A stretch of 64,000 bases of DNA, from positions 1,054,001-1,118,000 of the forward strand of contig JALMLS010000322.1 in the NCBI GenBank assembly GCA_038496445.1, in the 5' to 3' direction. How positions within the stretch are numbered: the first letter of the stretch is position 1; the number at the start of each line of letters is the position of its first letter. Position numbers and translations under genes: made by a program. Source of the stretch: Trichosphaerium sp. ATCC 40318. Taxonomy: Eukaryota > Protista > Tubulinea. Shown in pieces: positions 1 through 64,000 of this stretch. The notes beneath the pieces were generated by a model, which ran no database searches, was not told the DNA's origin, and saw only the letters and a program-made list of their open reading frames with translations.

Positions 1-54
1 TTTCGCGTTTTTATTTTCGCGTTTTTTTCCCCTTTTTGTTAATCGTTACCTTAG

Positions 55-1256
55 GAATTGGTTAAGTCTCTGTAGCCATCCTGAGCCATTTGGTTGATGT
101 ACTCTCACACGTTATACCTAAAGCCATTATGTGGAAGTTTATAGGAAGCCAATTGGAGTCGTTGGAGCGCAAAGATGAAGGGAAGGCAGACTTGACTAAA
201 AAAGTTGTGTTTAACGGCAAGGCGTGGCTTATAAACAACGTATTAACACCTGAAGAGTCTCAAATTATAGTTGGCGGTATCGAAAAACTGGTACGAAATC
301 CGTTTTGTTGAAAAGAGCTCAGTTTATCGCTAAATGTGTTGTAGACTCTTAAAACATGCGATCTTGGGTATAGGTTGTGTCTACGGAAGGAAATTAAGTC
401 CGTTCAATTAACCAAATACGTACGCCTTTCTAGAGTATTCAAATCGCTCTAAAACCGTATTAAAACGCGTGAGAGTAACTTTGTTTAAAGATTTGGGATA
501 AAATAAGCGATTTTGTTCCTATAACAATAACAAGCCGTTATCCTAAGGCTAGAGAGGGTAGTCCTGTTTTCAAGTGGGATTTGGTTGGTTTAAACCCTGA
601 TATACGAGTTGTAAAGTATAACAAGAATATGAAGTTCGAAGTCCACTATGATTACCCTAGAAAGCAAGGAAAGGGTGTATTGAGTATGATGACATTTATG
701 ATTTACTTAAACAAGGGATTCAAAGGAGGTCAGACACTATTTTTTGAAAATGATGAAAAAACGGTCACAAAGTCTATATCTCCTGAGCCTGGGTTATTGT
801 TGATGTTCTTGCAAGGTGAAAGAGAAGGTAAGGTTATCATTTCAATATCTCATTTTTTTCTTCGTCTTGCTGGAATGACTCGGATTGTCTTTCAAAAAAA
901 ATGACAAAAAAACCAATGATAATTTTTTCAATCCTGGTCCTCTCTAGCTATACATGCGTTCTAGTCACAACCCATGGTGTATGTACATACTACATTGGTT
1001 TTTTGTAAAAGAACATAGTGTAGGCAGTACATATTAATGTGGGTATCCTCGGCAAGCGTTGAAAAAAAAATGTCAAAGTTTTGAAACTGTTTTATTTTTT
1101 ATGTTGATAATCCGGGTCATCATTCCTCATTTCTATGTACCATATGTGGTGTAACTTATTTTTTTAGGGTTAAAACACAGTGGAACTCCTGTAGAAGAAG
1201 GGACAAAGTATATTCTGAGAACAGATGTATTTTATAAAAAATGCAGTGCAATGTGA
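55..1256 (+). CDS. 2OG-Fe(II) oxygenase, prolyl-4-hydroxylase-like (5' partial, multi-exon)
   Basis: Exons give GLNPDIRVVKY...FEVHYD (HxD) and TFMIYLN..FKGGQT. The last exon 1168-1256 gives LKHSGTPVEEGTKYILRTD (distal His, K-Y-x-x-R), then TGA. Confidence 0.85.
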
Positions 1257-1761
1257 ATGACCAATAAATTTTTAATAGCACAATCAGAAAAGGAGGTCTA
1301 AACTGAATCCTAACAGTAACTTTTGAAATACTATATGCATCCATACGGACCGAATATCCAACTAGTACAAATATTTATAGGTGATCCCATATCAAAAGTG
1401 CGGTTAAGTCTTTTTTTCGAAGAAAGAAAAAACAAAAAAAAACTCAATGTTTGTTTACAGTAATTGAGCGAGCCACATTTAAAGTCTCTACTGCTTGATA
1501 CATGTGTTAACTCTGCAATACCTGCATGAGAGCTATTATACTTCCGAAATTCGCATGCTGATGCTATGTGCATCGCTAGGTTTTAGCATTGTTACCAAGC
1601 GATATAGCTGGGTGCAACATCAACGGACTAAGTAAACATGCACAATATACAATTTATGACACTGTATTATGATGGCACACTTGGTAAGATGTAATCAATT
1701 CAAAGAATATCTATTATCTTGTGTGCTAAAGATTCAGCTATTTGGCAAAAAATGCAACAAC

Positions 1762-2767
1762 CTACTCTCTGATGCATTGAGCATCTCTTAGATATCATCA
1801 GAATTGAAGATAAAACAGATTTAATTTGTAACTTACTTGGATGGCTTGACTACTTTTTGTTTGCTTATTTTGCGTGTATAAGAGCTCTTACGATATGATA
1901 TTGGGTGTATACCACTTTTAGCTTGTACTATGTCCCTTGGTCTGCTAATTGTCCTGGCACTTTTTGAACCTCTTGGCGTTTGTTTCTTATGTCCTTTTGA
2001 ACACTTATCTTTCACTGTAAATCATCAGGACGGTTCAAAGATGAGATTCTTTAAAAGTACCGTATGAACAAGCTTTCGATAGAAACTGTCTTCTCAGAGA
2101 CACATAGCACGTCACGTAAGTTGGAAATGGTCCAATTTCGAGATTTGGATTGTACTTTGATAACTACCTCCGTTTTAATCCTAGACACGTTTGGAGGCTG
2201 CTTGAAGGTACGTACGCCATTGTGTTGGAGGTAGGCTACAAAGGAAGCTGCTTCTTGGCTGTCTTCGAATCGAAATGGCAGAAAGAAGTTTGTATGAACG
2301 CGTAGGATAATATGGCGCCTGCAAGGATCTTCTTGGTAGTTAAAGTATGACAGCGCAGTCAAATAAGTTCTTGTCTTCTACGAGTTTTTATTAGTCAGCA
2401 ACTACTATTTACGCGCAGCTAGTTTTTGTTTTCAAAGAAAAAGTACCCTCATAGACCACAAGTGCGTTACAGTTAGTTTAGATGATTCCCGTTTAATGCT
2501 GAGTCTAAACGGCGCATACCCAACAACATCCAGAGGTACATTTGCGTTGTCTCCTTTTGACGTATCACGTAAAGAACCATCAGCTTCTACCTGTACTGGA
2601 GTTGTAAAGTCCATGTATACCGCGAGTAAAGTCGCTTCAAAAAAGGAATGTGAGTGTCTACTTGCATCGTTAATACTGTTGTACATACATTTTATTGTAA
2701 AGTAAGTATCGTAAACGCTTCTTTCGTTTTTTGGATCATCTTGAATGTCGTCTGTTTGTTCGTTCAT
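1762..2767 (-). CDS. Hypothetical protein, about 4 exons, basic C-terminus
   Basis: ORFs 2432-2767, 2051-2362 and 1833-2015 appear joinable through GT-AG introns. No family recognised; 3' end uncertain. Confidence 0.55.
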
Positions 2768-3520
2768 AAGAAAAGAATGGAAAGTGCTGTAGTTGTATCA
2801 CGAGGGTGCCCGCGGTTTAAAAGAGAGTACTATGATTAGTTTTTAGTCCAATTTTAACTCACAAAAATAAAAAAAAATCAAAGCGCCAGCTTGCTTAATA
2901 CGAGTATTGTATAGATACATACAACGGTTTTTGGCCATTTAAAGCAAGTCTGAAAACTGACAAGATAAAAAAACGAAACACAAAAGTACACTTTTTGAGA
3001 CCTTAAAGGACTGTGCTTTCGAGCTACTAAACTTGTAGAGGTTTGCTTTTGGAAGTCCAGAAAATTGTGTACGGAAAAAGACGTAGCAGACGGTAACAAC
3101 TACGTTACGATCAATCATTATAGCCAACTACTGTGGCTTTATCAGCCAAATCAGTGTATTTACAGAATTCACAAAAAGAAATTTCAAACCTCATCTCTTA
3201 GTTTTTGAAACTGCAACTTGCCATCGTAATCAGGGACCTTTTGACTCTTGTGTATGTATCGTGTATCTTTGCATTGTTTAACGGCAACAGTTTGGGAGAT
3301 TAACAGAAGCAGGGAGTGGACTAGCGAGGCAAACAAAGAGATTTTTTTTTAACATATTAACAATATTTATTAACCCGAAGAAAAATTGTACAAGAGTACT
3401 TCGATTACATGCTCTCTGTCTCTTATTTGAAATCAAACAAAGCTTGAGAATGCTAGCAATGGTGGTGGGGGGAAGAATTTGGTAAAATTAACCGTTTGTG
3501 GTGGTTGGCAATTTTGGTTT

Positions 3521-6056
3521 TTATACAGCAGGAACTGCTTGAAATTGTACTATAACTTCATTCCAAAATCTGTCCTTGCTGTAAGTCAAAAGACTACTCT
3601 TCATAGCCTTGACTATCAATGATCTTGCCATACTTTGATTAATATAAGTAGCAATAGCACCGCCTATAAAGAGAGAAAGTAAGCACTTGAGGAAGCCAAG
3701 AAAGTGAAGAAAATCGAAGAAAGAGAAAAAAAAAAGTGCGTACCTAGGATAACTAAATCGCAAAGCATTGCTGTAGCAAACTGTTGTAGGGTCTTTTGGT
3801 CATTATGAACATCCATAGCCTTTAGTAGAACGTCTACAAGGACTTGTTTTTCTGTATCAGTATCTAAAAGCAGAGTTAGAAATCGAAGAAAGACAAAGTT
3901 AAAGAAAAAAAAAACTTACTTGGTCTTCTGAAATACATAAAGAAAAGGAGCAAAGTGCCTTCAACTTGAACTGAAGCGTCTCCCTTGTATCTTTTCAAAA
4001 ATCGTAGAATCTTTGATTTATATTTCAATAGAGATGCAGAGAACTGTTGGTTAACATCATCTAAAAATAAAACAGTAAGTAAGAGAACCAAGAATCGAAA
4101 TTTCAAAAAAAAAAAAAAAAAAGGAAGGTAAGCACTTACCATCAAGTTGTGCAACGTTTCTTAGGCATCTAAAGAGACTAGATGCTACTTCTGGTTTCTG
4201 TCTGTGACGTTTCAATATTGTGCTTGTCTTTGAAATAAGGAATGTGTTAATTGATCTGAATCTTTTACGTTCTAAAGAAAGAAAGTAAGTCGTAAGAACA
4301 AGGAGGAATTACAAAAAAACAAAATTCCAAAAACAAAAAAAAACTCCATCAAAAAAAACTCCACACATTCCTCACATTTCCAATAAAGATACGTTACAAT
4401 AGAATAACGGTTCAAAAGTGTGTTTTAAAAAGGTATTCAAAAAAAAAGGAGTGAAAAGAAAGAAAATACGAAGCGACACAAAACTGGAAAACCGAAAAAA
4501 CTGTTTGTCTATTTTCTGGTGTATTTAGGGAAGGTGTGAAGTAAAAGAGTTTTCATGGTTTCTTTTTCCAGAAACTAAAGCCTGAGGCCCTTTTTTGATA
4601 AAAAAAGATGCATACCTCTATAGAAAACTCCGCGTGTAAGAACAGCGATAAGGTCTAAGCACCAAGTGATTACATTAGCGTTTTCTAGGTTTTTTCCAAG
4701 GACTTCTTGTAAAGCAGCAAGAGCACCCTTTTCAGCGATAATACGCTTGTTTTCTGGATCTAAAAAAAGAGGTTTTAGTCACACTTTCCTTTTTCAAGAA
4801 AATAGAAGCCAACACCGGCACAAAAAGAAATTTCTGATTAAAGGCGCGAAAAAAGGGACAAACGAAGGTGTAAGAAACAACTACGTACTGACTAGAGCCA
4901 AGTTCTTCATTAGGAAGCAGCCATAGTCTACTACTTCGTTACAGTCGTGATGAACTCTGAGCGCTTTAAGAACACGCTCAATACCGCCTTTATGGAGTAC
5001 AATAAGGCTGTTTTGGTTTTCTTCTAAACAAGGAAAATAAGATAAACGTAAAAGAAAAAGAAGAAGAAAAATTTCTTTTTCGAAATCTTACCACTACACA
5101 AGTTACCAAGGGCACAAAAGGCACCTGCTAGGAAGTCTTGGTCTTTAATAAAGTATTTAAGGCCATTTAGGATGAGCTAAATCAATCAGTAAGACAGAAA
5201 AATCAAGATTGAAAAAAAAAAACCGTTTCGCACCTTTACAATTTTGCATTCGCCGAAAGTTTGAACGTTGGCTTCAACGTTTTTAACGATAGCTGGTGTA
5301 GCATCTAAAGCGATTTTTAATTAGTTTTCTGGTATTCGAAACACAAAAAAAAAAAAACGAAATACTTACCAGCAGGATAATAACATAGCCTACGAATAGC
5401 ATAACAAGCTGCTTTTTGGAACAACAAGCTTTTTGAGTGTGTTTTCATTTTTTGGACGATAACATCGATTTCGGTGTTTTCTTCGGGATCTTCGTTACGA
5501 GAAGCGCCAATACCAAGCAGTGGTTGCACAAGTATACGAAGGCTTGACTTTTGTCGTCTCTTCTCGTGTGATAATAAAAAGGCAAATGCTCTGCTCTCAG
5601 CTGATAGAAAGTTCCATTTAACTGGTGGTATGAGAAGTGCCTAAAGAGAGGGTTCGTTTTAGCTTCTTGTAGAGTGATTTTATTTTTTAGTTTTTATTCA
5701 AAAACGCCTTTACAATAAAGTAATAGACGATAAAAGTTGTCGTATTGTATACGTATATACGTACCTTATGGATAGCTGGCCATTCGTGTTTGAATGATGC
5801 GCTCCAAAGTTTATGGTCGTTTACAACAGGTGCTCTTAGTTGCGTACATGCAAGACATAAGTTGTGTAGGTCCTTTGGGCTAAGGGTGGCGCAGATTTCG
5901 TATACTAACTACACAAAAATCGCGTTAAAATTACCAATATTAGTCTAGTACGGTTCGTACGTTACGAAAAACGAAGGCCATGGTGTTTCCGTCGTTAGTT
6001 GGTCTAACATTAATAGGTGTGCCAATACGTGGTGTAATAGGTACTGTAGGTGGCAT
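3521..6056 (-). CDS. F-box + armadillo-repeat protein (Aardvark/Arabidillo-like architecture)
   Basis: Exon near 5765-5908 gives LVYEICATLSPKDLHNLCLACTQLR...DHKLW (F-box-like). ARM-like repeats follow: FQKAACYAIRRLC, AGAFCALGNLC, GGIERVLKALRVH...YGCFLMKNLA, NKRIIAEKGALAAL. Confidence 0.75.
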
Positions 6057-6639
6057 GGTTACTGCAAATTAGTACGTTAGCTATGAAGAATGACCTTGAA
6101 CAATCCGGAATCGGAAAAGTACGAATGCGGCATAATACCGGCTTAACATGTAAAATTGGTAAAATAAGAAATGATTATTAAAAAATCAATGCACTCACTA
6201 ACTGTTAATGTGCATTAAACTTTTTTTTTTTTTGTTTTTTTTTCAAATTAGTCGATTTGTAAGTTTCAAAAAAGATAATAATAAGCGAAAGATATCTAAC
6301 GATATTATATACACTCTAGTGTATTTAAAAATCAATCTTTTGGAAATAAATAGAGATTATATACTCAGAAACGGTAATTCGTACGTTATGTGGTGTGTAG
6401 AGTGATGCAAAAGGTGGTGTGTGAGTAAATGTGTTGATTGGGATGAACTCTAAGGCTCTTGCTTTCTCTCTGTGTGTTTTTTTTTGTAAATGGGAAAAAC
6501 TTGGATAACATAAATCCGTAAAATAATTGAGACCCAAATTCCAAACGTTATTATCTTATCATTGCACGCGTGTATATACTTATTTTTATTTTAGAATGTG
6601 TAGATTGAAATTCTGAAATACTGAATACTGGAGGTGCGC

Positions 6640-6667
6640 TTTTTTTTTTTTTTTTTTTTTTTTTTTT
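6640..6667. repeat. poly(T) tract, 28 nt, in a divergent intergenic region
   Basis: Read directly from the sequence. Confidence 0.9.
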
Positions 6668-7500
6668 CTAACCGTGTAGTTATTTCGTAATGCGGACTTT
6701 TTTTATACCGTTTCACAGTATACTTTATTTTATATAAAGGTTTGTGTTGATGTAAAAATAATAACGGAAAAAAAGTTCTAGCTTTCACATAAAATATCGG
6801 ACCTTGCTTTTTAATGTCCTCACACCATTTCCTCCCTTTCTCGTCAATAAGAGCTAATAACCCAAAAAAAAAAAAATACAATCGAGCAGAAGTATTTTAT
6901 TTCTACAGTAAAGCTCTTTTTTTCCATCTTTTTACCGTCTGTCGCGACCATAGAATCACAAAAAAAAAATACTTCATGTCATTTCAAAAAACCAGGGACG
7001 TAATTCTCGCGAATAAGTGTCATCACTCCATTACCAATTAAAAAAAAACGTGATTAAAAAATTTCTTACGTGAGACCGAAACCCAAATAAATAAAACTGC
7101 GGTCATTTGCTTGTGAGTCAAAAAGACGACTCTGGAAAAAAATTAAATAAAAAAGTCTGAGTATCGCCATAGTGCACCTCCTTTTTGACAGATTATTTAA
7201 ATCTTGCGATAAGACGATTTATCGCGTTCGTTGGGCGCTACTTTGAGTTACATGAAGATTTACAAAGTTGGCTAGTGTCAGTTTAAGTTGGTGTAAATCC
7301 AAAAACACCAAAAAGTAACGCGGATATAAGCGGTTGGAGGTATTTGGAGAAGCAAAGTACGTTTTAGATGATTATGGACTAATAAGCGCGATATCCTCGC
7401 CGAAGACCTTTATCGCGTTAATACACCATGATTTTCGTATTTATGCAGTTTTAAGTGCATGGCGCTTATATTGTGTAGATTCCACGGCCTATAGACCAAT

Positions 7501-10500
7501 ATGACAGAGTATACAGATGTAAAGCCCAGGGAAGGCGGTGATTCAATTTTTGGTACTTCTTTGTACCAGATCTACAGAAGTACAAACGAGCCTGTCCCTC
7601 GCTTTGTAACGCAAGCATGTGACTTACTAGCACTGAATGGTGCGTTTTTTGGCGTGTTCATGCAGTCTTAACTGATCCTGTAAATAGGTAGAAAAATTGG
7701 GCTGTTTACGAGCATGTCAGACTCAAAGCAAGAGATGCAGCAACTAATTGAAGTTCTAAATTCAGGTATTTGTTTACAATTGTTTTAATAGAAAATCTTT
7801 GTTAACGTAAGCGTTTACGACGTATTTAAAGCCAAAGTAGGGACACAACCTGACTTTGGACCAAACAGACAGTTTACACTCGTTTGTGTATCTAACGTAC
7901 TCCAAACGTTTTTTAAGCGAATACCAAACGCATTACTGATGTTTGAGTTGCATAATAAGTTCATTGGCGTCACACGTGAGTTTTTTTTTTGTTTTGACTT
8001 CACGTCATCTCACGGCGTTGTATTAACGTCATTATGTTAGATAGCGCAATATATAAAAGCCAAGAAGAGCAAGTAAAGTTTTTAAAAGACCTAATCGCTG
8101 TTTTACCCGATACACACCGTGAAACGTTGAAATGTCTTATGGCTCTGTTTATTAAATTAGAAAATACACCTAACAGAAAGAGCTTGGCAGGTAAGAAAAA
8201 ACTTATCATTTGGTTAATCAATACTTAGCTTATAAGGCACTTGGGGTCCACTTCTGTTGTTGAGGAAGAGTATACATGATTTATCTACTGATACACTTGA
8301 TGCTGTAAATCTACTTGATCTTATGATCGATAATTCTGATGTTTTGTTTGACGTACGAGTGTGCAGAATTCGTTTTTGTTTTTGTTTTTTTTTTTGTTTT
8401 TTGTCGAATGTTAAGTGAATTGTAATATTTGGTTTAGGGTAAGCTTGACACGTGTCCTTCTTGGTTATTGGAGATTAATAAGAGTAAAATGAAAAAGCTT
8501 GAGGATTATAGTGCTAAGATTGTACAAGTAAGCCAGTTCCTTGCTGATTTCAAGACAAAGTATCCGGATCAAGTTGATATTTCTGAGTTTGAGAATAATC
8601 TTGATTTGCTCCTTGCAAAGGCTGAGCATGTCCTTAAGAATATTGATATCTCTAAAGTAATGCAAGTCATTGATACACATCACTTGGAGCGTTTCTTTAC
8701 GTCTATTATTGATTTTCATGATATGCTTCTAAGAGGGAGGAATCGTAATAATTTAATTCGTCATTTCAAATCACATCGTCTTCGTGGTAGTCTAGAGAGA
8801 CTTTCTTTATCAATGCAGTATGAACTTATTCTTTGGTGTGATTATATGAATGACTTGACTGGTGGTATTCTATTTAACTTGCCGAGCTATAAGAAATTTG
8901 CAGAGTGGGGTGCTGATGTAAGTTTTCGTTGTTTGGTTTTTGTTTTTTTTTTTTTTCTTTCATTTTTGGAAAATTGTTTTGTTTTTGGATTTGTAGTTCT
9001 TGCGAATAATCCAAGCTTTTTTGGGAGAATTTTGTATTGTTTTTTCCAAGTTTGGTGTTAGGTATTTATTTATATTTTTAAGGTTATTTTGGATGTAAAT
9101 GGACAGAAGATGTGGCGTGATAAATTCGGTTTTGAGGTTAGAATTTTTTTTTTTTTGGTCTGGTTTTTGTTTTTTTTTTTTTTAATTTGTGTCGATGTTT
9201 ATTGGCTTTCTAGAGGTTTATGGTGCCTTGGCATACGTTTATGAAGAGGTACCAAAATTTCTTGGGTGTAAATATTGATCAGTCGCTTGAAATGAACCTC
9301 AAATATGTATTGGGTATATGCCACAAAATTTATTAAGAAGGAGAAACTTCTTTCGTGAAATTAATAATTTTTTTTAGATGTATCCAGTACTGGTTTTGTT
9401 ACGGTTTACCGATTTTCTGAGTATCTGAAGGGATTTGGACCTCTAGAGAGTAGTATAGATAATGTAAAGACTGTAGTAACACAACCGTACGTCTAATCAA
9501 GCATTTTATTACCAATCTTCTTCCTACCACTCCGACGTCGGAGTAGTTTAATTTTTGATTAATTTTCTATGTTTAGGTGGTTTCAGTTTTTTTTGACGAA
9601 TACAGAAGCCGAAAAACTGTTGGAACCTTGTTATGTTGGAACATTTCTTGTGAGGTTCTCAGAGTCTGATCCTGGATCATTTGCTGTTAATTTTAAGACA
9701 CAAGATCGTGTAATGTCAATTAAGATATTCACAACAGATGAGGGCTTTATGGTCCGTGAGGGTAGTGCATATAAAAAGTTTCCTTCACTTCCTGATATGG
9801 TAAAGAATTATACTTCTTTCTTGGCTATACCCTTCAATGGAAAGCTCATGACAAAGGAGTACGCTTATTACTTTGTTTTGTATGTGTACCTTGTGCTTTG
9901 TGCTTATTTGGATTATTTTAAAGTTGGTTCTATGGTGATTTTAGTCTTGAAGAGACTCAAGAGTTTTTATCAGATGAACTTATTGGATCTTATTTGATTC
10001 GATTTTCTCGAATGCCAAGCAATTTTACTTGTTCTTATATTAAGCGTGATGGTATATGTCATTGCAGATTAGAGCGGTTACCAGATGGTACGATTCTAGG
10101 GTTATTTTTGGCGGTGTTTTAAGCGGCTATTTATTTGATGTTTTGTTACTGACTTGTTCTTCTTTTAACAGGTAAGATTGGGTTTGAACAAGACTTGTAT
10201 GAGAATTTGGATCATTTTATTGAAGCCAATAGTACTTGGTTTACACAGCCATATAAGAACGATAATTCTGTTTCAAGAAATGCAGAAGCAGATGAGCGAG
10301 CGGTAAGATTTTGTGCAGAGTGGGTTTTTTTTTTTGAATGTTAAATTTTGTAATAGGCTCAACGTTTGCTCAATGACTTGTTCTCTCTTGAACAAGAGGA
10401 GGAAAGGGAATATGTAAAGTATGCAGAAGATTTCCGTGGTCTTAGTATGGCTGCACTCAATGATACACCACGCAGCAGTTCAGAACAAGCGTCACAGTTA

Positions 10501-12345
10501 CTTTCACGGTAAAGGCTGATTTTTTATGTTTCTTTGTTGCTTATGTTTGCTAGTGCTTGCTCCAATGAACTTACAGAAGAAGATAAGAGAGATCTAGAAG
10601 TAAAACTATTTGCTGTAGATCCTAAATCACTTGCAGAGCTATCAAAGAAGGCTCACAGACATCCAAAGTCGTCAAAGCGCGATAAGCTTAAAGTCAAGGT
10701 AAAAGACCCTTTTTTACTTTCTGTGACTTTTTGTGTTTTCACGTGCCGTTACTTACAATGTTTATGTAGTTCAAGGCTTATAATGTAACTCTTGATGGTG
10801 TAAGCTTGAATAAGGTTGCATTTGTTTCTATACAAATTAGAAACGAAGGAAGGAAAGATGTTAAAATAGGCTTCCCTGAACCTGAGATAAACAGACGTTA
10901 TTTCATGTCTGTGTTTTCTCCTGACAATGTTGATACTCTTCGTTCTAAAGATGTACGTTGTTTTTTGTTGTTGTCGTTGATACACGTGATAGAGTTCTAA
11001 ATGATTATGTTACAGGGTTGGCGCACATTAAAGGCTGCAGTTGTACTTATACAACCTGTTTCAGTTCGTAAAGTTTTACAGTTTGACATGAAACGTATGC
11101 TTCTGAATACCTTTTATCTATGATTAATGCTTTGTTTATTAGTTGGTGATCAAGTTGAGAGGTATTTTGTGAGGCTTGAAGTAACACCAAATGTTAAAAC
11201 GCTGACTGATCATGATCCTGATTCTGATGATTGGTGGCGTATTAACTTTGATGATTTGGAGTTTAATAAAAAGATTGGTGGTGGTGCTAGTGCTAGTGTG
11301 TTCCTAGCACGTATGTATGGTGCTGATGTAGCTGTTAAAAAATGGGAACTTGGAAGGCGTGATCCTCCTCCAAAGGATTTTCACGCCGAACTTGATGTTC
11401 TGAGGTATTTTTTTTACTTTTTTTTTCGTTTTTTGTTTTTTGTCTTCCAGCATTGCTGTTTTGCTTGTTTTTATTGGTTATGAGCTAACTGTTTATTATA
11501 TAGGCAACTAAGGCATGAAAATTTGGTATTATTTGTTGGTGGTTTTGCTGGTGATGGCTGTGCGTTCTTGGTTACTGAATTTTGTGGATGTGGTAGTTTG
11601 GATAAGTTTTTACAAACTGATAAAAAATATGATCTTACCTTTAACATGCGTGTTTGTATGGCATTGGATGCTGCTAAAGGTATGTTATTTATTATTTTAT
11701 ACAACCTTTTCTTGAGTTTCACGAAATTACAACCCTTGTAAGAAAAGTACAAGGCTGTCTTGTTGTTCGTGTTTTTTTTTTTTGGTGTTAATTTTTTTTT
11801 TGCTTTTCAGGTATGCGTTATGTACATGGATGTAATCAGATTCATCGTGATATGAAGAGTCTTAATTTATTGGTTGATGATAATAGAAACGTTAAAGTAG
11901 CTGATTTTGGCGAAAGTAGACGTGTTGATACAGAAATGACTTTAGCTGTTGGAACATACACGTGGCACGTGTTTTTTGTTTTTTTTGAAAATCTTTTTTT
12001 TTGTTGCTTTGTACTTGTCTATCTATGACCTCTATTTTTTTTTTTAATATTTGTATTAGGATGGCACCAGAGGTTCTTACTTCTCAGAATTATACTGCAA
12101 AGGCTGATGTATTCAGTTTTGGTATTATTTTGCTTGAACTTTTGACAGAAAAATTTCCAGAAAGATCAATGCAAGATGTCGAGAGGGGTTCTATTCCAAA
12201 GATTCCTCAGAGGTTTATTGATGGATATCCTGATTATGTTGATGTTATTCGTGCTTGTTGTCGTCATGATCCGAATAAGAGGCCATCTTTTAATACTATT
12301 GTTGAACACCTGACGGCTTGTAAAGTAAAATATGAAAATATGTAA
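7501..12345 (+). CDS. Multidomain TKL kinase: RhoGAP-like / helical bundle / Cbl-like EF-hand / SH2 / SH2 / beta-sandwich / kinase
   Basis: RhoGAP: IFGTSL...VPRFV...LPDTHRETLKCL...LAGTWGPLLL. EF region: MWRDKFG..FMVPWHTF...LDVSSTGFVTVYRF. SH2s: WF...GTFLVRFSES and WFYG...GSYLIRFSR. Kinase: IGGGASASV, VAVK, HRDMKSLN, DFG, GTYTWMAPE, DVFSFG, RPSF. Confidence 0.9.
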
Positions 12346-12766
12346 AAAAAAAAAAACCAACCAAAAAACAAATAAAAAACCCTCAAATTGTACCCTTACA
12401 TCACAATAAAGAGGTAATCTGTTTGTAATTTAGAGAAGCTAGAAGATTTCGAACTAGAAAACTTTTTCACAATCTATTGTGAGAATTTGCGACAGTTTAT
12501 TTACACTACTTGACAATTTGACTTGGTTACCTTACTAGGACCTTCAACAATTTCAATTGTGTGCCTTTGGGATAAAAAATAATTGCAACCAAGCTCTGTA
12601 ATATGATGAAAACCGTAAGGACGACATTGTCTGTAAAATAATGCAAGAATTCCAGGATTGACTTGAATAGTACAGCTTTTTTTAATGAAGTTAAAGCTGC
12701 TTTTCCAAAAGGCTCTTTTATGTCCTCATGGAGCAAAATCATACATATGTTTTAGTTACACAATAT

Positions 12767-14807
12767 TCATTTCACAAGTTTGATCTTTGGATCAAATGAT
12801 GGGTCCTTAATCAGCCACATAGCTTAAAAAAAAAGATAAGAGTTTTTTTCTGTTTTGGTTGAACAGGATTTCTTCCGCGTTTTTTCTTTTGATTTCCAGA
12901 AGAACGTACCACTATCCAAACCTCTCATTGGTGTATTTTGCGGATATTTGATTGTATCTTTGATCTCATCTCTGTGCTCTTCATGATGGATTAACAAAGT
13001 GAGTGGTGCAAAAGAAAGAAAATCTTCAAAAAAAAATCATGACAAAAAGTGTACTTACTGCTGTGCTTATCCATATTGTGTACTGACAGTAAAATCTTAA
13101 AATTAGTATTACCGTAAATGAATGCAGCAAACATAAATCTAAAATAAAGTATTAAAAACACGTGCTATCTAAGTAAATCGCATTCATGTTCAAATTCTCT
13201 TTTTTTTCTTTTTCTTTTTTTTTTTTTGGTCATGTACTGTTCAGTGTATTGTCTATTTTTCCTCATCCATGTCGATGGATAGTCGTATGGTACAAATATA
13301 TCATGAAAATAAACAATAGTACCTATATATTTGATTACTAGGGAGGTAGACTAGGATTAGAACTATGAAAAAAAAAGTACCTTTTGGAACAAGTGGTACA
13401 ATGAAAGTATACTCCAAGATTGTATCCCCGTAAGGCTGTGTAACATGGGAGTTATCAATGATAAGAAAATCTCCAGGTTCTAGTTGTTTAAACACGCTCA
13501 CATCAACACTATTTCAATCGGTAAGAAAAAAACAAGTGGGTTCAATTAAAGAACGTACTCTTGCACTTGTTTGTTGATAATCTTGATATCACCTCTTAGT
13601 TCTTGGTTTATTACTTCTGCTCTATAAGGCTCAATACATGTTATTTCAGTCTTGTATCCTTCCTTTCTATTAGCAATCATTGCTTGATGTAGCATCTTTG
13701 TTGAGAAACCGCTTCCAATCTCAAGAATTCTTCGTGGCTAGTGCAAAACTGTTATCACGTGAAAAGTCCTTCCAAGGTGTATTAGAAAAAAAAAAAGGGT
13801 TACCTTGAAATAACGTGTCATTGTGTATAAACCCCATTGATCAAGAGGTGGAACCATCACATTTCTTCTGTTGTAGTTATATTTAGGTTCTGATCCATAT
13901 GGTTTCAAGTGTTGAATGAGATGTTCTTGTTCCTCTCTTAACTTTGTCCAGTTATAAACCTCGTCTGGTAGTACTGCATAACGTGATATGATAGACTTCG
14001 GTGTTGTCTAAACACAGTCTGTTAGATAGACATGAAAAAGTCAATGAGCAACACACTTCACCTTAAAATCTCGAACGGGATTTTCGTATTGAAATATCTC
14101 GTTCATGCAAGTGTATGTAGTGTTGAAGTTGCATTCAGGGTTCATCCACTATCACTGTAAGTAGGCATATACCAAAGTAACAAAACACGTTTCATGTATT
14201 TTGTCACGTGACCGTTAATAATTATAGTACCTTAGCAACGTTTTTCAACTTCGCTTTAAGCATATCAATCTCAGTCTGGGTATTTTTATTGTCTCTTTTC
14301 TTTGTATGACTGTACTTCATTATCACTTTGTGCATCTTCTTATTATCTACCTGGATTGTGTTGATTGTATTGTTTAGAACACGTAATTCAGCAAGCAGTT
14401 TAGTGTTATCGTTCTGGCTTTCTTTTAGCTTAGATTTAAACAAATCAATCTCGTCAAGCAGTCGTTTATGATCTTTATTCTGTTGTCCCATGTCACGCTT
14501 ATTACCCTCTATCTCCGCACGCATACCAACAACCTGACTTTGATATTTTTGCAGCTTAGACAATAACACCTACAAAAAACCTCGTGTCAATAATGAACTT
14601 ATAAGTGACCCAAAAAAAAAAAACTTGTGAGTTTTTGAAAAGACTTTTGTTTTTTTGGAACGAGTCTTTGGTTCGCAGAGCTTACTGTACTTTTGTTCAT
14701 GTTGTACAATAATAGCATAGTTGAAATAATAATCAAAACCAACAAGATTTTAGCTTCATATTTCTACCAAAGGCGTTAAATACACCTAAGGACCACAATA
14801 GTACCAT
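12767..14807 (-). CDS. Type II membrane, coiled-coil, class I SAM methyltransferase (Methyltransf_24-like)
   Basis: ATG-only first exon, then hydrophobic ILLVLIIISTMLLLY and a coiled coil (14222-14569). Motifs PRRILEIGSGFST, IEPY, LIIDNSH, FHDIFVPYDYP and terminal SAMWLIK. Confidence 0.8.
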
Positions 14808-15205
14808 TTTTGGCGTATGAAACTAAAAATTAGGCTTATTAACTGGTCTTAGCGCTGAGGATACCACGCGCACGTGTGAGTTTCAGTACTGCGTATAACA
14901 CCTTATTTAACGCTATTTGTAAGTGTCGAGATATCACGTGCTACTTAAGAACTTAAGCTAGATAAGCAATTAAAAAACCGCATTTGTCAATTACACTGCT
15001 CAAGAAATTGCCCATTATCATACCAATACTTATAGTCTCCATGTTGCTTATCTTGCTACCAATACTTTTGACATAATATATATAAAACTGCGTACTACAA
15101 AAGCGAAGTTCCAAGAGACATTCACTTCGACATATTGATCTTTGTGGCGCCACTTTTCACATGGTTTACTACATACAGCTAGCTATTGAACGCATGCTTA
15201 ACACT

Positions 15206-16642
15206 TTATTGAAATGGAACATCATTACAAGCCTTAAACATAATCGCTCCAATCTCTTTGACAAACTTAGCTGCAACCTTAGCATAAATTAGCAACCTTT
15301 TCAGGAAATTGTCAAGCGAAAGAAAAAAAGCATTACCATTGCAGTGACTGCATTAGTGTCCCTATTTGGATTGTATTCAACAACATCACCACCAATTAAT
15401 CTCTTATGTACTAACTTATGAATACAATTCATAACTTCACGTGTCCTAAAGAGCACATTAAACGACTCTGATAAAAAAAAGTAAGAATTTCAGTTAACAC
15501 TCACGTCATGCCACCTGGCTCATAGTGGCTCACACCTATGTGTTGTCAAATACAGATACTTTATTGTGTTTTGTGCCTGGAGCAAAGGCGGGATCAAGTA
15601 CGTCAAGATCAATAGAGATGTAAACTTTATCGTTTTTTCCATTTGCAAGTCCTTTCAAATGCTGGTAAAGATCTGATTTATCTTCAAGGTCTTTCATCTC
15701 AAAACCTTTTACATTGTGTTTCCTATCATTAAATGACTTAGTAAATCATATTGTTAAGTATTGTGTACGCTATCTGATCACGTTGGTGGTCAGTGAGTGT
15801 TCGAAGTCCAATCTGAGTCAAAGACTTTGCTAACTTTCCTTCCATTATTCTTGCAAAAGGTGACGCATGTGAGAATCTAAAAATAAATCATTACAAGCAC
15901 CACCTCATGGTTGTATTGAAAAAAGGCTCTGTACGGATTGCCATCAAAAAGAGCATAGAGATCACTGTGAGCATCGAAATGTACAATATGAATATCATCA
16001 TTTGGATGTTTATGTTTTAACGCCTCAAAAACAGGATACGTAATATAATGATCTCCACCAAGTGTACATAAAGGTCCACGTGTCTTTTCAATATTCTCAA
16101 CAGTCTGTTTAACTATACTCTCGTGAATAGCCTTCCGTGAGGAATTAAGACATCCACTTTCATCTGTCCAACAAATAAGTTAAAAAAAACTCCCTCAACA
16201 CTGATCACGTGATTTATTTCTTCTTCACCTGGAGTTGGATCTTTGATGACTAAGTCTTTACAGTCGATGAATATACTATCGTCCTTATCTGTGACATGTC
16301 CAACATCTAAATCAACTACTTCTACGCCGGTATCTAAATGGGTACTTTTTTAGGAAATGTGTTGAAGATATTTCCACAAAAATCACGTGATGTCACTTAC
16401 TTGCTGAAGGAGACATCATTGCATTTCGTATTATAGAAGGTGCCATTGATGGTCCGCGCATAAACGACGAGTTAAAGTCACATGGGACACCTTGAAGCGT
16501 AACACGTTGTTTCGAAGCTACGCTATACTTCCTACTGCCACGTTGAAGCGTAAACGATCTCGCTAGCGGTTTGTAAGGGCAATAGAATAGCCTTGTTACA
16601 ATTCAGCGTACCTGAGTGCTTTCCTACAGATAACAACATCAT
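15206..16642 (-). CDS. Ureohydrolase (arginase/agmatinase family, plant-arginase-like)
   Basis: NSSFMRGP, GGDH, HFDAHSD, SHASPFARIME, SIDLDVLDPAFAPGVSHYEPGG, DVVEYNP. Confidence 0.92.
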
Positions 16643-16869
16643 GGTAGTATCGTCTCGTCGTTCAGTATGTAACAGCGCTATTTTACTTAAGTATGACAGT
16701 GTTTAAGGCATAGCAAACTGCCCCAACAAAACCATGAACTTCTTATCCGTTTCATTTGAAAACGCAATCAATTACCACCCAATAGGCATACAGAAGCGTT
16801 TGGTAAATTAAAAACCTAACAGCACTCAATGCTTGTAAAACAGGTTGGAAGTATTCTAGATGTTGCATC

Positions 16870-17185
16870 TTATGATGGTCTCAAACAACTTGCAGGTATT
16901 CACACTATTTGCCTTGCAAACACTTGTGAAGACATCCCTTGCAGGTGTTCACACCATTGATCTTAGGTTTTGTAGGTGTTACAGATGAAGGAATCAAAGC
17001 ACTGGCAAGTGAAAATGAAAATGATTTTAGTCATTGCATCGCTCAAAGGTGTTCACACCATAAATCTAGGGTTTGTAACATTTACAAAGGCTGGTCTTCT
17101 TGCTTTAGTAACGGACATCCCCCAGTTCACTCATTATAGCTTATAACATTAAAGTTACAGAGTAAGGAATTAAAGTGCTTAAATA
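16870..17185 (+). pseudogene. Decayed fragment of the GVHTIxL-type LRR gene family
   Basis: Broken frames give DGLKQLAGIHTICL, LAGVHTIDL, GVTDEGIKALA and LKGVHTINLG, the same repeat as 26132-26896, with frameshifts. Confidence 0.75.
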
Positions 17186-17266
17186 CAATATAAGGGTACA
17201 AGTTGAGGGTTTTTTAGATCAAGATTTCTTCATGTTGACAAGCAACAAAGATGGTACTTGTATAAA

Positions 17267-18161
17267 CTAAATGTGCTTGAGTGTGATTTCTTGGCCTTTC
17301 CAATTGAACACAAAAGTATCATCAACAAACTCAATATCTTTTGATAACTCAAGAGCAAAATTTGAACCTATTAAGCCATATCCTCCAAGCTACAAGGAGT
17401 GTCAAAACAAGATAATAAAATATCATTTAGTAAGCTCAAAGAGTAACCTTTGCAGGGTGGTAAATACGAGATTCTTCTGACACACATAATTCTACACGAA
17501 AAAAGGTTAGTACAAGTTGTGAAAATAAAATGTCAAAACCTGTTGGTTGAAACTGTTCCTCAAGGTCTCCTCCATAGACTAGAACATCATCACTACCTGT
17601 AGCACACAATTAGTACTAACTCATATTTAACTCATTTGAAGAACCTTTCGTTTTCATGTCGTGAAAAACTATGGGCTTGTCATCTACCTTCAAAAAGTTG
17701 GATTCTCTGTAAACAAATATTTTTAAATAACATCCTAATTTATATCACGTGCAACACGTGATATGTACCTTCCACAAAGAGAAAGAAATGGGAAATCTTC
17801 GGTGTAATGCTCAGACTTATTATCTCGCTACAAATCATGGAAGCGTCAGTTCACCAATAGACAATCGAGAAGTGAATCGTACCAAATTTCTGAAAAAGAA
17901 ATTTAGAAAACGTTTTTCCTTCAAGTGTACAGGCCCAAAAGGCATTTTCTCAGTGTCTTCGTCAATACAATAGAGTTGCCCTTTATGTATATTATTAGCA
18001 CGCATAGTTTGAGGCTAGGAGCGAGGAGTACCGTGGTGGTTAAGCCAATAAAAGTAATGTCGGTTATCTGGTTGTTTAGCTGATACAAACGATCTAGAAT
18101 GCGTTTTTTTGTATGCACGTATTGAGTTGGAACGCTTTGAATACGTTTTGATCAGCAACAT
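17267..18161 (-). CDS. UPF0598 / C8orf82-like (DUF4505) protein
   Basis: RHYFYWLNHHGQLY...KEKRFLNFFFRNL...ESNFLKVDDKPIVFH...SRIYHPA...GYGLIGS; basic N-terminus. Confidence 0.8.
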
Positions 18162-18326
18162 TAGTTTTATTACTATTTTAACGTAAAAATAGCTATAAGA
18201 CTGCGCCGCTGGCTTAGTTATTGTACTTGTACACCTAACAATCAATACATAACGAATTGTAAGTCTAATTCAGTCAATAAGTACAATCGCGTTAAACAGC
18301 GAAATAAGTCTCCAGGCGTTAACCAC

Positions 18327-21300
18327 ATGCCTCCAAAGAAGCACGCAGGGGCGTCTTTGAGTGACAGTTCTAAGAACAAAAATGACAGCGCTTTTGGTAC
18401 GTTTAGTGACAGTAATACCATCTAACGTATCAAGGTGCGTTTATGGGCGCTCTATTAGGTGATGCTGTTGGTGCTTATCTCGAATTTAAAAGTGCGAATG
18501 CTCTACAAGCGCTACTGTACCATTGGTAAACTAATTAACATGTTTGCGTAAAGAAAAACAACCAACAAAGGCCGAAGTTAAAAAAGCGTTTGAAATGCCA
18601 GGTGGAGGTTACTGGAAAGGTAATAGAATGTTAAACAAGCGCTTTAGCCATATTTTATCGTTTTGAAACGTTTTTCAATCGGTTGACTAAAATCCGCTTG
18701 CACTCAGTGCCGGAAATCGCCTTCCTACGCGTAGGAGATCACTGCTACAGCTTTTAACATTTTTTTGTACAAAACAGCTAACTTCCTTTTATAGTTGCTC
18801 CAGGACAAATAACAGGTACGTACCATTATTCATATTGATGTGGAGAACTTTTACAGCGTTGTAGTTGCTTTTAAAGCATACAGCTCCAATTTTTTGTCAT
18901 TTTTTATTTATCGTTTTTATGTTAATTGTTTTTCTTTCGTTAGATGATGGAGAGCTTACTCTGGTACGTTTTGTCATTTTTAGTGTTTTTGATTGTATGT
19001 TAACATGTATTTAAAGTCTCTCGCATATGCACTTGGTGATAATCAATCATGGAATCTCGGTAAACAAAATTCTTTTTTTGTATTTCGTACATTTTTTTTA
19101 TGTTGTTTTTTTTTCGTCCGTGTCAGCGTTTTCATTTTACTTCGGGTTTAGGCGAAAGTAATTAATATTGATTTATTTATCGTAGAGTCTATAGCTAAAA
19201 AATATCATGCATGGATTAAGAGTGAACCTTTTGATTGTGGTGAAACAACACAAATGGTATTGTCTTCACAACCTCCTGTTACTCTTAGTTTACACATATT
19301 GACTAGAGTATCGGTTGCTATGATCTTGGAGAGCCGTATCAGAGCATGTGTGCTAAAGAAGGGTACGTATTTCAATCATCATTTTGAGCACTTTAATTTC
19401 AAAAAAAAAATAAAAGATTCTAAACAAGTCGCCTAGGTACGCAGCTGCCATGACCGCCTCTGCGAAGACAAACACTCAAAAATCTCAGTCAAATGGTAAC
19501 TTAATGCGTGTTGTTCCATTAGCAATATGGGCACACAAAGTACGCCAAACAGTGCTGTTAAATCGTCTTAACAGTATCAAAAAAAGTTGACAGATGAAGA
19601 AATTGAAGAGATTTGTCGTGAAGAATGTAACTTGACTCATCCTAATGTTATATGCCGTAACGCATCGACTTGCTACTGTTTAGCTATATCTCACCTCATG
19701 AATAACTTTGGTGATCGTATGGGTGCCTTTAAAAGAGCAAAATCTTGGGCTGATGAAAACGCTTCAACAATCGTCCAGGGTATGCGTTAAGATACATTAT
19801 TAACCTTCAAATGTATTAAATTCATTATAGGGTGGTTAGAAGAAGCAGAAGCTGGCGTGTACGTAGTAGAATTAGCGAGTTTTGTCATTAGAAGTAATCC
19901 GGTTTTTTTCTTAAAATAGTGATGTTGATTATCGAATGAAAAAGTGTCACGGATGGGTGAGAATCGCTTTTACTCATGCCTTCAGGCATTTATACCATGG
20001 TACCAAGTTCATGAAAGCTCTCGAAGAGACACTAGCTGGTGGTGGTGATACAGGCACGTGCCATTGTATTTGTTGCTTTTTTTTATTATTACCACGTGAA
20101 GAGCACGTGACTTTTTAATGATTTCTGTGTACTGATACATAGATTTTTTAGATACAAATAGTTGTATAATATGTGGTCTCCTTGGAGCTGCAGTTGGATA
20201 TAAGGGATTGTACGTACTTGAGATTCTTTTTATTTTAAATACTCTTTTGCTTTTGTTTTGATTCTTACTTTTCTTTTCTTTAGACCTCAGGAAATGGTTG
20301 CTAAAGTACTCAGTTGCGATACTAATATGGGTATGCTTATTAATTATATAGCCATGATTTGTTGATTGATTGATGTGTAGGAAAACGCAAAAGGCCACAT
20401 TTCCTTCACCCAATGAATATACTTGAGCTCAAAGATAAAATTCTTAAAAATGCTCCTTCCTCTCTCACGTAAGATATAAAACACTTGGGTTTTTTTTACT
20501 CATTTACATTTATAAGCCGTGACGATATGCAAATTGATGATGATAAGACGTTGTCTCCAGTTAAGAAGAAGAAGATTACAAAAATGAAAAAAAAGACACC
20601 GAAAAAAAAGTCTTCGCCTCCAAAACCAAAATTCTTTGTTTTAATGCCAACAACTGAAGGAAACCCTGTTCAAGTCACTGACTCTGAGATGATACTTGGT
20701 AGAGGAAAGGCTCTTGGTATCTCAGATAAGCGTATAAGCAGAAAACAACTGAGACTTACCAAGCTTCCAAACGACAAACTGAAAGTGACAGTGGTTAGTG
20801 TTTTGTTCACTCTCTTCATGCTTGTTTGCTAATTCGCTAAGATTGGCACCAACCCTTCTTTCATTAAGAAATCCGACGGATCTGAGGAAGAGCTTGAAAA
20901 GAACTGCTCAGCTGAACTCGTGGATGGAGACACAATCGTATTTTTGAGAGATCCTGAGCATGAACGAGGTATAATCATACTTGAGTGGTACTGTCACTCA
21001 TTGTGGTTTTAGACTTGTATATATTCACAGTTATGCTCACAACTGGGCATGGTAAGGATGAATCTTCAGATGAAGATGATGATAGCGAAGAAGAGGTTGT
21101 ATTAACACGAAGAAAAAGAAGAGCTGACAAAACAGAAGATGAACCAGAAGCGAAAAAAAGAAAAATTGAGCCTGACATGGACCTGGTTAGAAAACTTCTA
21201 TTAGTAGTCCATTCATCACTCTAACGCTGTATTGTTTAATAGTACAAACAAATGAAGGATATAATACCACATCTAGATAGAGAACGAGCAAGAGGAGCTT

Positions 21301-23099
21301 TAATTAAAGCTGAAAACAAACTTGACAGAGCGATTGATATTTTGTTGTCTGAGGTACACTCATCGATTGCTTTGCTTTCTTTCTTTGCTTCTTTTTCTAA
21401 TCAAGCATATTTAATAGGGTTTGAGTCAACCAAGTGAAGACGAACCACCTGTTACAAAGCCAAAAAAGAAAACACCAAAAAAGAAACCTCCATTAAAACG
21501 AACTGACAGCGAGTTTGCCAGGCAGTTGGCCAGTACTTATCAGCTTGAAGAGAAGACTAAACGGTATGTACTTTTGGGTTATTCTAGTGAATTGTGCTCA
21601 TATTAAATTAAATAGGGTTGAAGCAGAGAGTAAAAGTAAGGATGCAATCATTGAGATGCTAATGAAAGAGAAGACTGAGTTGGAGAAAAAGAGTAAAAGC
21701 ACAAATATTGACCAAGAAAACCTTCAAAAATTATACTTACCTGGTACGTATTTCCACTTTGCTGTAGTTAGTACTCGTGTCACCCACTATGGTGTGAGCC
21801 CTAGTCTTTGAGATATTAAGTGGGTTGTTTTTTTAAAGGTGAGTTGGATGCTCTTAAGGGTGATGAGCTCAAGGTTTTTACTCTTTATCCACAAAGAGAG
21901 TTTGAAAATGATGCTGCTTCGTTTCATTTCAGGACAGCTGAAAGTCAGTTTTATAGGTTGATGGAAGGTACGGTTTATTGTCGTTGTTGTAATGAGTACC
22001 ACTAATGTATTTGTAAATTTGTTTAGCTGGAAATCTTGGACAAGGCATAAAAGTAACAAAAGTCGAGTATTTAGTAAACCCAAAACTTGTTAAGCAGTTC
22101 AAAAAAAAGAGACTTAAACTTGCTGAAACAATGCCTTGGTCTGGTAAGTATATTATTAACCATTCGCATCATCATAGTGTTAAACTAATGTTATATGAAT
22201 AGACACTAAACCTATCCTTTGCTTTCACGGTAAGCACGCACTTACGTCAAGGCGAAAAAAACTTAAAATGCTAAAACATAAAACTAGGAACTGGAGAGGA
22301 CAACCTGGATAATATATCAAAAAACAACTTCAGCTGCGATTTTGTTGGTTCTACAACTGATAGGTACATTACCACTTATTCTATAGTAATCCTAATATTC
22401 TATATAGCGGATATTATGGCGCAGGCATATGTACATGTTTATACTACTTGACCACTTGGCTTTGTTTTGACTCGTTTTTTGTTTAGATTTCTCAGAATAT
22501 CCTTCTTTAAGTCTTGGTTATGTTAAGGGTTGTAGTAAGTTCATGCTTTGTCAAATATTGTTGGGTACTCCTAGAACTTAAGGGTTATTGTGTTGTTTAC
22601 ATGATATAATAGGTAAGGTATATAAATGCCCTGGTTTGATGATGGGTGCTAAAAAGGTAGCTGGGTTTGATTCACATACTTCACCGGATGGTTCTGAGAT
22701 TGTGATATTTGACATGGACCAGATACTACCGTATTATATTGGTACACACCATATTAGTTTTTACCTATCTAACAGTGTATGTAGTACACTACACAGCAGC
22801 TGGAGTAGCTGTAAAGGATTACTATAATAGTATGTCAAAAAAATCATTTTTGTCTAAATTCGTTCCAACTGACGTTCGTTTTAGCTGCTATGACAGAAGG
22901 TATGGGGATTGGAAGAGGTAGAGGAAGGGGAAGAGGTAGAGGTTATGGCCGCGGTAGGGGGTAAGTCCAATCATTTTTTGCGGATAGATAATTATATCCT
23001 TACAGCTGTGAAGCCAACACTTTTTTTTGAGTATTTTTTATGATATTTCTTGTGTTTACTTTTATTGCTAGGATGTTTATGGGTGGATTCCATTTCTAA
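18327..23099 (+). CDS. ADP-ribosylglycohydrolase - FHA - UBA/CUE-like - PARP catalytic - RG-tail fusion protein
   Basis: ARH: GALLGDAVG, GQITDDGELTL, SNGNLMRVVPL, THP, GGDTDTNS. FHA: LGRGKALGISDKRISRKQ...IGTNPS. UBA/CUE-like: IIPHLDRERARGALIKAENKLDRAIDILL. PARP: CFHGT, YGAGIYFSEYPSLSLGY, GFDSH...SEIVIFDMDQILPYYIV. Tail GRGRGRGRGRG. Junctions checked join in frame; the stop is at 22964 or 23099. Confidence 0.85.
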
Positions 23100-23529
23100 T
23101 ATACCAATATAAGCACATTGCTGTAATCTAACAAGAATTGTATTTAAACAAAAAAACAAGAGTACTTCAATACCTGAAAAAACAGAGAAAAACAGAGAGC
23201 TACTAGTTCAGAAATTACTTTGAAGCTACATTGGTTGTCAATAGTTTTTGGAAAGCCTCAAATACGTACTGGTCAGTACAAGCATACTTTCACCTTTGTT
23301 ATTAGTAAATGTTTGTTCTCAATTAAAATTAAGTTTACCACATGGCTTTAAGCCATGTTCCTCCTTTGCTATACGCTTGTGTAGAATGTAGCACAAAAAA
23401 GGGAGGGGCCACCGAAATAGAGTGTGTTCCAGGCTAGCTCACTAATAGAGTGCACAACAATGGAACTTAGTGAAACTGTTAAAGAGTTTAGTGCGTTTTT
23501 AGTTTTGTTTAAGAAGATGCTACTGATGT

Positions 23530-23745
23530 CAGAAAAAACGTCAGCGCTACCTCTGTTCACCGTTGCCAAGATTGTGAGTCTTATGAAGATATTTCCAAGT
23601 TTGCTACTTTACAGGCACAAAATATGTGAACATACTTTGATAAAAGAGATTTATCATCTGTGCAACACGTGGCAGACAAAAGTCAAGTTTTGCAAATGTA
23701 AATATGAGGAGCCTTCAACTGTTTGCTGAAAAAGTAATAACTGTA
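23530..23745 (+). pseudogene. Inverted, degenerate duplicate fragment of the adjacent beta-lactamase-like gene
   Basis: ttgccaagattgtgagtcttatgaagatatttccaagtttgctactttac (23563-23612) aligns to the gene's minus-strand ttgctaggattgggagtgttacgaagatatttccaactctattactttac near 25510-25560, including the upstream intron end. Confidence 0.7.
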
Positions 23746-23767
23746 ACAATTACTAAGGTGGAAATGT

Positions 23768-26038
23768 TTAACTTAATTTCGTAAATACAATGTCTCCATA
23801 AAGGCCATCAAGAGTGAATGTCATTACACCTTGCTGATTCTCTTTAAAATTTACCCATTGTCCATTAAACCCAAGAAGCTCTCCCAACATACAAGTACCG
23901 TATAAACTATAATCAGCATAGAGCTGAAAATCATCACCAGAAAACCAAGATAAGTAAAAACTGTACGGATACACTTGTATAATGAGACCTGAACCAGGTA
24001 CGTTCGCTACAGTGGCATCTGAGGAGTATTTACCTACCAGTTGTCAAACAAAACTTACACCTCAAATTGTGAAAAAAAAAAAGGAAAAAAAAATTTGAGA
24101 GTTTGGGTTTTTTTAATGAACTTTCGGGTTATGTTAAAAGAATAGAAAAGTATCGAACGTACCAACGTATTTTTCTGGGTTTGGTGGTTGGGGTGGAATA
24201 GTTACATAACTATTGAGTACCTAGTTTTTGAGTAAATGGCTTGGGTATTAACATGATTTTTTTAAATTTTGTATTAGTACCTTTGTCAGTGCTGGTATTA
24301 CGTTGTTCGCAAATATGTCAGCAGCTGAATCAGTATCACATTGTCCATTAAATAGTATAGAGAAACCAAGTTGTAGTTCTGGTATTACATTGAATGTCGA
24401 AACATAACTATGAACAAATCAAACTCCAACACTCTTGATAAAAAGTAACCTCTCAAATTAATTCGTTTTTTTTATAGCGTTCACCAGAAAAAAAAGCCTC
24501 TTTTCAAGCGTACCCATCAATAGCACCTCCTTTTTGCTTGTTCCAGTAATTTTGAATCCACTCAAGCTCCCAAGGTGTCCTGGATTTTACTATTTGTTAG
24601 AAACTTAAAAAGCACGTGATAAAATATTTTAAGTCACTACCCAAATCCTGAAGATGCATCTTGATTGATGAAAATAGGTTGCATCATTTCCGCAAGCCAT
24701 TCACCATCGAGAACAGGAGTGTTGGAATTGCTCCCACTCTTTAAGAACCTAATACATCATGTTAACAAAACAATACTGTAAAATACCCCAAGCTTAACGT
24801 ACATCATAGCTAGCTTTGCTAGATCGTTGGCGGAGCTGTACATTTGTCCTGCAGGTCTAGACCAGGCTATGTCAAACGATAAGCAAGTTCGGCAACATGT
24901 CTATGCAAAAAGTCGCACCCAAGTCGAACAGTTCCACAGGGTCTCCGTTTGGATAGTATCTAAAATAGATGAGTCTCATGATAACTACTTCTTGTTTACC
25001 CCGTTGCCATTCGTGCTCTTACACTTGGTGTGAAGTCATTCCCTGTATCACGCATACCAAGTTTGCTTGTAATGTTTTCAGACACCATTGTTTCAAAAGC
25101 TGTGTTGTATACTTTCTCCGCTATCAGGTTACCAATAAGGCTGAACGCCAAGTCTAAGGCACAAAGAGTTAACTCATTTACGTTACTAAAAGGGGGAGCG
25201 TACTCGAGTATGAAGGTCTGTGCCATTGAGGAGAAATAACCCTTCTTTCAGCAAGGCGTTCTAGGATGACGTCTGTTGGTCCATCGCAGTGTGTGAAGCT
25301 GCATGGTGCCTCTCTTGGTAGCCCAGACATCTGAGAAGCCAACGCACGCCAGGTTAGAGCTGCTGAAGCACCGAAGGGATCTTGGATTTTGAAAGAAGGT
25401 ACTTGCTTTGCCACAGGATCATCCAATGACAACTGGTATACAGAACTCGTTAGTTGGATTAATAAAAATCACGTGCGCACGTCAATGTTTGGATCAGAGG
25501 CAGCTTGGTAAAGTAATAGAGTTGGAAATATCTTCGTAACACTCCCAATCCTAGCAATGGTGAGCGGAGGTGTTGAGGGTTTTCCCTTGTCGCCTTACCT
25601 AAAGAGAGTGTCACCATCTGGTGGCAACTTTGTTGTCGTGTCCTTCTCTCCTAAGTTGAACGTCCAAATGATTTTATCTTTGTAAACTGCTGAAGCAGAC
25701 ATCCCTGGAGCTAAGCAAGACTACAAAAAGTTGAGATTACGTCAGTAACAAAACCGTTGAACTCAATACCTTGTTATCTGCTAGTAATGCTTTTAAATCT
25801 TCTTCTGCTTTATTAAGAGCATCTGTGAGGGGCGTAGGAAGCGGTGAAGGTAAGTTTATAGGAGGCGGTTGAAAGAAGCAAGGTTCTGCCTATAGTTGAG
25901 GGTCAGACGCGTATCGACAGTTCAAGAAACACTTTCCTGTAAATTTGGTACACCAAACTTGGGTGTATGTTGAGGAAACAAGTAAGCGATAGAACCCACA
26001 ATACAAATCAGTATTAAAACGGTGTAAGCACGTGTCAT
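23768..26038 (-). CDS. Secreted serine beta-lactamase-like hydrolase (LACTBL1-like)
   Basis: Signal peptide MTRAYTVLILICIVGSIAY. RIGSVTKIF (SxxK), LTWRALASQMSGLPRE, PSYSNLAFSL (YxN, across an intron), RPAGQMYSSANDLAK. Confidence 0.88.
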
Positions 26039-26131
26039 ATTTGGGATGATACAGCGGTTTTTGGTCACTTAAGTCCAGGTCAGTGAACTAACTACCAATA
26101 TTGACTGCCGACCACACGTGTTCAGGTTAAA

Positions 26132-26896
26132 ATGGTCAACAATGGTAGTTTTATAACGACAGGCACTTCTTGTTTACATCACTTTATGGAAGATAATAAC
26201 ACATTGGACCTTATTTACCTGCCTGTGGAGATAATCGTCCATATCCTGAAACAAGGCTATTTTACGCTCCGTTCAGCACAAACATGCCGTTTATTGCGAG
26301 ATATCGTTCACAACCATGTTGGATACGGAGTAATAAACGTTAAAAGCGATAGGGAAATATCTCTTCTTTCTGGCAGCCCTTTACTTCAAAATACCTATAT
26401 TTCAACTCGCTTGATTTCAAAAGATGTTGGTGATAAGCACTTGTACTTGTTGAAGGGCGTACATACTATTAACTTATCACGTTGCCGTGAAATAACAGAT
26501 GAGGGCATCGAGGCATTACATGGTGTTCATACCATTAATTTATCCAGTACAGGTGTTACAGATAAAAGTTTGAAGGCATTACATGGTGTTCATACCATTG
26601 ATTTATCCTTTACAGCTGTTACAGATGAAGGTTTGAAGGCGTTACGTGGTGTTCATACTATTACCTTAACATGTTGTTTCACCATAACAGATGAAGGTGT
26701 AAAGGCATTGGCTGGTGTTCATGAGATTGATTTAGAAAGTACTCCAATTACAAACGAATGTTTGAAGTGCTTAGTTGGTGTTCATACTATTACTTTAAAT
26801 GATACACAAGCAACTAAAGAGGGTGCCAAGGTATTGGTGGGTGTACATAAAGTCAAATGGGATAGTAATTATTGGAAAAGAACTCTTACACAATGA
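26132..26896 (+). CDS. Intronless F-box + leucine-rich repeat (GVHTIxL) protein
   Basis: LIYLPVEIIVHIL...AQTCRLLRDIV (F-box) followed by about 6-7 repeats of vTDEGlkALxGVHTIxL. The true start may be ATG 26186. Confidence 0.85.
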   Translation: MVNNGSFITTGTSCLHHFMEDNNTLDLIYLPVEIIVHILKQGYFTLRSAQTCRLLRDIVHNHVGYGVINVKSDREISLLSGSPLLQNTYISTRLISKDVGDKHLYLLKGVHTINLSRCREITDEGIEALHGVHTINLSSTGVTDKSLKALHGVHTIDLSFTAVTDEGLKALRGVHTITLTCCFTITDEGVKALAGVHEIDLESTPITNECLKCLVGVHTITLNDTQATKEGAKVLVGVHKVKWDSNYWKRTLTQ

Positions 26897-27345
26897 CTAA
26901 GACATAGTACCATATCATCGTCTGGTATACGAGAGCCTGCTTATCGATAGAGGAGCTTCAGTATTGAACTATGCTAATGATTAATTGTTGTAACTTGAAA
27001 CCAGGAAAAAACCACTAAGTCCAAATTTGACTTACCAGTTCGCTGATTGATTTTCTTTACGTGTATTACAGAACTGATTACTTTTTTGATAAGAGCTACC
27101 TTTAATGCGCATCGAATTCTTCCGCAAGCACTATGGAAGTTCCACTACAAGGGACAAAATGCTTTCTTAACTGTTTAACATTGAATTCAGCTGAAAACTT
27201 GTAATATTCAAATAACAAGTTAATTGAATTTTACCCCTTTACACAACGTTTACCTATTAACTTACAGTTTTACGTTACACCTTATATTACCAACGGCACC
27301 TCGCTATTAATTTAAAATTGGTATAAAAGGGGAAACAACCTTCCA

Positions 27346-29061
27346 ATGACATCAAGACTAGAGGTACCTCTTTTTTATGAGTTCGCGTATTTTTTAATAA
27401 CAACTCCAGGTAAACACCTCTTACGGCCAATGTGACTCCCTTTTACATCTACCAGTTGAGATACATCTTTGTATTATTGATTTTGATAACACAGCTTATT
27501 GTAAATGGCCAATATTATCAAAATACGCAGCAATTAGCTCAAGGTATGATTCTAAACTGAGAAAACATGGAAAATGGAAAAAATACGTGTCACCAAAAAG
27601 AAATAGCAGCAAAGTCTGGTTACGAGGTAAGTCCTTTTACAAGTGAAATTATAAACCCACGTTTTTGTAGGAAATAGTTCTTGGAAGCGTGGTAGACGAC
27701 ACGGAGAGCAAACAACATTTTTCAAAGCAGGCCACGTGATGAAAAAGTGCTTTTATAACAATGGAAAGTTGAGAGGCGACTACAAAGAGTGGCATACCAA
27801 TGGAGTGCCTTTGAAGCATTGCTTGTATGCGAATAACGGTGAATTGGACGGTAAATATACAAAGTGGTACAGAAATGGTCACCTAAAAATACAAAGTGGT
27901 TATGTTGGTGGTAAATTACATGGAGAGCACCAACTGTTGGATGTCAGGGGTGACTTACTTTTGCAATGTATGTACGTTAACGGTCAGCTACACGGTGAAT
28001 ACAAGAAGTGGTATGATAAAAGTAGATTACTAATACATAGCTTCTATGAGAACAATAAGTTGAACGGGAGTTATCAAGATTTCCATAGAAATGGACGTTT
28101 AAAGACAAATTGTTTTTATGAAAAGGGAGTCTTGAATTATGAGTACAAGGAGTTTAATCAAGATGGGGAGTTGTGTAAAGATTGCTTTTATGTTAATGGC
28201 AAGTTAAATAACGAATATGAAGAGTGGTGGTACGGACGTTTATGTCTACATGCAATGTACTCAGATGGTAAAAAAAATGGAGAGTTTTTACAGTGGCATT
28301 CGAACGGACAGTTGAAGGTTAGCTGTTTTTATGATAAAGGTCTGGTGGAAGGAGTGTACAAGAAGTGGTTTAAAAATGGTAAATTGGAAGCACATTGTGT
28401 TTACGTCAAAGGTCAGTTGGAAGGAGAGTACAAGGAGTGGTATGTCAATGGTCAAATATACAAGCACTGTTTTTATGTTGATGGCAAGCTTGATGGAAAA
28501 TACAAGGAAGCAAATACCACAGGCCTATGTTGGACGGAATGTACTTACAGTAATGGCAAGCGCCAAGGACAGTATAAGGTGTGGATCAAAGATGGGAATA
28601 TATGTACTCTTTGCTTTTATGTCAATGATAAGTTACATGGAGATTACAATAAGTGGTATGTGGATGGTAAATTGATGATTCAATGTTCCTATGCTGATGG
28701 TAAGTTGGATAAAGAGTACAAAGAATGGAACTTGAGTGGGGACTTACTAAAACATTGCTTCTATGTCAAAGGCGAGTTGAATGGTGAGTGCAAAGAATGG
28801 TATCCGAAAGGCCAGAAATACAAACATTACTTTTGTAACATGGGTATTATTGATGGAGAGTACAAGGAATGGCATGTCAATGGTAAGATGAAGAAACATG
28901 GGTTCAGTTTAAACGGGAAGAAGCACAAGAAATACAAAGAATGGTATGATACAGGGCATATAAAGCTAAAATGCCATTTTGAAAATGGTGTTTTGAATAA
29001 AAAGTACAAGTCGTGGTACAAAAATGGAAAGGTAGAAGAACAATGGCGCTTTCAGCACTAA
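27346..29061 (+). CDS. F-box-like + MORN-variant (MORN_2) repeat protein
   Basis: Two 5' GT-AG introns extend ORF 27736-29061 in frame to MTSRLE-VNTSYGQCDSLLHLPVEIHLCII (F-box-like). About 18 24-aa repeats of hCfYvnGkl.GeYkeWy.nG. TATAAAA at 27322. Confidence 0.85.
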
Positions 29062-29391
29062 ACAAAGAATATTAAATTAAATGACATAATATTTATCACG
29101 TGTCCTGAAATTGAGCAGTAAATAATTTACCTTAAAATCCAGTCAATTCCTTTGTTGATGAGTACCACTGAGGCCCTTAGTCAATCTGTCAGGACGATTT
29201 GCAAAAAAGTACAGTTAACACCATGCCGATTCCAAAGCCTAGTTGTAACATTTTTGATTAAATTTTTACAGTTTGCACTTTTTTTGAAAGTCAAATTCTA
29301 CAGAACAATACAAGGGGTGTAATTGAAATAAATGGGGTTTTTTTTTACATTTATACAGTCAATAAATAATTGAAAAAAACACTAAACTTGT

Positions 29392-32300
29392 TCACCACCA
29401 CTTTGTTTGGCTTGAAGTGAAACGGGAATATCCGCGCTCTCATTTTGGGTTTACATAAATTAATTAATCATTGAGGTACATAAGCATTAGGTTGAACTTG
29501 ATAACTAGGAACTATAAAAGCAAGTCAATAATCAAAAAAATAAAACAAAGAAAAAAAAAAGTTAAACAAAAACTGGCCGACAGAGCATCACACAAAACTT
29601 TTTTGGTAAAATCACCGATGTGTAAACGTAGCTGTTGTATTGGCTTACACAAGAAAAATTGCAAAGTTCAAAAAAGAAGAAAAGAAAACGAGATAGGAAG
29701 AAGAAAAAAAAAAAAGCAAAATGTTGATTGTTAATCAGTTCAGTACCTTGATAATAAGGTGTTTGACCACCAAATACACTATTAGAAAAATTACCATGTC
29801 TTCCATATTGCTTTGAAGCAGATGATTGTAAAGAAGAAGAACCATGGTTATTACTTCCACCACCAAGTGACTGTGATGTAAAATAATTTTTTTGCGTTGA
29901 CGTCGCATTACCATTATTATTATGAGTCCTATTGCCCCATGTTCCGTAACCACCCTATCATTAATATTAACACGTGCTCTTAACAAACATCAACGTACCG
30001 ATCCCGAAGTACTATTATCACCCCAAGTGCCTTGTTGTTGTGTAGGAGGAGCCCAAATATCGTATATCCGACGTAAGTCACTCTCTTGAACATTCCCAAC
30101 AGCTCCGCTAAGCAACTTGTACTGACCAGTATTAGCGTGATCTGAATGTGTATATTGTTGTCCACCACCGTTATTAGAAGGAGGAGGAGGAGAAACCATA
30201 TTATAACGAGGTTGAGATGACGAAGAATTTGGGTGTTGAGGTTGAGGTTGAGGTGGTTGAACAGAAGCAGTTTGATTCCAAATCCCAAAATCAGTTGTGA
30301 ATCCGTTACTATAACTCTCAATGGACCCATCGTTTATAGATGGTGTTGATGATAAAGAGTTACTTAGTTTCTTAGGTGTTGCTGAAAAATGATTTCTAGC
30401 ACCTCTATTTAAGAGGTACCCTTGATTCGAATGTTCATTATAATTTGTTGGAGGTTTTTTGAAATTCGAAGAAATAGGATTTTCCATTTTTTTTGAATCC
30501 TTAGAAACAGGTCTTTGTGGCGCTCTTGATGAAGGTCCTGATTGTTTTTTTATACTTGAAGGAGCTTGTATGTGTCCATGAGAAGGTGCTATAGCACCTG
30601 GATGGTGTCTATCTGGACCACCAGGAGCCAATCTGTTAAGACCTGAAGAAGGAGAAATAATTGTATTGTTGTTTGTATCGTTGCCTGTCAGTGAAACTGA
30701 TCGTGGTAGGAGCTTCGATCTCTCTGGGATATTTTGTTGTGTGTGATTTTCAAATAATGCACCCATTTTTGAGTGCATAGCTGATGATTTAAATGAGAAC
30801 AAGAACAAAAAAAACAGAGGCGCACAAAAAGAAAAAACAAAAAAAACGTACGAAAAATTGATTCTTCAGTTGGTGAGTCTAGAGCTAGACGTGCTACTAG
30901 AGAATCAAGTGGATATGTACTACTAGATGAAGTAGGTTGTGTGTGTATTGATTTTGTGGGTTTTTGTTGCTGGTGTTTGTCATTGATAGACTGACGACCA
31001 ACTGGCATTTGTGATGACTGTGAAACTTTAGGTTTATACGTTCCAATTGTATTATGTGATTGTGTTACTCTCCTTGTAGCCTGCTTACTATGTATATGTG
31101 CGAAAGGATCATTTGTATGTATATTTCGAGATTTAGGTGCCATAGAAATCATCTCTGACGCCCTTTTCTCTTCCTACAAAAAAAAAGTTAGAACAGATCT
31201 TATTGGAGTTAACAATCATTAAGAAACTACCTGTAGGCGCTTTGCTGCCTCCTTTGATTCCCTAAGCTTACGATCCATCTCTTCTCGTCTTAATCGTTCT
31301 TGTTCAGCGGCTTGTTGACGCTACACAGAAAGTAAGTACAAAGGAGGAAAATAGTCTTTTGTCAAAGATAAAAAAAAATGCAAAAAAAATGGCACTCACT
31401 TGGCGTTGCTTCTTGCTCGCTTCACCGCCTCTTACAATTACATTCCACCCATCAGATTCAGGTATTTTTGTTTTACATACTGCACAAGTAGTAGATGAAG
31501 CTTCATTTACAAAAGTGCACTTGCGACAACTCCACTGACCTGGGAGTAAAACAACTTTTGCAGGATCTGTAATACCTTCATCAATTTTTTTTCTTTGTTG
31601 AAACTCTTCTAAATAAGCAACCCTACGAACACCATTAATTTATTATAATGATTGTCAAGTATGTGTACCAAAGAGGAGCTCTAATTGTTTTATTAAGCTG
31701 ATCACCAACTTGTTCTGTCCTGTTCAGTAACCGCCATGATTTTTTTGTTAAAATTTCCTTCAACTTTGAAGGAATGCCTTGTGGTAAGCTGCTCGGCCGA
31801 TAATCTTCTCCCTTTTTGAAAAATTAAATATACAACTATATATCTAATCAAACCATACCTTGTGCTCGCCTCTGACAAAAGTTTGTGTTGATCCAATTGC
31901 TGACAATTCTTTCAACATTAAAATTGCTTCATACACTTGTTGATGCAACCTTCGCACTCCCTTTTGACAGTTTGTGCTCTTTACAGCGCTTTTTAGTTGA
32001 CCAGCTTCTCTAGCTACTATATCAAAGGTGTTAGAAAGCAAGATAATAAAAGAAAACCGAAAGACAAGTGAAACGTACGTTGCCTTATATTCGCTAACCG
32101 TTGCATAAAATTTCTTAAATGTGTATACTTTTCTAAAATTTCGCACACTTGTGCGTCTGTAGCATCTTCATCAAGTTCTTTTATAGTTGCTATAGTCTTT
32201 GAACGTTGTGACCAATCATGCCATATATTTCGTAGCATTGATTCAACCTTTAAATGAAGACATAAGAAACCACAAAAAAAAAAAATTGTTTTTTATTCGT

Positions 32301-33782
32301 ACCTCTTCTTCAACTAACTTTCCTCTTTTAGGACATGGATAAGAACAATTTCTATTTTTCATATTTCTATCCCCAATAACAATTAAAAAATCACCGTGTG
32401 TATATGTTATAATAACAGCCAAGTGTTCTGTTTTAATATCTACAAAGAAAGAAACAAAAAGTCAGCAACAACAAAACCAAAAAAAAACGAAAAAACAATA
32501 ATATCAAATTGGTTTAGAATATTCCTCCAATTGCATTTGAGAGATTAAAAACTACAAAATTTCCTTCTTGCTAAACCAAAAAAAAATTCTCGAGAATAGT
32601 GGACTCTTCCATTTTTGATTTTTAATTTCTTTTTGTGGAAAAACTGCTGGAATTCCAGATATTCCTAGAAAATATACGTATGACATAAAAGAACATGTCT
32701 GTGATATTTCAAAAAACAACGAAAAGAAATAGTATTCGATAGTAACATACCTCTATCTTTTACATTATTTTTAGCTTGTGCAGGCGTCAACTGAGTTTGC
32801 ATAAAGACGTCAATGCCACAATCAAGCATTACATCCTCAAGTTCAGAAGCATAATTATAAACACGAGTATCTGATCCATAAAGAACAACCAAGTGTAAAA
32901 AAGGACGCCTTCCAGCGCTTAAATTACGCTTTGGAGGTAAGTCTAATTTATGTGCAAGTGACGAAAAAGATCGTAATCTTCTTGCTCCTGGCATCATTGA
33001 TGATCGTCCCATAGACATAGGTATCTATTTAAAATATTACTTACAATACATATATTACAATAACTTAAAAATTAGTGACATCATCATCGATGTAAAGCTG
33101 GGAGAGTTTCAACTTTTTTTTTTCCTGAAATTTACTGAAAATTCTTGAAAAAAACGGTTTTGTTGTTTGGAAATGTCGTTAATTGGTTTACAAGAAAATA
33201 CGACATTTGGCACTTGCTGTGTGTACGAAATACGCAATTTAAAAATGTATGTAACAATCTGAAAGAAAGGTGATTTGTGAGCTGAGTTTACGGAAAAGTA
33301 AATTCTTATTCGTTGTATTCGCTTTGTACAGTGTTGTTAAGCCGTTAGAGACCTGTTTTTGTAGGTTTTGAAATAGGGTTTGTAAGAAAAAATTTTTGCG
33401 ACTCACTAAAAAAGAGTGGTAATGGTTGCGTACGCGTTGTGGTAATGCTGTGCCTTCATGTAAAAATCGGCAATTAGAACCAAGCTTGCACAGGCCTTGT
33501 TTGTAGTATTTACACGGAATGTTAAACTTTGGCATGTTTTGAGTAGCTGGACGCGTTTGATGGCGTGGGGCAACATTATTTTTCGCTACAGTGTAATTTC
33601 GACCAGACACGTTCTGGCGCGTCGAATAGCCAGATCCTATACGCAATTATTAAACGATGATATTACTGTGTTTTGGTGTAAATTCCTTGGCGCCAAAGGT
33701 TGCACTACAACAAAAAGCCGATCGAGTACACAAGAAAAAGAGCCACAACAAGCGACGTAAACGCTCTTGCGCAATACAGCAT
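29392..33782 (-). CDS. CCCH zinc finger + anticodon-binding-like domain + RanBP2/NZF zinc finger + low-complexity tail
   Basis: PCKYYKQGLCKLGSNCRFLHE; LIVIGDRNMKNRNC; WSCRKCTFVNEASSTTCAVC; coiled coil; S/N/G/Q/P-rich C-terminal half. Terminal exons are less certain. Confidence 0.75.
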
Positions 33783-34199
33783 GTATAGTAAGCAAAATAC
33801 AATTCTTGTTACCCTGATCCGTTACAATTTCACTCAAGAAATCTTAGAAATTGCCAAAACGAACCTGAGTTATTCATAAACGAAAGACTATTATCCTTGT
33901 GGCGTATTTCGCAGTGTTTTAGGAGTTGGAAATTGGCTAGAAATTCGTACAAGAATATTGACCAAGTATGACTTTGTATGAGCTCCATACGATTTTATTG
34001 TCAATAGAAATAGATAAACACACCGCGTTTAGTAATAGTACGCCTCATAATTACTTATAATACGTTTAATTTTACCGTTGGAGTTGAATACTTATGTAAA
34101 CGACGAAAACGTTTTATAATTACATCAAATAACTCACTAGTACCTCTTTATTTCATTTTGAGTGTCTTTCATCGTTTAACTCACAAAAAGGGTAAAAGT

Positions 34200-36203
34200 A
34201 TGGCTAAACCACGTTGTTTCTTTGATATTACCGTCGGAGGATCATACAGTACGCAAACCAAATCGGCTATGCTTTGGCTATTCCCAAAAAATTGTTGACA
34301 TGCAGCCTAACACTTCTGAAGAGGGTAAATTAGTGTTTGATCTATACAAAGACATCGTACCCAAAACAGTTGAAAATTTTAGAGCGCTATGCACAGGTAC
34401 GCACGACAATGACTAAAATATGTCATTTTCAATTAAAGTGACACGCTGTCAACCTTTTTGCAACTTTTACAGTGCACTCAACACCAAAATCGTTAAAACA
34501 CACTTTGACAAGTCTAAACAATTGTCTATTGGCTAATATTGTTATTATAAAGGCGAAAAAGGTATTGGTAAATGTGGTAAACCACTACACTACAAGGGAT
34601 CAAAATTCCATCGTATCATCCGAGGATTCATGTGTCAAGGCGGTACGTCATCAAATCCTTACAACGTGGGATATGATTTCTTTTTTTTTACGACGTCTAT
34701 TTCAACCACGTTTTTTGTTGCTTTGTTGCAAGTACTAATAGAGGTATTAGGTGATTTTGAGAGCGGTAATGGTCGCGGTGGAGAGTCAATCTATGGCGCT
34801 CGTTTTGAAGATGAGAATTTCATTACTAAGCATGACAAAGGTGGTTTACTGTCCATGTACTGTTTATTTTTCTTTTTTTTTATATTTATCTGACGCACGT
34901 GCTGTAGGGCAAATGCTGGTCCTGGAACCAATGGTAGTCAATTTTTTATCACTGTTAAGCCTACACCTCATCTTAATGGCAAACATGTCGTTTTTGGAGA
35001 GCTTGTTGAAGGAAGAGATCTTTTGAGGTCCTTGGAGACTATGAAGACTGATTCTAGTGATGTACCTGTGCTTGAGGTTGTCATTTCGGATTGTGGAGAA
35101 ATGACAAAAAAGAAAAGAAAGAGAGAATCCGATAGTGACTCTGAATCTGATGGCAGACGCAAGAGGAAAAGGAAGTAAGAACCAAAACAAAAACACCATT
35201 ACTTTATTTTTTTACCTTTTTTCTTCGAAATATTGTTACACTTGCTCACGTGATAATTATTTTTTACATCTCAATGCGAAATTAACAAGAAAAATCAAAC
35301 AATGTTAGGGCCTTTGGTACCTTCAATGAGCCACTAGTTTTCTTTTACGTTTTGATAACAAACTGTTTGTTTACATTGTTCTTAGAGACAAAAAACATAA
35401 ACACAAGAGGGATAAGAAGCACAAGAGAGATAAAAAAGATAAAAAACATAAGCGTAAGTCTTCTGGTGATCTAGATGGAGAGGAAGAAGTACATGATGGA
35501 ATGACAAAGGAAGACGAGGAAAAACTAGAACGTGAAGCAGCAGAAAGAAAGCGAGCTAAAGAGCGCCGTATCGGTAAGTTGAATCTAGCCTTGTGAAGCT
35601 CAAACATGTCTCTAGCAAATCGCCCTGTTATAAAGGATAGTGAGGGTAGAAAGATAAGAGGACGTGGTGGAGATAACTACAGCAGATCAATGCGTGGAGA
35701 TGACTACAGGTGACTCTTGATTTGAAACAAAATTCTGAATATTTTTTTTGGTGTTACGCTCATTGGCCTACACAGTCTGTGTTTTTGTTGCTAACTTTAT
35801 AAAGGTCTCAAGGTAGCCGTGATAGAGATAGACGCGATTACAGGGATAGAGATCGAAGGTATTGACTATTTCTTTCAGAAACGTTTAAACGGTTTTTTTT
35901 TTTTCGACCTTGTGAGTTCACCTTGTTTGTAGGTCGTATAGAGGAGATAGAAGGGGTGATTCTAACAGATCAAGTTATCGTCGTGATGGTGACAGAAGAG
36001 ATGATAGACGTAGAGATGACAGAGGTAGTGATAGAGATAATTGGAGAGATAGAGCAAGAGAAGATAATAGAAGAGATCAAGAGCGTGAAGAAAAAGCACG
36101 TGATAGATCTGATGATAAACGGGGTGATGAAGATGTAGAAAGCGATGATGAACGTGATAGGCGGCGTAGTGATGATAAAAAATCAGTTGATGGGTCACCA
36201 TAA
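34200..36203 (+). CDS. Cyclophilin PPIase with K/H-rich and RD/RS-rich tail (PPIG/CYP63-like)
   Basis: [72 protein letters not shown]; RD dipeptide-rich 3' exons. Confidence 0.92.
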
Positions 36204-36732
36204 AAAAGAAAACTACAAAAGTTGTTATTGATAAAAAAGCCATCCACCTTTCACCACGAGCTTGTTTGGTTTTTTTTTTTTGAAAATTTAAATTGTAACA
36301 AACAACTATTTTCCATCGCTGGTAGTGACCCAGAAATTACCTAGAACCGTGTAAAATATGCCGTTTTTGTTCATCAAAAAGTGCGAATTCTACAACACAG
36401 TACAACAAAGCAGGAGTTGGAAAATGACTTTTAATGTGCTGTTTCTTTGTATTACAATTTTAACATATAAAATATGTTCATACTTTTGGCACTGTTTAAT
36501 GTTGAGTATACTTGTTCACGTGACTATAAATGGAAATGTTTGTCTAAGGCTCACATATACGAACTACTCGCTAATTGCAATAAGCTCCCATTGAGTAGCT
36601 ATTATGCGGTTTTATCTATTGAACGTCAGCTGCATCTTTAAATTACTAATCGCCCAGATTGGATTTTCGGTTTTAGCCAATGCTCAGAAAAATGTTAAAA
36701 ATGTGTTACGGAAATCGATGAATACATGTTAA

Positions 36733-37323
<591 letters not shown>

Positions 37324-37992
37324 TTTAGCCACTTGTAAGCTCCCCTTGTTCATAAAAATACCTTGTAAAGCCTACGAATTGCCCGTTTAATGTAAGATAT
37401 TTTTGTTGTCACCATATTTGTTCGTAATAATTAGCTAGTACCAGGATCACTTTTTTCGTGACAGGTATTCACATGATTTTATTTAGTATTTTACGGATAA
37501 TAAGGTACGTCTTCTGCTCTAGGAGATAAACTTGTTTAAACAACTCATACAGCTGTATTATCACGTTTTTTTGTGAACGACGTGTGCTTGAAAAAATTGA
37601 GATCGCAAACTGATTTAAAAACGCGTATTTCAACGCACAAATCCATCAACGCAAAGAATTTGAGACGACATTTTTTGCTCCAACACTGAGTGATTGTGAT
37701 TGAAGTGTTGGTTTGATTGAAAACTAACTTGCAACAAAAATGTCCACTAAATCAATCAGTAATTATTCAATCAATAATAAGTAGCATCAATCAAGCACGA
37801 ATGACTTCCTTCGTACATATGTATTAAACGTGACATGTATCATTGGATGGCCAGTTTTAATACAACAACAACATTCAATCAGTTGATATCAATCTGGTAA
37901 TTAAGCGTCATGAATCAATTGCGTTTAAGTTATTTTACACCATTCAACAACTATTAAACAATAATCACCACTTCTCCTCATTACAATCAAAT

Positions 37993-38548
37993 ATGATACA
38001 CTCAAACTTGCTTCTAATATGTGTATGCGCGATGTGTACGTCAACAATTACACTCACAATTTCAATCTCTTTTATTTTACAATTTTTTCAACACTTCATC
38101 AATCTTTCAGACTCATCATATTGTAGTATCGCTAGCTTTCTGCAATATCAGTATTAAAAATCCAGACGCCACACTTGTAGGAGGTATCAATTTTGCCTTT
38201 AAAGATGTTAGATTTGCTGAAAACAGTAAGTAACCTCCTTCGATTGACTTGGAAATTGCTTCCTTCTTTGTGAACTTACACCTTTGTTTTAAAGTTGAGG
38301 TAGCTGTTTGTATTACCACCAATGGTGAAATCTTGATAGTAGACTTAAATGATATCAAAGGTAACCCCTAACAGCTTAGCAAGGTAAAATTCTCTAATCG
38401 ATCACTAGCTGGCTTTAACACATTGGATACTGTACCCTACAAACATTTTGGATATTTAAAAGATGCTGATCATGATGCTATAAGAGAAGGTCGTGTACCT
38501 GGATATCCAGGGTTGTTTATTCAAACAATAGTAATAAATCATGAATAA
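37993..38548 (+). CDS. Small orphan spliced protein (about 115 aa)
   Basis: Four exons join in frame through GT-AG introns (...FAEN/IEVAVCITTNGEILIVDLNDIK/AGFNTLD...INHE*). No family recognised; start uncertain. Confidence 0.4.
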
Positions 38549-38919
38549 ATAAAACCATATCACTTAGCCAAATGATCCAAATGATATCTTGACCGTCGTT
38601 TTAGTTTCAATTAGGTACCTAAATACTGCAGAATCTAATGTCTGATTCCTCTACCTGATTTGTGCCATAAGGATTTTATTTGTAGTGCTGGGTACTAGTT
38701 AATTTGTCTATCAGCAACCAAATGAACTTGCTAGAAACTTGTGATTCTATAGCACCATTTCAAGCTGTTCGAGATACCAAGTTCTTCAAACAAGAGCATG
38801 TTATATCCAGCATTGATAAGCGTTTAACATTTGTTAAGATGTCATTCTTTAATCTGTTATTTGAGTTTATCAATACTTAAGTTGTCACGTGGTTGGTTGT
38901 TGAAACGTAATTGCTTTAT

Positions 38920-39827
38920 TTATGACTTGTACAAAGTAAGATTTACAATATTGCTATTAACCAATGAACAATGTCCAAAAATCTCTTCATGGTGCATCAT
39001 GAAGCGTTCTTTAAATGTTTTAACTTGAACAAATACTTGAAGAGGAAACACATCAGGTGTTTTAGCATCTGCAACATGAATGTGACAATGTTTTCCTTGA
39101 AGAGAAAAGGTTCCTGGGGAACCTTCTTCAGATGGCGTGTGAGATAGAAACTCAAATAGAAACCCTAAGCCACCTTGGGCTGCTGGTGACCTGTCGAAAA
39201 GGAAAGGTATTTCATATGTTTTTTTATTACCTGGTTCTAAGATTACAGTAAAATTATGCATTGAAGAGCTGTACCTTCTCCCATATAAATGCTTCTTATT
39301 ATTTAAGTATTTGTGCTTATTCTTCACAGTAGGCTTCCAAATATATAAAGAACTACCACCTTCAATAACAGAACATTCTTCGATTTTAAAGCCATGACCT
39401 AGAAATACTTCTTCTTCGTTTACACCAATATTCTCGATTGTGAGTTTGAATGTTACTGTATCTCCTTTGTGAATCTTTATCTTATCGCACGTCAACTCTG
39501 ATAGGACGCAAGGAATAAGTCTGTTTCGGTACTTTTTTTTCCACGTGGTCGCATTGAAATCATACAAAGTGGCTGGCATTTGGATAGTCTTTGTCTCTGG
39601 TAGCCACGTTTCTGTTTCAGGATAGAATACTGCATCATTCGAGTTAAACTATTCTTCTTCAGTATTATTTCGTTTAAAGAGTGGTTTGATTGTTGTAAGG
39701 AAGCTAAATCACGCCATGATAGGTTATTACTCACGATAATATTCAGCAATATCTCAAGAGGTATCGAAAACAAGTTCGTGGTGTCTGTACATACGCCAAA
39801 AGGTGAACTGCTCGTCGATGTTGCCAT
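38920..39827 (-). CDS. F-box protein split by a frame break (frameshift, micro-intron or pseudogene)
   Basis: NLFSIPLEILLNII...LSWRDLASLQQSNHSLNEII is in one frame; TWKKKY and a 219-aa beta-rich domain are in an overlapping frame. Confidence 0.65.
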
Positions 39828-40242
39828 TCCTGTATCAGTTCCACAGAACTTTTAAGCGAACAGAAAATACCACTAAGTGGCTAAACTGGATGTGATCATT
39901 GTGACACAGGAGTTGAACGAAAAGTCACGTGACATCCACTTACAAGAGCCTTCGTAGGCAACTCAGTAAACATAACAACTAGGATTGTTGATACAGCTAT
40001 GTAACAACATTAACAAAGTACAACAAAAAGTACTTGGCTATTTCATGAGTTACCTTATGGTACCAAGCACTGCAACATGAGTTAAGGGAATGACTTCAGC
40101 ACTGACTGTTAAAGTTGTAAGGATGCGATAACGTCACTATACATCCAGTGAAGCTACTACAGGATAGGAGTGGTACAATAGTGGTTAAAACAATCAGAGC
40201 TCTGAACCAAATTGAAAATCATACTTTATTTTTTGGATCGGG

Positions 40243-43200
40243 CTACACTGCAGCTAAGACAACCTCTTCTTGACTTTGTTTTTGATCATCATCATCATCA
40301 TGTGTTTTGATGTTTTCTTGTTTTTGTTTCCTTCTTTTTTCTTGTCTTTTTCTCGTTTTTGGTTTTGAGTTCAATGCATCTTCTAGTTCTTTAATACGTT
40401 CTTGATATTCTTCTGACTGCTCTTTAAGTTTCAGAACTTGTTGTTTAAGAATTTTTGTCTCTGCTGAAGTTGTTGACAGCTTTGAAGAGTCTGATACTTT
40501 CGATTTTCCAAGAATTGGATCATCTCTTCTCATATACAGCGCACGTGGAACAAGCAATAATAGTACGGATATGAATGGTCCTAATATTAAGCAAAATGAA
40601 CGAAGTACAAAAGCTACTTCTCGCTGATCACTGCCAAACACCTAGGGTCTCAATTAAACCCAAAAAACAACGGGTATGAAAGAGAAAAGAAAAAAAGAAG
40701 AAATGTTCCGCATTAACTGTATCTTTTCTCGAGTATTGTATACGAAAGATACGTACTTGAACGATTATTAATATAGCAACAAATGAAGCAAGAGTGTAGA
40801 CTGAAAGTCCCAGCAATCTTCACAAAAGTCAGCTGGTTTTTTTCAAAAGTTGAAAAAAAAAAAAGTGGTTTTGAATTGTTGCTTACCTTGATTCGTTGAG
40901 GAGAGCAGACTTTATTCTCCATATTCTAAATACCCAATAAAGACCAATTACTAGTATCCCAGCATTAAAAATCATGACAAGAGAGAAGAATACAATATCT
41001 GCTGTTGTTGAATTCGAACAAGCATAGAAATCATCTGATTTAATATATGGAGCTTCTTCTCGTAATTCTGCATGAGATCTGCTAATTCCTGTCCAAAGAG
41101 CCAACAATACTACTTCAACGCTCACAATGAAAGCAACGATAGGCGTTATACTGACAGTACTTAGTAGCACAGTATCTGATCTGAATATTTCTGCTAGTTT
41201 GTATATCCTAGAAAACAGCGCACCATACATCAACTAGGACATCGTCAGCTTATATTCTTAAAAAAAAGTGGGTTGGTTCAAGCTTCAACCCTTGGGCGAC
41301 ATGTGAACAACCACAGTAGTAAAACGTACCCCGAAACCGATACATAAGAGCCATCGTACTATGTTACAATGAAAATCGTTCGTGTGCAAGGTCCAAAAGA
41401 AAACAGACGAATAAATAAAGATGGATCCTATCTAACCAAAAGGGCTTAGCGGAACAAATTTTATAGTTTAGAAGCTTTTTTCGTACCAGTGTAGCCACTA
41501 CAAAGTAGGGCTGTGAAGCACGTATTACGCGGTGATTTCTATATAGAATAATCCATAAAATAAATACTCCTGTGAGAACAATAACAAGACATACAAGCGC
41601 TAACATGACATGTTCGCTAACACGCTCTAATCATAGTTAAACAACTCTGTTTCATAAACTCTGTTTGAACGTACTGTACCAACCATATGTAATCTTTCTT
41701 TCGTTCCACTTAGGAGCAGGATACACAAATCCTTCAGTAGCAGCAAACAGCGGAGCTACAATCTCCAGTTCACGTTCCTCACTGACTTGCAAGGTAATAG
41801 CGTTTCTTCCAAGATTTTCTCCATAGAGATCCAATTGAAACTCTCCACAGAACCCATCAATCACCATTGAATCGATTGCATCTTGAATTCTTCTCGGATC
41901 AAGAGAACTTAAAAATGTTAGGAGTTTTTGCCACGTGCTTTCAAAGACGAAATTAAGAAGATTTTGAGAAAACCAAAGAAACTAGGCCTATTCTGACGTA
42001 CTTTGCTCTTTCGACAGCGTACTGAACAATGTAGCCTTCTGTATATCCACTCATACCCGTTGATGGGTCTTGGTTATATTTGGCCTCATACAGTTGTGCA
42101 AACAACTCTGGGGATGCTATTGAATCATTGCTAGGAAAGTGATGGTATCGGATTGACGGATCTCGCTCATTGTACAAATCACTTTTTACTCGTCTATCCC
42201 ACTACAAATATGTCAAATAAACAATTTAAAACACCTCATTCTGAGGAAAAGTAGAAAAACCTCAAAATTAAACAGCAACGTTCAAGTCAAAACAACTGAA
42301 AATCAAAGGATAGGTTTAAAATAAAAGAAAGAGATACCAGAATGCCTCCTGTTGTAACATATTTCGCGTCATCTCCTTCGAAGCTGGGGAGTTCCTCGTT
42401 GTTTTTTAAGCATGGCGTGGATAGAAGGTAAGCCTAATACAACAATTATATACGAAGGAATCTAAAGAAATATGGTGGAAACGTACATTTGCATTAAAGT
42501 CTTGTTCACGTGCTGTTTTCATGAATAGAAAACAGGATAGAAAAGTAGCTCCCACTACGGCTTCTACAAAACAAGTTAGAATATAAACAGATGATCACTC
42601 TGATAACGTTTTTGATGATCAGAGCATACCCGGATTTGCTTCCTTTAACTTTGGAACAAGAGCTGCAATATCGACATTAACATCACTTATTTTTTCGTCT
42701 AAGACAACTTCGAAACCTAAAAAGGCAGCGTTCCTCCTTATACCCACTGCCATCGAATATGAATATGGATTGTCTAAACAAATCAAACGATTAATGGCTG
42801 TGATAACTCAATATCGCGTTAAGCATACCTTCCCAGAAGATGGCTATCTTTTTAACATTGTGTATTGCAAGCAAATTTAAGCCTTCTGTCATTGCCTGAT
42901 GTGCTGGTGTAATCATACCAACAGCATACTCAAAACGTCTACCGAAAGGTTCTTTACAAGGAGGTTGCAACGTACTGTCACATCTATATGCAGGCAAGTT
43001 GCTTGAAGCAGCTGAAACAATGTTAAAAAATCTGAACTCGGGTTTAGATAGAAAGTTCGCTTTGAACGTACGGAGTATTGACGGAATTTTATTCTCGTTC
43101 GCAACCACAGCAGAAGCTATACCCATTACTGAGGTTTGAGGCTAAAGATATTTAACACTAATGGTAGGACAAGAATGGCTTGAGTCTTTTCGATATTTTT

Positions 43201-43965
43201 GAACTAAAGTTTGGAAATCTGGAAGAAATCTGGAAGTGATTGGAAGTGCTTTCGCTCACCACACCATTAACCAATTGGGTCCTCAGACCTCAGACTTGGA
43301 CTATAGCACCCCGGCCCTCAAAGGGTAGATTATATGTAATATTAGTAGGTGGTGTGGTGAGAGAAAGCACTTCCAATCACTTCATCGTACTTCACCCTTT
43401 TTTTCCCACCTCGAAAAACACGTGCACAACAACAATAAAATTGGACGTACGAGGAACAAGAAATTTAGATCGTTATCATCTATTAGTTGTTGTGTAGCTT
43501 TTGCAGCAGCTTCTCCGTTGAATACTTATTGGTCAAAATTAGAAAGGAAAATGCCAACGGCCGAAAATAAGGGTTGTACATACTGCTCCCCAAATATATG
43601 AGTTCTACCATGTAATTCGTTCCGTTAATCATCAACCCGTTTCTCGCGTTCACCTAGAGAATTATTTTAGTAGTCCGACGCATTATATATGTCGGTCGCG
43701 TGCTCAACCGACGCGAAAACACGTATTGGATTTTCAACTCGAAAAGTAGGTTTTTATCACGTTTGATGGGGTTGAATGATTTTAAACGTACTGTGTCTCT
43801 CCACATTTGCTGTCCGTATCGAAGGCCAAGTGAAGGTTCTTGAATAGGACCAAGAGGTTGGTCAACGTAAACAACTCCAATACGGAATACATTCTGGGCA
43901 TTTAAACAAGCAACCCAAAAAAGAAACAAAATAGCTAGTTCGGTAGATTGTGTTGCCACCATCAT
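40243..43965 (-). CDS. Family C (GABA-B/Grl-like) GPCR with periplasmic-binding-protein ectodomain
   Basis: Signal peptide; LIVBP-like VNARNGLMING, KKIAIFWE, YIVQYAVERA, IDGFCGEFQLD. 7TM motifs HRVIRASQPYF, YGALFSRIYKL, LALWT, LNES. C-terminal coiled coil. Confidence 0.88.
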
Positions 43966-44289
43966 TGACTCAACAAAACTAACTTTGTTTGACTACAAAA
44001 TGATCCAATAACAATATAAGTTAGCCTGATACATACTACGCTGCTGTTTGGGAGTATAGCTAGCGAGACCGATTGATCTAGCGGAGTTTATTGTGCCACA
44101 GTGAACAAAAGTCTAGCTTTCTTCCACAATTTTTAGGATTTCAACAGTGGCCGTTACTTTTTATCATATGAGAGCACACTGGCCTACCGTAAGTTTATCC
44201 ATCGCTCATGCTACATCTAGTATAGGTCTTGTTTTCTTGAGGGCTCCTTTAGAAAATCGAACAAGTCAACTGCAATGCTACGTAGCATT

Positions 44290-46080
44290 TCATTCTTCAG
44301 CTGCTTTAAAATCATTGTAGTATTTGTACAATAAACTTCCTTTTGATTCAACAAATGGAGGTACAGCTACACCAGATTGTTGTACATTCTACACAAAGTC
44401 AACACACAAGAAAAGTTATTACGTCAAAAAAAAAAGCCAAAAAAAAAATAAAAAATCGGACTGGATACCTCTACTTTCCCTTGTATTGCCGGATATATAA
44501 CTGAAAGTGCTTGTATTGTATGCCATAAAGCTTCTGTTTCACGTTTATATCCATAAGTGTTGAAGGTGTACCATGCATCAATTGCGTAAAATCCTATAAA
44601 TGGATACATCCCAGGAGCTTTTACAATGTACTCAAGTTTGTCTTTAGATTTAAATGCAGTTGATATAGCATCATCTTTTAATCCCATCATACTATATAAT
44701 CTTGTAGCTATACAATAGCAAAAGAATTGATGTACAGCTTGTCCTGGTATAGACTCAGCAAGCTGTAAACTAGCTGATAAGTATTCTCGTCCTGATTTTT
44801 TGTATGCCTTGTTTTTCGTTTGTATCCAATGGTTCACCTAGAAATAAGTCTCAGGACTAGGAAATATCGTTTTATATATGCTACTTACTTCTATATCTGC
44901 TAAAGAAATCGTGACATTCATAAGAGAAACTGGATCATAGTTATAGATGTCATCATTTTTTAAGTCATTGTAAACTCTTTTTAATGCTTGTTTTGCCCAA
45001 TTTCTTTCAGTTTGGTATCCTGATGTCATTGAAATATATTTATACTGCAAGAATGATAATCTTATAATACGAATCTTTGTTATCAAGTCATTCTTACGTT
45101 GACTATCTTTAAAATAAAAGTCACTAAAAAGATAACTTAATTGCTTTTGGTACCTGTCATAAATCTTCGTTTCATTGCCAAGTATTGCATCATATCATCT
45201 GCCAACTCGACATAACATAGACTTTTATAAGGTCTCTCTGATCCAATAAAGTACGCTGATAGAACTAAGGTACCAACTACCCCACTTGGTAAGTTAAACG
45301 AGAAATTTGTGAAACAACAAAAAAAAATTATGTGCTCACTTGCTGTTGTAGCTGTTGGACGATGTTCTAAACGGTTTAATAAATTCACAGCGCGTCTTTC
45401 AAACTCTCTAGCATATTCTTCATTCTTATTGTAAAGCTGATGCATAGCAAGAATGCAATAAAGTTGATAATTTGAATCGGTAACTAGTTTTTTTAAATAT
45501 CAGTCCACGACCACGAATTCGTTTTTAGGAACATACCTTCGCCGCTAAAAAACTGTTCAAAGTCAATAGGCTTCATGCAAAACGGAGGAATCTTAGATCC
45601 AGTAAAAGCTTTAAATTGGGATACACTCGTTTGAACCTCCGTAGCACGCATCAGTCTAAACGATGTTGAGTTTACCTAAAGTATAACGTCACGTGACATA
45701 AAAAAAAAAAGACCAAATGTTGTCATGCATAAACTCCGTACTACTAGAGGTGGAAAACGCTTCCGTTTGGAGTGTGAAGGGCTGTGGATGGATGCATGTT
45801 TAAAATCCATCAAAAGGTCTTTCAAACGAGATTGTTCGCGTTTTTCAAGAGCTATTGCTCGTTCTAACTCGATTACTTTATCTTTTAGCTTTTGCTGAGT
45901 TGATCCTTGTTTGAACGTTACTAATATACTAATAAAAGCAATAAACTAACCTTTAGTACGTCCCTTGGGTTTTGGAGGTACATAGGAGCAATTGCTGCGA
46001 GATTTTTCGCAGGCTTTGCATGGCTGCTTAGTATTACATTTGATATGCTTTTTACGACAAGCAGCACAAGATTTGTTCAT
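44290..46080 (-). CDS. Zn(II)2Cys6 binuclear-cluster transcription factor
   Basis: MNKSCAACRKKHIKCNTKQPCKACEKSRSNCSYVPPKPKGR (C-x2-C-x6-C-x5-C-x2-C-x6-C), then heptad LKDKVIELERAI and a helical C-terminal region. Confidence 0.9.
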
Positions 46081-46321
46081 TATTGTTCGTTTTAAAGCCG
46101 GTTAAATATTGGAAAAAGGCCAACTTTGCTTAACTCAACTTCAATGAAATCGGCTAATTTTCGTATTTTATAAAAGACGTCAACACAACCAAAAAAAGAT
46201 GTCTTTACCCAATTTGGAGTGTAAAACACAGTACATGCAACAACCTACAAATACAATAAAAGTGATTAGAAGAGTAATAAAGGAGGGACAGAGTGAGTTC
46301 TACAAATACATGGTTTATAAA

Positions 46322-47556
46322 TTACAAATCCTTGTTGCCGTTAGGCCCTGATGCCAAATTTTGAATGTTCTTGGTAGGCTTAGACGGACGGTTGATATCT
46401 GACATGACTTGTTGCGCATATAACCCAACAGAACGATTCAAATTAACTAAACTTTCAACTCCTGCTTGTGCATCTGATAAACGGTCATTAATCTCTTCTA
46501 TAGTCTCAGTATAAGGTCGCAATGTAGCTCCTTTTGGTTTTGGTATTGTAGGAGCATTTTCTAGCTTTGTAGCTGCCAGTCTCTTATCCAGAGCACTCCA
46601 CATTTCGCCAGATTCTGAAGAATCTAAAACTGCCTGCCATGCAGCGCTTTCTGTCTTTAATCTAGTAAACCAAGGTCAACAAATCAGGTGAGAACTTTTG
46701 GATCGTACTTTTCTAACCGCTGTTCAATCCGTTCTGCATTTTGTTGTAATGCAACATTTGTTGGGTTAGGTTGTTTCTCTACCTCATGGCCGGGTTCCCA
46801 TTCCTATAAATGGCATGTTAGTCAACAAAGAAAACGAGTAAAGCGAGTAAAACATAAATGTTTCCAATTTAGCAAGAAAACAAACCCACGTGCCTCAAGT
46901 CGTTTTGAAAATGCCTTCACCATAGCAGATACTATTCAGGTTGGTAAGCAGAGGGTAACGATGTCCAAAAAAAAAAAAAAAATTTCCGCATTTTTTTGTG
47001 TACGTGTTGTAAAAACCGGCTCTGGTATATCTCCTTTCTTCGCTTTCAACGCAGCGCGCGTGTCGTCAATAAATGATGACATTGGTTTACCCAAATAAGT
47101 TTCAGTTTCTTCTTCTTCTTTTTTGACAGCGTCAGTATGCATATAACGAAGCGAAAGGTAGTTTTATAACAAGCGTACGTGTTGGTTTGTTTTTAATCGT
47201 TACATTTTTCTTGCTTCCTTTTTTCGTTCGTCTTTTTCGTCTTGTAGTCTTTTTTGAAGCGATTGTAGTGTTTGTCTTTCTACGCTTACTTGGCGGGCTT
47301 TTTTTTTCGTACTCCAAGTCAATGTCAAATTCTACGTCCATTATTAGTTTCTACGCGTTTGTGGTCTATTCGTTACACCGTTTTCATGGGTTGGTTGTGA
47401 AATCTCTAAAAGTCTATAAATTATTTTTGACGCACCATCCTTCGCAGTCCTCTTGCGTTTCTTTGCTGTTGCTGTAATATTTTTCGATTTGGCGGCACGT
47501 TTTGTTTTTTTACCAGCCTTGGGTGTAGCGTATTTCCTCTTATAGTTGAAACTCAT
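46322..47556 (-). CDS. Probable kinetochore Mis12-complex subunit Dsn1/Mis13-like
   Basis: Very basic N-terminus, then KQPNPTNVALQQNAERIEQRLEKLKTESAAWQAVL, which resembles the Mis13 PNPxN...LxxExxxW coiled-coil motif. Confidence 0.55.
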
Positions 47557-47773
47557 GAGCAAAAAGGCGTTAGTTGTCCTAGGTTAGTTACAAATATAAA
47601 AAAGTCAATTTTTGTCCTCACTGTAACCTGGTGACCGTGCATACAGCAACAAGAAACCAGTAGGTCAACGGCACCGCTACGGCCACACGCTTCTGTAGAA
47701 GCCGTTATCAACGGTTCGGGTTTTACAAAGGGAAGAATTTATTTACCATTACAACCAATTGGCGATAGACACA

Positions 47774-49099
47774 ATGCAGCACGAATTCGACCAGCGTTCA
47801 TTTCAACAACGCTGTTTAACAACTTTATTGCATGGAAGCGTCTTTGACGCGTTATTCAGTGCATCAGTGTCGATAAATGAGAGCTTAGAGGTATGTTACA
47901 GATACAAAACAAAAGTATTTGAAATACGATTTAACATAATAGGTTGTTCAAGACGCTGAAGGCAAACAACGCTGGTGTGGTAAAAATATTAGAGGTAGGG
48001 ATGGTGTTTTATCATATTTTGTAATCTCTCTCTTACACCAACGCAGATCAGATAGAAAACCATAATGAACACCAACTCATACTCCCTCCTCCGCCCACAG
48101 AAGTTCGCACGAGATCTAAAAGCGGTAAGGCCAAATTCCAGCTCTTTTAAGTTTTTTTTTAACTAAAACCCTGCACTAGACGCACTACGCTCAGCACCAA
48201 ATAGCTTAAAACTGATTTCTAGATATGATGCAGACCGTCGTCTACGTGCCAACACAGTGGACATTGGATCTCACAAAACGCTTCCAAAAGAGACTGCACC
48301 CTCGCCAAAGGATGCACTACTGAAGCCAGGCAAAAGATCGACATCAGCTCCACAAGTAAAGGGTGTAAGAAAGAAAAGAAGCGCAACACAGAGCTCAGGA
48401 GGTATATCAAGACAAGACAAGCCTCAAGCTCTCTCTACAACATTCTCGCTTTCTTCGCGCGTAATGAGCGTCAACAAGATATCTCCTGAAAGCTTCTCTA
48501 AGCGAAAGACATTCAAGCGTAGCTTGTCACAAGATCTATCAGCTCTTGGTAAGGTATTTTCTGCTAGAACCCCTAGAGGTAGACGAAGGACACATAGTAA
48601 AGCTGGATCCGTTGATATGAGCTCTGACAGACAATCACTAAAAGCGAAATCGCCAATGCTGTTGAAAAAGTCAAGAAGTCGTAGGGGGAGGTCGTCAAAG
48701 AATCGTAAAAAGGCGCTTACAGCGCGTCCTATAGAGGTTCCTTCGTTACAAGTTACAAAATCTAAAGTACCTGAGACGTCACGTAGTGTGACACCCTCTG
48801 ATCTGCCTAATATATCGAGGCAGTTGATTGAGACGTATAGTAAACTAAAGACTGAAAAGGTGCTTGTACAAAAGCACTTGAACACTTTTAAAGCTCAGTT
48901 TGAGCAAAAACATGGTCGTGCTCCGGCATCTTCTGCTGATAGGGAGCCTGTTAGTGTTCAATATGCAAGGTATAAGCAATTGAAACAGAGGCTTGGTAAG
49001 CTTGCTGATAGGTTAACAAAAGATGGGTTGTTGGTTGAAGCAGAAACAAGGTTTAAGCGACAAAAGTCACTTAATCGAATAAGCATGAAATCTGTCTAG
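47774..49099 (+). CDS. Basic Ser/Arg-rich protein with FAM13A-like C-terminal helical motif
   Basis: KTEKVLVQKHLNTFKAQFEQKHGRAP..ADREPVSVQYARYKQLK; short upstream exons splice in frame to ORF 48257-49099. Confidence 0.65.
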
Positions 49100-49478
49100 T
49101 TTATTATTACATCAAGCTGACTGGTAGTATACCATTTTTAAAAGCACAGCTATTGCTGCGTCTATGTAGGGGTTTTTTTTTACCTACATTATTGTACAGA
49201 CTGTATTTTGGATTCCAAATAAAATCCTAGACTAAAATCCAACTTAGTTTTTTTTTTTTGTTTTGTGTTAGTTGACTATGGAAGATAAGGCTTAGTTTTT
49301 TAACCATTTTTTTTTCTTTTATTTTAAAAAACATTGTTGCATTGGCTAATTACAAGTACATCCACAAGTATGTGGCTCTCAGTTGGATTTTCGAATGATA
49401 AAGACAGAGATCAATATCTTGATAACATCATCAAAATGTCATTTGTTGATTGCATGTTTAACAAAACGTTGTCTTATA

Positions 49479-51619
49479 TCACTGCGTGCTGTCTGTGCGA
49501 AAGTGGCTAGGCGCATTTGTGAACATTTGCATCCACATGTATCCAGTAGATATCAACAATTGTACGTCATCATCTGACCATTTTTCAGTAGGCAAGTGTT
49601 GTAAAAATATCATTGTATCTTGGAAGTCTTTTTCTTGGATTTCTTTACTCCATTTATTCAACAAAGCAGCACAAACATATACCTAAACAAAAAACATACG
49701 TTAAAAAAAAACATCTACAGGGTTTTTTTTGGGTTTAGTAATGACGCACGTGGAGTTTTGGAAAATTCTCTCCTTCTGCCATATAAGTATCCCATAATCG
49801 AATAATCAATTGTAATGGCATTTCTCTCATGAGCAAGCAGTTCATCCATCGGAAAGCGAACTGTAAATATTTCAAATCGAATTCACCAAAATGAGCGTGA
49901 AGTGGTTCTATCATTAAACTAATAAGAACAAAAAAACCCAATAATAATATCTGCAATCAGTAACAAAAGAAAATAAGTTTGTTACATACCATCTATTCGC
50001 CTACAAATATCTTCCAACAAAATTGTCAATTTTTGAATACCAGGTTGCCCAACAGTGTAGTGGTCCTATTAGTTGTTATCGTTAGAGCATAGCCACGAAA
50101 GGTTAAATGTATAAAACTTGTGACATGAGTTACATACTTGTATGCCATCAATGAATCGCGTTAAACACCAGAATGCATCAGCCTCAACATCGTTTAAAAT
50201 CTGTTTATCAATACCCGTCAATGTAGTCAACTCGATAGCCGGACATTCACAATGAGGTTCCAGAAATACAATCAAAAAAGGAGTAACCTATTATGCAAAG
50301 AATATATAAGTAACAACTTGATGTAGATTGCGCTTAAACGAAAGCAAAAAAAGCCAAACGAAAAAACCACGTCATCGAAAAAAAAGGAAATTTTCAAATA
50401 ATAGTGACGTGACGTCTTCAATCAACTTTATACGTACGAGGTCGTTAATGCCTTGAACATATCCAGATGCTGGATGACGTAAAGCCCAGCAGTATAATAC
50501 ACGCTCTAAAAGACGACGCATAGTAGGATCTTGAAAAAGCTTTATATCTGGATGTGTTCTCTTGACATCAATATGGATTTGTCTAAAAGATTTTTCTTCA
50601 CCATCAGATCTCGCATTATTCGATTCAAAGTTTCTTTCAACCATATTCCTATACTCCTGCCTCTTACGTTCTAGAGTCTTCTCACGTCTACCTTTATTAG
50701 CAGGAAGATACCCAAGAAGTAACTTCCAAACATCACCACGATGTTCTTTCGGTAGACCGTTCCAACCAAGTTTTTTAAGCTGTTTTACATCAAGAGTGTT
50801 CTGGGAAATCAATATATCGAATTTGCGGTTAAACAACTCCTCATGAGATTGGACACGTGGAATGCTTTTCTCTTGTTTGTTATTACTCGTTGGTGTTGTG
50901 ATAACATTGCCCATGGATTTACGGCGGTCAGCTTGGCCAGATGTACGGCGACTACTGAAAGACGAGCTTTCAGAAGAGGCAGAAAGCCTATCAAAGCCGT
51001 CAGGTTGATTTTTTGTCGAGTACAAGGAAGATTTGTTTCATTTTCAAAAAAAAACGCTGTCGTTTTACAGAAAAAAAAAGTAGAGGTTTTGAGGTGTATG
51101 GTTGGTGTGGTGTTATTGGTTTGAGGCGTTTAGAAGGGTTGAAAAGAGAAATTGAGGTTATCAAGTATTGTTGTCGTGAGCTACCTTTTGTTTTCATCTG
51201 TGGTTCCATTAGATGTTGTTTTTGATGCGCTAATGACGTTAGTAATAAAGTACTTTATTATATTGTAAAATAGACTTGGAATACGTTATGTTGGTTATAG
51301 CGTTGCTCGTTGAAGCTGCTCTTATCTTGCTAGATGAACACAGTTAGGTTGATGAATTCAACATTCTCGCGTCAAACCTGCGGGGCGTTGTTGTTATAGG
51401 TGGGTACGTTGCTCCTCTGACTTGTTTCACTGTACCAGGTACTGCTTTTTTACTGCTGTTGTAGCGAGCCCATTGATCTTCGAATCTCTCTACAGAATCT
51501 CTGCGTTCTAGGTCATTAAATGCAGCCACAGGCACCGTTTTCTCTTGAGCCAACCCAAGCCTGCCAAAAATCGACGAGAATAGGCCAGGTTGAGTGTCTT
51601 GAAGGTTGCCGGCACTCAT
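49479..51619 (-). CDS. TBC-domain Rab GTPase-activating protein (Gyp1/TBC1D22-like)
   Basis: WNGLP..HRGDVWKLLLGYLP, QIHIDVKRT (R finger), SGYVQGINDL (Q finger), EADAFWC, QFAFRWMNCLLMRE, RLWDTY. Confidence 0.93.
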
Positions 51620-51709
51620 TGTCAAAGAGGGTGACAACACAACAAACTAGCGTGAGCTGTGAGGTTCTGTGAAAGTCAACGATAGAAAGATCACTGTAGC
51701 GAACAACAC

Positions 51710-53187
51710 ATGCTTTGTCGTGTTTCATACAGATGCATATATCCAAAAACAGCTAAATCTCGCGTCTGTGGGAGGAAGCAATACTGTACAAGCACTAACG
51801 GTATGATTTTAGTGTTTAGCGCATGCTCTAATGGTTTAGGACCTTCTTTGAGCGTTTTATGCCCAGGACAAGGCAGTCAGTACGTAGGAAAGTTGTTCAA
51901 CGCTGTAAATCGGTTAAAGTGCTTATTCGCGATTAGGTATGGGTAAAGACATTGTAGGTACGCGACGTTGTTGGAATTACACTCCCTGAAGGATCTTTTG
52001 AATTTACTGATGTCAGATAACATACCATCGCTGAAAAGCCTGATGGATATTGGATCTGAAGCGATAGGCGATGATTTGGCGTCAATAATGTGGAATGGAC
52101 CTCAAGCAACGCTTAATCTGACTGTCAATGCCCAACCAGCAATTATAATGCATGCTGCACTTGTACATGGCGCCTTGAAGGCTATGGGCGTAGATCTAAT
52201 GGCGTCTGCATCGATGGCAGGTCAAGATTTTAAGCGATTTCTTTACTAACGGACTTGACAGACAGCAGGTCACTCAGTCGGTGAATACGCCTCTGCATAT
52301 ATCTCTGGTGCTATAGATCTAGATGTTGTTATGGGTATTGCCCAGTTTCGTGGAGAGGTGATGCAAAAATGCGTTGGTGACGAAGGAGCCAGGTATTTGT
52401 TTTTTTTATTTTTTTCCAAAATGACTGAAACTTGTTGAAATGCTGACATTGATGAGGATGGTAGCACTCATGGGATGCGATAGAAATCGCGCTGATGAAA
52501 TTCTAAAGGAGTATAACGATACTTGCGGGGATTTAAAGCATCAACCACTGGGTATTGGGAGCATCAATGCGCCCAAACAAGTCGTGTTTAGTGGTGCATC
52601 AAAACCTGTTGAATATGTCATACAGCTCGCCAAAAAGCGACGTATACGCTCAATAGAGCTACAAGTATCAGCAGGTAAACCAATATACATATTCATCGTA
52701 CATGTACAAATACTGATGAGAGTCATACTTCAGCTTTCCACTCTCCTCAGATGACAAAAGCTCGTTCTCAAATTGAAAGTCGCCTTTCTTCTGCTCCGTT
52801 TAGGAAGCCTTGTATACCCATATACACCAATTATGATGGCTCTCCAGTGACGACTTCGGATGAAATCAAGACTGCTTTAATTAATCAGACAGATAATACA
52901 GTACAATGGAGCACGTGCATAGCTAACATGTACGCTGAACAATTGTCAGTTTCGTGTCACTTTTTTTTGATGTTTTCGTTTAAGGCACGAAGCAGGAGCT
53001 CAGAAGTTTGTTGCCATTGGCCCAGCCAAAGGCGTCATTGGACAGCTTCAACAGAATTTAAAGTCAATTGACAAATCCAATTTCACGTGCGTACATAAAC
53101 GGCTAAACGGCTTTGTTAAACCTATCTTTTAGACTTCTAGCAACATGGGAACACATTAAGCAATACGTTGAAACCAATAAAGACTAA
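51710..53187 (+). CDS. MCAT: Mitochondrial malonyl-CoA:ACP transacylase (FabD/MCAT)
   Basis: PGQGSQYVGMG, LNLTVNAQPAI, GHSVGEY (GxSxG), NAPKQVVFSG, VSAAFHS, TVQW. Confidence 0.92.
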
Positions 53188-53489
53188 GTGAGGTATCATA
53201 ACCATTGGTGTTTGCCCTGCAAACCAGACAAAAGAGGAATGTCTCTGTTGTCACTGTATCAATAAACAAAATCAATACTAAAAAATTCTGGCAATGATGT
53301 TTCACGTGGTTTTATAGCAGATTCCTCGTGTTATTTAGTGCAATATCCAACTGTTGCATTTTTCTATTGCGGCCTCGGTTTTTCTGTCCTCTCGGCCTCG
53401 GTAGCTTTCGAAAAACAAATCGAAGAACATCGTTGACTGGAAAATGTGACGTTGATAATTATCGATTGATAATACTCAACTGCAACAAC

Positions 53490-53976
53490 ATGGCCGATAA
53501 ACAAGTAATCTTTTACGTTAGCTCTGCTACTGGCTTCGCCCAGGTACTGGTTTTAAGGTTGTAAAGTTGTTTTTAACCAAAAGTACTAGACAAAGAAGGA
53601 TATCGCCACTATTAAGCAACTCTTTGATGCCCACAAGATCAAATACGAGGTACGCCCAAAGAAGGCAACTGTTTTTTTTTTGCAACTCCGCAAACACCCT
53701 GACGCAATAATTTCTAACCCATAAAATTAAGACTGTAGACTGTGCTCAAGAGCAAGAACGCAGAGAAAAGATGGCTTCTCTCTCTGGTAAAAAAGTTCTC
53801 CCACAAGTGTTCGTTGGAGACAAATTCATCGGCGTAAGCACTCTACCTCATTTTCTTGCACCTTTTTATTTTTTTGTTGTACGGTTTGCAAGTGAATAAT
53901 GCTAATACTGAAATAGGGTAAAGACGAGATTGTTGAAATCAACGAGGACGGTCGTATGAAGGAAGTTTTCGCTTAA
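53490..53976 (+). CDS. SH3BGR / glutaredoxin-like small protein (no CxxC)
   Basis: MADKQVIFYVSSATG...KIKYETVD...REKM...LPQVFVGDKFIG; 4 exons. Confidence 0.85.
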
Positions 53977-54455
53977 GTAGCTAAAATACGCTTTTGTTAA
54001 ATAAAACGAACTCATACAAGTTGTGCGCTCACGTCATGTCAAGTTTATTCTTTTTTGGAAGGTAAAGCGAGCGAGGTGTTCTTTTTGTAGTGTACAGCAA
54101 TAGTACATGCGCGAATCTCGGCGACTATCATCTTGTTGTACTTTATTAGCCATAGGCGGTGCTGTAGCAGTATTTGCACAACTTCTTATTAAAAGTATCA
54201 CAAACCCGATTTGGAAGTGATGGGTTGTGTCATTGTCACGCTTAATGTTGCGTAGCTAGTGCTTTAAGTATACATAACGTTACCAAACAAGGTGCAGTAC
54301 AGCGCTTTTCATCATTCTTCAATCTATACAAGGCACGTGCCTAAAGTAGAATTTTTTGATACATAGAACGCCAATAGCAGCGCGAGCGCATGTTGGCACA
54401 TAAACACAGTTTTTAGAGTAGGTATTTATCTACATTACAAGGAGTATTGCGTCGC

Positions 54456-54968
54456 TTAGTTTTTGTTTCTAGTGAACAGTTTATCAGTTACAGAGCTCAA
54501 AACACCACCTACAATTTCTGTCGTTACAAATGGAGTGTGTGCGGCAACGTATTCGGAAGAGATATCAATTTGTGCCCAACCGAGTTCTACAAGGGTTTGT
54601 ATGCTTGTTCCATATACTGTACGCGTGATGCCAGCCCATGATTGTGCCGATTGACACATACTGCATGATTCTGCTGTTGTGTATAGTGTAGACGTGTGCC
54701 ATGGCATATCAGCTCCATACATTGAAGAACAGTTCCGTATTGCTTCTATTTCTCCATGTGACGTTGGATCTAAGCTGTGAGGGTTTAATCCTGTGCACAA
54801 GATATCATTAGTGGCTCTGTTTACAATGAGCGCTGCAAAAGGCGCTTTGGGCGATTGTTTCGCGAGTTCAATGGCTATTTTCATGTAGTACTCATCGTGT
54901 ATGTGCTCTGGCGAAGCAAACACAGATCCACTAACCAGGGCCATGAACAGCAGCAACATCCTTGACAT
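54456..54968 (-). CDS. Secreted zinc-dependent nucleoside/nucleobase deaminase (TadA/CDA fold), intronless
   Basis: Signal peptide MSRMLLLFMALVSGSVFA; PFAALIV, DPTSHGEIEAI (HxE), LYTTAESCSMC (CxxC). Confidence 0.88.
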   Translation of the reverse strand: MSRMLLLFMALVSGSVFASPEHIHDEYYMKIAIELAKQSPKAPFAALIVNRATNDILCTGLNPHSLDPTSHGEIEAIRNCSSMYGADMPWHTSTLYTTAESCSMCQSAQSWAGITRTVYGTSIQTLVELGWAQIDISSEYVAAHTPFVTTEIVGGVLSSVTDKLFTRNKN

Positions 54969-55306
54969 TGGTAGTAAGTAGTTGACTAAAGGAGAAAAAT
55001 GCAAATAAATGCAAGACAACCCAATCACGTGTTCGAAGCGTGCAATGCACGTGATGATACCGATTCGCACGTTCCCTCTATCACCTTTCATGAAGCTGAC
55101 GACATAGTCGCTTATTAAACCAGTTGGCCTAACTTTTTAGAAGCACGTGCTACTAAAGAGCAGTGACTGTTATTTAACGCACTTTACACTGTGTGCTTTA
55201 GCAATCATTTATTTATTCGATATTTTTACACTGTGACTGAATTACAGTTCAATCAGCCATAAGGCTGATCTTTATATGATAGTACAAGGTGATGACTTTT
55301 GGTTTG

Positions 55307-57803
55307 TTAACAACATATTGTTAGCCCTACCAAGATTTGAGAGAACTCATTGTTTTGCTTTTCTAGATTGAGCCACGTAAGGTGTTCAACATTGTAGTAC
55401 AGAGACTTTAAGGCAGCTACAGCAGTGCCTACAACACTATGTGACGTCCCATGCTTTGAAGTAACGCACAAAGTGGTTGTATATTGATTGTCTAGTGGCA
55501 TTACAAGCTGCTCATTCCATTCTAAACCCACAAGTTAAAATTTATGTATTACTGGAAACCAACGCATACCTGTGCTCAGCCTTGATCCATTTACGATGTT
55601 TGTTGTCTTTTTCGGGTTTGAGTCACTTCCATCCAGTGTAAACTCAAAATACAAAGGAGGGCACTCAGCTATTATAAAGTAAGCATTGGCCCTGTAGAAT
55701 TTGAGTTCAAGCGTACAATACAAACATGACACAAGGTTCTTTCCACCAAGTACTCTTATCTTCAGCTTTGTCTGCTCAGTAGGCCCCTGTTGACGCTTTG
55801 GTGCTCGTAGACTGAGAGCTGCTAAGCATCTACCTAAGTCCGCACACCATTCTGCTTTAATATCATCTGAATCCGCGATAAATAGATAGACTACATTCTC
55901 AACACTTTTGAGAAGTTGAAATCCATTCGCTGAACAAAAAAAGTAAGACACCTTTTGGAGACTTCGTATCGCTGTTGTTTTGTACCATGTTTTTGTGGAT
56001 TGACATCCAATTTCGCGCCTTGTAGAGCAATATGATATTCATAATAGCGTCGCCTGTAGAATTTTTGTAAATAACAAAGGCGGCAAAGAAGCTGGCAAAA
56101 GCCTCTGAGAAAACTGTCTTGTCGTACGATTTTTTTCTTTTGACAATGATTATCACGTCATTGCATAGTATCGCCAACACCTTTTTTGGAGCTGTATTAG
56201 AACCATCCCTTATTGTTACTAGCATCTCAGTCTCGTTAATAAAATAACGTTCATCATTAACCAGTTCCTAAATTAAACAATGAGATGGATGTGGTGAAAA
56301 ACAAGGAGCAAAAGAGGGCATACAAAGTCAGAAGGTAACCCAATTATCTTCATCTCTTTCAACCTAGCTCTTAAATATGCAAGTTCATGTTGTGTGAACA
56401 TGTTATTTTCTTGTCGCTACAATGAGATATCAGATAGCTGCACGCACATTAATGACATACTGTAATTTCTTCCAAACTGGCCATCAGAGGAGGAATGTCT
56501 CTACTTGTCTGGTCTAGCTCCTGTGCAAGGTTCTAGCAAACAAAAAAAATTAAGAAGTGCAATTCCTTCAGATTTAGGTTACCTCTAGGACTAGCTTATA
56601 CCAAGGAAGTCTTTTGAAAGGAAGGTCTAATAGTTGTTCTAATTTTAAAGTACATTGAGACTCTCGCCTGCATTTCTACAAGAACGTGAGTGATGACAGT
56701 TTAGTCTTTTTTTTTTGTATAATTCTGACCTTTAGAAATGCCGAAGTCTTGGATCCTTTATTCCACTGCCGTATAAGTTTCATTCGTTGTTGCCTTTTAG
56801 AATAGAAGCAAGACATTGGGCTCAGTAAAGCCACCTAAAATTTTATGTCACGTGTCTGTGTAAAGGAAGAATCTGGATAAAAGGAAGGCTGTTGTGTGCG
56901 TACTAGCTCGGTGGAGAAAACTTTGCCAATAACAAACTGTTTCTCTTCCATAGCAGTGTTAAAATGTCTCATCACCTTATGTGACGTTTGGAGATATTTT
57001 TTAAACTACAGAAAGGGGGTCAGGAGTCGGAGCGTTTTAAAAGAGAAACCATATTGGGATGTGGATTCCAAAAACGGTAAAAAACAAAAGAAAAAAAAGG
57101 CTTACATCTAACGGGTCAAAAACAACGTTTACTTCGCTTTGATTAAAGAACCTTGATTCCGATATAGGACCAAGATAATACTAGAAGTTAATGTTAAAAA
57201 CAATACTGTTATTGAAACCACATGCCTTTTTTATGACCTCTATAGTCTGTAGATATTCCGCCTCTAATACCGTAGCGTGAGTGGTGATTATTGGTTCTGT
57301 TAAACTTGTACCCGAAAAGATTAACGAATGTAACGCCTCAACTTGCAAATTCTAAGACTGTTAACATAATAATAAGATATTGGAATGGTATTACCCGCTC
57401 AAATAGTGCGCTGAGGTATTTGCGAAGGTAGTTCAATTCGCTTAGCAAATACTTCGTTATGTTTGCTGGTAGCTTCTGGTAGGAGCAAAGTGCTTGCGTG
57501 TTATAACTGTACAACGCATCTAAATCTTTGACAAGTGCTCTGGCGTCTGCTTCCAGTGTATGGCCTCGTGTTAATCGTAGTATTGCCGATCTACCTTTGT
57601 CAAGGCGTCTACCGTAATGTAAGAATAAATTGAGTGTTGGGTACAAAAACAAACCTAAACGAGTTTTTGTATTCCTGTAGATGCGACGAACCGTCTTTAA
57701 TACGTGTAGGATAATAAATGGAGGTATTGATAACCTCACACAAACTGCTGTACACAGTTGCGCAAGCCACCTTTAGCTCTTGCATAGCGACTTCCCCTAG
57801 CAT
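55307..57803 (-). CDS. RhoGEF (DH) - PH - C2 protein
   Basis: DH: EAEYLQTIEVIKKYYLGPI...LEQLLDLPFKRLPWYKLVLE. PH: NDERYFINETEML...AILCNDVIII...KAEWCADL. C2: LKIRVLGGKNL...LEWNEQL...VVGTA. Confidence 0.8.
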
Positions 57804-57907
57804 GTCTTTTTATACTTATTCGCTTTGTAATACGCATGTCAAGCGTTTTCTAAAGCTGTACATTTTTGCTTACTTTACCGCCAAGTTATAGATAAAGCAC
57901 TAAAACA

Positions 57908-59026
57908 ATGTCCAAGCCATGTGTGTTTGTATTGGTACCGTTCAAAATACCGACTAAGGACTTTGTACTTCAAGTAGCTGAGTATGCGCTTGAAACCAAA
58001 TCTTATGTTGTATTTGGCTTCGAAAGTGCAGATAAATCGTTCTCAGTACGTTGTAGCATGTTGCGTTGAATAACGTTCAACAAAGGAGGTTATGTTTTTG
58101 ATACAGAAGATATACGGAGCATTCACGTCGTTAATTGTATCTCACTCAATGATTATTGATGTTATTGTGACATTCCCAAGCAAAACTGGTTGTGAAGCTC
58201 AATTTGAGCGCTACGACAAGATATTATACCCTAGAGAGTTGAGTGGTACGAAAACGAAGTCATTTGCATTGATTACTAACCCATCAGAGGCAAAGATTTT
58301 ACAAGCCCTTCCACAAAACAAAAAGTACGCAATTCTATCCAAGGAGTACTCATCTGAAGAAATGCCACAACAACGTACGTACTCAAGTACTCCAGTGCTC
58401 ATTGCAGCCTGTTTTAACCACAAATTGCAGCGAACAAACTAGTCACAAAGTATACTTGTGGCTGCTTAGGAGGCACATTTGACCGTCTACATGGTGGGCA
58501 CAGGACGCTCCTATCAGCTGGGGCATTACTTTGCACAGAACGGCTAATTATTGGTAAGTTATTCACGTTCTCTCAAATGGTTTTATTCCGGGTTTCTCAT
58601 AATTTTTAAAGGATTGGCAGATGGTCCGTTACTTGCAAAGAAGTCTAACAAGGAATATCTTCAACCGTTTGCAGAGCGTAAAGCTAACGTTATCCGGTTC
58701 TTGACATGTGTCAATCCAGCGCTGAAAGTAGATGTTATACAGCTCTTGGATGTTGGTGGTCCTGCTCTGGTCGAACCCAATCTTGATGTTATAATCGTAC
58801 GTCACTAGCTACAATGCATGCTTTGTGAGATAATGTAATGGTTTGTTAGTGTTCACCTGAGACAATGTCTGGTTGCAACAAGATTAACGACATTCGAGAA
58901 CAGAAAAAGTTGAAGCCACTTGCTATTTATGGTATTGAGTACATAGCAACAGATGGCACCAACAATGAAGCCAATCGTGTGAGTTCTACAAAGCTTAGAA
59001 AGATTGCTAGTGGAGGAACAGTGTAA
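57908..59026 (+). CDS. Phosphopantetheine adenylyltransferase (eukaryotic PPAT, Cab4/CoaD-like)
   Basis: [16 protein letters not shown] (HxGH), [29 protein letters not shown]. Confidence 0.9.
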
Positions 59027-59269
59027 ACGTAAATTAAAAACCTTCCTTCTTTTTAAATTCAATTTAAGCGCTGGGTGTGTTGAGTACGCTCATGACTACG
59101 CCTTTCACTCCATATAAGTCATGACAGCTGACGTTTTGAGACCTTTGTTGACAGTTTTCAGTCGGCGTTTTATTGCAGCGTTTCGTGTGTAGGTTGCACC
59201 AAGGAAATGTGAAGGAGTAAAAAACCGCGAGTCAGTTGTTAATTATCATAAGTACACCTAAACAGTCCC

Positions 59270-62200
59270 ATGTCGTCTCTATCTCCGTCAAGGCTAGCAG
59301 AGGTGAAAAATTACGCGTTAGCAGTTAAATATTGTTAATACCTCTGTAGGTGCTCCCAACTACAACTATTAGCGTAGAAATAGTTGGTACAGAGATAATA
59401 AAAGGAGTTGCCGCCACAAAACCGTATGTGGTGCGTCAAATACTCTCCCAACACATGCAAATCGCATGGGTGGGTTAAAAAGTACCTATTACTAACACCA
59501 AATGCCAAAGGTATACAAAATACGCGTTAACGTTGATAATGAACCACCTTGGATTGTGAATAGACGATTCCGGCAATTCGCGCAACTAAACGAGGAAGTA
59601 CGTTCATAAAGAAATCACCGTTCACTAATTGTGACAGCTACGCGCAACAGAAAATCTGACTAATAGCACCACATCCGTTGTTCCACGTCACTTTCCAAGC
59701 TGTACGTTTTGTTTTGTATAGTGATTGCAATATTGACACGCCCAACGAACAGCACGTCGATTATTTAATACAGAATCTGTCGTAACAGTAAGAAAGCGTG
59801 CATTAAAATTGGCGACATGGCTACGTGCTGTGGTGTGTACTCGACAATTGGCAGCTACACAAAAAGTATGGAATTTTCTTACTATGGGAAAGATTGTAAA
59901 GTGCGTCAAGTGAACCAATTATACATCCTAACACATAAACAAAGGGAAGCGCCAGGATCTCAGCCCGCATCTTTGCAAAAAGTGCCCATGTCTCAACCCA
60001 AATCTCCCAGAGAGCAATCTCATTCAGGATGGCTTTGGAAACTAAACTCCACTGGACAATGGAAGCGAAGGTAAGAACAAGTCGACTTTTTTCTTCATGT
60101 TTGGATGACTGGAGTAAAAGGTGGTTCGTGTTGCGAGGAGGAGTTCTTTATAAGTACAGCTCTCCTAATGCGAAGACGGTTTCAGACGCGTATGATGTAT
60201 CAGGTACAATTAGTCCTTTTTCTAAAACAAAGCGCTTAATACTATTTCAGGTGGCTTGGCTGATACTTTGGATTTGAATCCAGGTACTATAGCAACAGTA
60301 GATAAGAGGGAGAACCGTAAAACCCAAATGTATGCTACCAAGGCTGGTACTTCAGTGTTTGTGCCTGTCCTCACTAAGAATCAACTCAAACGATTTTCTC
60401 AAGCCGGGTATGCACACATGTATATTGTAAGCAACGAGTTGCTAACCTTTACAAAGGAGTGAGATTAAGCAAGAAGAAAGTCCAAGAAAGTGGCAACCTG
60501 TTGCAGTTTCTAGGACAACGTCTATGGCTCCACGTAAAATAGCTGCTACTACACAGATTAAAAGGAATGATTTTCATCGTGCTATGAGTCTTGGAGTTCA
60601 TCGACCTGAAAACGTTCCTTCAAAAAAAAAGGATTTCAAAGCTGAAGGCAAGTGCTATCGATTCTCGGATTTGATGATTTTCTTTGGATTGTCTGACTCT
60701 TTGATTCAGGCGGTAAGTCTCCTAGGAATGAAAGATCAAGAAAAGCAAAATTACGAGCGACCAAGAACAAGCGCAGAAACTCAAAAAAGTCACCAAAGAA
60801 CCAACAACGACAAATTTTAGTTAGTCTTCGTGTACGTCTCAAAAAATTTATCACTCTCAAGTACACATGGTTTTAACATACACTATAGGGATCAGATGAT
60901 GTTGTAAAAGTAACCATAGATTCAAATACAACAGTTACGCAGCTCATCAATAAGCTCAAGACACCGCCTGGTATGTTGCTTTTTTTGTCTTTTTTTTTTT
61001 TGGTTTTATTAACTGTGCCATAGATAACAAGTACTATGTGGTACTACATCCTCAAACTGGAAAATCTATGGGCCTTGGGATAGTATTGATGTCTATTAAC
61101 TTTGAATCGATAACTGTAAAACTTCGAAGTACTTGATTGATAATTCTAAGTAACGACGAATGTGTTCGCTAAACTCTACTAGGAAAAAAGCGAAGTCCAA
61201 GAAAAGCACCAGAAAACATTACTAGTGATAGTATAGTAGATGAACCAAGGAGAAGACATACAACTGCTGGATCTAAATCACCTACATTGACTTCTCCAAA
61301 ACAGAAGCGCAAGGGATCTAAATCACCTCTCCCTCATCGTAAAAAATCACGTCGGCTATCAGAACTAGCTCGTAAAGTTCCTGAGTTGCGCTTATCACCA
61401 AGAAAAGGACATATTCGTGAACGTAGCCAAAGTAATAGTAGTGTTTCTGTAAGACCATTGAGCATGTCAGCCAGTGTTCCCATGTGCGTTTTATCAGCAA
61501 GGCTATTTTTTTTGTGCCAACTATCCAATTTTTACAGATTTCCTCTAGGTTACCACCGCTTGACAGACTGACTGATCGAGATTCCGATTCCGATTATAGA
61601 CGGTCTCCTAGTCTGAAAAAGAAGCGTATAACGTCGGCTAGACGTGCATTTTCTACGAAGAAAACACCTCGTGGTGGCAACAAACAGACGAAAGATTTTG
61701 AATATTTTATATTTTTTGCCGAGACATTGACAGGAGAGCGATATATTCTGCTCACAGATACAGAAGCAGATAGACAGCGTTGGGTAGAGTGTGTAAACAC
61801 TCAATCCAATAGGGAACGAAGACGCAAAAACTCAACTTGGGATGTACGTTGTCTGCTTGAAATCGATTCATATTTTTTTTTTTGATTGTTTTTGGGACTT
61901 TCTTTGACTTGTTTCATTGTAGGGCAATAATCCAATATTTGGTATTGCGTTATCTGATGTTAAAGAGCAAGATATACAGAATAACGTGCCTTTGTTTTTC
62001 TCTGCAATTATCGATTTTCTTGGTATGCTTCTAGTTTTTTTTTTTTGTCTTTCAGTTGACAGGACATTCCCCTAATGACTTTACAATTTAGAAGCTACAG
62101 AATTAGAAAACGAATATTTATTTACGCGAAGTTCAGATGCTGTATTGCGACAGCAGGTGGATGATCGAATATTTGACATAAGGTTCAACCAACGCTTGTG

Positions 62201-64000
62201 TTTCGCTTTTCAACTAATTTTTTCTCTTTTTTTAACAGCATGGTTGACAGTCCACCAATTGTAAGTGCACTTATCCTTGACTATCTTAAGGCTATGCCAC
62301 ATCCATTAATACCATGGGATTTCTATGATTCATGTTTGGGCGCTTTTGAAGTGAAGGACGCGGTACGAACAATTTTTTTTTTGATTTGTTGATTTATTGA
62401 TATCAATGCTTCAGGCTGCTCGTTTCGAGATTGCCAATTTTGTGCTTCGCAAAATTCCACTGTTGAACTTGGCTGTATTGCGCAAGTTGTTCGCATTCCT
62501 CCATACGTACAGCGCGCAAAAATCAGATAAGATTAAACAGCTTGGGTTAAAGTTCTCTACTCTTGTTTTCAGACCTAAAAACGAGCGATGGCAGAGGAAG
62601 AATTCTCAAAAAGCTCAAAAAGCAACTCGAGCTATGATGACTAATTTTGATGAAATCTTTGGTGATTTACGTTCACCTGATAATCAAAATGATGTTTGGA
62701 ACAAAGGATCTGAAATTCTGGATCTAGAGCTTGAACAATTCCCAGAATACAAGGAAGAGGACCGTGATTGGATGGTAAACCTGGTTTTTTTCTCTTTTTT
62801 TTTCTAATGTTTTTGTGCAGGCTAAAGTTTTGGAATTTATGAAGGACAAGCACTACGAAGGTGATGAAGAGTTTGAGTACGTCATCTGTATACAAAACTT
62901 TTTGCTTAACCAGGTGTAGTTCTGGCGAAGGTGATCTTATACATCACCCACAGACCGAGTCTATTCCGACTCCTCAACCTCCGAAACAAGAGGTCCAACA
63001 GCCAAAAAAAATAGTCAAAGAAATGCCACCGAAAGCACCTTTGCCAAAGCCTAAATCACTGGTTCAACAAGAAGAAGAGTTGTGGGATATTGATGTACGG
63101 ACATCATAGTGCTTTTCTTATACTTGAAACTAATATTGCTGCAGACTGGTGACCTTGATGAATGGGGCGACGATGAACAAGCTTCTGGCTTAAAGGATAA
63201 GATTAAGTTGTTAACTGATGATTGGGACGAAGACGATTTTAACAACTCTAACGTTTCAACTGGTTCTGAAGAGTCTAGCAGTGGCTCTGTTGATTTTTTC
63301 GACCTTCAAAACAGAGGAAAATCAGTACGCTATGAGAAATTTCTTGTTTTGTTTCCCTTCGATGTATATATTCTAACCACTATACTCTTCTTAAGATTGC
63401 AAGTATTAAAACCAAACTTATTGCATACATTGACAAGAAGACATTCGTTAAAGTAGAAGCTGAAAGCGAAGCAAAAAAACTGGAGAATTTATACAAGGTA
63501 CTTTTACATAGTCTCGTTGTCTCATCTTTCTAATACTTTGTTCCCTAGTCTATTGACTTGTCTGATAAGCTCAAAGCTCACTTCTTTGGTGATAATGAGC
63601 AACAAGGAGATTCAACGCCTGTTAAACAAGAAATCAAAGAAGCTCCTAATAAGGAGAACAAGGCTCCAACTCCATCCGTTGTACTACCTCCAACAAGTCC
63701 TATAACGGACATAGAGCTTCCATTGCCTGCAGTGGCTGCCTTGAAACCAAAAGCATCTACCTCAACTGTGTTGGATCCGCCATCCATGGTTATTTCTACG
63801 CCAACAAAGCCTGCTGTCGTTAAGGATGATAATAGTCTTGATAATAGCAAGTCTTATGGAGATATGGACTTTAGCGAGTCTGAGTCTGAGGTACGTCTTT
63901 TACTGCAACAAAAAGTAGCGAAAAACGTGCTTAAACTTGTACTAGTCCTTTGAGGATTCAGAGTCGGATTCTGAGCAAATGAGACTTGCTGCAAGAGAAC
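59270..64000 (+). CDS. PX - split PH - RhoGAP-like protein with acidic/Pro-rich tail (3' partial)
   Basis: PX: KPYVVYKIRV...VNRRFRQFAQLNEEL. PH N-half: HSGWLWKLNSTGQWKRRWFVLRGGVLYKY. PH C-half: ERYILLTDTEADRQRWVECVN. RhoGAP: IFGIAL...VPLFF...LKAMPHPLIP...NLAVLRKLFAFL. Confidence 0.82.

Follow-up and report, generated by a model that had tools for sequence, protein, structure and literature searches.

The locus described here raises the question whether one gene can encode both an enzyme that writes ADP-ribose marks and an enzyme that erases them. In animals these activities at DNA breaks are split among PARP1/2, HPF1, PARG and ARH3, and the setting of the balance between writer and eraser is of clinical interest through PARP-inhibitor trapping and the neurodegeneration of ARH3 deficiency. 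The window, i.e. the whole stretch of 64,000 nucleotides that was analysed, is from Trichosphaerium sp. ATCC 40318. On balance, and by no great measure, we consider it probable that this intron-dense amoeba carries a single gene for a protein with an ARH domain, a Lys-rich linker, an FHA domain, an NLS-like stretch, a CUE domain and a charged helical linker, followed by a PARP-like domain and an RG tail. The family assignments of the ARH, FHA and CUE domains are well founded on profile and motif comparison. The ARH and PARP-like parts appear to lie on one molecule, as follows from a gene model of which transcripts join only parts.

The exon and phase model of the gene comprises 30 exons on the forward strand (18327–22964), with a start ATG at 18327, splice phases that are consistent throughout and a product of about 906 residues. 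No ATG was found by direct reading between 18298 and 18327. Introns are 38–175 nt long and bounded by GT..AG, with one GC..AG exception. A spliced contig of 1382 nt from run X2 maps to 18298–20792 and covers exons 1–16 unbroken; introns 1–15 are absent from it, and its joints lie exactly where the model places them. Run X2 (21,965 records, 10.3 million letters) is probably a cDNA set, judging by its size, and the sequence CCCCGTACTCTGCGTTGATAC at the end of a neighbouring contig is presumably a match to a SMART cDNA-synthesis primer. The joint 18396/18435 is present in contigs from both runs, X1 and X2. Further downstream, exons 17 and 18 are joined in an X2 contig, and exons 21 and 22 in an X1 contig. 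Among the transcript contigs listed, none covers 21139–21684 or 21966–22900, which fall within exons 18–21 and 23–30; the introns without contig joints resemble the cDNA-confirmed introns in their donors, acceptors, lengths and low G+C content. An arginase-family gene, an F-box/LRR gene and a MORN gene are the neighbours of this gene.

Features of the ARH-FHA-CUE-PARP-like gene, with positions counted from the first letter of the window
Feature	Position	Strand	Basis
5' untranslated leader (minimum extent)	18298–18326	+	start of X2 contig at 18298
Exon 1, start codon and 23-residue N-terminal tail MPPKKHAG...	18327–18396	+	gene model
ARH/DraG-type domain, exons 2–15, residues about 24–351	18435–20468	+	profile matches, motifs, Atlas, cDNA
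Intron 12, GC-AG, donor GCACGT	20054–20151	+	joint 20051->20150 in X2 contig, with 2 ambiguous bases
Intron 15, ARH/FHA junction, 48 nt, GTAAGA..AG	20469–20516	+	joint 20468->20517 in 1382-nt X2 contig
Lys-rich linker KKKKITKMKKKTPKKKSSPPKPK, first part of exon 16	20517–20625	+	exon reading; covered by cDNA contig
APLF/PNKP/aprataxin-type FHA domain, from within exon 16 through exon 17 into exon 18	20626–21040	+	PF17913, PDB
Acidic then basic stretch DESSDEDDDSEEE ... RRKRR ... KKRK	21041–21185	+	direct reading; cDNA up to 21138
CUE, predicted ubiquitin-binding three-helix domain, exon 19	21243–21353	+	PF02845
Exons 20–21: second Lys-rich stretch, DSEFARQLA, charged helical segment	21418–21743	+	reading; exon 21/22 joint in X1 contig
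Putative PARP-like H-Y-E ADP-ribosyltransferase domain, exons 22–29, residues about 673–880	21839–22829	+	motifs read by eye
Exon 30 with the RG-repeat tail GIGRGRGRGRGRGYGRGRG; stop codon TAA at 22962–64	22885–22964	+	gene model
Optional exon 31, GMFMGGFHF, stop at 23097–99	23072–23099	+	if GTAAGT donor at 22961 is spliced

All 14 introns within the ARH domain are removed in the X2 cDNA contig, and the motifs GALLGDAVGAYLEF, GQITDDG, NGNLMRVVP and GGGDTDTN can be read from the joined exons. A sequence-only reading of this DNA had described an ADP-ribosylglycohydrolase with intact metal-binding motifs, and all three of these are indeed present: GDAVG in exon 2, ITDD across exons 4/5 and GGDTDT across exons 12/13. 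The two split motifs are both backed by cDNA joints; the second D of ITDD comes from a split codon, as does a D of GGDTDT, a motif which is created by the removal of intron 12. In exon-level profile searches, exon 7 matched positions 78–98 of TIGR02662 (DraG; E 0.004), exon 9 positions 113–137 of PF03747 (E 0.011, 15.9 bits) and exon 10 positions 140–179 of the same profile (E 0.0012, 19.0 bits). These matches are collinear; taken exon by exon only, each stays under the gathering score of 26.2 bits, and their simple sum lies over it. In an Atlas feature search, 30 of the 30 matches were ARH clusters. The exons contain the residues of a binuclear metal site (the Asp pair in xTDD, GGD(T/A)D(T/S) and the Glu-flap glutamate), the roles of which have been described for ARH enzymes, and counterparts of hARH3 Glu41 and of the bridging Asp316 region were found on reading against the same work (PMC7050489). 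By these profile and motif comparisons the N-terminal domain belongs to the ARH/DraG family, and hydrolase activity is predicted for it.

The next domain is, from its profile match and alignments, clearly an FHA of the APLF/PNKP/aprataxin type, the subtype that had been suggested from the sequence. Exon 16 alone scores 28.8 bits with PF17913 (FHA_2; gathering score 23.1), and the eight PDB matches are all to APLF, PNKP or APTX, the best being APLF (E 8.6e-5, for the N-terminal half of the FHA). The LGRG and SDKRISR motifs align with GRG and SDKRVSR of APLF. A search of 1.84 billion representatives with the FHA piece matched one protein, the APLF-like P0001, to which the domain is 49–53 % identical, with LGRG and SDKRxSR kept. 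Exon 17, which would encode the C-terminal half of the beta-sandwich and has no Pfam match on its own, is collinear with residues 59–91 of P0001, albeit weakly (E 0.15 in a single comparison). Both phosphate-binding arginines (GR and SR) are kept in the alignment as counterparts of R29/R42 in APTX and R35/R48 in PNKP. These two arginines bind phosphopeptide as well as iso-ADP-ribose in PNKP and APTX, and FHA domains of this type also bind poly(ADP-ribose) through them (PMC3759693).

The acidic and then basic stretch that follows the FHA may be a bipartite nuclear localisation signal. Behind it, exon 19 matches the CUE profile PF02845 marginally (21.7 bits, the gathering score being 21.1; E 1.6e-4; positions 9–40 of the 42 in the profile), and no PDB match was found for this exon. 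The di-leucine of CUE domains is present, and the usual M-F-P motif reads I-I-P. Of the UBA/CUE-like bundle proposed earlier, the CUE alternative is thus retained, narrowly over the Pfam threshold, while UBA_4 matches exon 19 less well. The proposal of a UIM-like motif at DSEFARQLA found no support. At E<=10, exons 20 and 21 gave nothing but noise in Pfam, and UIM (PF02809) did not match exon 20; in our own reading, the Ala/Ser spacing of DSEFARQLAS departs from the UIM consensus.

In the C-terminal region, the H, Y and E motifs of a putative PARP domain occur in canonical order over about 120 residues, as read by eye rather than by a statistical profile. The H is found in LCFHGT (exons 24/25), the Y in GYYGAGIYFSE (exons 26/27) and the E in DGSEIVIFD (exon 28), where the split codons for the G following the H and for the Y itself complete two of the three motifs only after splicing. 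The pattern E[YFIV][IV][IV][FY][DNKRE] was found in the six frames of the window at this region only. Searched exon by exon, the single PARP exons (22–29, each encoding 7–43 residues) had no match in Pfam, including the PARP catalytic domain PF00644, or in NCBIfam, PDB, Atlas or the 5.8-billion protein index, and this counts against the PARP reading. Of the earlier assignment of a PARP domain with FHG, GIYF and SEIVIF, the motifs are present in the right order, and the domain itself is putative. No exon matched the WGR, helical regulatory (PARP_reg), zinc-finger, ankyrin or SAM families in Pfam. Judged by eye, the domain resembles the PARP10/14/15 type. The earlier assignment of the H-Y-E triad to polymerising PARPs is not diagnostic, since PARP3 and PARP4 carry H-Y-E yet only mono-ADP-ribosylate (PMC9189837). 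An RG repeat does follow the PARP motifs, in exon 30. X1 contigs at this exon were rejected as transcripts of the gene; they have mismatches and run on into unrelated sequence, and hence derive from other RG-repeat sequences. The donor GGTAAGTC overlaps the stop TAA, and the acceptor AG of an optional exon 31 lies at 23070–71.

As to function, we tentatively propose, as a possible though still rather doubtful reading, that recruitment by the FHA and CUE readers puts a PARP-type writer and an ARH-type eraser, both of them active, at the same site, and that the result is a self-resetting or linkage-editing pulse of ADP-ribose at DNA lesions. The protein may be recruited to DNA breaks. Through its FHA it would dock either on poly(ADP-ribose) or on a repair scaffold with acidic phosphothreonine motifs of the CK2 type; the CUE would add affinity for ubiquitylated chromatin or clients, and the Lys-rich and RG segments would contact PAR or nucleic acid. 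The transferase at the C-terminus would then modify itself and nearby targets, more likely with mono- or short oligo-ADP-ribose than with a long polymer. Removal of the mark by the tethered ARH, in cis or on neighbouring molecules, would keep the signal local and brief, or would clear one type of linkage as another is being added.

A different role, which we regard as unlikely, is that of a member of a lineage-specific expansion of PARP effectors of the conflict or immune type rather than of a DNA-repair factor. The FHA and CUE might then detect infection or stress through phospho- and ubiquitin-signals, with the ARH limiting the effector itself or protecting the cell, and this part of the reading is equally unlikely in our estimate. 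Very heavy giant-virus gene traffic is reported for the Trichosphaerium genome (PMC10521059), and an ortholog of the FHA piece was not detectable among the 1.84 billion representatives, both of which would suit such an origin. However, the only FHA matches in solved structures, i.e. APLF, PNKP and APTX, are DNA-break repair factors, the NLS-like and RG segments point to a protein of the nucleus that is associated with nucleic acid, and the neighbouring genes show no sign of a defence island. We prefer the tentative reading of a writer and an eraser that would act at DNA lesions, with a conflict or immune role as an alternative.

The fusion itself could be optional, if intron 15 were retained to give an ARH-only protein that ends at the TAA at 20470, possibly next to a separate FHA-CUE-PARP protein from the ATG at 20527, in which case the fusion would be just one isoform and perhaps a minor one. 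The layout of the junction makes this conceivable: the in-frame TAA at 20470–72 lies directly in the intron 15 donor, the ATG is 11 nt downstream of the acceptor, and the last intron has the same arrangement of a stop within the donor. The X2 contig, however, joins 20468 to 20517 at GT..AG borders, with 89 nt on the shorter side, and the codon ACC split across the intron gives a T. Because this contig lacks the 48-nt intron with its stop codon, ARH and FHA are joined in the mRNA. The exon structure and the in-frame ARH-FHA splice, which the earlier reading had described, are established. Two separate genes would give transcripts that end near 20472 and restart near 20527; the contig spliced across these positions argues against them. 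Among the contigs listed only the spliced form occurs and none is unspliced across 20469–20516, although assembled contigs drop rare variants, and the gap of 48 nt is too short for a separate promoter. We consider an optional fusion quite improbable and retain the fused protein.

Finally, that one enzymatic end is non-catalytic, the C-terminal region being degenerate or no PARP at all or the ARH a mere reader of ADP-ribose, so that there is no writer-eraser cycle, seems very improbable: PARP exons without a profile match and the existence of inactive ARH paralogues in animals (ARH2) would fit it, but exons of this size are expected to give no such matches, H, Y and E stand in the canonical contexts LCFHGT, GAGIYFS and SEIVIFD, and the ARH has kept every motif of its metal site, namely the D in GD.VG...E, TDD and GGDTDT.

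If the proposed pairing of writer and eraser is correct, this would be the first fusion of an ARH to a PARP, and it could serve as a minimal model of the way in which writing and erasing are balanced. The eraser joined to the PARP-type writer would then have the ARH fold in place of the macrodomain of PARP14, with an APLF-type FHA and a CUE for targeting, and the cis-regulation of ADP-ribosylation could be studied in a compact system. In addition, the protein could show whether PAR or phosphopeptides are the ligands of FHA_2 domains, and would provide an additional example of cross-talk between ubiquitin and ADP-ribose.

The literature searched yielded no description of an ARH-PARP or FHA-PARP protein, and sequence searches with exon-level pieces found no relative with the ARH-FHA-CUE-PARP architecture. 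As no such relative was found and the FHA piece matched only one APLF-like protein, conservation cannot be used as support. The earlier statement that the architecture is uncharacterised agrees with the literature searched, but the presence of a writer and an eraser in one chain is already known from PARP14, which both writes mono-ADP-ribosylation and, with a macrodomain, erases it (PMC10470015, PMC10499325).

PARP14 likewise combines a PARP-type transferase, an ADP-ribose-hydrolysing domain and reader modules in one polypeptide (PMC10470015, PMC10499325). We propose that the ARH tethered to the transferase may play a part analogous to that of PARP14 macrodomain 1. This likeness is one of design, the catalytic motifs having been compared by eye. 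The eraser here is a metalloenzyme of the ARH/DraG fold, whereas that of PARP14 is a macrodomain; the third residue of the triad is Glu here and Leu in PARP14; and the readers are an FHA and a CUE, compared to the macrodomains, WWE and KH domains of PARP14. PARP10, a ubiquitin-binding mono-ART, resembles the protein in that a PARP catalytic domain stands together with a ubiquitin-binding module and with segments of the glycine-rich or RNA-binding type (PMC2964712; PMC9189837). It has UIMs, RRMs and H-Y-I, in contrast to the CUE, RG tail and H-Y-E found here together with an ARH and an FHA. Enzymes of the ADP-ribose cycle also share one chain in the macrodomain-fused SirTM (Mfs1; PMC13720257), and the bacterial 'all in one' erasers that combine ARH3-like and MacroD domains follow the same logic (PMC4245714); neither pairs an ARH with a PARP nor carries an FHA.

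With APLF, and also PNKP and aprataxin, the protein shares an FHA that passes the FHA_2 threshold and keeps LGRG...SDKRxSR, APLF being the best match. Unlike in these proteins, no exon matched the PBZ finger, kinase/phosphatase or HIT families, and no Ku-binding motif was seen by eye; the enzymatic partners are the ARH and PARP-like domains, and ligand binding of the FHA is predicted. The ARH3/DraG family is represented by collinear profile matches on three exons, intact binuclear-metal motifs and the Glu-flap position. Most eukaryotic ARH proteins surveyed have no extra domains, the only additions being zf-RanBP, zf-UBP and WD40 (PMC4245714), whereas the ARH domain here forms the N-terminal third of a multidomain protein of 906 residues.

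The window has a G+C content of 33–41 % and is eukaryotic, with numerous short exons separated by introns of very small size; G+C and intron sizes are in agreement with the published Trichosphaerium genome (37.7 % G+C, mean intron length 75 nt; PMC10521059). A gene model built from translations in the three forward frames comprises 30 exons on the + strand, running from an ATG at 18327 to a TAA at 22962–22964 (2718 coding bases, 906 codons), and the phase is consistent at each exon-exon join. Introns measure 38–175 nt, have a G+C content of 0.31 compared to 0.40 for the exons, and follow the GT..AG rule throughout except for intron 12. Donors in this gene are mostly of the GTA type, often GTACGT and not GTAAGT. 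The stop codon is overlapped by a strong GTAAGT donor (22961); if this donor is used, an exon 31 adds nine residues and the gene ends at 23099, which is the end coordinate of the sequence-only reading.

Contigs of two sequencing runs, X1 and X2, were aligned to positions 17900–23400. X2 (21,965 records, 10.3 million letters) is read as a cDNA set, although its record carries no RNA label, because a neighbouring X2 contig terminates at 18253 in CCCCGTACTCTGCGTTGATAC, which presumably matches a SMART cDNA primer, and because its record count is close to that of the Trichosphaerium 454 transcriptome. This transcriptome is reported to consist of 22,137 contigs (PMC4359077). One X2 contig of 1382 nt spans 18298–20792, with introns 1–15 spliced out exactly as in the model. 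Among these is the GC-AG intron 12, whose removal gives rise to the GGDTDT sequence. Other joints are covered by a second X2 contig (exons 17/18) and by two different X1 contigs (exons 21/22 and exons 1/2). A processed DNA copy is an unlikely origin of the intron-less contig, given the 10-million-letter size of X2 and its cDNA-primer-like adaptor.

Intron 15 (20469–20516) has an in-frame TAA at bases 2–4, and an ATG (20527) lies 11 nt past its acceptor, so that the concern that the ARH and FHA parts belong to two genes was reasonable; yet the spliced in-frame form exists. The 1382-nt contig crosses the joint 20468->20517 (GT..AG, 48 nt skipped, shorter side 89 nt), which bears out the proposed single ARH-FHA reading. 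A rival explanation is an optional fusion that depends on whether intron 15 is retained. The spliced contig excludes, as the sole form, two separate genes as well as an operon restarting at ATG 20527.

Domain searches were performed one exon at a time. For the N-terminal part, exon 7 matches DraG (TIGR02662, positions 78–98, E 0.004), and exons 9 and 10 match PF03747 (positions 113–137, E 0.011, and positions 140–179, E 0.0012, respectively), i.e. three independent pieces in collinear order. A feature search of exon 10 in the Atlas, a library of protein clusters, returned exclusively ARH clusters (30/30 matches). Exons 9, 10 and 12 gave chance matches only in a phmmer search of the PDB. The metal-site motifs of the ARH family, whose roles have been described (PMC7050489), are intact (GALLGDAVGAYLEF, GQITDDG, NGNLMRVVP and GGGDTDTN). 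Together with the collinear matches, they support an N-terminal ADP-ribosylglycohydrolase.

Exon 16 matches FHA_2 with 28.8 bits (gathering score 23.1), and exon 17 extends the FHA alignment collinearly, albeit with a weak match. All eight PDB matches of a 56-residue FHA piece are to APLF (E 8.6e-5), PNKP or aprataxin, in accordance with the FHA subtype assigned in the sequence-only reading. Among 1.84 billion representatives, an exhaustive HMMER search with this piece found a single match, an APLF-like protein of 178 residues (53 % identity); in the alignment, LGRG and SDKRxSR show no variation. The window's own protein was absent from the matches in this library, which thus lacks both the proteins of this genome and close orthologues, and the architecture cannot be traced there in other species. 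Two metagenome scans, one with the FHA piece and the other using its alignment to the APLF-like protein P0001, gave no match. The predicted UBA/CUE-like bundle was recovered as a CUE domain in exon 19, which scores 21.7 bits (gathering score 21.1), while the exon-wise Pfam search lent no support to the proposed UIM-like stretch. By direct reading, the linkers and tail are lysine-rich, acidic/basic and RG-repeat segments.

For the C-terminal region, the H-Y-E motifs of the postulated PARP domain could be read directly and in order, but a profile match was found for none of its exons. LCFHGT, GYYGAGIYFSE and DGSEIVIFDMDQILPYYI follow one another as in PARP catalytic domains, with matching spacing. 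Split codons supply the G in HGT and the Y in GIYF, so both motifs are present only in the spliced reading, and the E-strand pattern is unique to this gene within the window (six frames). The flanks appear to us to fit the PARP10/14/15 type (strand, lysine-rich helix, FHGT, NF, YG.G.YF, S.S..Y, ...LG strand, FDS, E strand). Exon-wise searches of 21839–22829 gave no Pfam match at E<=10 and no NCBIfam match; neither did phmmer against the PDB with exons 22, 23, 27 and 28, or the Atlas feature search of the PARP region. The ORF surrounding exon 28 likewise found no match in an index of 5.8 billion proteins. These exons encode only 7–43 residues each, so missing exon-level matches are expected and do not count against a PARP fold. 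This region very probably adopts a PARP-type ART fold. No WGR, regulatory-domain or zinc-finger family was matched by any exon. The H-Y-E triad is not diagnostic of polymerising PARPs, since PARP3 and PARP4 carry it yet are mono-transferases (PMC9189837); polymerase activity is therefore not implied.

No X1 or X2 contig covers 21139–21684 or 21966–22900. We infer from sequence features that the ARH domain is continuous with the PARP-like region through this stretch, because the phases are consistent without an in-frame stop, the gaps of 43–64 nt are too short for a promoter, and the introns resemble the confirmed ones in donors, acceptors, lengths and low G+C content. At the RG repeat (22909–22943), mismatched X1 contigs of unrelated sequence overlap and continue into other sequence; similar RG stretches thus occur in other X1 transcripts, and depth at this position is no evidence of expression of this gene.

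Features in and around the ARH-FHA-CUE-PARP-like gene
Feature	Position	Strand	Characteristics
Armadillo/HEAT-like helical repeats (by-eye reading)	3500-5100	-	short exons
Arginase/agmatinase-family exon	15880-16179	-	PF00491, 52.5 bits, HFDAHSD
Intron 12	20054-20151	+	GC-AG, donor GCACGT, removal confirmed by cDNA-type contig
F-box/LRR gene	26105-26893	+	263-codon ORF, weak F-box-like start, LRR_6 repeats, unit GVHTI(N/D/T)L
MORN-repeat gene	27655-29058	+	468-codon intron-free ORF, nearly all MORN_2 repeats, 101.6 bits
Low-complexity candidate	29993-30865	-	291-codon ORF rich in S, N, P, Q, G

The arginase-family, F-box/LRR and MORN neighbours are uninformative on the role of the gene. An intron-free MORN ORF is unusual, as most exons of this genome are shorter than 200 nt. 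No Pfam family was found for the low-complexity ORF, nor a Pfam match for two pieces of the armadillo/HEAT-like stretch. Chance motif hits on the minus strand at 4.8–7.0 kb had suggested another ARH/PARP gene there, which was rejected, since this stretch reads as armadillo-like repeats; the chance motif GVGFYF at 4816 is not a PARP. The X2 contig ending in the cDNA-primer-like adaptor (786 nt, 18031–18253, minus strand) may mark a transcript start: if the adaptor is its 5' end, only some 45 nt would separate it from the ARH-PARP transcript, whose 5' end is at 18298, and both transcripts would have to share a bidirectional promoter of very small size.

We propose that the protein is most likely a targeted ADP-ribosyltransferase that carries its own eraser. 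Of this reading, only the presence of the domains and the joint between ARH and FHA are established. The FHA domain would dock onto CK2-type phospho-acidic motifs or, alternatively, onto poly(ADP-ribose), as the PNKP and APTX FHA domains bind this polymer via the same two arginines (PMC3759693). The CUE domain would bind ubiquitin; for the basic and RG segments, the ligand would be nucleic acid or PAR. The transferase domain at the C terminus could then ADP-ribosylate itself and its neighbours, and the ARH domain would remove the mark, leading to a short-lived or edited signal. Besides the optional fusion, rival explanations are that one of the two enzymatic ends is dead, or that the protein belongs to the PARP family as an effector in conflict or immunity.

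PARPs go unmentioned in the Trichosphaerium genome paper (PMC10521059). Neither the surveys of PARP and ARH architectures (Citarelli 2010, Perina 2014, Rack 2020 and two fungal surveys) nor a full-text search of the open literature yielded an ARH-PARP or FHA-PARP protein, so that the architecture is, as was suspected, without characterised precedent in the searchable open literature. That writing and erasing can reside in a single polypeptide is already established for PARP14, where the eraser is a macrodomain. The writer-plus-eraser principle is therefore known, whereas its realisation as an ARH-PARP/FHA-PARP combination has no match in the open literature searched.
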